Assembly (NCBI GenBank): GCA_002189035.1
Contig: CM007989.1
Coordinates: forward strand, 5,828,001-5,892,000
Reading direction: 5' to 3'
Origin: Utricularia gibba
Taxonomy: Eukaryota; Plantae; Magnoliophyta
Length of the DNA: 64,000 nt
The notes beneath the pieces were generated by a model. It saw nothing but the letters and a program-made list of their open reading frames with translations. It was not told the origin of the DNA and did no database searches. Below, one piece after another: positions 1 through 64,000 of this stretch; positions within the stretch are counted from its first letter, which is position 1, and each line of letters starts with the position of its first letter. A program made the translations under genes and the position numbers.

Positions 1-409
1 GTAGACTATAGATTAGGGGAAAAACAAGAGTCCGGGTAGACCTAAACCTTGTATGTTATGTGTATGATTTATTGTTTGTTTGAGCATGTTTAGTAATAAA
101 CATACATCCTCTAGAAATCTTAAGGCATCACTCATTTCATTTCATAAACAACCGAGTTCCCAAAGATATTACTTTTCTTTACTGTATTTTGTTGTAGTTC
201 TGCCTTAGTCCTAATTAAGACCAATTCTACCAACGTAACACTGATTTCTTGCATTGAGCTTCACATAACAAGCACCTAGCTCCTTGTGTTCGACCCTAGT
301 CCACTATGCTCATATTTTTCATATGATTTAATGTGAATTAGGTTTATAAATTTTATTTGATAAGAGAAATTTGCAATTCTAACGACGTTGCAATATTTTT
401 CGTTTATCA
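1..409 (+). mobile_element. 3' part of an Athila-type LTR (solo or 3' LTR), same family as 43176-44351
   Basis: Aligns by eye over ~400 bp with 43945-44351 (e.g. the shared block CTTCACATAACAAGCACCTAGCTCCTTGTGTTCGACCCTAGTCCACTATGCTCATA). Ends ...CGTTTATCA at 409, like the 44351 end, but no PBS follows. Confidence 0.9.
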
Positions 410-2318
410 ATGCATCACTACATTTTGCTCACAATTTCAGCCACTTCAACCCAAGATTCATTCGGCATGAGGGTCATTCACTCTAAAGTATGATTTGATA
501 CATAGAAGAATTTTTAGTAAAAGTCGATATCATAGTAAATGATTTCAAATGTCAATGGATAGAGGTATTGGGTGAGACGCTAAAGACAAATTAATGAGAC
601 ATACCAACCAACCTGATACTTAATCACCTTCACCTATACTAAATTATTAAAATGATTCAATAAAATGAATTTGAATAATACATAACAATGATTACATATT
701 GTTTAGAATTATATTTAAGTAATATTTTTCAATGTTTATTATAATAATTTATATTTTATAAATTAAAATATTATATAATTTGTGTATACCAGTTTAAAAA
801 TATTTATTCAAGTATTTTTTTAATTTAAAAATGTTTCAAATAAATGTAAAATAAAATCAATTGAATCTAATAATTGTGGTAACTTATCCAATCTAGTATA
901 TTTGAAAATATGAATTTTTAAAATATCAATAAATAAAGATTTAATAATAAAATTTTGAAAATTGAATTAATGCTTTCAAATTAATATAATTGATTTGAAG
1001 GAATAGAGATTTATAATTCTAAAAAAACACAACGATTGTTATTTTTTTTTATTAAATTTCATCTAAATTAATTCAAATAACATAAATTCCTATTATATTT
1101 TATTCAATTATATGCTAATATTGTTAAATATTGATTATTAAATTATCATTAAAATAAATTACCGTTTAAAAAAATAAATTGTTGCAACAATTTTATAAAA
1201 AGCCTTTGAAATAATTATTTTAAATACGTAATATATTATTATTTTTTATTAATAATAATCAATCTGTTTTTTATAATGAATAATCTTTAGTTAATAATTT
1301 TGATATTACAAATACAGATTTCACAAAAAAAGAATTCTGTTAATATTATAATAATAATTATGAAGAATCCATTTTTCTCAAAATCATTATTCTATATTAT
1401 TAAAATACAAATTATGATATTTATAATATACTCAAAAATAAAAAGTTGGGTAGTATTCTATATTTAAATATACACAGTTCACACAATAAGTACTTTTATA
1501 AAAGATATTTTTTGCATAAATAGTTTTCAGAATGATCTCCCACACTTTTACTCATAAGTTTTAGGAAAATTATGTTCCCCTAAAAACTTTTCCCTGGCTG
1601 ATTGCCAGCGAGCCTCCCCCTACTCGTTTAACTCTCTCCCCTTTTCTCCTTTTTTTTTTTTTTTTTTTTTTGTTCCCTCTCCAATTTCAGTTTCTCGTGA
1701 GGATTCGCATTTGTTGTTTTGAAACTATTCTAAAAAATATCTCATGGATTAGATAAATTGCTTGGTCTAGCTCAAATGGACTAGTCCTGTAAGGACTTCA
1801 TAGAACAATATACCACTTCGGCATCACATTAGAGACATATTTGGTCCAATTAAGTTTTCCTTGTGCAAAATTGGTTACAACAATTTTTTATTTTTCAGAT
1901 AAGACTAAAAAAGTCTATTAAATGGTTATAGACTAAGTGTTGGATATAATGGAGTTGTTACAAAATAAGCTGTCATGACAACAATCCACATAAGTCTTTT
2001 GGAGTTGAATTTGCATCCATGTTGTACCATTTCTTATTTAAACTACCACTAAATATTGAAAATCACAATTATATATAAAGTACATAATTGAGGTTTGCAA
2101 ACGCAATGTGGAAATAAGTGACTCTCTCAAAAACAAATACTTTAATACTTTCATGACCATAGAAAACTGATAAATTGCTCCCAATCCGCACAAAGCACTT
2201 CCCAACTTAAGCGCCACAAATGAGTGGGAGGAGCCTTTAGAGCACAAATAAGATCCATGACACTCGGAGGGACAACTCACACAACTCAAATAGTATAACT
2301 GAAATGCGTAGAGCATGA

Positions 2319-3597
2319 TCAAGAATCTGGAACAGTGGCAGTGGCAGTGGCAGCTGCGGGGCGTTTCATTGAAGCAGACTTGATCAAATGGTTGTAGCTT
2401 CCTTTTTCTTTGAATAGCTGTGAGAAATGAGGTTTGCAGTACAAGACTCCATCAAGGGCTGCATAGTTGGATGGAGACAGAGAACATCCGCCATGAGAAC
2501 ACTTGAAACATGACTTGTGATAGCTTTGGTTTTCCACGGTTACCTGAAAAATGCTTTGAAACATGAGACCCCCGGAGTCTAAACAGTAAACTTTAGACAT
2601 TAGAATCTTGTCAACAGTTAGTCTATCTTCCGCAAACCATACCTTCTCCAGAGGATAAGCAGTTTTGCCACAAGTTGCACATTTGTCTTGTGTTCCAGAA
2701 AACATTCCAGCTGCTTTGCTGGGAGATTTTGTCTGAAATTGCATTCAGCCAGTAGAAGAGATGAGGTGGGTGCACCTTTTCTTGTTGCTATTATAAATCT
2801 ACAACATACCAGCTGGGGAGGTAACTTCTCAGCAGACTTTGCAGCTACGAGAAATTGCATGTGGAGAGTACACCAAGCAAAACGTGAAACAAGGAAAAAA
2901 ATTCATAGCTAAGTAGGGGTATACACATACGTGATTGAAAATTCTTGCTGAAACTTCCGGTCTCCTTGAAAAGCTGCTCATAATGAGGCTTACAATATAG
3001 CACTCCCTCCATTGAAGAGTAACTGCTCAGCTGGGAGAAAGTTTCTTAATAGAATGAGATCTTGGTTATGTAGCTACATCAAAAACCAAAACGTACTTTG
3101 AACCTCTGAGGAAAAAGGTTCACTTTTGATAGCATGCGAGAAATGAGTGTAGTGTGCGTGTGTGGGTTTACTTATCGTAAAAGAACGAGAACTGGGCCAA
3201 CCAAGTATAAACCACAATTCTAATCATCAGAAGATATTAGTAGACTCGGTCCCAAGAATGATGTTTTGGTTTAAGTTTTAAGAAGATGAAACCTTTCAAA
3301 TACAGAACACATTTAGGACCACAAAGTTCGCAACTTGAGCAATACTTCACAGAAAAAAAAAAAAGAAAAAATCCCATTATGAAGCAGACAACTGAAGGAT
3401 GTACAAAAGTGAAGCTTTTCCGGATCAGGAGGAAACACAGAAAATTGTGAATCGGCGCAAACCTTGAGGGTGCCTTTGCAATGGGAGCATTTGAAGCAAG
3501 ACTTGTGATAACTGACTCCATCGGCTGATAAAAGCTCCACAGGATACACTGTCCTGCCACATGCCTTGCATTTCTGCTGAGTCCCAATAAAAGACAT
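2319..3597 (-). CDS. WLIM2: Two-LIM-domain actin-bundling protein, WLIM2 type, 194 aa
   Basis: Exons 3597-3463, 3030-2931, 2844-2810, 2732-2643, 2543-2319; all GT-AG and phase-consistent. MSFIGTQQKCKACGRTVYPVELLSADGVSYHKSCFKC... and TQDKCATCGKTAYPLEKVTVENQSYHKSCFKC... are the two plant LIM domains. Confidence 0.95.
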
Positions 3598-5564
3598 ATC
3601 GACTGAAAACAAAATGCTATAGATCTGAGCCTTCGCTCGTTCAAAAACCCGAAAAAGCAACAGCTCGATTATGGGTTCTGCAAAGGATTGCGGATCTATA
3701 ATTGAGAAGCCTGCTGGATCAAATACTAACCGCGGCTAGAGAGACGTGTTTTTTGGTGTCGAAGTGCAGAAGAAACAAGCGCGAAAAGCGGAGCAGCGAA
3801 GCATCAGCGAAGGAACCACCACTACAGCATGTGAAGAAAAGTCATCAGCACAGATAGCCCGGAACCCAAATGAGTAGTCATGATGATGTGGATTGTAGAT
3901 AGATGGAATGGAATGGAAAGCTCTAAACCTACGCCAAGAGCAATTGGATACGTGAAAGAGGGAATAATCATCTTCTTTGTAAAAACTGCGACACTCTTTT
4001 AAACTCGTGCTACCATTTATCATATATTTGAATTTAATGAATTCAATTTGATCTAATTTCTTATAAAAATAAGTATTAAATATAATATTTTTAAATTACA
4101 GATTTTTAATATTTTATAAAATTTCTTGAATTAAACCAAAAAAAAATTATGCATCAAGAGTTTGATGAAAATTTTCATATTTTTAATATTTATTTTGTAA
4201 CATTAAATTAACTTAATATGAAGATTATGTAAAGTGAGTAAAAAAAGTAAAAAATGTTAACCCGAAAAATAATACAATCGAAAATGCTTATGTATTAACA
4301 AAAAAGATTTCACTATAAACTTAAAAATGAAAATAAGAAATTTGTTCAAAAAGATAACTCTAGAAAAGATGGTTTCCCCTCTTTTGGGGTACTTTCCTTT
4401 ACCAAAAGTCAATATTCCTTACTTTCATATTTTGATTTTACTTATATAAAGTAAGATGATAAGATAATACTTTCTTTTTCTACAATATTTTATTGACATT
4501 ATTCTTTGAAGCACCTAGATTTTTTCCTTTGTTAGGGAATGGTTATTGCCTTCATCTCAGACATTATAGTCTTATCTTGGTGGATGATACACACACAATC
4601 AAGTCGTTAGCATGGCATGGACTTGGGAGGTCACCCCAAAGGGAGTATGACTCAATTTGGAGAGCTTCCAATGGCATCACATTTAAATAGTCTCTTGGAT
4701 TAGGATACCCTAGGGATGGTGCATCATAATTGCATCCAATTAATTTTTGCATAAGAATCTAGACATATTTGATCTCTAAACCATTTTGCCTTCTCATTTC
4801 AAAAAAAAAAGGGGCAACGTGGGAGGGGAGTTCTCTCACCTTATTTGAATTTCAACAAATTTCACCAAGAAATCACTATCTTTTGCCACTCCTCAGTCTC
4901 TTTTTGTGTCAAGGAACTTCCAAGGTATTTCACCATCTTTTTTGATAGTTCTCTCTTATAAAGATTGTCAGAATTTTGTGACACGAAGGAAAAAATGACT
5001 TTTAATTTTTTTTTAATTTACCTTCAAAGCTCACTTGTCAACTTGGAAGTTGAGTTAAACTCTACCCAACAAAACTTGGAGAAGGGACATCATCAAAAAC
5101 CAAATAAGCCATGTCAGAATCGGGTTATCACTCCCCATATTGCTCAATAAGCATATGTAGTATATTCTCCTAATGAAGAGATATGCCGCTTTTGATAGAA
5201 GATAATGTCAGAGGATATATATAGAAAGGATAAAATTCAGTTTTATCAATAATCCTTTTTACATGTATATATTGATGGAAGAGAAGAAAAAAAAGATTCT
5301 TTACTCCTTGGACAAACTTAACTTCTAGAAAAGGGAGGTAAAACTCCAAGAAAAAAGGAAGACTCTATAACTAGTGTTAGTAAAAATGAGTATATTTTTT
5401 TGTTTTTTTCTTAACGTTTTCATAGTAAAATCTTTTTTACTATGTATAGTACACTAGATTTTTTTTTGTTTTCCAAGGTTATCATTTGTTTTCTCCTTTT
5501 TTGCTTGCCATAAATCTTCATAAAGTCTAAATGTTTTGCAATTTAATATTTGTTTACTCCATAG

Positions 5565-7566
5565 TGGTGCTATCTATGGGATTCAACTTGTCCCCTATTA
5601 ATTCCCCTCCAATGCGTTAACATCTCAAGTTTGAGTTCAACATTTTGGTTGGATTGCTATTAAAAAAGTAGCGATGACTATAAGCCTCACAAGCACCAAA
5701 TATGAGAAAAAAAACCTCTAGAGGGAGACCATTCTGGCTAATATAGCAAGATTGCTCCTCCGACCAAGCTTCCCTGAAACGTATGTTGCCTTATGTTTTG
5801 AGCATAGTAAAATATTGGCAAAGCTTTTTCTGAATGTCACCAAGAAATATTTGAGAATTGATATCAATCAGTTGGAAATAGCTAGAAATATGTTAGCTTA
5901 ATCAGATGAACACAATAGAGACTCCCAAAACCCCATGATAGAGATGATGTGCATACATACTATTGGGTGAAATAGAAACAATTGTATAGTTCATGAATGC
6001 GTAGTCTATAATATAAAATTATTAATATTACTACATGTACACTATGTCGCAAGTTATCGCATCTCATGCCACCCAAGGGATTTAAAGGCTAACTTTTCCC
6101 TTGCAAAGTGAAAATTATATCCTTGTCATGAAGATTGACTCCATCTCTAGAGAAACCTTAATTATTATTGGGTTCTTAATGATAGTAAATTGGAAGTAGC
6201 TCTAGTTCAAACTAGTAGCTTAATAAAGACAAACTCCCCTCTTTATGAAACATTGGTTAATATAGTAATTTCCTTTGGAGTTAAACATTTAAGAGGTTCA
6301 TTAAGACCCAGATTATGATCCTTTAGTCACACCAAATATGCTAGGATGACCAAGATCAAGTAGTATTAGTTTATCAAGTTTTTACTATCTCATTATGGAT
6401 AAGGTCATGTAGCAACTTCTCATTTTGAGGAAGAAATCCTGCTCTTTAAGGCCAACTTGTCATTCTACAATTAACATGCAATCACCCCTATGGGAAGGTG
6501 CTACTAAACTTTACCTCAGGGCATGAGCATTTCCTCCATTCCTAAGATTGTGAATTCATTATGGTTCACTCTCGGATTGTTTATTAAATCATTTTTTGGA
6601 GAATATCAATCAATGCTTTTGACATGATGCCCTGAATGGTGCACATGAAGATCAAATGCTCCACATGAGTAGGAATGGTGACCCTCAATGTGTATTAGGC
6701 TTAAGCAAGAGCCTACTATGAGTTGTAATAATGTAAGTCAATAGCCCAATAAGGTCACCAAAGAAGGAAAACTCAATAAGAGACAGGCTAGAACCCATAA
6801 GATACAAGGATGGTGATCTGCATCATGTCCAATTTTTGGACAAATGCTTCATTACCTTATGAAACTCATTTATGAGAAATGATGTTTTGGAGTCAAAATC
6901 AGCAAATTTATGAGTCATTATGTTTCACATTGAGACATCAAGCCTAATCTACTTATAAGCAAGGCCTTGCTAGAGATGTGACCAGGATACAATGAAAAGT
7001 ACATGTCTCAAAAGATTTATCTCATGATCAATGGGAAAAAATCTTGCCTTTTTTCAAGGTTCTATGGAAGACCAATCTTCTAGAATGGATGAGAAGTGCA
7101 AGAAGTCATTACTCAAAGAGTACATATAGGCTTTATTTGGAAAACTTAAGAATCAACTTTAGTGTGGAAAAGATGGTTCTATCATTAAAAATAATTGCAA
7201 TTAAATTGAAACCATACTTCGAAGAATGGACTATAAATATACACACCCATCTTCTTCTAAAAAAAATCCTATCGAAATTGAAGTTGGCATGAAGGGCAAT
7301 AAAATGTTCCATAGGATTAAGCATCATCGATATTGAGTTGATTCTAAGGAAGATCATCAAAGATTAGGTGTTATCAAACTTACTAGTAGAAATGGCACTC
7401 CAAACTTCTATGGGGTATCCTATTCATGCGGCTCTTAAATTATAATACTACTTAACCAAGGTAAGCATGCTGACATCCATTATGAAGAAGGTAGTAAGGT
7501 TTTATGAGACAACTACATCTATAAGCTTCGAATTCTCAAACTTATAGATGAGAACAACTACATCTA
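5565..7566 (+). mobile_element. Old degenerate Tat-lineage Ty3/gypsy element, 5' half (PBS, RT/RNase H remnants)
   Basis: TGGTGCTATCTATGGGA at 5565-5581 follows a ...CA end at 5561 and reads as a transition-decayed TGGCGCCGTCTGTGGGA PBS. RT remnant CFGVKISKFMSHYVSH (cf. CVFGVTSGKFLGFMVS) near 6880; RNase H remnant TINIHTHLLLKKILSK near 7230. Many stops. Confidence 0.7.
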
Positions 7567-8089
7567 TGTTAAGGGTGAGAATCGGCACAAGAGTTGGAAC
7601 CGATTTTCAGGTTACGGAGTTCACCAGACGCGTCGAATCCAGGTGTGGGTTTTAAGCTTCGTTTGATGCGTTTAAAAAAAATAAGGAAGGACGAAGGTCT
7701 TTTACGTTGAAACCGTTGGAGGACGGGAAAACTACGGAGCTATCAGAGCTCGCCGGAGAATATCTTCACTAGATGGGAGTAAAAAAAAAAAATACAGGTT
7801 GAAGGGTTGAGAGCCGAACCCTTTTCTCTTTAGAACTTCTCCTATTTATAGAAGAGGTCGATCCGATCGAATCATGAATTCTGAAGCGGCCGGATGCTTT
7901 CCATGCCTGCTGTACCTGCTGCGAACCTACCCTTGGTAAATCGGCGACTGCTCTGCTATTGCTGTAATTTGTCCGAAACGGCCGCTTCTGACAAACCCTG
8001 ACAATTATCGGTCTGTCGGCCTGCACCAAGGTGTCAGTTTTGGCCACTTTTTAGTAATCGATTAGCCAGGCCCGAATTAGACCCGATCA
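7567..8089 (-). repeat. 3' LTR of the Tat element
   Basis: Direct repeat of 13749-14292; about 16 mismatches in the first ~100 aligned bp, mostly transitions. Confidence 0.93.
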
Positions 8090-8596
8090 TTCAGCCCCTC
8101 TGATTCGCCGATATTGGCCTTTTTAAGGTAGATCGGTGAATTAGAATTACTACTACACCGCTTTCGAGCTTGTCGTTTTTCCATGGGTGGGTCTCAAACC
8201 GATTTAGACTAACTTCTATGCCACGCCTCACCTCCCGGGCGCTCCACACTTTTTCCCGCTCGTTTTGGGTATCTCAAACGACACGACGTTTCGACTTCCG
8301 AGTATCTCTCCTATAAATCCATGCTTCTTCAGTCATTTCTTCCCTTTATTCTTTCTTCTTGCTTGCGATATTTCTATGCTACTCGTGCTTTGCCGCGTTC
8401 GCCGCCGTGTTAACCACCGGAAACTGCAAATTCTTCAGGTATCCGCACCTTCTTCGTATCTTTTCTCTGCATTCCTGGGTTAGTTCTGCGCTCCGCTAAG
8501 TTTTTGAGATCCTGATTTCCGCTCCCTCCATGGGTTTCTGTTTTTTCTTCGCCCCCCCTTTGCAACTTCCTCTCCTCTTTGATTCTCAAAAACAAG

Positions 8597-10389
8597 ATGG
8601 GCAGAAAATCTAGCGCACTGAACATCTCTGCAGTTCGTTCCAAGTACTCGATTCCGGAGGAGTACATTTCTCAGGCCAGGGACGCCCAGATTCCCTAGGG
8701 GTCTGGAGAAAGGCCTCTTCCCTGTTTTAGTCTCCCCATCCCCATTGCCTATTTGGAAAGCGGCCTCCGATTTCCGCTCCATCCCCTACTCATTCAGTTT
8801 CTTCACATGTTTGCCATCCCCCTCTACTACCTGGCCCCAAATTCGATTTTCTGTTTTACTACCTTCTTATTCTACTCGGCAAGTATGGATCCAGCAATGA
8901 CCCTGGTGGATTTCTTCCAGCTCTTTAAAGTTGTAGTCCGAAAAGCTAAGCCACCGATGCATGGGCGTGCTCACTTTCAATTTCGTCGGTTCGAAGACAA
9001 TCTCGATTTCATCGTTAAACCTCCCGACACTCACCACGACTGGTGGTTTTCTTTCATTTGGGTTGCTCCTCCCATAGGAGCTAGATGGAACTTCTCGATT
9101 AAGCCTCCCAGTCCCTTTGAGATCAAACCATTCGGCCGCTTTCGTCCTTCTAATGATTTTCGAAGAGATGTGTATCGAAGGCTCAACAAATGCTCTGTGA
9201 AATACGAGTCCCAGTCCCAAATGCTCTCGCGAGATACATTGACTGCTTGTGGGATCCTTGGCCACACTCGGGGCAGGCCATGGTTCGATTTCATCATTCC
9301 CCCGGGTTCTGAGTTAGAGTTTCGTCATCTCTTTCAATCTCCACCCAATATAACTGTCATTTCTGGTACACCTCCCACTTCCAATCCGACAATTTCATTT
9401 CCCTCTGATCCGATTCTTGAATCTTTTGCTCGCCCTTCACCTCTAAAGAAAAGAAAAAGGGTTAAAGTTTGGATGCAGAAACCTTCTAAAAGGCACAGAG
9501 TAGTCAGGTTCTACCTCCCCGAATTGCGGTATTTTTATGACATTTCACCATCCTTTCAATTTTCGAATGTAGCTGAGGAAATAGCAGGAGAACCGCCTTA
9601 TAGGATTCGGTGATGGCCCGTTTCTCTACCGAGATGCAAAGGGCGCAAGAGTCTGATGCCGCCCCTTCCCTTCAGGTTCGTTTTATATGAACCGTTATGT
9701 TGGGTTCCCAATTTTATCTCGTTAACTCTCCTTCTAGGCCAGATCCCCGGAGGCTCAGTCGGATGCTGGCGATCACGTTTCAGAGGGGGATCAGATGATT
9801 GAGGTCTCCGAGACTCGGGAGTCCACTCCTCCTCCTCCAATGAGGAAGGGAAAAGAGAAACTCTTCGCTTCTACTGATCCTGCTGAACTCCTGATTCTTG
9901 GTACAGGACCCTTCTCGGCTGATGCCTCTACATCAACTCCTCCGAATGAAAGGAGGGATTCTCCCCTTGCTAATGAGGTAAGGGAAGATCCTGCTCTTTT
10001 GCCATCGTCGTTTCCCCCTGAGCTGCAAAGGGCCTTGGAAGAAGCGATCCCAAGTCTCTCAGGGGTCCAGCTGGAGGTCATACTCATGGGAATTTGACAA
10101 GTTTTCCTCTTCTTCTTTTTTGGAGTTGTGCATAGCTAGTTTCTAACTTAACGGTCTTTTTAGGCTCTTACTTTTGGATGGGGCGTGGCCAAGGAGATGG
10201 GGTCTCATTTGGAGGAAGGATGAGAATATGCTGGATGTTATCATGGATGATTATCTTGCTCCCGAACTCGGATTTGAGGCTGATCGGGAACGCCTAACTA
10301 CGATCATTCGGGCTAGGATCAGGCAGGAGAATGACGCCAAGCTAAGAGCTAGGATGGAGGCAGGGAATAAGAATCTCACTGTGATATAA
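8597..10389 (+). pseudogene. Antisense extra ORF of the Tat element (PF04195 Transposase_28-like domain), disrupted
   Basis: ATG 8597 is in frame with ORF 8753-9613 across one TAG (8696-8698). Motifs RSKYSIPEEY and YLESGLRFPLHPLLIQFLHMFAIPLYYLAPNS. Fragments 9795-10097 and 10174-10389 follow. Confidence 0.8.
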
Positions 10390-13300
10390 ATATGCTCCCA
10401 GTCCCGTTGTAAGGTGAACCGTCAACATACATGGCCCATCGGTCATTAGTTTCCACGAATCGGTCGATGGGCCTGGTCATCTCAACTACAAAATTGGCTA
10501 GAGCTGGGCTTTTATCGTCGTTTTCGACCTGAATTCGATATCCATTGTGGTTAACTCGACCGCTCATTTGATGACCCTGCTAGAAATTTCGGGTCGAGAC
10601 AGAATATTCTTCAATGGCTGATTGGTGAATACCACAATGTGCCGATCTTGGAAATACGATTTCAGCTTAGTGGCTGCCATTTTCAGAGCCAGGATGAATT
10701 TTTCGATCACTGTGTATCAGGTTTCAGCCAGTCACAAAACCTTGCTCACACAATGCACAGGCAGATGTGTTTCTCCTGAGATAGTTAAAACTGCGCTTAC
10801 TGCAACGGGCGATATTGATAAATAGAGCCCTAGGGGCTCCCCTTCCTTTGGAGCCACCAGAAGTGGTGGCGATGAGAGATATTTTTTGAGCTTCTCAAAG
10901 GCAATCCTACAATCCTTGTTCCATTCTAAAGTATTTCCCTTTCATAGAGCCTTGAACGAGATATGAAACGGCTGAGGGCAGCCAATTTACCCGTGAGACT
11001 CTGATACTCCTTGATTGTCCTTGGGGGTTACATTTCACATATTGCCTTAATCTTCTCGGGGTCCAACAATGACATCTACCCGTTTTTCTATCTTTGGTAA
11101 GGGGTAGGGGTCCCTCTCGCAACAGGCATTGAGGTTGGTGAAGTCCACACACATTCTCCATTTCCCCTCAGGCTTTAGGACTACGACCGGGTTGGCTACC
11201 CATTCGGAGTACTGAATCTCCTTCATGTAGTCGGTTTCCAGTAGCTCTCTCATTTTCTCTTTGATAATCCGACACTTTTCTTCGGAGAAATGCCGTTGTT
11301 TTTGCCGAATCGGCTTTGCCCCCGAGTAGGTATCAATGTGATGCTCAAAGTTGTGCTACAAAGTCTGCAGCAGTCCAGGAAAAAATATCGACATTCTTTC
11401 TTAGAAGTTGCGCTAACCGTTTCTCAAAGTTGGCGTTCAAGTTGATGCCAACGTGGGTCGTTTTCTGTGTATCTCCGAGTACTAACTGCAGTGACTTGTA
11501 TCCCACCGATTCCATTGCTTGCCTGAGAGGTTCCCGGGGTTCCTTTTCCACCATCATTATCCTGGGTTTCTTTGCACAAGAGTCTCGACAAGAGGACACA
11601 TAACAGGATCGGGCGGTCAGTTGGTCAATATCCAGCGTATAGATGCCCCCTTGTGTTGGGAGCTTAACTTTCAGATGCATAGTTGAGGGTAACATAGCAA
11701 ATTGGTTGATGCCGGGTCGGTCGAGAATGATTTTGTATGAAACCTCCGAATCCAGTATCAAGAATTCCAGCCTTTCCATCCAGTTTCGGCCTGCAGCACC
11801 AAATTTTACAGGTAATGTCATTTTTCTGACTGTCTGTACGGCCCATTGATCGAAGGCGTATAACTCCATGCGAATCGGGCGAATATCCCCCTCCTTAGAT
11901 GATGCGAGTAACTCGGCAACCTCTTTCTTCATAATGTTGCAGGAGCATCTCTAATCAATGAGAATCCTTCTTACCTTGGTGCTTTTGCATGTCCCAGCTA
12001 CCACCAAAGGTTCATTTCGTGTGGCTGGGCGACGGGAATGTCTCTTTCGGAGAAGTTGATATCTTCTTTTTTCCCAAGAAGCTCTTTCGGTTTGATTTTT
12101 CCCGATTTCGAACACTTCTCCCTTTCTTATTTCTTCCAAGTACCTTTTCCTTGCTTTTCCCAATTCGTTGACTTCGGTGCCTCTGGATACCATGTGGATT
12201 TCCCGAACATAGGGGGGACTACCTTGTGCCCGGTCGGCGTTTCTTAAACTTTCCGGTCTGTCCTGTTCCCTTTCGGAGTTCTGGCCTTTATTGGCGCATG
12301 GGGCCCCCCTGGTGGTTTTAGAGGGAATTTCTGATACCGGCTTCCTTCATTCCTTGAGTGTTCGTTACGTCCCCACTTTCGCGCTGTTCTTTGCATGAGG
12401 TCTTGGGTCACATCGTTCACCCCAATGTCGGCATGATATTGCTTGATCATCTTTTTCATCACCCGGCAGTAGGCAGTATCGTGCCCTGTCTTCTTGTGTA
12501 TCTCACAATATGTGTTCGTTTTGATCGGTCCCACCTGATACACTTCGCGGCATTTATTCGGTCGGGGGACCCCGTTGGGCTGTACTTCTTGCTGCAATAC
12601 CGGCCAGATTTCTACACGAATTTTCATTTCGGCTCTGAGGTTTTCATCGACTCGGATGTATTTCATGATCTTTCTCAGCAATTCCCCAAGGTTCTTTGGT
12701 GGGGATTTACACAGGCTCTACCCCAATTTGGACGTTCATAGGGCTCGCTTCATTATTTCAAATCTTTCCTTCAAATCCAGATGAACATCTTGTGCTAAGC
12801 AATTGAATCGGTCGATGGTTCTTCTCAAGCTCTCTTTTCGGTGGTCATACCGAATAGAATAAAGTGCTGCTTTTGAAGGTGGAGCTTCGATGTTGACAGC
12901 GTATCGGGTAGTGAAGAGCAACACCAACTCCCGATAAGATCCCACACTACATGGTTCTAACTTCTTGAACCGAGTCTTTGCTCCATTTTGGAGCGAGCAA
13001 GGGAACAACTTACATTTCATGGCCTCCGAATACCGGACCGTGGCCATCCTCATGTCGAAGTCAGTCACATGGGATATGGGGTCCCCTTTTCCGTCATACA
13101 TGGGTAATTCGTCGGGGACCCAAAATCCCCTCTCTGGTTCCTCCCTGATTAATTCATCCGAGAAGGGGTCAAAACATAGCGCTAGAGTACCAGCTGCTCC
13201 TTCAACACTGCTTCTCAAGGCTAGGTCGATATCGATCATAACGTCCCCTCTTCCAGTGCACACGTTCTAATCAAAGGCATCCCTGAAGCCCTTACTCTCT

Positions 13301-13770
13301 CTTCCTTTGGGCAGCATTTGTCTGCCAATAAGTTTTCTTCTCTCACGAATTTGGTCTAATTCTCTTTTTAGCTCCTGGCTCATAGATAAGTTGGTTGCAC
13401 CTCTACCTTCGCAACATCTCCTCCTCGGTTTCGGATTCAGTCTCCGTGTCAGGGGGTATTCCGGAACTAGAGGTTGTTTTTCAGTCCTTCGTGCGGTTTC
13501 GGGCGTTCCCTCCTGTTTGTTGGAGTTCAACCTCGAAGATGCCTTAAAGTCGGAGAAAATTTCCATCACAAGTATTTTCAGTTGTTCCCTACTGATGATC
13601 ATGAGGCCGGGGTCTTGTACGCCGGCACTTCCTTCGTTGTCGGACTTGGTGGCCATGTTATTTTCCGCCATGATGGATGTTTGATGAGCGGCTTCTGTGG
13701 ATTTCTCGAGTGGGACAATAGATCTTGCCCCATGGTAGGCGCCAAAAATGCGAAGGGTGAAAATTGGCAC
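10376..13770 (-). pseudogene. gag-protease-partial RT-RNase H of the Tat element (frameshifted; RT core and integrase missing)
   Basis: gag FWVPDELPMYDGKGDPISHVTDF and Cys-His box YCEIHKKTGHDTAYC; protease VRRILID; RT N-terminus EWVANPVVVLKPEGKWRMCVDFTNLN; thumb PEKIKAICEM*PPRTIKE; second RNase H start WAMYVDGS. Confidence 0.9.
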
Positions 13771-14292
13771 TGGAGTCGGAACCGATTTTTAGGTTACGGA
13801 GTTTGCCAGAAGTGTCAAATCCGAATGTGGGTTTTAAGCTTTGTTTGATGTGTTTAATGAAAATAAGGAAGGACAAAGGTTTTTTACGTAGAAACCGTCG
13901 GAGGACGAGAAAATCACGGAGCTATTGGAGGTCATTGGAAAATATCTTCACTAGAAGGGAGTAAAAAAAAAAACACAGGTCGGAGGGCTGAGAGCTGAAC
14001 TCTTTTCTCTTTAGAACTTCCTCTATTTATAGAAGAGGTCGATCTGATTGAATCATGAATTCTGTAGCGGCCGGCTGCTTCCCGTGCCTGTTGTACACAC
14101 TACGATCCTGCCCTTGGATAACTGCCGATAGCTCTGCTATTTCCGTAATTTGGCTACTTTTCAATCTATTCGAAATGACCGCTTTTGACAAACCCTGACA
14201 GTTATCGGTCTATCAGCCTGCGCTAGGGTGTCAGAACATCTTTTGGCCACTTTTTAGTAACCGATTAGCTAGGCCCGATTTAGACCCCATCA
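13749..14292 (-). repeat. 5' LTR of the Tat element
   Basis: Adjacent to the PBS at 13728-13744; paired with 7567-8089. Confidence 0.93.
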
Positions 14293-15990
14293 ATCTATAA
14301 TGGCATGAATTGAATCCTTATGTGAATAAGTGCGTATCCACAATATACATTCTTTGATATCCCACCCACAATTAATGGACTAGTTGAGAATTCAAATAAG
14401 AATATTCTTGATGGTTTGAAGAAACAATTAGAAGCCTTAAAAAGCAAATGAGTGGATTTCCTACCAAATTTGCTATGATGATATTGCACAACTCTGAGGA
14501 AGGCTACCCGAGAAACTCCTTTTATGTTAACCTAAAGGATTAAAGCATTGTTATCTATTGAAGTGCAACCAAAAAGTAATCAGATAGAGACGTATGATGA
14601 AATAGGTATAGAAATATGACTGCTTACTATAAAAAAAAGAGTGAAAATATGATATACACTTGAATCCTAGTATAACAATAAGAGTTTGAAAATACAACCA
14701 CAAAATCCACTTGAGTTTAATAGATAAGTGAAACCTAATGTTGAAAATATTTTGGCTTCTAGGAAGCTTGACAAGTTTAAAAGATCTTGGGAAGGCCACC
14801 ATCAAGTAATGGACATTGTTGCACCTAGAATTTCACTTCGAACTATGGAAGGTGAAGTCCCTAACCTATGTCCTAAAATATTGTGTACTTGAAAAGATTC
14901 TATACATGAATTTATTTGCTCCAATAAAGTTGAGAATAAGAATTTGAAAAAGCATAGCATAAAAGAGACAAGCCTACCTAAGAAGATATGAGAGATACTT
15001 TTAGATATTTTTATTATAAAGTAAGTATCATAGAATATAACCTTAAAAACACTAACAGTGATAAAGAAAGATGAAAAAACACTAAAATAATCAAAATTCC
15101 TTTTTAAGATTGGTTATAAGGTAAAAGAAGGAGATGGCACCATCGGCTATCATAGGGCTTGTAAAGTTAGAAGGGATGCAAATCGTTTAATAGTACAACC
15201 ATTTGCTTCTAGGAGATCACCATCTCTGTTTAACAATTTCTCACAATGATTCCATAGCCATCTTGTGGACCATCTCCACCACTCTAAGTAAAACCCAAGA
15301 TGTGTTCGGCAGCAAAATTATGAAAGGGTGTAGTCTATCGTTAGTACCCAAGATCAATTCTTCCCATTGCTCATTGAAAGGATCTAGTAAAAAGAGGTGA
15401 GTTATTTGTGCATTTGTAAGCTTAGTAGATGGCTCAGTGCCACAAAAAAAAAAAAAAAAAATCGCAATGTAGTGCCTATACTCTATTGTTTGAATAGTAG
15501 AGATCCACTCGGATTTGTTGGAGACAATTGAAGGGACTTTTAATTAATCCACCTTTTTTTCGAGATCCTCTTGTCTTCTCTAAGTGGGGGTGTGAGACTT
15601 TTATGGATGGAAAGCATTAATCACACCTCTTCATCAAGTGTGAACTCAAACACCTCATCAAGTGTGAAATTAATTTATAGATCAAAATCTGAGTGCCAAA
15701 CAGAGTCATCCAAGATTACCTACCATGCTACGTGTAGTTCAACATCTTTTGAGGCAAAGAAAGAACATTTTATGCCTATCTCTCCCTAATGAGAGAATAG
15801 TGAACTATGATTGGGCCACAAGCCATGGTAAGGCATCTATCTAATTCTTTCACATTAGAATAGTATCTAGAGTTCCATAAACATCTCGTAATGTTTTGAA
15901 AACCAAAGACTCGGACTTTGGATACCGAGGCACCATAAGATAAGTACCTTAGAAGGAACAGAGAATGCCATAAGGAAATGTGGGGATTAA
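14293..15990 (+). mobile_element. 3' half of the old Tat host element (integrase remnant, antisense-ORF remnant)
   Basis: Integrase remnant INGLVENSNKNILDGLKKQLEALKSK*VDFLPNLL**YCTTLRKATRETPF at ~14370-14530. Weak PF04195-like remnant on - at ~15780-15990. Confidence 0.7.
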
Positions 15991-17614
15991 AAAGCAAAGA
16001 ACGAAAATCCTCATAATTTAAAATTCAAATTTCTAGAAACCTAACAAGAGAGATATAGAGTTTGAAGAATTTGTGTGAAGGAGAATAGAGATGTTCTCAA
16101 TTTCCTCCATTTAAATGATGGGAAATAGAACGTGTCATAGTTTGGGAACCTGCAATTAGCCATAATCATAATGCCCCTGTTGCTCAAATAAAGATCTTAA
16201 AATATGTTATGAGTAAGAGACAAATATTTTAAAGTATATTTATTTTGAAAAAATTGATATATATGAGAAATATTTAGAATATAAATATTAAATAGAAAAA
16301 AGATATATTTAAATATATAGATATTTTAAATATCATATTTGGTTTGATATTTAAAAATAGTATACAAAATGTGTTAGATGATTATATCGTTTTAAATAAA
16401 TTATAATTGAAAATATACACTCTTTTTAAAATGCATATTGAATATAGGTTTACTCTAATAAATTGAGAGGAAGATTATGGGAGGAGAATTTTTTAAGAAT
16501 AAAAATGATCGAAAATAGAATATAAAAAATTATTATGATTAATCATCCTAATAATTATCTTATATTAATTGAAAGATTTAAATTTCAATTTTCCTTTCAT
16601 TTCCTTTCATTTTCCAAATTTTAACTATTTCGAATCTCAAATTTCTAATCTAGATTTTTTAAATTCATGAAGCGAACAGTGAAACATGATTTTATTAATA
16701 ATCATATTCCGCCAAATCCTATTTAACAAACACACGCCATATTTTGTTACGGGGAAAAATACGTTTTGATGCTAACATTTCAAAGATTGCTTATAATTAG
16801 ATGCACACATTTTTTAAAATAGTTTTGTGGTACAAACGTTTCAGTTTTTATTCAAATTTAATACAAACGTTTAAAAATATATCATTTTGGTACAAACATT
16901 AAATATTATATTATTTTTCAAATATCAACGTTTTTTAAAACATTGTTTAAATATATATGTTGTTTAAAAAAGTTAAAAAAACAATACAAATGTTTTTTCA
17001 CACATACTTTTTGATACATCCGTTTATTGTAAATTATGATTTTGAACAAAATATATTAAAAATAATTAATATATTATAATATATATTAAAAATTAATAAA
17101 AAAATATAATTTATGTGTATTTCAAATTTTCATGTTTTCTAACTCATTAATTTAATTTACTTCATTATGTGAATTTGATTATTATATTATATTCATATTT
17201 ATAAGTTTTTCAAAATTTACAACAATATTAGAAAACTTTTTCTAATAATTAAAAAATATCTAAATAATATATTAATATTATAAGTAATATAATTGTAAAT
17301 ATCTATTCCAACATTTAATAATTTAAATCCATCATAATAAACTTAGTGCATTTTAAGTTGATTAATCACTTTTTTATAAAATGAGACATGACATTAATTA
17401 AATATTCCTATTGATTTGGATAGAATGAAAACTAAATATTAGATAATTAAATATTTTTTGGAATCATCGAAATGTTTAAATATCATGTTATCCATCAAAG
17501 TAAACTAAATGATAAGCATGCCAATCAAAAGAAACAACGATATAGCTATTAAAGTTTGGGAATCACCTACATCAAACTAACCAGTTCATCCCTACATGCT
17601 ATACGTATTTGATT

Positions 17615-18646
17615 TCAGTGGAATCGCCGACGTCCACCCATCATCACATTTGGCAATCCACATGTTGGAGCAAAATGTAATACATCATAACTCGTATACC
17701 AACTTCTTGTAAGCTACAAAATGATCAAAGTTAATAGTATTCCACTTATTGTATTTAACAATTTTGAATGGTTAGAGACTTACAAATGATGGATACTCAG
17801 AAGGAAAGAAAACTGGTGGTGCATTCTGTATGAGGAGCCTCACCGAATATAAAGCATATAACCCACATTCAGTTGGTCCAGTTTGTAATGGAACCTATAA
17901 AAAGAATAACTTTAAAAATCAATTTGCTATATGTGTTTGTACTATGCTATTTATTGAGGTTGCATTGTATGTACCTCAGGAAAGCGAATAGGCACAGAAT
18001 CCAACTTATTAACATTGAAAGAAGGTGCCGCATACCCTAGCATGTATTTCAGACACCTACACAAGTAAAGTAGTGATTTAGTCATAGCTAATTTATTGAT
18101 TAATGTAGTATAATAATTTCTAGTACCTATACAAATCTTCTTCCGCTGGACATAATGCATCTCCTGCACCCAAAGAATCTAAGACAAGGATCATTCTATT
18201 GCGAGCATCTCCAAAGTTACAGCATACCGTCACCACCCAATGACCTCTAGTTATAGAACATAACAGGTTAAACACATTGTATATAATATTCAAATATTAA
18301 GCAAAGTGTAGCTTACCGATAAACAATAGGCCACACCACGTATGGGCAAGTAAGGAAGGCTGGTCGATGAAGAAATATTCTACGAACTCTCTCCTCATTA
18401 CCAATCCTCAAAGTCTTCTCTTGTTTCACTTGTGGACTCTGATTTCAACAAACTAAACACATGAGCTCAAGGATGAAACAATGATTAAAAAAATCATACC
18501 TTTTCGTCTTTGTTTGGCATGTCTGTGTTTACCTTGGAAGTAGCTGAATTTTGGGGTTGATCAGAGGTGACCTTTGGCTCTGTTCCTGTGGATGGTTCTT
18601 GTGTTCCTTGTTCATTTTCTTCATTTTTTCCATAATCTTCCTTTTC
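17615..18646 (-). CDS. MULE-borne SUMO protease (peptidase C48, FUG1-like) module, six stop-free exons
   Basis: Exons 18646-18500, 18438-18317, 18246-18127, 18056-17975, 17894-17784, 17713-17615 (681 nt; all GT-AG; introns 61-80 nt; phases match). Translation includes YVVWPIVYRGHWVVTVCCNFGD, MILVLDSL and VPLQTGPTECGLYALY, i.e. the His/Asp/Cys triad with the oxyanion Gln. Confidence 0.85.
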
Positions 18647-18729
18647 CTATAATAAGGAAACAATAGATCTTGATAACAAATAATATCACACCATATGAAA
18701 CAAACCTATGATCCAATATAGCAGACTAC

Positions 18730-21153
18730 CTTTTTTTTTGGAGTTCAGCTCACATGTCCGTGCATTGTGCCCTATGTATTCACATGCACGAAAAAATTGT
18801 AATTGTCTTGTTTCAGCTTTCTTCTGTTTTTTATGAGGTGATTGTTTTTCATAAGGTGGCCTTTTTCAATGCTTCTTGGGTCTACCACGAGGTGTCGTAT
18901 GAAATATCGGAGGTAGTATGTTGCTCTTGTCCAACATTGGTCATTCCTTACTATCTGGCATACCTACCAAACAAAAGTTGAAAAAGTGAAGACAATAATT
19001 AACAACAAAAACTTTTTTCATGTTCATTACCATGAATTGAGTGAGCGTATGTTTCCCTAAAGTGCGTGTCGTTATACCAATCATGTATGTAATCCCTCGG
19101 ATTATCACGCTTGGTTCGTATAACTCGCACCGCATGTTTGCATGGTATACCTGCAGTTTATCAAGTAAGAAAGCAAACATAATTTGTGACTAAACATAAT
19201 CACTTACCAGTTAGTTGCCACATCCGACAAGAACACGTGGAGTCCCGGAGGTTAACACAGTAACAATGCAATCCCTTGACCCATTCCCAATGCCATTCAT
19301 CCGTAGATCTGATCTTCACACCAGCCTCTGGTGTGGAGTTGTTCTCTATAGTTTGCATGGATGATGGGGAGTACCTATATTTCCATTTGGATGCTTCTAC
19401 ACGTCGTTTGTTAAATCGGTCGGCAATGGTCCATCTGATCTCTTCTAGCATCCGTAGTATCGATAATCGCCGTGTATCAAGTAAGGAGGCATTCCAAGAC
19501 TCCGAAATGTTATTTGTTAAAGCTTCACATTTGGCATCCTCAGTGAAGTATGCATACGTCCACCTAGCTGGATTTATTTTACTCAGCCTACTGTATGCAT
19601 TGCTGTTCAACCGACCAAGAGCATCCATTTCCATTCTCCAAGTAGCTGGCGTGGATGATGTTGCACACTTCCAAACTTGAGTCTTGACAACATCTGAATG
19701 TGCACCTACATTCTCTTGTAGATGTCTAACACAATGCCACAACTACATAAATCACCATACACTTTAAATCAGTTAAATATCACATATGTTTAATTAACCA
19801 TACATAGAAAATAAAGTCTTACATGTATTAAAGGTAGTACAATATGCATGGAAGGCTTTAGCCCCGAGCCCCTATCTGCCATAAATGTGAACTTGTGCAT
19901 ATTATCCTCTGTAATACCCAAATCAACTTTAAGAAGGCTTAAAAACCACATCCATGTGTCCTCACTCTCAGTATCCACAACTGCGTATGCTAGTGGTAAA
20001 ATGTGTTGATCAGCATCAAATGTGCATGCACTCAAAATTTGACCACCCCCTCTACCTTTAACATGACAACCATCAACACCAACAAATGGTCGACAATACC
20101 TCCAACCCGTTTTACAGGCATCCAAACAAATGTAGAGTTTTTCAAAACGTCGATAAGTGTTGCTGATGTCTGGAGGTGAGAGGACTAGGTCAATAGTAGT
20201 TCCAGGATTGGATGAAACTAACTGTGCACAATACCGACCAATCATCGAATACTCCGTTGCTAGCTTTCCATCACTATCTCCCAATACCTTCTTCCGTGCC
20301 ACATGTGCTTGCATAGGATTCACCCACATGGATGTTGTTAAGTTGATGTGATGCCTAAAATCACGTGTGGTGATGTCTGGCTCACCTAATAACTTATCCT
20401 CAAAGTGTCTCACTAGATGCTTGGGTTTTAAAGACTTATTTTCAGTCAACTCACTGTCACATGAACTACAGTGCTCACTATGATACTTAGATACTTGCCA
20501 ATCTCGATCTGGACGAGGACCTGAGATGGTTACACCCCAACTACACCTTTCGTCCTGACCCCCTTCACACACAATACAGATGTATCTGTTGTCATTCCTC
20601 TTAAATTTCCACTGAATTCATTCCTGAATACAATAAGCAACGATGGCATCCCGTGCTGCTATTTTGCTATCAAATAATATTCCTTCCCTACATCGTAATA
20701 AAAAGACTTTTATGAATAATAAATAGAAACTTCAGATAAATACACATAGGAACCAACTCATACGCATTATAAGTAAAATTCATAATAATTATAAACATAA
20801 CATATACCAATCACATCTAGAAATTAGATGCAAAGAATTATTAATACTCAAAGAAATAATTAGAGATTAACCCCTAACTATTATTAATGTAAAAAATAGT
20901 ATAAGATTTACCTAAGATTTAATCCTTTCCATCCTTTTTTTGAGTTATAATATACCATTTCTTCATCTTCATGATCATATAACTCAATGTCTTGAGTGGT
21001 AGCCTCATGTGCTTGAAGCATGCATTCTTCCTTCCACTCAATTTTAGACATCGGTTCAACATTGAACGAGCACGGAGGTTGCAACCCACTAGATTCATAT
21101 TGAAACTCCTCCTCCGAATAAATGTATGATTCCGTAGTATCCGAATCACTCAT
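18730..21153 (-). pseudogene. MuDRA-type transposase (MuDR, MULE DDE, SWIM, C-terminal zinc knuckle), three nonsense codons
   Basis: Exons 21153-20912, 20687-19823, 19742-19208, 19150-19031, 18963-18730. Motifs CRPFVGVDGCHVKG, LPLAYAVVDTES, FMADRGSGL, HCVRH, CSCRMWQLTGIPCKHA, GRPKK, CEYIGHNARTC. In-frame TGA at 20618-20620, 18941-18943 and 18866-18868. Confidence 0.92.
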
Positions 21154-22304
21154 GGTTAGAACCTGTGGCACCAAAACAATTGAAAAGCTATAACAAATTA
21201 AATCGATATGATTCTACATCTGTCTAATAAACTTACGATTAAAGAAGAATGATATAAGATGATGAATCTAAAATTACCATCAATAAAACCCAGAATCTGA
21301 GAACACCGACTCAAAGTCAAGAGAGCGATGGGCTACTAAATAAGGACGATCGTGATGGATCAAGAGGACGACGGGTCAACAATCAGGGTGGCTTGTGATG
21401 GATCGTGATGGCTAACAAAAATCAGAGGATTTCATCATGGTGACTAGCAATAACTGAACCCTAATTATATTACATTTCTCAATTTGGGAATGGGTCAGCT
21501 AAATATATGTATTGAAATAAAAGCCCATTAGTAAACATTTGTTCTCATAATATAGGTGTTAAAAGGTGTGTTTTTATTTAAAAGATAAATTAAAAACATA
21601 TGTATCAAAAAAATTTCAAAAAAACGTTGGTATTGAAGATATATTATTTTTCAAAACATTAGTTTCAAAATAAAAATTTTAAAAACGTTTGTATGTAAAA
21701 TCTATAAAATTAGACAACGTATGTATCAAAAATCATATTATACAAACGTTAGTATAGAATTGTATGTTTTTTTCAAACATTTGTATTGAAATAAAACGTA
21801 GCCCTTTTGTCACTGTGAAACGTACAATTCAAATTGTTGCGTTTTTCCGCCGTTGAATTCCGGGTGCTCATATCTGCAGCGCTATTGAACCTTCGGTAAC
21901 TTTGCTCTTCTCATTTGCATCGTATCGGGTTGTAGACGCACTGTTCTACGCAACTTTTCGTAACCTAGATAGTTGAATCACCGTTTGATTTTCAATTCAT
22001 TTGGGATATTGGGATTTTGGTGAATGAGTGCAACGGAAATTCATTCATTGCGACAGACCTGAAGCTCAATGATGGCTGCCATTACTTTTGCTGACTGATT
22101 TTTCTTTATCAAAGGCGATTCTGTGGTCACCTCCATAGAATCTAGGCTATTTGCTTTCACGGGACAGAGTGGTTATAGAAACTGTATAACTCTGTTTTTC
22201 TGGTGATTTCTTGCAACAGTAGGGTTTTCTTAATGGGGATTGAATTTGATTCTAGTTAATGATATTGGATTTGATATAATGCGTGTGACTTATGTTTCAG
22301 GACG

Positions 22305-23677
22305 ATGTATGGGAGGAAAGCAAGCGAGCTTGTGAGAGACTTTTCCACTCGTGAACCTGGACAGATAAGCAGTTTCAATGTAAGCTAAACTTGGTTAGAT
22401 TCTGCTTTAGCTCAGGATCATGACAGTGTTTGTGAATCGGATGAGTTTGAATTGAGGTGAGGGGTGAGATTATGCTTGAAAGGCTGCTGGATACATTGAT
22501 TTGCATGACATGTGGTTATGAATGTTAATTTTTTGGAACAGTAAGTCAAGAATTCTTTTTTCAGGCCGTTTTTTATATGCTGGTATATTTAATTGAATAG
22601 TCTCTGGTTGGGAATCCTAAAAGTGAATTATTTGTTCTTATGGCTTCTTGGTTATTCTCTGATGTCCTTCGAACGTATACCAAGAATGACCTGTTCACTC
22701 AAGTTCTAGAAGAATGCGATGGGCATCTCCTTCACCTTCAGCCTCTAATAAGGTTTTTCTTTTTCCGTTCACATTCACCTTAATTACCTTTAACGTATTT
22801 GAATTCAAGTGATTAATTTTAATGGTCCTCCAGAAAAATCCAGGAGCAAGAAAACAAACTGAAAGATGTAATGAGTTCAGAAGATGGAAGTGAAATTTCA
22901 GAGGATGAAAGGTTGAAAACAGAGGAAGCGAAGGCAAGTTTGCGGACAGCTTTGAAATCTGACCAGTTTGGAGCACTTGTCCATCACCTGTCACTAGTTC
23001 GCAACAAGCGCAGCCTCATGGCTTATGTGTGCGTACTCTCGATATTTATTTTTTCATTTAATTTCTGCTCAATTTTCTACGGCAAACATATTCTCATTTT
23101 GTATTCTGAAATGTAGTTATAATAGAGCAGAGATGATCAGAACTTTGGGATGGATGGTTGATAGAGTCCTGCCAAGAGATATTCAAGACAAACTAAGTAC
23201 TGATGAGAAGGAATATTTCAAGAAGCATGTTGCAACTCTGCAGTCATATATGGCAGAGCTTGATCTACTTTTGACTGTGGTTTGTATGAAGCTACTACTA
23301 TCTTGGTTCATCTGAGGATAATGGGTTACATTTTTTTGCTTATTAAACGTGATTATATGAGTCATGTAGTTGATTACAAGTGAGTTTTTTTTTTTTTTTT
23401 TGTGTTGTTATTTAGGACATGATTCCACCAAAGGATCCTTTTGTAAAGGTTCGAGTAGTTGATGACATCGGGCAGGTTGCTCTGAGTGATCAGGTCGCCA
23501 ACTTATCCAAACATGCTATAATGTTCCTGAGGCGAATCGATGTAGAACAATACATCACTCTGGTATTTCTTCTTGGTCTACTCGATGAACGAACATCCAA
23601 TTTCTCTACACATTTCTTTCTCATTTCCTTTGTGTTCTTTTGATAATCAGGGCCAAATGGAAGAGCTCCCCAGCTGA
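22305..23677 (+). CDS. PSF1: DNA replication GINS complex subunit PSF1, 224 aa
   Basis: Exons 22305-22379, 22685-22752, 22834-23028, 23117-23279, 23416-23562, 23651-23677 (675 nt). MYGRKASELVRDF, GALVHHLSLVRNKRSLMAYVYNRAE, DMIPPKDPFVKVRV, GQMEEL. A 5'UTR intron donor lies at 21896. Confidence 0.93.
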
Positions 23678-24149
23678 AGGATTGGCTGTCTCTTACTCTG
23701 TTGTGTTGTATATGCTTTCATGGTGATTGTAGAGACTACTCTGAAAAGTGCACATTTTATTATTTGACAAGTACCTCGAGTGACTCAAAATGCGATGGAT
23801 GTTTTTCCGTGGTGTTTGATTGGATCGGAATTTTATAAGTGCATAAAAAATAATCAAAGTAATAAAAAATAATGTTTTATAGAAAATTATTTATTTTATA
23901 CAAAAAATAAAATAAACCATCAAAAGAAAAAAAGTTTAAAAGTTAGATTGATGAGATGAAGATTAGGAGGTGCTTAGTGAAAAACAATGGTTTAGATCTA
24001 TATGTACAAGTAAAGTTCTAGGGATTTCCCCTTTCACTTCTTTTCAAATTCTGAGATTTTTTGGGAAAAACTCTTACACTTTTGTGTTCTCTTAACTCAT
24101 CCATCATCATCTCTCAGTATTCATTTAAGGTACTTTCCAGTTCTTCATT

Positions 24150-24420
24150 TTCTCAATGTCTCTTTCATGTAAAGACTATAAGAACATTAACCTAACCGAG
24201 CCCTTGAGACCTTCAAGAGGTCGGCTAGTATCGAATTATGAAAAGGTTGCATTGGGTGCCTGTCGAGCGACCATCTCTAAAAAGGTTGTGGTGTCCCCCA
24301 CAACTTTTTTATTGCTATCTATGGTCGCCACCCTCACATTTTCACGGTTTTGGAAGCCTATCTTATTCCAGCCATTGGCAGAACATTCCCCATTCCTTGG
24401 ATCATGTCTTAGGTCTCTAT
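24150..24420 (+). mobile_element. Orphan remnant of a Tat-type antisense ORF
   Basis: Frame reading HPHIFTVLEAYLIPA...PW resembles the PF04195 core (LRFPLHP...Y.I.P.QL.PNSW). Highly decayed. Confidence 0.4.
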
Positions 24421-24933
24421 GACTCCATATAAGATGCATATCAAGGGGTTCAAACCGGTTTCTACCTATGTTGCCCGAAGCCGATAATGCTCCTTGACCA
24501 AACAAGCCAATACTTGGGGCTTATGGGAAATGTTGGTTCTAGTGCTTCCTCAGCGAGGGCATTGTGCACCTTCCACATGCTCATCGGCAATTTATTTAAA
24601 AACTTGGGTGAACCATTTCGCTACCTTGTCACAGTAGCACATAGTTCTTAACTTGTAAAGGCTTTCCATTTTAAAATGACCACATTAATCAACTCATCTT
24701 TGGATATTTTTCACAATAAAAATGGTGATCTAGGTGGTGCCACTTGCCAATGAGATATCGTGGCAAGTGAAAGGGTTAAATCCATAAAATATTAGTTATC
24801 ATAATCAACATGGCACTAACGATCATCGCTATTGTGCCATGCCAATGAATGAACAAGTAAAATTTCTCTAACTGCACATAGAACCTTTAAGATTAGTGAT
24901 GTTCCATGAACTTGGAAACATTTCCCCCTTTAA

Positions 24934-25680
24934 TGTCTAGAGTGATGGGATTGAAGGAGTCAAGCGTTAGTTTTCTGTTTTGTTTGAATCTTGCACCATC
25001 TCTTAGCATGAGTCATTTCTTTCAGTGAGTCAGTTGTAGTGTCTATTTAAACCCTTTGCATGGATCAATAAACATCCAAGTTTTTATTGTCTATTACTTT
25101 CTCTTGTTTGTTTCCAACAATTGGTATAAGAGTAGGTTCAATGATCAGGAAGTAACTAATGGTGACGGATAGCAATGGTGGATCATGCAGTTGGCAATTC
25201 CAAAATTTGATGGCTATTATGAGTATTGGGCAGACCTAATTGAAAATGAAGTTCTAGCTGTTCCAAGAGCAAGTTCGACAACAGAGCAGAAAAAGGAGTA
25301 TGAAGGAAAGAAATTGAAGGATCTAAAGGGGAAAGATTATCTCTTCCAAGCCATTGATAGGAGCTATATGGATACGATACTCAATAAAGCCACATTCAAA
25401 TACATTTGGGATACCATGATCAAATGGTTTGCAGGAAATGCTAGAGTCAAATGACCTCATCTTCAGATTCTTCATCAAGAATTTGAGACTCTTGAGATGC
25501 GTGATGATTAAGGCATCACTAAGCATTTTGGACGGATATTGACAATAGCTGGAAAGATGAGAGCCAATGGAAAAATAATGGAAGATACTAAAGTAGTAGA
25601 AAAGATCTTGAGATCATTAAGGGATGAATATAACTTTGTAGTTTGCTCCATTGAAGTCCAAAGATTTGGATTCCATGATT
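24934..25680 (+). mobile_element. Ty1/copia 5' fragment (short LTR, Met PBS, gag pseudogene)
   Basis: ...CCAACA end at 25119, PBS TGGTATAAGAG 25122-25132, gag UBN2-like KDLKGKDYLFQAID...EFETLEM...KVVEKILRSL with stops. LTR start uncertain. Confidence 0.85.
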
Positions 25681-26189
25681 ACAGATGAGTTCCCATTTTT
25701 AAGATATCTTATTCTCTCATGTTAGCATTCACATAATTCGCCTATTTCTTATTACTCCAATATAGACGATACTTATCATCTCACAGCCATTGGCACATAA
25801 TCTCATCCCCCAAGGAGTTTTCTAGTAATTAAAGGCATAACTTCGTTTGTAGTCACAACCCTTATATCCTCATCTCCTATAATTCAAATTAGGAGGTTCT
25901 CTTATGAGTGGGCTCATGCAAAATCCTTCAACTCATCCTCATGAAGCGGTCCTTAGAAGGGATTATAGCTTGTGTGCTCTCGAATGAGGTGATTCCCTTT
26001 ATTTGTAGTGCCCAACGGGGAGTTTTATATCCCTCTTCACCCAACAATGTCAAAGGATCATATTTATTCCTTTGTGTGTGCCTTCATGTGGTAGTGAGTC
26101 TATGATAGTTCTCAGATTTGCCATTAATTAATTTAACACCAAACATTAAATATTAGTGGAACATATGAATACATCATTACTTGGAGGTA

Positions 26190-27110
26190 TAGGGCTTCTA
26201 GTCATTTTTTTGATGAGATAACTAGTGTTGGCCATTTTATCAAAATAACTGTCAGAATTTTTTTATCCAAATACCTGTTAATTCTTTTTGTTTACTAAAA
26301 TACCTGTATTTCCTTATATTCTTGTTAAAATACCTGTGGTTTGTTAAAATTTGTTTTTGATAAATTCATTGCTATTGAAAATGCATTTAGTTCTTTATTT
26401 TTATGTTTATATCACGGATGATTATAATATGCTCTCACTAGATATCAATATTTATAATAAATGTGTTTTCAATAAATAAAGTTTTATTTCAAAGATAAAT
26501 ATATTTAAATTTTATTAATCTCTACAACCACTTGCATATCATAAAAAAATGATTTTATGATTTTTGTATTATTGGATAATTAGATATTAGAAAATAGAAA
26601 ATAATCATGTAAAAATCGAGCAAATTTAGAAGGAAAAAGCAATGCGATTTTCTTAATTAAACGAATTAAGAAAAAAATGAAATAAAATTACATTAGATTT
26701 ATATAATAGTAGAAGATATTACATAAACTGATTTATTTTTTCCTTAATCTCACAATTAGGTAAACTTAAAAAAACGAAAGGTATTTTATAAACACAATCA
26801 TTTAAGGATTTGTTTGGTTTATTTAATTGATATATTTTCAAGTGAGATGGAATTAAAATATTTAATTAAAAATGTGAAACAAATATTAACAGTTATAAAA
26901 ACAATAACTTCAACAAAACACAAAAATAACGTAAATGCACCTCAACAAAATACAAATAAAACTGGTATTAAAACAATAGTTTTAAAATAACAGGTATTTT
27001 TAAAATAAAAATAGAAATCACAGGTATTTTGATAAAAGTAAGTAAAATACAGGTATTTTAAAGAAAGAAAAAAAGCTGACACAGGTATATCACTAAATTA
27101 CTGTGAAAAA
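26190..27110. mobile_element. Non-autonomous fold-back (MULE-like) element with inverted subterminal repeat arrays
   Basis: AAATACCTGT at 26269, 26298, 26328 (degenerate copy at 26243); reverse complement ACAGGTATTT at 26990, 27020, 27049 (degenerate at 26961, 27081). AT-rich core. Exact ends and TSD not resolved. Confidence 0.7.
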
Positions 27111-27465
27111 AAATGTATTTACGGTTGGAGTGAGAGCTGTATTTAAGGAACCGGCGCGTCGTGATTAGGTTGGCTAGCGAGGGGAATCTCGCTCCGTGTT
27201 TCCCTCGGAGCAAATTCCTCTTTCAACTCTCATCCTCAACCCTCTGATCTTGAATTGGATAAACCGTTTCCTCTTTGAATTTTTTCTTCAGGATCACTTA
27301 TTCTCAGAACATTGCCTGATGACCTCTCCTCAGCTTCCTAACTCCCGCTCTAACAGAGAACGGTGTCTATTGGCCTAGGTGCCATCTCTCAAACCTGTGA
27401 TGAAGCTCCCGGTTTGAACACAAATTTTCCGGCGTTTCCATTGGTATATTGATTGGCGTTATACT

Positions 27466-30400
27466 ATGATGGCTGTTGTTCTGAGGTCGAATTCTTCGAG
27501 GGATGTAGCATCGGGAGCTGTTTCAAAGTTGAGATTCTTTATGCAGAACAATAACCGCGTTGGGAGCATTAGAAGATGGAGATCCGTTCTTGATTATGGC
27601 ATTAACCACTTAAATCCTAGTTTCCCATCTCATTTGCGCTTCAATTTCAGCCCAATGAAGCCTCTTTCTGTTCGGGGGGAGCATACTGACAATGCTGCGA
27701 CCTTTTTGAAATTCGTTAGGAGCAAAACGAGAACTGTGAATGCTAACTCTAAGGGAGATCCTCCTGAAATTTGGCACCCTCCTGCCGCTGGAGCTGATGG
27801 AATTATTGTGAGACCAGGGGTCAAGTTTATTCAGGTTTCTGATAATGATGCGTCGATGGGAGGCCGAAAGGAAGGAGCTTGGGGTGGCTCCAATCTTGGG
27901 AATAACCTTCCAACTCCGAAGGAGTTATGCAAAAGACTTGATGAATACGTAATTGGGCAGGAGAGAGCTAAAAAGGTTTATAGTTATGCGTTTGATGAAT
28001 TTTGGATGATACGGGGTGGAATAAACTTGTTTTTTTAATGATCACAGGTTCTTTCTGTAGCTGTTTATAATCATTATAAAAGAATATATTGCGATTCTTT
28101 GAGGGGGTGAGCATTTTTTTTCACGTTTAGGCAAGCTTTTCTGAAATCTGTATGTCGATAATTGGCTATGCACATTTCACTTATTCAGTTTATAGACATC
28201 AGTGTGATTTGAGTTTCCTAGTTCTTTTCTCAAAAAAAAAAGTGAAAAATATAAAACCTTCTCTTTCTATCCTCTTCCCAATGGGTTGTCGAAGTGAATT
28301 TCACTGTCTTGTTTGTGTTTTATGACATTTGATGTTAGTTCTTTTGAAACTTGAAAGCTAGGTCTGTGGGTAGTACAGATTGCATGGAATATGAGCATGT
28401 CGAACTAGAGAAAAGTAACATTCTTTTGATGGGACCCACGGGTTCAGGTAACTACAGAAATTCTGACTTGTGTGTTTTCTGTATTTTTTTATATCTAAAT
28501 CGGGTTCATATCTAGAAAGCGGAAGGATGTGAGACGATTATGCCTTGACAGACGATCTGTTTCGTAGTTAACTGATGTTGTTTGTTCTTCCTTTTTCAAG
28601 AAAATCCATATCGCAACATTGTTGATCTCTTAATCTTTTTTCATGGACAGGAAAAACACTACTTGCTAAGACTTTGGCACGGCTGGTAAACGTACCATTT
28701 GTGATTACTGATGCAACTACGCTGACTCAGGCAAGTTGAACCTGTAATGATTGTGTTCTGATGTTTTTCTATTTCAACATTTTTTTTGATTGTTATGCTC
28801 TTCAAATGTGGCTTATTCTTTTACAGTCAGGGAAGTTTTGATGTTGTTAATGAACAATGTTATGCATCACTCGTTGAATTTAGATGCTAAAACACAGCCA
28901 AAGAATGGGTTTGATTGACTGTTGGATTTTCAGGCAGGTTATGTTGGGGAGGACGTTGAATCCATTTTACACAAGCTTCTCTCGGTAAAATATTTATACT
29001 AATTTGAAGATAAAAATTTTTTCAAATTCTTTTATGTAGGTAATCACAATGAAACGTTTGATTATTTCCTCCAACTGGCAAGTTTGTATATAATAAAATA
29101 ACATGTTTTTTTTTGTTTTACTTACAGGTTGCAGAATACAATGTTCAAGCAGCTCAGCAAGGAATAGTTTATATTGACGAAGTTGACAAGATCACTAGAA
29201 AGGTATCCGTAATGAGTTGCTGAAACATTGTTTTCATTACTAGTTTCTCATGAAACTTCATTTTTATACACAGGTGGAGAATATGAGCATTAGCAGAGAT
29301 GTCTCTGGAGAAGGTGTTCAACAAGCTCTACTAAAAATACTTGAGGGGACTGTAAGCTCTTCATTGATATTCATGGGATCGTTGTATTGTGATCATTCCT
29401 TTTTTTTAGATGACCAAGGAAATATTGTGAGTACCGGGTTTTAGACCCAAATGTTTCCATGACAATTAACAGCTTTATTGAGCTTATTCTTATTGTTATG
29501 AAGAAGCTTTAAAAAGTTAATTATTTAGGAGTTAGAGGTTTGTTTGCTGTTAATACCTTGCATCTGTAGTGGTTCCTATTGGAATTCAATCGTTCTTAGT
29601 TTACGTCATGATTCGATTTCATAAAAAAACTACATGACTTTACTCACCTAAAAACTGTTATTTGCACTTTTTTTGTTGGCACTACAGGTGGTTAATGTTC
29701 CAGAGAAGGGTACACGGAAGCATCCTCGAGGAGACAATATTCAGGTAATATTCTTTCAATTGTTGTGAAATAGCAGCTTCTTGCTCTCTTTGTTTCTTGT
29801 TATCTGGTGCAATCTTGGGCGTTGGTCATATGAGTCGATTAGTCGGCCAATATCATTTGTATATAAGGGCTGTTTAGTGATATGGTTCAATAGCTGTTTA
29901 GCTTTTATTTCAGCTTCCTTTGACTGTATAATTTGATCCATTTGACTGTCCACCTTTCATCAACTCCAATATTTGTGCCAATTTTTAATACTAGGGACCG
30001 TGGTAAACAAACTCTTTTGTGTTTTCATACCCGAGCAGTTTGACACAAAGGACATTCTATTCATCTGTGGGGGTGCCTTTATTGACCTGGAAAAGACCAT
30101 ATCCGAAAGGTCCTAAGTTAACCCAAATGAAGAATTATTGTATGGTGTTCATGCATTTACATACTTCTAAACTTCTGTAGTTGCTCCCAGACGCCATGAT
30201 TCGTCAATAGGCTTTGGTGCTCCAGTACGCGCAAAAATGAGAGCCGCAGGAATAGTTAATGCTGCAGTTACATCATCCTTGCTGGAAACTGTGAGTTTTT
30301 TATTTGTTTGCCTTCTACAGAAATTAATTGAATTCAATATTGAACAAAGCTGCCTGAGACATCCTTTTCAGGTTGAAAGCAGTGATCTAATCGCATATGG

Positions 30401-31267
30401 ACTGATTCCTGAGTTTGTTGGTCGATTTCCTGTTCTTGTTAACTTATTAGCACTAACCGAGGATCAGCTAGTTCAGGTTACATTTGTGATGTTCCTCAAT
30501 TCCCAAATCCAGTGGAGCTATTGACTTGAAACCCTATTTTCTTTATCCGATTTGGCTTAACAGTGGAGTTAATATATTGTTAGGTTCTTACCGAGCCCAA
30601 AAGTGCATTGGGGAAACAATACAAAAAATTGTTCCAAATGAATGAGGCAAGTTTCCATGTCTTCCAACTAGCTGATTAATATTTTTTAGGTGATGAATGA
30701 GGCAGGTTTTCATGTCTTCCCACTGGTTGATTAATATTTTGACTTGTTGACATTTTAGCCTCGTATCTCAGGTGAAGTTACATTTTACCAAAGAGGCACT
30801 GCAATTGATAGCTCGAAAAACAATAACAAAGAACACTGGTGCTCGTGGTCTACGGGCAATGTTGGAAAGCATCTTAATGGATGCTATGTATGAGGTATCT
30901 AATCAGTTCCTTCTCGACTGGAAGTTCCATTTTCTCTTCCTCGGATTCACGATTTCTTCCATCAGATTCCTGATATCAGAACCGGAGATAACATCATAGA
31001 TGCAGTTGTTGTCGATAAGGAGTCTGTCGTCTCAGATGAATGTGGATGCGGGGCAAAAATCCTCCATGGCAAGGGTGCTTTAAAACGCTACCTTGCACAG
31101 CAGAAACGGAAGGATGCGAAGGTATGTCTCTGGATACAATCTTATGCTGTTTTGATGTGTGTTCGTAGCTGTATTTGCAGCAAGCCTTGTTTCTCTAGGT
31201 ATCATCTGAAGGGTTCGATGGGGAACAAGATGTAGAACGTGAGCTCCCTTCGATTGTTGCATTGTGA
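27466..31267 (+). CDS. CLPX: Mitochondrial-type ATP-dependent Clp protease ATP-binding subunit CLPX, 560 aa
   Basis: 15 exons: 27466-27975, 28048-28106, 28362-28447, 28651-28730, 28934-28984, 29128-29202, 29274-29351, 29688-29744, 30039-30109, 30191-30290, 30372-30476, 30584-30646, 30772-30894, 30966-31121, 31199-31267 (1683 nt). Walker A GPTGSGKT, Walker [27 protein letters not shown]; basic Ser/Arg-rich presequence. Confidence 0.96.
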
Positions 31268-32527
31268 ACTCTGGACTGCTTTCCAAGTGTACAGAGGTAT
31301 GATAAAGATACGGACCTAATTATTGAACATGTGCTTTGCAAAGAAATGAAAAATCATTGTAGAGTTGCCATTACTCTACGATGGATGTGTTAAAGGTGCT
31401 GTGGAAGAGTCATTAACATATTTATCTTCTTGTGTCTCAATGTCTTTCTAGTGCCTCTGCACCCGTAAATGAACTCGTGGCACCGCATACTCATTTTTGC
31501 AGTTAATCTTTTTTAAGCAAAAACAATTTTCACCATCAAAATATAAATGTTCGGTTAATATAATTGAAGATGACATATGATACATATTGCTGCACTTAAA
31601 GATAGATATTAGCAATAGATTCCACAACCATTCGTGAATTGCTATTTTACACTAACCCATTCAATCCTATAGGTAATGCCGTTGTATTTGTTAGTTGATA
31701 TTGATGTATTTTGTCTCAATTTCTTATAGTATTCCTCTAAGTCTCGAGGAGACACTTCATGCCCCCAATGAGCAAGGTTTTGCTAGTAAAGTCGGAGGAA
31801 AGTGTCTACTGCAAGATGAGGCTGTATTCAATGAGTGAAAAGGAGATTAAGTGATAAGGTTTGTTTTACGTTGCCCAATGAGATGGATCTTCCAGTGTTC
31901 ACTATGCCATTGGGTTAGAAATCAACATTGGGCTATCTTCTATGTATAGTCTAATGGGAGTTAAATGGACCTTCCAGCAAATAGGGAAATGTATCACGAG
32001 GGATGCGATCAAAATAATACAACGAAAAGGGAAAGTTTCATCTTGTCACCTAAAAAACACGATCACCTAAAACCCATACCATTTGATGGCTTCGAGAAAT
32101 GCAACTTGTCCCTCCATTGAATTTCTCTTTAGGGAGCTAAGACTACAAACTCAACGGTTGAGTTCTTGATAATTTTTTATGTTGTTGGAGCATAGGAGCA
32201 TGGACTATTCAAGTAGAGTTGGGTACAAGCCAGAGTACGAGTCCGACTTGTCGAGTCAAAAATTAATTAGTTGACTCAGCGGGTCAAACCCGTGCAAGTT
32301 AAGTCCTTGACTTGCCTCGCACTCGGGTTGATATGTTGGATTGGACCCATGGGTTTAACTTTTTATTATTCTTTTAACATATTTTTTTTTCATTTTTGGT
32401 ATTTTATATATATAGATGATATCTGGATGAATAAATGGGATTAGAGCTCAAGCCACCCACTTAGATGTATGACCCTTCAAGAGAAAAAACTTGAAGGGGA
32501 TGATGGACTCATTAGTCAGGGACATGT

Positions 32528-32717
32528 TGTAAGGTTAGAGGTGTTATGATGGTTACATATCCCACATTGGTTATGAACGAGGGAGGGAATTTGATTTAAT
32601 GTAGAAACTCTTCTAATTTTATATGAGGCATTTTTCCTAGAAGTGGAGAACATAAAACCGTAAGAATTGGGTGTTCGAAGCAGATAATATCGTGCAAGAC
32701 GAGTATAGATCGTGACA
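32528..32717. mobile_element. TRIM-type solo LTR, 190 bp, TSD CATGT
   Basis: TG...CA ends; CATGT at 32523-32527 and 32718-32722; TRIM-LTR-like motifs CCCACATTGG, AAAACCGT, GATAATATC, CGTGACA. Confidence 0.8.
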
Positions 32718-32758
32718 CATGTTATAGTGAGAGAAAAATCATGGTGTGCTATAGCTAT

Positions 32759-32845
32759 GAGCTTAGGAGCTCGGTATCCAAGTGCTCTCATGTTCAGAAT
32801 CTGCTCACCAATGTCTGTTGGGGTCATCAGAGTTTGGTGTATGAA
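32759..32845 (-). pseudogene. Isolated fragment of an LRR receptor-like kinase domain (SIRK1/GHR1 type)
   Basis: FIHQTLMTPTDIGEQILNMRALGYRAPKL matches the recalled SIRK1-type segment CIHRLMTPSGVAEQILNMSALGYSAPEL. No flanking kinase sequence. Confidence 0.7.
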
Positions 32846-34872
32846 ACTAAGAACAAGTGAGCTTCTCTAACAACATCATAAGAAACCTTACCGATATAAC
32901 TCAGTTATCCTTTGAGAGCAAACCAAAAGGATGAGTTCTCAATTCCTTATTTATTTTGACATGAGATCTCGGCTGATTTTTTTAGGTACATCAAACATGT
33001 AGTGAAACATAAATAGCAGACATTATACAGGTAACCAAATAGAAGATATGCTCAATAACTCACAGTAGAAGGTGGAGTTCAAAAAAATTTTTTTTTGATA
33101 AATTACATGAATCATTTGAAGTTTTCATAACTCTTAGTGGCCATCTACATCATCTTCCTATTCTTTGTTGATGGTTAAATTATGTACTCTTTAATCAACA
33201 TGTAACCAATCCCTCAAACATACGCATGCTTCCAATGTCTTTGGAGCCAAGTAAGATCTTTTCGATGTTAGAACTCGATCACTTGCACTAAATGCACTTT
33301 CCAATGCTATCGTGGATGTTGGGAATGTGAGCACACCTCTTGCAACTTGTGCCAAAATTAGGTAATGAGAAGATTGAGTCTTCCACCAACATAAAAGATT
33401 AAAGTTGTCTCCCTTGTTCCCATGGAGCTTATGCATTGCATTATGCAATGCAACTTCACTTACTTTTGATGTTGTATTATTAGTAGTCGAAATCTGGACT
33501 AATGAGTAACAATCATCTGTAGTTTCTACTGCAACACTATCTTCCCCTTAGGATGCAGATTGGAGATTACTGAGTTCAACATCATAAAAATCATATAAAT
33601 GTTCTAGTACACATATCACATAATTATAAATAGATGTTGCATTTTAAAAAAATACCATCAAGTTGAAAAGAATTGTAAAAATCACAAAATTTTCAGACTA
33701 GCAAGTGATCCAAAACCTTTAATTTTAGGATCAAGTATGTTTGCAACAAGAATTAGAGTTGGAATGAGATCTATAATACTTCAAAAATTTTGAAATCATT
33801 TTAAAAATGAAATCTTTAAAGAAATCAATGCTGCTATGTTTTTTAAACAATGTAATTTGAATTAGAACAGTTAACTTCAAATACATAGTAGTATAATACA
33901 CTCCTCTAAAAAAACATAATATAAAAATAAAAAATAAATAAATAGTCAATCAAAATATCAAAATTTTCAAAATCTGTTTTAACTAACTTGCAATTTAATT
34001 CGAGAAACAAATTAAGAAATATTAAATAAAATTCCATTAGTTTCACATAAGCGTTTAAATTCATTTTTTTCATACTAGAAATTTTCAAAATATTAACTAA
34101 CTTTTGTAAAGAAGCATGTAAACTAGAAATGCAATCAAATTCTAAAGCGTCGTCAACACATAATTTGGAATATGGCAAATGCATCTTGCATGAAAAAAGG
34201 CAACATCTAACATATGACTCATGAATATTCTTAAAATTCTAATAGCACTCGAATTATTTGAAGCATTATCTAAAATAATTGAAAATACGACCATGTGTCA
34301 TATACTCATGGAAAATATTAGAAATAAATATGACAATGTGCGCACTTTTGTGTGGAGGTTCGTAAGATCGAAATGCTAAAAATTCTCTTTTGCATTGTCC
34401 ATGTGTTATCTACCCATGAAATAATAATAACAACATAATCATCTCCATTTATTCCACGCCATTCATCACAAGTTAAACCAATTTTTTCTTTTCAAATTGT
34501 TCTAATATAATAGAAACAGTCTTTCTTCTGGAAAATGGAACAAAATATGGTTGCAAATGAGAAGTAATAAATTTTGTAAAATATGAATTTCCTACTTTAC
34601 TAAAAAAATTTTCACATGAAATTAAGTAATGTACTAACTCAATTTGAGAAAATTTTATATCAAAAATAAGTTTAGCACTAATATTATCACTAACAACATC
34701 CAATTTAGATTGTTTACAAATTGTAATTTGAGTTTTTATTTTATTAAGAATTTGGTTTCATGACCATGTTTATGTAATCTACACCTATTAGAATAGGATA
34801 GGCTATATTACCCATGCCCTTATTAGCACACATATGAGTTATTTAAATATTTACATGAGTCTCACAGTCTAA

Positions 34873-36012
34873 TGATGGTGATTCTGCAAGTGTACAGAAA
34901 TCGTCGAAGTAATAAAATAAGATCATATCCACAGAGAATTGTTATTGGAATTTTCTTTTCAAACAAAGACTGAAAAAAGAACGAAAACAAAAGAAAGATT
35001 TGGTTTTAAAAACAATAAGAAAATTGGCTTTGGATCCAGAATTCACCTTGCTTAAAACTCGCCTAAACTTGTGTGTATAAACCTTGAAAACTGACCTGCT
35101 TGCGCAAGCTCTCGGGGTGTTATTCTAAAGTAGTGCTACTCGGTGACCGTTATAGCACCGTCCCTTGTTTTGTGGGATTATGGAATCAACCACGTCACCT
35201 GAGCCATTTCACCTCTTGTGATAACCCATGTTTTCTCCACACCCAAATCTAACCCTTACACCTCACACCTTGCAGACAGATTAAACAGAATGTGCCTTAC
35301 CAACGATATCCGATTGAGCCCTTCTCCTTAGGTGCTTGAGGCCAACCTTTGATTCTCTCATACTCCCTTCAGGTTATGTGATACTAAAGAGCACGTTGGT
35401 AAAGAAAATGTCGCGAAAAATAGAATCAAACCTCAATTTAAATGTCGAAAAACATAGTAAAACAGTCACACGCGCAAGACTTGCGCAAGCAAGGCTTCAC
35501 CGCAGATCCTCAGCCGCAAGCACCTACACGCGCAGACTTGACTCTAACATGAAAATAGACACGAAAATAGGAAATGTACAAAGGAAAAGTGGTCAAAGAC
35601 GTCTCCAATGGTTGAGAGGGTGGGGTATTTATAGGAGAGTAGATCCAAGTTTTCGTATTGAACTTATTCGGTGGGCTTGGATAAGATTTTCTATCCAAAT
35701 TTTTGAAGGTCTTCTTCATATCTTTATCTTATCCACGAATCTTGGACTAAATCTTTATCGTTTGACCTAGTCTTGGACTGAGATTCGTGGCCCATCAAGT
35801 CCATAATTTGGTGGGTCTTGATTTCTCTTCAAATTGATCCAAAAGTACCCTAAAAAATCCACAAAATACACTTTCTCTCCAAAAAGATCAAAGTAGTGTG
35901 AAAGATGCAAAATCAATTGAGAATAATGAGAAAGTGGGGTCTAAGATAAATAAAAACAACACTCAAGAGTTGTAGAAGAACATGTTTTGGAACGATACAA
36001 AATCACTTATCA
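34873..36012 (-). mobile_element. Athila-type solo LTR, 1140 bp, TSD TCTAA
   Basis: TG...CA ends; TCTAA at 34868-34872 and 36013-36017; minus-strand start TGATAAGTG; Athila-like CTGCAAGTGTACAG...ATCCACAGAGA end on +. Confidence 0.88.
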
Positions 36013-36399
36013 TCTAACATAAACACAAGTCCTCTCCCTTAGTTAAGGGTGTTGGTCTATTTTATTTTCAGTTATATTTTTAGTTTTATAAAATATTTTT
36101 ATTTTTAACTTCTGGAGAAGTAAAAATAGAATATAGAAATTTTTAAAAGAGAGCTTAAATAAAAATAGAATGAATTTTAAATGTTTAAATAAAAAATGTT
36201 AATTATTTCATAATTAAAGAATGTTAATAAGTCACCATTATGAGAAAAATAGAAACCTTGAGGAAATATGAAGTTTTGGTTAGATTTTTTAGATCACTAA
36301 ACCTAGTAGTTAACATAAATAAATGATGAATATAAATATAGCATAATAGAAATACAAAAGGAAAACCAACTACGCTAACTAGCCTACTTATAGGGGAGC

Positions 36400-36800
36400 A
36401 TCCCTTTGATTGAATATCAGTCCCAATTGATTCAAGAGACGACAGAGTATGTAGGATGTGATTCTTGAGCCACATGATACAACTAGCATCACATTTGATA
36501 GTTAAGAACAACTCTACATTGATCAATCTTGTAAACAAAGGCATTCCAGTGCACCATAATGCATCACTCTCATTGATCCTTAGTCAACTCAAAAATCTCA
36601 ACATACTTCACAATACTAAAGTGATAAAGTTAACACGACGTGTATTAGCATCGACAATTCACTTCATGGACTTTGCAATTAAGTCATTGTGGCAATACTA
36701 AAATCGATCTACAACTCTCGATGATGTGTTCCATAAAGGGTTGATGCATGATCAAATTTCTTGGCATTCAAATTCTACAATAAAGTCACTAATAAGATCA
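36400..36800 (-). mobile_element. CACTA (Tnp2-like) transposase remnant
   Basis: PLFTRLINVELFLTIKCDASCIMW followed by an HP motif, resembling the Tnp2 P.IPRL.RL...A..MRWH...RHP.D segment. Very decayed. Confidence 0.45.
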
Positions 36801-38399
36801 ACTTTTTATCAACATTCAATACCAAAATCTTATCATTTTAATCTAAATATATGAGCTAATAAATTAGTTCTATTCCTTCATTCCACCATTCATCCTATTC
36901 CTTGATTGTTTTCTTCTTTGGATCCCACCCTATACTAGTCAAATTTTTAAAACACATCTACAAAGCCGAAAAATCCTCGAGGTTCTAGCTATTTGTTCTT
37001 TATTTGTTATATTGTATTTTCACAAAGTGCTCATTGATTCAACTTAGTAAGAATGTAATGCAATCCAGTTTTGAAATATGCTATGGGATAATTCCCAACA
37101 CCCACTTCTTCTTGATACATCTCTAAAAATATTCACATTCTTCCATCAATCTTTTAGTATGTAAATATCTTTATTCATTACAGATTTCTGAGATTTTTTT
37201 ATCCATGTCCATAATGCTTCTTAAATGTGGAAATAAAGATAGAGCTAAATGAGATGAAAATAAGATAAAAATTATGTAGTTCAAGAATGTGGCATGAAGT
37301 GGAGAAAAGGCAATAATGTTTATTTTAACAGTATGCTTAATCTTCACATAGCACCATATTTGGTCAAAATTGAAAATATGATCGAAGACATACATGATAA
37401 AACAACTATATTTTAAATGCAAATGAAATAAAAAGAATTTGTTAGTTACTAACTGCATCTTTACCAATTTCCGGAAATATTGACATTGTATTTCTGGAAA
37501 TTGAATTATTAAATTTTCTTAATGTTTGTATTCATTTTCAAAAATCATAATATTCAAATAATTTAAAATTACTTTGTTTTTAAGTCGTTTCCGGAAGGAA
37601 ACTGTCTTTCCTCGTTTTCATTTCATGAAGAAAGATGAAGCATGTTTACTGATTTCCGGAAATAGTGTAAGATGCTCTAAGTGGATAAATATTAAGTCCG
37701 TTCCCTCTTTCTCCTCCACCCACACTCAAACCATTGGTCTTGCACCTTCCTCTACTCCATGCAACTCCCATCAATAGGTTTTGTTAGTTACTAGATTAGG
37801 TTATTGGGTTAAAAAGCAATAATGGGGTTACGACATTTTGTGTTGCAAGCATTGAGAAATTTTAGTGTGCAATTTGTTTGTAGGTCGATAATGACATACC
37901 TAGTGAAAGATACATCAGCCCCAAAGAAGAAAACTTGAATGACTAATTGGCCTCCGCTGCCTCTTCAAGTAGCCAGGTGGCTCATCATAAGGTTTCGACT
38001 TCTCATCATAGTAGCCAAAGAATCAACAAAGGCATGGTTTGTTTCCCTTCGCTCACCATGCTTTTCAGTTTACTCTTGAAAACTTCTTTGGCCTCAAAAT
38101 TCTCTAAATCGCCTTCATCAAGCTCCATTTTAGGTTATCGTTGCATCAAGGAAGAGGCGAATTGACCAATATATATGAAGTAATGAGGGAGATTGAGTGG
38201 AATCTGGTGCCAATCGAGAAATTTGTTTGGAGCCACGATGACCATGATCCCCCAAGAAATCCTTTCATAAGCATTATAGGCATTATACACTTTCCTTTCG
38301 AGTTCCTCTACTAATTTTCTCAGTGGCCATGATCCCCCAAGAAATTTGCTTACTTCTCTTTTGTCTGACACATCTTATAAAATGCATTATTTGACAGAT

Positions 38400-38900
38400 T
38401 TCAAGATCAAGTTCTGGACTAAGTAGGGTGCATTCGGGAGGTTGTAGTCTCACTGGAAAAATAGCACCAAAACCTACTTTGCATCAACCCTCCCAAGTGG
38501 TGGCGAGTTTAGCTAGTAAGCATTCCCAACTCTATAGCCTAATAGGTAGAATCGGTTGAGACCTACCCCAAGACCCTTTTGATCTTTGGGCATGCATCCT
38601 ACAGAAGTCACATAAATCTAGAACACCCTCCAATATGAGGGTAGTGTCTTGACGATGGGCTAAAATCAAATACACGTATAGAGGAAGTGACAAAGAAAGT
38701 AATGAAGGAATATGGTGGGAACCATAACCCGACTTTAAAGGCACCCACAATAAGAGAAAAATCGTGGAGGGGAATTCTAGACCTTCATGGTACTGATGAT
38801 CACGAAAAAGTGTTGATGGCCATTCCGCATCCCCTTTATAGCCAAAATCTCAATCATCTGTCGTAGATATTTTGAAACTAAAAATTTACATTCCAAGTAT
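38400..38900 (-). mobile_element. Tat-type antisense-ORF remnant
   Basis: Minus-strand GLWFPPYSFITFFVTSSIRVFDFSP resembles PF04195 GLRFPLHPF...I.P.QLSPN. Confidence 0.5.
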
Positions 38901-39945
38901 TGAGGTGTGATGGAATGAAGGCCTTAGAAAGGAGGAGAATGTACATTTTAAGGAATGTGAAAAACTAAACTTAGAAAGGTAGAAAAAATAACTTTAAAAC
39001 TATTTTTTTTCATATGAAAGTTGAAACCCCAGCATAAGAGGTTACTTCTAAAATTTCATTATGGTGAAGGAATTATTTTTCTCTAATTCAAGGAGGACGA
39101 CCCCCAACTCTAAGGAGGATGGACTGGGTCTCTTTGGTGCTTGCTCAATAGAATACCCCGAACATGCATGGAATGAATTAGAATTTGAAAAATTAATATC
39201 TAAATAATGTTTAAATTCATTTCTTATTGCAATTTAGAAGGATGGTTTTGTAGCTTCTCCTCTTTTGTTTGATAAGGTGTGTCGTTGAATCAATATTGAT
39301 CTCATCTTGAAAATATGTCAAATAGGCTATCAATATAACTTTGACTCTATGGGACTGTTCAATTTCGATTTTATATTATTCTTTTTTGAAAAAAATATTT
39401 TATAAAAGATTTAGATAATCTCTCTATTTAAGAATATTTACTAAAAAAATATCTCACATACCATTAGTTGACCAATTTCACCATCACTCGAAATCCTAGA
39501 AATCAAATACTAAATACTAAATACCGAATTCTTAAAAGAAATGGATATGGCATTATACTCTCACCCCTACACGCGGGATGACAACGATTAAAAAATAGGA
39601 TGCCGATCAAAACAAATTCCAAACACCGTGCTTTGAGCTTGGGCTTTTTGTGATTCTTAACCAACCCTATCTAAATCAATCATAACATAATTTATTATAC
39701 CATTTTAAATCTATTTCATGCCATCATCCAAGCATCTCCTTAGCTACCTAAAGACATAAGAGGATACCAGTAAAAGTGAAAACACAAAAGGTCAGTTTGA
39801 ACGAGAGGAAAAGAGATCAGGATGCAAATGGAAGATTTATTACGCTGCTCCACAGTCTGTCTGTTGTCTTCAAGAAAAGAGCAACCACATGATACAAGAT
39901 GTGTCCTCCATGGCTGAACCTCATCTCAACTCAACTCAGCTCAGC

Positions 39946-41313
39946 TCAAAGACGATGTAGCAGCAGCTTGAAATAAACTATGACGTAGAAAGCCAGAGAA
40001 AAAACAGCCAGAATGTGCTGCCAAAACAGAAGAGCTGAAGCCTCACTTACAGCATACCCCCTCAAGCTTGCAACGGCTCCCAGTAAGATGGCACTTGGTG
40101 TGGTGTACTGCAACAGAAGCACAAACCTGTACATTTCGTCCTCCTGGATTAAAAAATTCAGCTTGTCTGCAAAGAACACGACCCCGATTCCGATCATGGG
40201 AAGTATGACTAGTCTAGCCACAATCACTCCGATTGTAGTTCTGATCCCAAGTTTAGATTCATTGGGTCCCTCGGCAAGCATTCCTCCTAGAATAAGCATC
40301 ACAAAAGGCACTGTTGCTCCTGCTAAAATATCTAAGCTGTCTGTGATAAATGAAAGAGGGGCATCATCTCCGTACACGAATGATTTGATCGGAGGAACCA
40401 TGCCAACAAAGAAAGCCAGGAAGGTAGCCAGAGTTGGTGGTTGAAGGATGTGCTGAATGGGGGTCTTTTCCACGACTATTCGGATTCTTCTCATCATCCG
40501 TGGCTCTGCTAAGCATCGAATGGATTTGGGGCTCCCTGGGTCAACACCGCCTTCCTCCAAGGCTTCAACTTCAGGAATAGATGTTTGGGACAGATTTGAT
40601 ACCGAGGCAAATATTCTAGCAATCAGTGGTGTTTTGCAATGCACTGTTTCCCTGTCTTCCATTCCAGGCCACTCTGCTTCCACAAGCAGAGGTCGACTAA
40701 GATCATTTGTGGACACTTGGGGCTGCGCCTCAATAGCACCCCCACTTTCAACTATCTCATAATACTCAATCGGAGGCTCCATCATGTGGTAAACAAGAGT
40801 ATAAACAAGAAGAACAGCAACCCACTGGGCAAAAGAAACATAAGCTGTACCAGTAGTATGACAAGACGGACCAAATGGATTCTCAGCACTGTGGCACACT
40901 GATCCCACAATAGCCAATGGAAGATTCCCAGTGTTCCCAAATGCAGTCATAATAACTGTAAACCTGTAGAATTCCGGAGGGGGGCGGCATAATTTCGCTA
41001 CAATCAGTCCCAACACACAACCAATAAGTGTACTGAGAATAACATTTACAGGTATGAACCACCACTTAACGAAATTCTTGGCATTTATTGTCTCTCCTAA
41101 ATGAATGAAAATGAGGCAGGGCAAGAACAACGCAAAAACAAGCTTGCTAAGCAGCCTAAATGTCGCTCTGGGAACAATTTTCGTCTTGGGGTGCGCAAGA
41201 ATCAATCCGAATACAGTAAGACTGATGAGCTTCAACACAGGCATAATCGAGAGAATCAGCTCCTCTCGAGTAGAGCGCATACCATTCTGGTTTCGCCCGA
41301 GATCTGATCCCAT
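39946..41313 (-). CDS. PILS2: PIN-LIKES auxin carrier, intronless PILS2 type, 455 aa
   Basis: Single open ORF. LLSKLVFALFLPCLIF, KWWFIPVNV, AFGNTGNLPLAIVGSVC, AYVSFAQWV, LILGGMLAEGP, YRFVLLLQYTTPSA; two hydrophobic halves separated by an acidic loop. Confidence 0.95.
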   Translation of the reverse strand: MGSDLGRNQNGMRSTREELILSIMPVLKLISLTVFGLILAHPKTKIVPRATFRLLSKLVFALFLPCLIFIHLGETINAKNFVKWWFIPVNVILSTLIGCVLGLIVAKLCRPPPEFYRFTVIMTAFGNTGNLPLAIVGSVCHSAENPFGPSCHTTGTAYVSFAQWVAVLLVYTLVYHMMEPPIEYYEIVESGGAIEAQPQVSTNDLSRPLLVEAEWPGMEDRETVHCKTPLIARIFASVSNLSQTSIPEVEALEEGGVDPGSPKSIRCLAEPRMMRRIRIVVEKTPIQHILQPPTLATFLAFFVGMVPPIKSFVYGDDAPLSFITDSLDILAGATVPFVMLILGGMLAEGPNESKLGIRTTIGVIVARLVILPMIGIGVVFFADKLNFLIQEDEMYRFVLLLQYTTPSAILLGAVASLRGYAVSEASALLFWQHILAVFSLAFYVIVYFKLLLHRL

Positions 41314-42276
41314 CTCGGGACACCGCAGAGATATTGATTTCCTCAGAAATGTAATGAAAATTTACATGCAGGAGCCAATTTCAGGAGAGAGAGAGAGGAG
41401 CAAGAAAAGGGGTGCGGAAGAGACGTAGCGGAAGAAGCTTGAAATCGGTGCAATACAATCATTCCAGGATCGGGGACGAGGACACTGAAAGCGACAGCAT
41501 CCCTATCATGCAGGTGTGGATCAATCATTCAAATTACCCAGCCATTTATTTGAACAATTACAGGCGGTGTATACCATGAAATTCCCGGATTTTATTGTCA
41601 AAATATCAATTATTATAATTCCCACACACTCTTATGTTGAAACACCCCATATATAAGACTTATTTTGATATATATTTATTTATCATGTAAATCTATCCAT
41701 TTTTTTTTTATTTCTCATCTCACTTTCTCCTACCTCCTCGATTCTCATTATTTTTTTAAATTTCTTTTTTTAATTAATATGCATATTTTATTACACTTTT
41801 ATTATACATTTTATTTAAGTTAAATATACATTAAATTTTGAAAAAAAATTGAAAATCACATTAGTTTGTAAATTTATAAAAAAATATTTTACTTCAAATT
41901 TAAATCCTAAATAATTATTAAATTTAGAATAATCAATCAAAATAAATTTTAGAATATTTTGATATAAAAAAATAATATATAAGGCCTCACCTAATAAAGT
42001 ATGATAAAATTATATTAGGTAAATCTTACATCGATTACAAATGGATGAAATAATGAGATTAAGTGGAATAATAATGTAAATTTTGCACAAGACTTTGATG
42101 AGCACAAAGAGAATTTTTATAGGAAATTCAAAGTTAAGCATATTTAATTAAGAGTAATTTCATGATGGGTGACCATTTAGGAAGTTTTTAATCAAAGATA
42201 GAGAAAATATAAAATCATTAGAGTTGGTTACCAAAAATAAACAATATTGTACAAAGGAAATATCAGTTGTGATAAG

Positions 42277-43175
42277 TGGTATCAGAGAAGGGTTTAGTCT
42301 TAGCAATAGCCTTGGATCATAGGGGGAAAGGATAAATGCCAAAAAAACTAACTAATGCATGCAAGAGGAATGAGTTGAGATGTAACATGGTTTTGGTGCA
42401 AAGAAGAAGATGCCTCCAAGGTAGGAGGGTGAGAGGTAGAGCATCGAGCCAATGACTTGATATGGAAGAAATGATTGAGACTATGGCAGCAACTATAACG
42501 AATTTGACCAACTTAAATACTAATGTGATGTAGGATAGAGTGGAAGAGAGGGGAAAAAGTAGTGATATGGATGTTGAGGATAGACAACCAAGGAAAGGAA
42601 TGCTAAAAGTTCATCATGAGGCATTAAAGAAGGTGGGAATACATGCTTTTGCTAGAGGGGATCTAGAGGATGCAAATACATGGCTACTCAAGTTGGAAGA
42701 AAAGTTTAGATGGAATTCCCAAAACCGATGAAAACCATGTTAGCCTTGCATTTGTTGGAAGGTAATGCTACAAGATGGTGGAGAAGTGTAGTTGGAAATG
42801 TATGAGATGGTGATGAGACCACTTAGTTATAATTCAAGAAAACCTTTTATGATAACTATTTCCCATCGAAACTAAGGAGAATTATGAAGGCTGAATTTCT
42901 GAGATTGTGCAAGGGAAGAGATCTAGTGATAGAGAATTTGGAAAAGTTATAGCTATATAGCAAATACACAGTTAAATGGATGATAGATGAAAATAAAAAA
43001 GTTTTCAAATTTAGGAGTGATCTTCATGAAAGGATCTTAATTATACTTGATGGATAAGAGTTGCAGAAACAAATAAGGTTTCAATAGAAATAAAAGGGCT
43101 AGACGTGAATAATATCAACAAGAATGGAATTCTGTAAGTAAGAGACCATTCAAACCAATGATGATCAAAGATAAT
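42277..43175 (+). mobile_element. Tekay/Del chromovirus 5' fragment (Met PBS, gag remnant), interrupted at 43176
   Basis: PBS TGGTATCAGAG 42277-42287; gag remnant DLEDANTWLLKLEEKF, LEGNATRWWRSV, YFPSKLR, KAEFLRL. Confidence 0.8.
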
Positions 43176-44351
43176 TGATAACACATATTTTTGAGTGGCT
43201 CAATGCATGCAATTTACTCATTTTATGCTACAAAAATTAAGCTTAATTGCATGTTTCTATATTTTTGCACATAAGTACCGTAGGAGTGCACTTTTAGTCT
43301 TAGTTGGGACTAAATCTGTGATTTAGTCCCAACCTTCTAACAGTTTCTTTCGAGCAATGCAGCATGGGTCGCAACACAAATCCCAAGGAGCCGAGTATGA
43401 ACAGTGTGGTGGCAGAGAAGGTGGCAGAAGTCTGAAAAAGAGTACACACAAAGTCCAAGGAGGTGAAAAAAGGAAGATTTTGGACAAAAAGGGAGGAAAG
43501 GTGGAGAGAGAAGCAGATCTCCCCTTGGAGACTCACGAACACAATTTCTGAGAAGGTTTTCTAGGGAGGAAGAAGAAGGAAGACAAATAGGAACGAAATA
43601 GAAGTTCAAGATTATTTTCTGTTTTCGAAGAATATTACTCCTAGCTAAGAGTAGCTAGTGACGTTTTTCAGTTTTTGTTGACACTTCACATTACTTGCTT
43701 GTTTGCTTTCTGGTATTTGACTGTGAAATGAGCACACTGTGGGTGATGTTTTCTTTTCCACTTTCGTTTACCTTAAGCATGAGTGGCTAAGTACTTAGGG
43801 GGGTGCCTTGGGGTAAAAAGGGGAGAAACATGTTAATCAACCTTTAGATCTAAACACCCATGAGTCATGCCACTTCCTTAACAAACCAGGATAGATCCAG
43901 GAGGGGGAAGTAGTGAAACCCAACTTAACAACTCTAATTAGAGGTAGACCAAAGATTAGGGGGAAAAACAAGAATCCGGGTTAACCTAGATCTTGTGAGT
44001 TAGTTGTATGATTTGTGGTTTGTGTGAGTTTGTTTAGTGATGAGCATACATCCCCTAGGAGTCCTAAGGCATCACCCATTCCATTCCAGAAACAATCGAA
44101 CTCTAGAACTTATTACTTTTCTTTATTATATTTCGTTGTAGTTTTGCTTTAGTCCTAGTTAAGACCAATTTTACCAACGTGATATTGATTCCTTGCATTG
44201 ACCTTCACATAACAAGCACCTAGCTCCTTGTGTTCGACCCTAGTCCACTATGCTCATAATTGTTTTATGCTTGAATGTGTATTAGGTTATAAATTTATTT
44301 GATAGGAGAAATTTGCAATTTAACGACATTGCGTAATTTTTCCGTTTATCA
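43176..44351 (+). repeat. 5' LTR of the Athila element (1176 bp)
   Basis: First 469 bp match 49550-50002 (about a dozen substitutions plus a 16-bp indel); last ~400 bp match 1-409. Confidence 0.93.
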
Positions 44352-44375
44352 AATTGGCGCCGTTGCCGGGGAGCG

Positions 44376-47006
44376 GTGTTTAATTGTTTTGTGATTCAGT
44401 TGATGCATTTGCGTTCTTCTGGTGCAGGTGATCTTGTTTTCCACCCAGAAATCGAGATAACTATCAGCAAGAACTGCACAAGAGTGAGAGAAGCAGCAAG
44501 GTTGAGCAGACTCCCTGCTGTTACTCAAGCTAATTTCAATATGGCAGAACATGAGAAGACCCTGAATGAGCTTTATGCAGCTGACCACACTTACAGAGGG
44601 CTTTGTATTAGGTTCTCTGATGACACAGCCAACGAATTAAAGCAAGCTATGATTAATTTTCTGCCCAAGTATTATGGAAAAGTGGTTGAAAACCCACATG
44701 AACATCTTGACAACGTGATTGTTGTTTGCACCTCTTTCAAGAGTGCTGGTTTGACTGAGGATGCCATCTGTTTGAGGGCATTCCAATTTACACTGGAAGG
44801 AAGTGCAAAAACATGGTTCAACTCTTTGAAGCCTGGGAGCATCACGGATTGGAGTGGGATGAAGAAAGTATTTCTCAACAAATATTTCCCTGCTTCAAAA
44901 GCTGAAGGAATAAGGAAGGAGATCAGTGATATTGAGCAGTCAAATGGCAAATCTTTACATGAATATTGGGAGCGTTTTAATCACCTGCTAGGCTCTTGTC
45001 CACACCATGGATTTCAGACCAATGCATTGGTCAAGTATTTTTATGATGGTCTTCTATGCACGGATAGGGCCATGGTGGACTCTGCAGCAAGTGGATTTTT
45101 GAGGAAAAAAACTCTCACAGAAGCTCTTGCGCTACTTGAGGAGTTGGCTGAGCATTTCAGGCACATAATCAGAAAACAGGCTTCGAATAGAAGAGTATAT
45201 GAGCTGGAATGTAAGCCAAAGTCATCAGAAAATAAGTTGACAAAAAATGTGGCAGCCATGTCTGAGATGATGAAGGAACTCTTTTTATTCCAAGCTAAGA
45301 ATATGGCTTGCGAGAACTGCCACAGGATTGGACACATTGCTGATAAATGTCCCGAATTGATGGAGGAAGAACATATGAAAGCAATGGGATATTTAGAGCC
45401 ACAAAGGAAGAAATATGATCCCTATTCGAGCACCTACAATCCTGGATGGAGGGATCATCCAAATTTCAGATGAAGTGATAATGATAATTCTTACAAGGGT
45501 GAGAGTTCATCAGCTGGACAGCAAGGATTTCAGAAAAATTTCCAGCAGCAACAACAACGTTCTTATCAGGCTCCACAATTTTGCAAGCCAAACCAGCAAA
45601 TGCAACAGCAATTTCAGCCTCCAAACTCGAATAATTCTGGAGGAAATTCTGGAAGCTCATTGGAGGATATTTTGAAGACTTTCATGACCCAATCAATAAA
45701 AAACCAAGCTGAGAACCAACAAGCTATCAAGAATCTTGAAATTCAAGTTACTCAGCTAGTAACAGAGGTTGGGGAGCTGAAGCAAAAAGGAAGCCTACCG
45801 TCACAAGCCAAACAGAATCCTAACTCTGGGGGAGGATAGAATATCATCGCAATGACATTGAGAAGCGTAAAAGAAAAACCTGGAAGAGAATTAGTCCTAC
45901 CTAAGAGTAATTTAGAGACGGCAGAAGACTCTGAAAATGTGGTGGAAGAAGATATTGAAGAACAAGAAGTAGAGATTGCTACTGAGCCTCTCGTGGTAAA
46001 AGTAACCCCACCACCATTTCCAGGAAGGCTGAAGGCAAGAGAGGAGCAAAATGAAAAAGAAAAGATGTTGAGAGCCTTGGGTAATACCCAATTAAATTTG
46101 ACATTGCTGGAGTATATTGATTTGGTGCCTAAAAGCGTGAAGTACCTGAAGCAACTCTGTATGTCTAAGCCAAAATTGAAGGAAAAAGGCAAGGTGAAGC
46201 TGAATGAGAGTTGTTCAGCCCTTTTGACTTGGAAGCTACCTGAAAAACGCAAGGACCCTGGAACATTTTTTATTCCTTGCAAAATAGGTGACTTGAACAT
46301 CAGGAGAGCAATGGCTGACCTGGGAGCCTCTATAAACGTGATGTCATTTTCTGTATATGAGACTCTCAGGTTAGGACCTCTACAAGCCTTAGGAGTGCAA
46401 ATTGAGCTTGCTGACCGAAGAATTATTTCTCCAAAAGGCTTTGTTGAAGATGTTCTTGTGAAGATTGAGCAGCTAGTGTTCCCAACAGACTTTTATGTGG
46501 TGAATATACCTGCTGGAGGTTCAAAGGATACGACCATCATCCTTGGAAGACCCTTCTTTAGCACTTCCAACACCATAATTAATGTGAAGATGGGTACAAT
46601 TGAGTTATCCTTTGATAAAGAAAAGATTACGCTGGACATGAAGGAAGTGAACAATTATCCCAGCGATTTTGAGAGTGTATGCTCAGTGGATATCATGGAT
46701 GAATTAGTTGAAGAACATATAGAGAGAGAAGATGACAAAAAGGAAAATGGATATAAAGAAGGCTTTGTTGAAGAATCAAATATTGAGGTGAATATGGGGC
46801 ATTTGAATGCTATAGAACGTGAATCAGAAGACAAATATGTGAATTTCAAGTCTTCCCTAGCTCACACGAAACGGGTTTTGGTTGATGTTGAGAAGAAAAA
46901 TTTCAGTGTTAGTCTTAGCTCGGATCAAGAATCACATTATTTGAAGGATTCACCCAAGATCCAAAGGAAATTTTGGATAAGGTTGAAGGGGAGAATGTTT
47001 GTGTAA
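44376..47006 (+). pseudogene. Athila gag-protease, one reading frame with two nonsense codons
   Basis: ORFs 44376-45473, 45600-45839 and 45852-47006 share one frame, separated by TGA (45471, in HPNFR[W]) and TAG (45837). Zinc knuckle CENCHRIGHIADKC; protease AMADLGASINVM and IILGRPF. Confidence 0.93.
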
Positions 47007-47681
47007 ATTATTTCAGGAAAATTGATGGACTTGAAGATGCTTACATGGTTGCAGAAACATATCTCGATGAACAGTTACTCCTAGGTAAGACTATAACTTG
47101 GGAACGAGGATCTAGTGATATTTTTAATTTAATTGCTGCAGGAATTGTACCAGTTGGAGACAGATGCAATGACAAGAACATGTATTTCAATGATGAAAAA
47201 TCTGACGTGTGGGACGATCCATATTGGTGGAGGAGATGCAAAGATGGAGTATTCAAAATGTTTAACAATTCTTGTAAAACTTTTCAGAATGAGGCCCAGG
47301 ACGTTGCTGATGATATGGTATTGAAAGATGCAACAAAAACGTAGCCTCAAAGAAAGTCTAGTCCAGGACTGGAAACAAAAACTCAAGAACAATGGAATGT
47401 TTGAAACAAGATGAACGTTACAATGGAATTTACCCTCAAATTCACCAAGCGTTTGAGGGTAAATTTGTAAAATCCTGAAAATCAGCCGTTCCCCTGTACT
47501 TATCTCTCCTGTAACCGTAGATTAATTTCCCATTTTGCAACAGGAACACAACAAAAACAAGCCAAAATAACTCCTAGCTAAGTCTAAAAGTGCAAAAATA
47601 AAATGACAGGAAAATAAAACTAACATAAATTAAACTTGGGTTGCCTCCAAAGAGGAAGAGAAAGGGAAATCACAGCGGAAA

Positions 47682-48540
47682 ATGACCAGCAAGGGCATCC
47701 CCTACTTCAAGCAACATGCAGAAATGCTCAACCTCAAGTACCTACACTTTGATGAAGAAGAATTCATAGCCAGGTACAATGAGGTAAAAGGGGCAAGGGT
47801 TCTGCCTTGTAGGGTCATAGATTTCGAAATATTGGTAGAATTGGGCATACTTACTGAAGTTCATTCAATTTTAGAGGATTCTGCGCTACTTGCTTTATGT
47901 GATTTGAACCGTCCTTTTTATGTTGAATTGATGTGTGAATTTGTTTCTACCTTTTGTTATGAGAAACAAGAAACTGTGATTGCACCATCAGCCATTACAT
48001 TTAAATTGCTAGGAAAGAATTTCTCATTATCAATTGCTGAATGAAATGTAGCTTTAGGATTTTTTACAGAAAAGCATGTTGAATCCCATGAATTTTCTAC
48101 TTCATTGTTTGATTACCCTGATGATTTTAATGCTGAAGAGGTTTATGAAATTTTAACTGATCAACATGTGATAGAATTTAAATCCAAAGGGATGAAAGCT
48201 GAGTTATTTACAAACCTTGCTATGCGAAATGTTAACTTGCTTGTTTCTGCTGTACCGTTGGTAGGGCCTTAGGATTTAATTCTCTTTACAAATGTGATTT
48301 GTTTGTAAAAGGTTATGCTTTGATAAAATTTCTGAGTTGGAATTTTTGCATGTAGAAACAAAGTTAGCCCCTCTTAATGCTCATTTTCTTAGAACTGCTG
48401 GACTGATTCGTGCACAAGGAAGTGGATTTGTTTTTAAGTCTCTTGCAGGACTTTGTGGGGAGGCACCTCTAGTTAAGGGAAAAGGAAAAACCCCTGATCA
48501 GACAGCCATGACAAAGAGGAACAAGAAAATTTGCTGCTGA
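47682..48540 (+). pseudogene. Athila env-like/ORF2 remnant
   Basis: YVELMCEFVSTF...ITFKLLGKNFSLSIAE*NVALGF is typical of the Athila downstream ORF; stops and a frameshift present. Confidence 0.75.
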
Positions 48541-49549
48541 ACTAAAAGGATTGACATAATATATGATAGGCTCGGGAATTTGCTAAGGGAAGTGAATGAA
48601 CTAAAACAGGGAGTGAAGGACTCCTTCCTGACCAAGTAACATCGCTGCATTGCCTTAATTTTATTTTTATTTTTATTTTTATTTTTGGGATCTTAGTCTA
48701 AGTTAGGAGTAATTTAGTAGTTCGATACTAGGATCAGGAGAATTTTGCAAGCTAATTGAGGAATTTTCATATGCATGAATGATGCTTTTCATGAAGTACA
48801 GGATGCATGAATTTTGTTTTAACCATTTATACACCTGTGAGCATGACTTTTAACCGATTTATCTTTGTGAGGTAGCATCATGTGTGATGAATTCTGATTT
48901 GTGCAATCGAGATTTTTTTGTGCAAGCTGACATATCTGGTTCTTTCATGGATACTAGTGGGTGAAAGGCTTATAGGGAGATAAAAAAAAAAGAGGGGGTC
49001 AGAAAAGCATCATCATAAAAAAAGCGATGAGACCCCATGTCTTGAAAAGCAACACACAATTAAAAAGCGTGTGTAGACAACAGAGTAAAGAGAGAAGGGA
49101 GGTTACGAGAATGACTTAGAGGAGTTCAGGAGTAGGAAACCCTCAAAAGAAATAAGGAGAGGAGTGCTTGGCCTACACTCCATATACAAAGGAGGGAAGC
49201 AAAAATTGACTGAGTTAAGCTTGGAACTTTCCCTACTCTTGATCTCTGTACAAAATGAAAAAAAAAAAAGGGGGTAAAGAGAGGAAGAAATGAAAAGTGA
49301 CCACTAGTATCCCTTTGAAAGCCTAATTGTGTCATGTTAGCTTATTTAATCTTTGAAGTCACTTATTTTGATGAAATTCACATGTATGCTTGAGTGATTA
49401 CCCGTCTTGCACACTAACACTCTTTCAATTCCTGCATTCTGAACCGAAATGCCAAGTCTCTGCATGGCTTTTGGAAATCCCTCAATTGCTAGCTCCTGTT
49501 AGTTTTAGTTAGGACTTGAGGACAAGTCTAGTGTCGTTGTAGCATAATG

Positions 49550-50002
49550 TGATAACACATATTTTTGAGTGGCTCAATGCATGCAATTTACTCATTTTAT
49601 ACTACAAAAATTAAGCTTAATTGCCTGTTTCTATATTTTTGCACATAAGTACCGTAGGAGTGCACTTTTAGTCTTGCGATTTAGTCCCAACCTTCTAACA
49701 GTTCCTTTCGAGCAATGCAGCATGGGTCGCAACACAAATCCCAAGGAGCCGAGTATGAACAATGTGGTGGCAGAGAAGGTGGTAGAAGTCTGAAAAAGAG
49801 TACACACAAAGTCCAAGGAGGTGAAAAAAGGAAGATTTTGGACAAAAAGGGAGGAAAGGTGGAGAGAGAAGCAGATCTCCCCTTGGAGACTCACGAACAC
49901 AATTTCTGAGAAGGTTTTCTGGGGAGGAAGAAGAAGGAAGATAAACAGGAACGAAGCTGAAGTTCAAGATTATTTTCTGTTTTCGAAGAATATTACTCCT
50001 AG
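49550..50002 (+). repeat. Truncated 3' LTR of the Athila element
   Basis: Matches 43176-43644 up to ...TACTCCTAG, then switches to an unrelated TG-start sequence. Confidence 0.93.
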
Positions 50003-51346
50003 TGTTAAGTGTCATTTTCTAGTTATTATTTAGGTATTATTATGTATTAATTAAGTGCTAAGTCGCCCAATTATGAGTCTTATTATTAAGTATTTGATTT
50101 TTACTAGAAAATTCCTATTTTCCCATTTTGTGTATATTTTATGCATTTTTTTCTCACACTTTGACCAAGGCATGTCAGGAAACTGTCAGGAGTGTTGCAG
50201 GAGTATTGCAGGAGTATTGCAGGTGGTCAGACTATGAGTTTTCGTGCCTTGTACGCAAGTTGGAATGATTGTGGGCGGAAGACTGACACTGGTCAAGGCC
50301 CATGACTTACGGTATGTCGGAGTCTGCAGCAATTATTGGGCGCAAACTTGCACGCAAAGAATGGCTACTGGCGCACGCAAGACAGAAGGAATGATGGGAA
50401 GGGGACCCAAAAGAGTTAATGCACGTGGGAAGTCATATAAAAGCCACTTGGACCACTTAGTTTAGAACTTTTGAACAATTTCTCTTGTACTTAGAACTTT
50501 TGAGTTCTTCCTCCCCTCAAGGAGGAAGAACACTTAGTTTCCTTTCGTTTCTGTTTTCCATGGCCCTTTCGGGCTAAAAACCTTTAGTTTCTGGGAAGTA
50601 GATGAAGTTTCCTTCCAAGTCCTGAGCAATACACTCGGTTCTTCACTGAATTCCATTCGGATTCCGCATACTTCTACGCGTCTTGTTACAGTCTTTCTGT
50701 AACGACTCTTAGTCAAGGTCCATGAGTAGCAGGCCACTTCTCGCGGATTTTGGTGAAGATCAAGGTGAAGAGCACCAACTCCAACCCTGCTGGTTCGAGG
50801 GAAGTAGCAGATTGTTTGTGGCCTAGGTACCACGACAGTGGATAGGTTGTGACCTCGGACCTGCCACTGGCCATTGGCAACAGCTGGGCGCACGCGCACA
50901 ATTCGGTTTTGAAGGCAATCGAAGGCAATCCTCTTGTCTTCCTAATCGTCCAAGGGGGAATCACATGAGGCTATTCCCGTGCCTCCTTGTCAATCAGAGT
51001 GTAAGGGAGAGTAGGCTATTCCTTGCTCCTATAACCAGCTATTCGGAAGAAATCAGTGAAAACCGAGGCAAGGACGGACAAAGGAAGGAGATGGAGTCTT
51101 ATTCCCAGGAACTGCGTCCCGTAGTCAAGGCCCAATACTTAGGTTGTATCTTTCATTTCTGCATCTTAAAAACCCCCTTTTACAAAACCGTGACATTTTG
51201 TAGAAGTTGCTTGCAAACACTTTTCACGAAAAATAACTCCCTGAGATCGATACTCGTACTACGTTTTCTAGTGTTTTACGTTTTAAAATATTTAAAATTT
51301 GCTGAGAAAACGACATACAACAAATTTTTGGCACCGTTGCCGAGGA
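50003..51346 (+). mobile_element. Second Athila-family 5' LTR (50003-51322) plus PBS, inserted into the 3' LTR of the first
   Basis: Starts TGTTAAG and ends ...CATACAACA at 51322; PBS TGGCACCGTTGCCGAGGA at 51329-51346. Confidence 0.85.
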
Positions 51347-51384
51347 GTTGTGTATTTTTGTGTTTCGTGTTATGTATAGTTTTT

Positions 51385-52123
51385 CTTTTTTTGGCATGCT
51401 AAACTTAAAGCTAACAGTCGAATAAATAAAGCATAAACCATGTGCATCAACCAAATCACATCCATAGTCTACTTTCGAGTTCACAACAAAGTGCAGAAAG
51501 TGCAAAAGGGAACACATAAAAATAGAGAATATTGGAGGTCTTAGATCAAACTTAGATTTGAGATCTTAGATCTCATTGGAGGTCAAAAGGGAAACAAAGT
51601 GCTTTCGAGTGAAGTTGCAAGATCACGTCTTGATAAACTTAGATTTGAGATCTTAGATCTCATTGGAGGTCAAAGAGAAGGAGAACCTCTATTCTCTTCT
51701 TCACTCTCCGTTTTCTTGCCATTCCTCTTCTCTCTTTCTTCTCTTTTTCCCTCCAAAAGAGGGGTATTTCTATCATTTCTATATAGTTCTAGAAGTGAAA
51801 TAGCTTGCTTCATCGACTTGCTGTTGTAAGTTAGCTGCTTTTTAACTAAAAGCTACTTTTCTCCTAATTTTCCACCCTTTTGACTTTTCAACCTGGGAAG
51901 TGTGTTTTTAGTATCAACTCTTATCCTATTAAGACTTGAATATAGACTAGAAAAAATGTGAGAGTTTCGGTTTAATTGTTACCAATTGAGCCTATTTTCA
52001 TAATAAACACATTCTTATCAACTAAATACACAAAAGAAAACAGCTAAGCATGCAAACCAACATTTAATCATACAAAAGATGCATAAAAATGTTCATAAAA
52101 ATACAATAAATATGGAGTAATCA
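51385..52123 (-). mobile_element. Third Athila-type LTR fragment, inverted
   Basis: Minus-strand start TGATTACTCCATATTTATTG at 52123; internal 40-bp duplication AAACTTAGATTTGAGATCTTAGATCTCATTGGAGGTCAAA at ~51548 and ~51636. Left junction approximate. Confidence 0.7.
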
Positions 52124-53930
52124 CAAACTCACGCAAAACATTTAAAAGCAGTGTTGGAAATGATGCGTGAACAACATTTATGTGCCAAATACATTAAATG
52201 TGATTTCTAAAAGATCAATTTTTCAGGTCATGCAGTATTAGCTGAAGGCAATCAAGTAGATCTAAGTAAGGTGGAGGCTGTATTATAGTGGCCTCAACCC
52301 AAAATAGTTAAGGAGGTTCAGCATTTCTTTGGTTTAGGTGGATGCTACAAAAGGTTCATTGACATGTTTGCAAGAATAGCTCACTCTATAATAGATTTAG
52401 CTAAGAAAGACAGTCTTTTAGTGGACATAGGAATGCCAACGTAGTTTTGATATTCTAAAAAAAGGCTCACAATAGCACCTATGCTAGCATTGCTAAAAGA
52501 AAAAGAAAGTTATGTAGTATATACTGATTCATTGAAAGAAGGCCTTGTCTTTTTACTAATGCCGCAATGTAAACTATTATTATCGAATTCTAGAAAGTTG
52601 AAGCCTCACGAAAAGAATTACTCATGCATGAAATTGACCTAGAAATACTGGTTTTTGTACTAAACATTTAGAAACACAACCCAGATGCAGTGAGATGTGA
52701 ATTATACACATATAAACACTTCTAGAGGCACCTATTCACCTAGAAAGAATTAAATTTTTGGCAAAGAAAATGGTTAGAGCTGATCAAAAGATTACGAGTT
52801 GGATGTGAAATACCAACTTGGAAAATGTAGCCTTCTACTCGATTCCTTGAGCAAAAAGAACTAGGGTTTGATGATAGCATCTTCTACAAAAAATTGGAGG
52901 AGTTGAATTTAGGGTTGGTTAGACCAATTGGCAAGGAGGTAACACAACAAAGGGATCATAATTAATGCAATGGAACAAGTGTATAGATCAAGGAAAAAAT
53001 TAAAAAATTAAAAAGTAGAATATATGCAATGATGCACAGATGATATGTTCTTGATGAGTGAAACATAAGGCAGAAGGTGTTAGCTGAAGCACGACTCCAT
53101 ACTCTCATTTCATCAGGGGGCAATAAGATGCACTAAGATCTTTGACAACATTGCTAGTGGCTTGGGATGAAACACAATATTGCAGAATATGTGACTAAGT
53201 GTAATATTTGCTGAAGGGTAAAAGTTGAATACAAGAAACCAGGAAGAGAACTACAATGCTTGGAGATCCTAGAGTGAAAATTGGACCAAATTAATAAAGA
53301 CTTTATTATAAGACTAGTAAGGACACCTAGAAGGAAAGTCATGATCTGGATAATAGTAGATCAACTTAACAAGGTGGAACATTTTTTGGCTAATAAGACT
53401 ACAAATTCTATGGATAAATTAGCTGAAAAATGCATCAATGAAATTTTGAGACTACATGAAGCGTCGAAGAGTATCACTTTTGATAGGGATCCAAGGTTTG
53501 CATCTAAGTTTTGAAGAAGCTTGTAGAATGTGTTAGAGACAAAATAAAACTTCAGCACAACCTTCTATTCTGAAACAAATGAGAAAATAGAAAGAGTGAA
53601 TCAGATTTTAGAAGATATGATATGAGTCTTTGTTCTTGAATCTAAGGGGGAGCTAGGAAGATTGTTTACCTTCAGTTGAATTTAATTATAATAACAGTTA
53701 TTAAACTAGCCAAGTGATGGCATTGTTTGAGGCCTTATATCGGAGGAGGTGTAGAGTTCCCTTGTCTTGACAAAAAGTTGGAGAGAGGAGTGTTCTAGGT
53801 GCTAAATTCCTAGAAATAGCTAATGAAAAGATGAAAGTGATCAGAAAAAATTTGAAATTTCACTTAGGATTATTATAAAAACTAGGCTGATAAGAGGAGA
53901 AAGCCATTGAAGTTTCCCAAATGAATGGTC
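52124..53930 (+). mobile_element. Tekay/Del pol remnant (RT 3' part, RNase H, integrase)
   Basis: HAKHLKAVLEMMREQHLCAKYIKC, VDLSKVEAVL*WPQPK, SITFDRDPRFASKF; many stops. Confidence 0.85.
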
Positions 53931-53984
53931 TCTCCCAGTTTGGTAAGCTGAATAAACTAACATGTAGACATGTATGGTTGTTAT

Positions 53985-54443
53985 TGTTAAAAATCGGTTT
54001 TTAGGTGATTTTCTGATTTCTGGTGGTAAATCAGTAATCGGCCGATTTATTCGTGTTTGTTTCAATTTTGGGTTGTTTGATAAGTGAGAAAAGGAGATGA
54101 TGATTTTTTTTATAGAAACCGTTGTGATGGAAAACCACGGAGTTGAGAGAGCTCATTGGAGAAATCAATTTCATTAAGAGAGAAAGAGAGGATTACAAAG
54201 AGTGTAATGGGCATAGAATGTAGAATCTCTTTCCTTCTAAAATGGAGGTCCTATTTATAGGGGAGTCCCGTCGACCGATTCTAAAAGAGTCAGTTGCTTT
54301 CTATACTTGGTAGAATATATTGACTTCACTTGTGGTCCTATTGACAGATAACCACTACCTACTCTAAACACTTACAAGTTGGCTGCTTTTTAAACTTTTC
54401 TAAAACTACTGGAGTTTGACATTATCCTTTTTCTATCCCCACA
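53985..54443. mobile_element. Solitary Tat-like LTR distantly related to the 7567/13749 LTRs
   Basis: TGTT...CCCCACA; shares AGAAACCGT...GAAAA.CACGGAG...TCATTGGA and CTATTTATAG blocks. No matching TSD found. Confidence 0.6.
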
Positions 54444-55899
54444 ACTACATGCCTGGTTTACTTGTAGCCATGGATCAATTTATTCGTGTATGTCACTATG
54501 AGGGTCTGATTTGTTGCATCTGCTCCATTCACTAGTTGATTTGCATCCTATTTGCCAATTCATGCAGCATCTATCCAATCTTTCTAAGTATCCGATTTAG
54601 CATTTGCATTGGCTTCCGATTTCCTTCTTCGAATTTGACTACCTGGGGTCATATTTTGTCCCTATATATGCTTCCTACTACATACCGATTTTCGGTATCA
54701 TCAATGGCCATACAAAATTGAACAAAGGATTTCCTCACTAAGGCACGTTGTTTGAATTTTCAAAACTTACAATGTTATTATGGTCATGAATTTTGAAAAG
54801 TAAACCTAATATAATGGTATAAATATAAATAAATCTTAGAAAATTTAAAATACTACTTATATAGGCTCCATTTTAAATTCTCAATTTGGATAAATTAAAA
54901 TTATTAATTCCATGTACCAGTATATTTAAATTGCTTCAACCAAACGTGGGATATGAATATTAATAATTTTAATTCCTAGGATTTAGGACCAATCAATTGC
55001 ATTTTTAGTATTTTTTACCTTATAAACTTATGATGTTTAATAGAAAAATGGTGTTTCAAATTTTTATTTTTAATCTTTTGAAAATTTTAATATTATTTAT
55101 TTTAATATTAAATATGGATTAAATTAATAATTTAGTTCATATTATGTTTTTTAATATTTTTTTTGTCTACCAAAAATTTCTTGAATAAATTAAGCATGAT
55201 TTTGATGTGCATAAAATTGATGATGTGTAATACGAAACAAGGGTACAATGAAAAAATGGATGGACAAAACAAGCAAACATTTTGATCTTAGCAAGAAGTG
55301 GCATCAGCTAGAAATGATGGAAAGATGATCCAGTTTAAGGAAATGAAAGCCAATCATCAACAACTCAAATGTGGAAAAAAAGAGATATGGTACACACAAA
55401 GTCCAAGGAAAGGGAGAGAAGAAGAAAAAGGAATTGTATTTTTGCACTTCTTACAAGCAAAAAAACAATTATCAAAGCAATAAAAACTTCCGTTGAGGGA
55501 GAGGGTGATACAAACTTCAAATACTAGATACCCCTGATGGGGATAGAAGATGAACTAGAATGAAGGAAGTGTTAGAATTGCAATCCAATTGAACAACTTG
55601 ACTGAGTTCCGAGATTATCTACTCCCATCTATTAGTAGCACTATCTAAACAAAATGGACTATTTAACATTTTCAATATTAGACTTTGCACATTTCTACTT
55701 ATTATCTATTTTCAGCATTCTAACTATAAAAATGCTTTTATTTTGCTGAAATTAAACTCTCAGCATACAACGATAGCCCTTTGGTGCACATCTATTTTCA
55801 GCATTCTAACTCTTATAGTTCAAACTCTCATAGATAGATTAAATCAAATATGTCTTGACAACGATTTTGCCAACGTCAATGAATGTTTCGGTGGTGCCA

Positions 55900-56800
55900 T
55901 GGAATGTCTCTAATCTTTGGGCCTAATAACATGAGGCTTGAGAAACTACATTCTAATCTCTTGTACTTCCCTTTGTTGTTGCAACAAGTTTACTAGGTGT
56001 ATATTGTTGTTTGCATTTTTGAGTTGTGTGTTTTAGCAATCCTGTGTTGTGTATTGTTGCTTGCAATGTCCTTGAAGCTTTGTTTTCTCCATTGTGAAGC
56101 ATAAAGATGCCTATCCAAATGGCTATTGAAGACTGTAGCAAAAAAAACGAAGCAGTCCTAGAAGTACAAGGATTAGATGGAATATTGAGAATTGGTTTCG
56201 AGGGTGAATATCATCAAGCTCTTCAAAAGTTTATAATATCTAAAATTGCACTGCACGAAGTTGTGTAGACCCTAAGCAGTATGGTGGAAGTTATGTAATG
56301 CTCTCATGTGTAATAGTGGAAAGCATCGTGTATCATCCAACGCAATCCTAGGGCAAAGCGGAGCACCAATAACACATTTCATGATGTTTGTTGCAATTAG
56401 GCATGGCAGCACCATGTAATGCAAGATAAGTGCTTACCACAACACTAGTCCTAGAATCTAAGTTATTCGGTGTTGCCATTCATAATCGCAGGAAGCTCTA
56501 GAAACGTGTTATAGGTACTCCAATTTGTCATAGCATCACGTTGGATGACATTCAATGTGCTCATGTGTAGTTGTTTGAATAACTAAAATAGATGGAATCT
56601 AATATTTCAAGCAATGTCTTCATAAAAGAATCACAACACAAGGTGTTAAGCAATCATTTTGTAATACTCCACAAATGTTGTTCTACACAATATTGAATGA
56701 ATGTCATAACATCCAACTCATCAATTAAGACTTCTAGAAAGGTCCTAATATCACTCACCGACATAGTGAGCAATTGTTGGCTATGTAGGTGGTGAGTAAA
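55900..56800 (-). mobile_element. PIF/Harbinger transposase remnant
   Basis: Decayed DDE_Tnp_4-like motifs in the expected order: DSR, then QFSIF, then IAIWIGIFMLHN (cf. DS.VL...RF.IL...IV.AC..LHN). Confidence 0.5.
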
Positions 56801-58338
56801 ATGACATTCTCAGGCTATCCACTACAAAAAGACATAAGAGATAATGCAAATGCATTTTATAAGATTGTGTTGAAATAATAATTGGGTTAATGAGTGACTT
56901 GTATAGTTTAATATTATTGTTGAAGTCTAGGTTGGCTTCCCACACATGACTCGACATCTTTGGTTTAATATTATTGTTGTTGTTGTCATGTATGAATAGA
57001 ACGAGTATCATGTGTATTAGATCTCTCTCCTTTGAAGATGAGTGCTACTAGCTAGGGTTGTAATAACCATGGATGCTGTGGTCTAACTATATACTACACG
57101 GTATTTATTATTTTGGAATAAATATTTTTATTTATGTTGTCGAGGTCGGGGGATGGTCAGTGCTCATGGGCAGGAGGGACAGGCAGAGGAGGCGCCTATT
57201 TATTATTTGGAATAAATTTCAATGAAATTATTGATACTCTTCTTGAAGCTTTTCGTTTCTTCAATCCTTCTTTCTCATGCTCTGGTAGTCACGGCCATGA
57301 ACTCAACTACTTCACCTCCCCCTCTCAGCGCCCCTTTTCCTCGTTCTTCTTTGCTTGCCTTTTTCGTATAATTCTCTCAGCACCTTTTTTTATATGGGAA
57401 AAAAGTTGTAGTGTCTATCTGTTGCTTCACTGATATCTCTACTGCTTCTCCGTTTGTTCTGCTTCGAAAATTGCAACACTAGTCTTCCCGACTACTGCCG
57501 CAGCTTAATTGGTGAGGTTTGTTTATCTGGTATTTTTTTTGGATTTTGGATTTTGGGTTTTGTTTTCAAATGTGGGTTTTATGTGGGATCAATGGATCTT
57601 TGTAGTACGGTTTCTGAGAGGATTTTCGGCAGTTAACCAAGATCTGTGCTTTTCTTAGTTTCTGGGGCTCCTAGTAGCTTGTATGCTGGATTTGTGGTTT
57701 AGTGCGTAATTTTCAGTTATGGTTACTGTGGTTCATGCTAGTTTGCTGCAAGAGTGGATTTTAATCCGAGTGCTGAAACAAGGGATGGGACTGATTTTTT
57801 TTGGTGAAAAAATGGGTATTTGCTTTAAATGTGTACTGTTTCTTTTCCTTCTCCTGTATCTGCATCTGGGTAAAATTGCTCCAGTATTGCGTTTAATTAT
57901 TGGTTGTTTTACCGATTTTCATTGGCCGTCGTGCTCTTTTGTTGCGCATTCATAGACATGGCTTTTAGGAGCAGTGGGTAGTAGAACTGCGCTCGAAGGA
58001 TTTATTTTGGATGAATAAGAAAACTGCAAGCAAGTTAAATTGATTGAGTTTTATGAAGTCTTGTACCTTTTTATCTTGAATTTCTCAATTCTTGACAGTA
58101 TTTCTCAAGTTTCACCTTCTTCTCCTTGATTTTCTTTTTGCTTTTTGTTCCAATCAATGGTCACTTCTGCGTTATCTAAACGAGTGAGATTATTCTTTTG
58201 TCACCATGCTTAGATTTCTGCAGTCTGACCCATTCACTTTGTTGCACCTTTTCTACTGGTTTCAGAGCCATTTTTGAATTGAGATCAAAGGGATGGAAGA
58301 GATAGAAGCAAAAAGTTGAATCTCTGAGAGAGGTTTCC

Positions 58339-60038
58339 ATGGATGCCAAAATTAACGCCTTTGAGAAACTGAGATTAGAGTCGACATCAGAAAAGCTACC
58401 TTTACGGATGCAAGATGTATCACACTTGAGTCATCCAAAACCTGCTCCGACACTAGGGGCTGCAGTTGATCAAGATAAGTTAAACACAGAGCACAAGAAT
58501 GTGAAGGATGGTTATGCAGCATTGGATGATGGAGCAAAAGGCGTTGCAAAGAAAAGCACCAGCATCAAGAATGGTGATCGTGTGGATTATGCAGAGAGTG
58601 GGAAGAGCAGTTTGTGTAGGGTAGTACAAGTACCGATATTAGTGATGAGAGTACTTGCAGTAGCCTGACTAACAGTGCTAACAAACCCCATAAATCAAAT
58701 GATATTAGATGGGAGGCAGTCCAGGCAGTCCGCTCCAAGGATGGAGGAGCTTTAGATCTGAGGCATTTCAGACTCTTGAAAAAATTGGGTTCTGGTGATA
58801 TTGGTAGCGTGTACTTGTCTGAATTATGTGGTACGATGTGCTATTTTGCCATGAAGGTTATGGATAAGGCTTCTCTTGCCAGTCGGAAGAAGCTTCTGCG
58901 TGCTCAGGTGGAAAAAGAAATATTGCAGTCTCTAGATCACCCTTTTCTGCCAACTCTGTACTCGCATTTTGAAACCGAAAAATTTTCATGCTTGGTTATG
59001 GAATTCTGCCCAGGAGGTGATCTGCATACCCTTCGGCAAAAACAACCAGGAAAGCATTTCTCAGAGCAAGCAGTGAGGTATGCAGCTTCATGATCTTTTA
59101 TTTTTTCAGCCTATTTTTTTTGCCTGATATTCTGTAAGTCAATGGTCTATGTTGTGTATGAAATGCAGGTTTTACGTTGCCGAGGTTCTTCTTGCTATAG
59201 AGTACCTTCACATGCTGGGCATCGTGTATCGTGACCTCAAGCCAGAGAATGTGCTTGTAAGGAGGATGGGCACATTATGCTATCGGATTTTGATCTTTCA
59301 CTTCGCTGCAATGTGAGTCCAACTCTGATCAAGTCCTCATCCCTGGAAACTGACTCACAGAAGAAAAACAGTGGCAATTACTGTGTCCAGCCATCCTGCA
59401 CTGAGCCATCATGCATCCAACCATCTTGTGTTATTCCCACAACATGCTTTGGACCTCGCTTCTTCTCTGGTAAATCAAAGAAAGAGCACAAACCCAAGAA
59501 TGAGATTCGAAGTCAAGTGAGCCCATTGCCGGAGCTCATTGCTGAACCTACAGATGCCCGTTCCATGTCCTTTGTTGGTACGCATGAATACCTGGCCCCA
59601 GAGATCATCAAGGGAGAAGGGCATGGCAGTGCAGTTGACTGGTGGACATTTGGTATTTTCATGTATGAACTGCTGTTTGGAAAGACACCATTCAAGGGAT
59701 CTGGAAATCGAGCCACACTTTTCAATGTCGTTGGCCAGCCACTGCGGTTCCCTGAGTCACCAGTGGTGAGCTTTGCAGCAAGAGATTTGATCAGAGGTTT
59801 GTTAGTGAAGGAGCCACAACATCGATTGGCGTATAAACGAGGAGCAACTGAAATAAAGCAACACCCTTTCTTTGAAGGCGTGAACTGGGCTCTCATCCGT
59901 TGCGCTAGTCCTCCAGAGGTCCCTAGACTGGTTGATCTCGAAAAAGTCGTTGCCTCTGTGCCATCCTCTGCGACTGTGGAAGCTGCTGTACCAGCTGCCA
60001 AGATCCTCCATAATTATCTGGAATTCGATTTCTTTTAG
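58339..60038 (+). pseudogene. D6PK: D6PK/D6PKL-type AGCVIII protein kinase with two single-base frameshifts (true lesion or assembly error)
   Basis: Exons 58339-59077 and 59169-60038. [42 protein letters not shown]-rich insert [28 protein letters not shown]-terminal EFDFF. One G missing at ~58620 and one at ~59262. Confidence 0.9.
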
Positions 60039-60544
60039 TGGTCTTCTCGTGATTTGTTTCTCCTGTTGTTTGGCAATTACTTGTTATCGTACTCATTGTT
60101 GTAAGCTGCAACTGATTTTTTAAAGTTTTCACCGTAAGAAACATGGGATAAGTGTAAAGTTTGGTGTGCGGATGTGAGACTGCTTTCTAGGTGCTGTTTA
60201 TTTGAAATTTGTGTATTTTAACATTAACATATTAGCCTATTACAACAAACTTTTTAATAGCTTAGAGTTCATACTGAATTTTTATTTTTCAGTCCCTGAT
60301 CTCTCGAAGTCCGACAAGGTGATATCCATCCGGCGGGCGGCGTGTTCAAGGACTGCGGTGGCAGCCAATTTCAAAAGAGGGTACGAAGTGTTTTTGATTA
60401 CCTTGCTAAAGCTTCACAAAGCACTAAGTTGGTGTAACAGTTGTAAGAGCAGCGATTTACATGATGACTTAATCCAGCACAAACAAGTAAAATGGATTGA
60501 CCTTGTCAGGCTCCTTGTGCATTAGATGAAGGGGAGAATCTAAC

Positions 60545-62583
60545 TCACCAAAGGGGCTTCTCACCAGGCAAGTACGATGGTGAACTCCCCTCTTGCTTGG
60601 TTTTCCTCTTGTGGAACACGACACTAAAGCTAGGCATGAGGGCTTTCCTACCGGTTGATGATGACTTAGATTTCTCTAACTTTCTTGTTTCCAGTGCTTT
60701 CTCTGGAGATCCAAGTTGATAACTATACGGAGAGAGTTCTGATGGTTTCTCTGCTTCAGAAAGGATGCGAGATGCTATCTCTGCTGCTTTCTTTTGTTCC
60801 TGTTCACGCCATCTTCTGAGTTCGCCTTCCACAGCTCTTCTTGCAGCTTCAGCCATCTCTGCCTTTTTCAGTGCCTCCTTAGTTGCAGTTTTCATGTCTT
60901 CTATTTCCTTCTGCATACTCTCAAGTCTCTTCAGAGCCTCGTCTTCACTGGCTTTTATAGCTTCTACCTGGGCCATTGCGGCTGCGACCTTTAACTCTGC
61001 TAACTTTTCAGACTCCTCAACTTTTCGGTTCAATGATTCAAACTCACCTCTTGATATTGTGATCTCTGCTCCAGCATACAATGCCGGGGAACGTTCTGCA
61101 TTAGCCTTCTCAGATAGCTTCTTGATTTGATCAAGTACTCTAGCCTCAGATCCCTTAGCTTCTTCAGCTTCAAGAATCACAGTTCTTAGTCTACTTTCAG
61201 CTTCCTCCAGCTCAGTTTTTCTAGCGTCTGCTTCTAACTTCATCTCTTCAGCTTTCTTTTTCATCTCATTCGCTTCCCGCTTCGCATTTTCAGTTTCCAA
61301 AGCCAACACACGGTGTGAAGCTGGGAGTTCTTCTGACAACATTCTCACTTTGGCTTCCTCAGCAAGAGACTCCTCTAACTCAGACTTGGCTTTCAAGAGC
61401 TTCAGATGAAGATTACCCGCAGCTGATTCCATTTCTGCTTCTTTCTCTTTCAATTCAGAATGCTCTCTCCTTACATCTTCAAGTTCCGATTTAAGGGTAT
61501 CCACAAGGATCCTTAGAGATCTCTCCTCCTCTGCCATTTTAAATAAAGATTCCTTGGCATCGTCTAGTTCCTTAGTCACAGTATTTACAGAGTCACGATC
61601 TAAAGCCCTCGCTTGTTCAATCTGACTGACTACAGATTCGATTTCCGAGGAAGCCTCATTCAGTTGAGTCTCTACACTTTTTACCCTCTCAGGGTCGGTG
61701 TCTTTCTTCAAGCCAAGCAGCTTTGTTTCCAATTCTTTCAGTCGAAATTTCTGCATTTGCTTCTGCTCTTCCTTTTTAGTACAGATCGCAATTTCATCTT
61801 CTTTCACTTTGGCTGCTGCGAGCTTTATGTACTGTAAAGAAGCATTCACACTGCAAATTTCCTTGGTAATCTCATGAATTCTCGCCATGTTTTCTTTCAC
61901 GGCATTGTCTGCTTCAAAGGCCTGCTTTTCTGCTGTGTTTTTCGCTTTCAAGGATGCAGCATAGTCCAGGCGACATGCACCAAGCTCCTGCTTCGTCGCA
62001 TGAAGTTCAGCCATTGTAGCCACATATTGAACCCCCTGAGTTTCGACATCTTTCTTTGAAACAAAATCAACTCCCTCAAAACCATCACTGTTTCTAGTAA
62101 AATTCTTTGCTTGCTCTCTAACAATTTCAGTGTCCCGAATAGCTTGGTTTTTCGAATCACTCGTAACTTTAAGCTTCTCATTCAGATGCTCCACAGTATT
62201 TTTAGCCTTTTCAAGCTCTGAGACAGCCTGACCTTTAGTTGTCTCGGCATTTTTCAGCTGATCTTTCAACTTATTCAACTCCTTAACAGCCAAATGAAGC
62301 CGTGTTTCCTTAGCAAGCACTCTCTGCCAAAAAGAAACAAACAACACAGCTTGTGAAGGCAATCCTATTCAACTCTCATCTGGTACAAAGAAAAGCGGAG
62401 CCACATAGATACCTCTGCGGACTGTGCTTCGGTCTTCCTGACAATCGGCTTCACCCCAGAAAAGGCACTTTCTCCAAATAAGGTAATTGCATCCTTCACA
62501 GACTGAAAGGGTGGGCTGGTATCTATCTCGCCAACCTCAGCCTTACCCGATCCGTTGGTTCTTTTGTAATCTTTGGCAACCAT
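60545..62583 (-). CDS. WEB-family (DUF827) coiled-coil protein, At5g55860-like, 649 aa
   Basis: Exons 62583-62413 and 62323-60545. EVGEIDTSPPFQSVKDAITLFGE; long heptad repeats; AEMAEAARRAVEGELRRWRE; PSYLPGEKP C-terminus. Confidence 0.93.
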
Positions 62584-64000
62584 ACTTGATGTCTTGCCGA
62601 CAATCAGCCCTGAAACGAATTAGAAGTTAAGCTACTGGATCTAGTCAACAGTATCTCCAACATAACATTACCAAATGCATTTCCCTCTTCAAAGACACAT
62701 AATTGGAGAACCAAGCATTCATAGATCAGCATGCACTCAACAGATGACAGTTCTAATCAGCGTTGTCCTGCGCCGGCTATCACAATCTACTTCAAAATTT
62801 CTACAAACTTAATAAAAAAAGAACAGAAAACCATATAAAAGATCAACCAGTGAAACAATCAAAAGGAACTAAGAAAAACCAGTCCGAGGAACCGCAGATG
62901 TTTCCTGCTGTAACACGAATAATGATTAACTAACCCACAAAAACGCAAGTCAACACGTACAAGCTCGAAAACCCTAATCACTCCAACACTTCTAGGAGGA
63001 AGTTGGCAACAGTAGAACATGAACCCAGAAATCATCACAAACCCACAGCCGAAAAAGCAAAATCCCGCAATCACTTTTCATGAATCTTTGCAATAAAAGT
63101 GAAGCCCTTTTCAGTGTCAATAAAGCAACACCGAAAGAGCCCACAAAGATTCTGCAAAAACGAACAGAAGGATCACCTCGCTATAGGGAACGAAAGTGCA
63201 CTTTCTTCGATTTTGTGAACTAGACAGGAGCTTCTTCTTCCTTGTCCATTAATACAGGAAAGCAGTTCATAAATTAAATGAGATTTAAAGGGGAAGGAAA
63301 CATTTCAAGTTGCGAAAGTGAAGGGGAAGACTGCATTACTACAATTCAGCGAAGAAAAGCCAACTCAAAGAAGAAGCCCGTGGGGATGGCCGTCGCTTTC
63401 AATGAATATTATTTTACACATTTTTTTAAAATATGAAGAATTTGATGTAGTTGACGGCTTAAGCTTCAATAATATGCAAATGAATAGTTCACATTAAATA
63501 TTCCATTCAAGAGGAGGTGTGGATTGACATTGCCAAAAAGACTATAAAATCGAAATTTAAATATTATATTTTAAAATAAATAAATAAATATTCAAGGTTA
63601 ATTGGGCCGCAGTGCAAGGGTAGGCCTACCGAGGTTGGTCCAGGTAGAATTTATTGTAGATGGGCACGTGCGGATTTATTAGTGGGTGATTCTCTTTCTC
63701 GGTCAATGTGAGTCTGGGTTTGGCGGTGGGTGGACGACGTTTGTGAAGTGCCTCTTTTTGCTAAATAACAATGTCAAGATATAATTTAAATTGGTTTTAC
63801 TATTTTGATTTTTTATGATGAAAAATTTAAAATAATATTTTATTAATTATAATAGAAACTATTGTATTTAAAAATTATTTTAAATCACTTAAATAAAGAA
63901 AATATTAATATTTAATTACTATTTAAATTATTTCTTTATATTTATAATACAATTTGATATACTTCAAATATATTATAAATGGTTATAATTATTCAAAATA

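Follow-up and report, generated by a model that had tools for sequence, protein, structure and literature searches.

The element at 16751-21804 probably belongs, as a decayed copy, to a moderately repeated family of Mutator-like elements with terminal inverted repeats (TIRs), in which a mudrA-type transposase is followed on its own strand by a short, intron-containing Ulp1/C48-like module. It is 5,054 bp long and codes on the minus strand; all coordinates are positions in the window, i.e., the whole 64,000-nt stretch of Utricularia gibba that was analysed (CM007989.1:5,828,001-5,892,000 of GCA_002189035.1). Ulp1-like proteases are among the most recurrent passenger domains of plant DNA transposons.

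The borders of the element are defined by the following features, none of which is assigned a strand:

16742-16750, left copy of the target-site duplication (TSD), 9 bp, TTTTGTTAC, read directly; kept as a single copy in the empty-site contig of run X4
16751-17042, left TIR, starting GGGG..TACGTTTT and with several AAACGTTTGTA-like motifs within
21515-21804, right TIR, from the TIR alignment
21805-21813, right copy of the TSD, TTTTGTCAC, identical to the left copy at 8 of 9 positions

The TIRs are degenerate, with about 280 bp aligned at 76% identity, and their alignment score of 166 compares with 85 +/- 9 in shuffles. A contig of another accession (run X4) was found to run from 16748 directly to 21812, with 5,063 bp missing. 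This is the length of the 5,054-bp element plus one 9-bp copy of the TSD, which places the protease exons inside the element. The insertion lies at the promoter of PSF1. Of the features that mark a TIR-MULE, a MULE domain, long TIRs and a TSD of 9-11 bp with an empty site were found. The preliminary description, made from the letters alone, had proposed such a TIR/TSD-bounded MULE containing the protease exons, and the TIR alignment, the TSD and the empty site now back it; the concern raised there, that the TSD pair might be coincidental and the ULP exons lie outside, is answered by a gap that skips exactly the element and one TSD.

Within these borders, eleven exons and one homopolymeric run make up the coding part, all on the minus strand:

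20912-21153, minus, transposase exon 1, with the ATG at 21153 (exon model)
19823-20687, minus, transposase exon 2, N-terminal DNA-binding region and MULE domain, in-frame TGA at 20620-20618 (Pfam PF10551)
19208-19742, minus, transposase exon 3, catalytic core continued and first half of a putative SWIM finger (Pfam SWIM, exon model)
19031-19150, minus, transposase exon 4, with the remaining half of the putative SWIM finger (Pfam, exon model)
18730-18963, minus, transposase exon 5, GRPKK motif and CCHC-type zinc knuckle, TGAs at 18943-18941 and 18868-18866 (exon model)
18731-18739, minus, A9 run directly upstream of the exon-5 donor (GT at 18729-18728), whose length fixes the transposase/protease frame
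18500-18646, minus, linker exon 6, acidic, of low complexity and 48% A, first in-frame ATG at 18520-18518 (GT-AG borders, phase)
18317-18438, minus, protease exon 7, start of the recognisable protease part (GT-AG borders, matching phase)
18127-18246, minus, protease exon 8, catalytic His (GHW) and Asp (LDSL) (GT-AG borders, protein-atlas neighbours)
17975-18056, minus, protease exon 9 (GT-AG borders, matching phase)
17784-17894, minus, protease exon 10, catalytic Gln and Cys (PLQTGPTECG) (weak Pfam PF02902 match, protein-atlas neighbours)
17615-17713, minus, protease exon 11, with the stop codon TGA at 17617-17615 (AG acceptor, matching phase)

The five predicted transposase exons sum to 1,996 nt and encode a mudrA-type protein that has a MULE domain and a putative SWIM finger. 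Pfam PF10551 (MULE) matched the exon-2 piece with an E-value of 6e-9 and 36.7 bits (cut-off 27.6). The SWIM finger is split by an intron, its halves reaching 19.4 and 14.0 bits against a cut-off of 19.6 (E 7e-4 for the match in exon 3), and the CxC...CxH pattern can be read across the joint of exons 3 and 4. The reading frame is interrupted by the three in-frame TGA stops listed above, the two in exon 5 being private to this copy, where sister copies have TGG and CGA, respectively. A transposase or fusion product cannot come from this copy; it could have been mobilised by other copies, or could have decayed after its insertion through C-to-T and G-to-A changes. The idea that an intact protease next to a stop-bearing transposase reflects selection was considered and rejected, as the probability of all three stops falling in the transposase is 0.53.

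The six predicted protease exons amount to 681 nt, with GT-AG borders and agreeing phases, and are open over 226 codons; all ten splice sites and the four catalytic residues (His-Asp-Gln-Cys) of the module are intact. In its translation, GHW is found at residue 91, LDSL at 112, PLQTG at 159 and ECG at 166, with residue 167 as the catalytic Cys. The order of these residues and their spacing (21 from His to Asp and 54 from Asp to Cys, by hand count on the translation) are typical for Peptidase C48. This family was named for 91 of 100 protein-atlas neighbours of exon 8 (score 0.89) and 74 of 100 of exon 10 (score 0.93). Exon 10, compared as a single exon only with PF02902, aligned to positions 162-190 of the 217-position profile with 12.1 bits (cut-off 20.7) and an E-value of 0.17, and exon 7 alone had no Pfam match. 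The exon models confirm the arrangement first described, with five transposase exons followed on the same strand by six stop-free GT-AG exons (681 nt, beginning with an acidic linker) in matching phases. The catalytic set and the predominance of Peptidase_C48 among the atlas neighbours likewise bear out the identification of the module as Ulp1/C48-like, on the strand that encodes the transposase.

The module is a trait of the family and no one-off; most family copies retain the protease part. Judged by Logan contig depth, which is a rough guide only to copy number, the family stands at roughly 15-25 x single-copy depth and the interior of the element at about 15-30 x the single-copy flank; in run X4, which is without this insertion, the protease part is at about 16 x, versus about 23 x single-copy depth. 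There are, on the other hand, about 40 recognisable residues upstream of the catalytic His, preceded just by the low-complexity linker, and judging from the translation the module seems to lack the N-terminal portion that a normal C48 domain has; the protease may therefore be inactive. On another reading the module would be inert cargo, a 3′ ULP fragment captured in a Pack-MULE-like manner without its N-terminal substrate-binding part and passively carried along without function. This is unlikely in our estimate. The short stretch ahead of the His, with no Pfam match, agrees with it, as do three amino-acid substitutions in the protease that are private to this copy (17619, 17829 and 18007), and a review describes most captured gene fragments as pseudogenes (PMC13317346). 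No RNA run was found among the runs listed as containing this stretch, which fits a silent passenger as well. A functionless fragment is at odds, however, with the intact catalytic residues, splice sites and 226-codon frame, with the retention of the module in most copies, and with the recurrence of Peptidase_C48 in active TIR transposons of many plant genomes (PMC12973397). For the neighbouring single-exon gene at 39949-41313, an exact look-up gave no record.

Homology searches were carried out with pieces of both parts, the protease queries being single exons only, as the spliced 226-aa module is without a reference entry. When exon 8 (39 aa) was compared by phmmer with 1.84 billion representative proteins, just two chance matches to repetitive bacterial proteins were obtained. 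A word-indexed protein search with a 275-aa transposase piece gave no match at E <= 1e-10, an overly strict threshold; nor did such searches with a 180-aa piece of exon 3 and a 40-aa piece of exon 10, where the length filter excludes full-length relatives of single-exon queries. No relative turned up in metagenome scans, for which the queries were the 275-aa transposase piece and the 58-aa open reading frame of exon 8, and neither exon 8 nor exon 10 had a match when its sequence was searched against the PDB.

How the protease might be expressed depends on the A-run at the end of exon 5. The eleven exons total 2,677 nt; with exon 5 ending in phase 1 and exon 6 beginning in phase 0, transposase and protease miss a common frame by one base. 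By computation, a run of A8 or A11 would give a spliced transposase-protease fusion in frame, A7 or A10 would give the transposase alone, terminating at a TAG that overlaps the splice donor, and the A9 of this copy leads out of frame to a dead end after 8 codons. If the A9 form is read through the donor, the stop lies 14 codons beyond it, about 40 nt from the acceptor. An alternative donor at 18533 was tried as a rescue and, by hand reading, did not restore the frame. Among sister copies, most of the depth was A9, as in this copy; A10 (+1) accounted for 100 of 675 of the depth in run X4 and for 28 of 50 in run X1, A11 (+2) for 64 of 675 in run X4 (6 contigs, about 10% of the depth), and A7 (-2) was seen in one contig of run X1. 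The preliminary description had the 11 exons one base off a single 891-aa open reading frame; the length and the offset are correct, but the transposase carries three in-frame TGAs in addition. The joining of the two parts that it proposed fails in this copy and in the bulk of the sister-copy depth, which is A9 and A10 and thus not in frame, and the check for in-frame sister copies that it suggested turned up the A11 minority.

These frame states accommodate a CUMULE-type element with two genes, in which the transposase has its own stop and the protease is made separately from the linker ATG, the frames nearly fitting by chance because the linker is A-rich and poor in stops. We consider this a serious possibility, if somewhat short of an even chance. 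The ATG at 18520-18518 could start a stand-alone protease of 184 aa, with the catalytic Cys at residue 125, and in cucumber the Ulp1 gene of CUMULE, a separate gene of five exons, is expressed whereas its mudrA is silent (PMC8126186). That the linker exon is open carries little weight, because it is rich in A and poor in T (48% A, 12% T), and by hand reading a second frame is also open in the majority of sister copies. Moreover, among the best-supported differences listed, sister copies differ per base in the linker about as much as in intron 5. However, the acceptor follows the A9 read-through stop by roughly 40 nt, which offers no space for a promoter of its own, the frame of exon 6 begins to be open exactly at the acceptor, and in-frame A11 copies do exist.

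To return to the decayed family member with which we began, in working relatives the protease would serve as an accessory function of the element. Its product may be a C-terminal extension of the transposase or, just as conceivably, a free protein of about 184 aa started at the linker-exon ATG, each being a guess short of even odds; in either form it would remove SUMO or some related modifier, acting on the transposition machinery or on proteins close to the element. If not, the protease would be inert cargo, a guess only slightly less likely than either of the others.

The origin of the module was the second subject of the preliminary description, which saw in it a host FUG1-class (Class IV) ULP that had been captured independently, introns included, and joined to the C-terminus of the transposase, so that a deSUMOylase would be tethered to the element's own ends against silencing. 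The LDSL motif, the VP.Q...ECG-type Cys loop and the AP...W tail presumably recall ULP2/FUG-type proteases, and this resemblance is a lead only. Five introns within 681 nt are expected for a capture at the DNA level, and repeated independent uptake of ULPs by MULEs has been suggested from grapevine (PMC2528002). Like the module, FUG1 (At3g48480) is a small ULP confined to the catalytic part, with the triad present (PMC6117582). It is a host gene with its Cys at residue 246, though, whereas the transposon-borne module is shorter N-terminally, with the Cys at 167 (125 from the internal ATG), and the frame of this copy and of most sister-copy depth speaks against a joined product. The tethering of a deSUMOylase to the TIRs as an anti-silencing device is speculation, and FUG1 is reported to act in the opposite direction, being needed for repeat-expansion-induced silencing (bioRxiv 10.1101/2023.01.13.523841). 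A FUG1 capture as a whole appears improbable. A wider version, in which a FUG-class module in an active TIR-MULE family would link host FUG1 by capture or domestication, and slippage in the A-run would be a heritable switch with transposase alone (A7/A10) and fusion (A8/A11) as its two states, is very unlikely.

This dead copy by itself adds little. The family is young enough for insertion polymorphism and its frame states differ at one A-run, which together would make it a convenient natural series for testing the protease as part of the transposase versus alone. Only a proven FUG-class link could lift the finding above routine annotation, the origin of FUG1 having been called elusive in the literature.

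The element is of an already described type, as ULP-carrying MULEs, which the preliminary description took to be known, have been published for melon, cucumber, grapevine, rice and Arabidopsis, including same-strand and fused cases. The novelty of a ULP-MULE fusion is weakened by the grapevine work, which found ULP sequences that follow the transposase and share its orientation and frame in MULEs of grapevine, melon and rice, both with and without TIRs (PMC2528002), and by annotated fused MULE-transposase/ULP proteins of rice (PMC12903978). The likeness to the CUMULE, grapevine and rice modules is one of description and architecture: as here, the ULP follows the transposase in the grapevine and rice elements, in some families in the same orientation and frame, and a frame-setting A-run is not described in either paper. 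The KAONASHI/KIU elements of Arabidopsis (Hoen 2006; PMC6117577, PMC13317346, PMC2528002) share Ulp1/C48 carriage on Mutator-like elements, many copies and preserved catalytic residues, and their ULP expression is low. These KI-MULEs, however, are non-TIR (VANDAL-type) elements, with the ULP joined to a VANC-type gene opposite to mudrA (PMC2528002), whereas our element has TIRs and carries both parts on the minus strand, and so differs from KIU on both counts. CUMULE (van Leeuwen 2007; PMC8126186) is, as here, a TIR MULE with a 9-11 bp TSD, a mudrA-type transposase and an internal multi-exon Ulp1-like gene, and is multi-copy (about 60-90 regions in cucumber), with polymorphic insertions near or in genes. 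It measures 7.7 kb with near-perfect TIRs of 118 bp, and its Ulp1 is a separate five-exon gene of 1,599 nt, whereas the Utricularia element measures 5.05 kb, with degenerate TIRs of about 280 bp and a module of 681 nt in six exons that adjoins the transposase on the same strand.

As inverted repeats, the two ends of the element are 76% identical over ~280 bp (score 166; shuffled sequences score 85 ± 9), and the element occupies 16751-21804, i.e., 5,054 bp between TTTTGTTAC and TTTTGTCAC. The decisive evidence came from Logan contigs of publicly available DNA runs, mapped onto the stretch: in X4, a run from another accession, a 2,863-nt contig of single-copy depth joined 16748 directly to 21812. 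The 5,063 bp that it skips equal the length of the element and one 9-bp duplication copy together. In that accession the site is thus empty, the borders are genuine and they enclose the protease exons, so that the TIR/TSD-bounded MULE around these exons, as first proposed, is confirmed by both the TIR alignment and the contig; its anatomy holds up, and its limits are well defined. The flanks of the empty-site contig are ~4% divergent from the window, and the insertion is younger than this split, although it need not be very recent.

A neighbouring gene in the 21805-22400 region starts, a short distance downstream of the element's right end, with a short non-coding exon (donor near 21896); its ATG is at 22298 and its product begins MYGRKASELVRDF. 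Mutator elements favour the 5′ ends of genes, and the insertion, absent in X4, may affect the expression of this gene. Elsewhere in the window, a GC-rich block at 8753-13770 (47% versus ~35% elsewhere) contains ORFs, one with a weak match to Transposase_28 (“putative gypsy type transposon”), and the remaining content is as follows.

Other features of the window
39946-41313, minus: single-exon 455-aa membrane transport protein (Mem_trans, full-length match)
44376-47006, plus: retrotransposon gag and aspartyl-protease ORFs
59277-60038, plus: kinase-domain exon
60545-62362, minus: WEMBL-family ORF

The exon model of the element was rebuilt from the sequence and then checked by script.

Exons of the element (GT-AG; phases match in exons 6-11)
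21153-20912, minus: transposase exon 1
20687-19823, minus: transposase exon 2
19742-19208, minus: transposase exon 3
19150-19031, minus: transposase exon 4
18963-18730, minus: transposase exon 5
18646-18500, minus: protease exon 6 (linker)
18438-18317, minus: protease exon 7
18246-18127, minus: protease exon 8 (GHW and LDSL)
18056-17975, minus: protease exon 9
17894-17784, minus: protease exon 10 (PLQTGPTECG)
17713-17615, minus: protease exon 11

The five transposase exons sum to 1,996 nt, with GT-AG borders throughout, and their pieces matched the Pfam MULE domain (E 6e-9) and the SWIM finger, which is split by an intron. Three in-frame TGA codons interrupt them, at 20620-20618, 18943-18941 and 18868-18866, of which the last two are private to the window copy: sister copies read TGG and CGA there, and this reading restores the glycine of a CCHC knuckle. 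Where the window copy departs from near-unanimous sister copies, most of its bases are T in place of C or A in place of G, the pattern expected of deamination of methylated cytosines. The window copy is dead.

The six protease exons proved as originally described, GT-AG throughout and 681 nt in sum, with agreeing phases and 226 codons free of stops by script. His, Asp, Gln and Cys are all present in the correct order (exons 8 and 10), and their spacing in the translation, 21 residues from His to Asp and 54 from Asp to Cys, fits the C48 family. Comparisons with Pfam and the atlas were made with single exons: exon 10 gave a weak match to Peptidase_C48 (E 0.17, profile positions 162-190 of 217), and Peptidase_C48 was the name of 74 of its 100 named atlas neighbours (score 0.93) and of 91 of 100 for exon 8 (score 0.89), in both cases overwhelmingly in plant clusters. 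The C48 assignment is taken as sound. Recognisable protease sequence begins only ~40 residues ahead of the His, and, judging by where exon 10 matches the profile, the N-terminal quarter or so of a typical C48 domain appears to be missing. Protein, metagenome and PDB sequence searches with single exons and transposase pieces gave no useful match. An ATG at 18520-18518 opens a reading frame of 184 aa. The lack of stops in the protease ORF, as against the broken transposase, is no evidence of selection, as stop-prone sites number 73 in the transposase and 17 in the protease, and all three stops would fall in the former by chance with a probability of 53%.

Since X4 lacks this insertion, all its contigs inside the element derive from other copies. 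Their summed depth, a rough copy-number guide only, is 15-30x that of the single-copy flank (transposase ~23x, protease exons ~16x, ends 30-40x), which shows a multi-copy family that has kept the protease part in most copies. Run X7, which looks like a bisulfite-converted library, was left out of the variants: almost every differing site (16400-22200) is C>T or G>A, and its loose ends are G-depleted. In X8 (organism B), two short contigs ~96% identical to exon 8 and its flanks (18065-18301), at depth 2-4 versus ~23-28 for most others listed from that run, could represent a relative of the element in another species or a trace of organism A.

Whether the two parts form one protein depends on an A-run at 18731-18739, immediately before the exon-5 donor. 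The preliminary description had placed the 11 exons, 2,677 nt in all, one base off a single ORF; the total and the offset are correct (exon 5 ends in phase 1, exon 6 starts in phase 0), but with three stops in the transposase the wording was too close. The window copy and most sister-copy depth have nine As (A9), for which the computed product stops after 8 codons if spliced, or carries a 14-codon tail if not. One extra A was found at 28 of 50 depth in X1, another public run, and 100 of 675 in X4, two extra at 64 of 675 in X4 (six contigs), and two fewer in a single X1 contig. By computation, A8 or A11 would put exons 5 and 6 in one frame, and A7 or A10 would end the transposase at a TAG overlapping the GT donor; in such copies (18726-18739) splicing at the donor removes this TAG. 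The A11 copies show that in-frame copies exist, and they are a minority in the data seen. The proposed joining of transposase to protease therefore fails for the window copy and most of the depth, and a minority of family members could encode a fusion. No RNA run containing the stretch was among the listed runs, and splicing across 18730/18646 is predicted.

The linker that would join the two (49 codons, acidic, 48% A, 12% T) precedes the recognisable protease. Nearly all sister copies have C on the plus strand at 18531, which by hand reading turns a TAA of a second frame into GAA, leaving two frames of the A-rich linker open in most of the family; the second starts with an ATG at 18634 and is lysine-rich. 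Because the exon is T-poor, the openness of the linker itself is weak support for a fusion, and among the best-supported sister-copy differences listed the linker differs per base about as much as the neighbouring intron.

The module was proposed to resemble FUG1, and capture of a FUG1-type gene had been suggested as an anti-silencing device. FUG1 is a small ULP consisting of the catalytic region only, whose origin has been called elusive (PMC6117577, PMC6117582), with the catalytic Cys at residue 246 (bioRxiv 10.1101/2023.01.13.523841), versus residue 167 in the module. Repeat-induced silencing requires FUG1 (bioRxiv 10.1101/2023.01.13.523841), so a FUG1-like activity does not by analogy predict anti-silencing.

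There are many published descriptions of MULEs that carry a ULP. In Arabidopsis KAONASHI/KIU, a non-TIR element, the ULP is joined to a VANC-type gene opposite to mudrA (PMC2528002, PMC6117577, PMC13317346), whereas the present element has TIRs and bears its ULP on the transposase strand. In rice, ULPs are fused to MULE transposase domains (PMC12903978), and a survey of 1,007 plant genomes counts Peptidase_C48 as one of the additional domains that recur in active TIR transposons (PMC12973397). In CUMULE of melon and cucumber, a TIR-MULE, Ulp1 forms a separate gene of five exons that, unlike mudrA, is expressed (PMC8126186), and in several grapevine MULE families a ULP follows the transposase, in either orientation and in some cases in the same frame, for which repeated independent capture was suggested (PMC2528002). 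It is the CUMULE and grapevine kind that the element fits.
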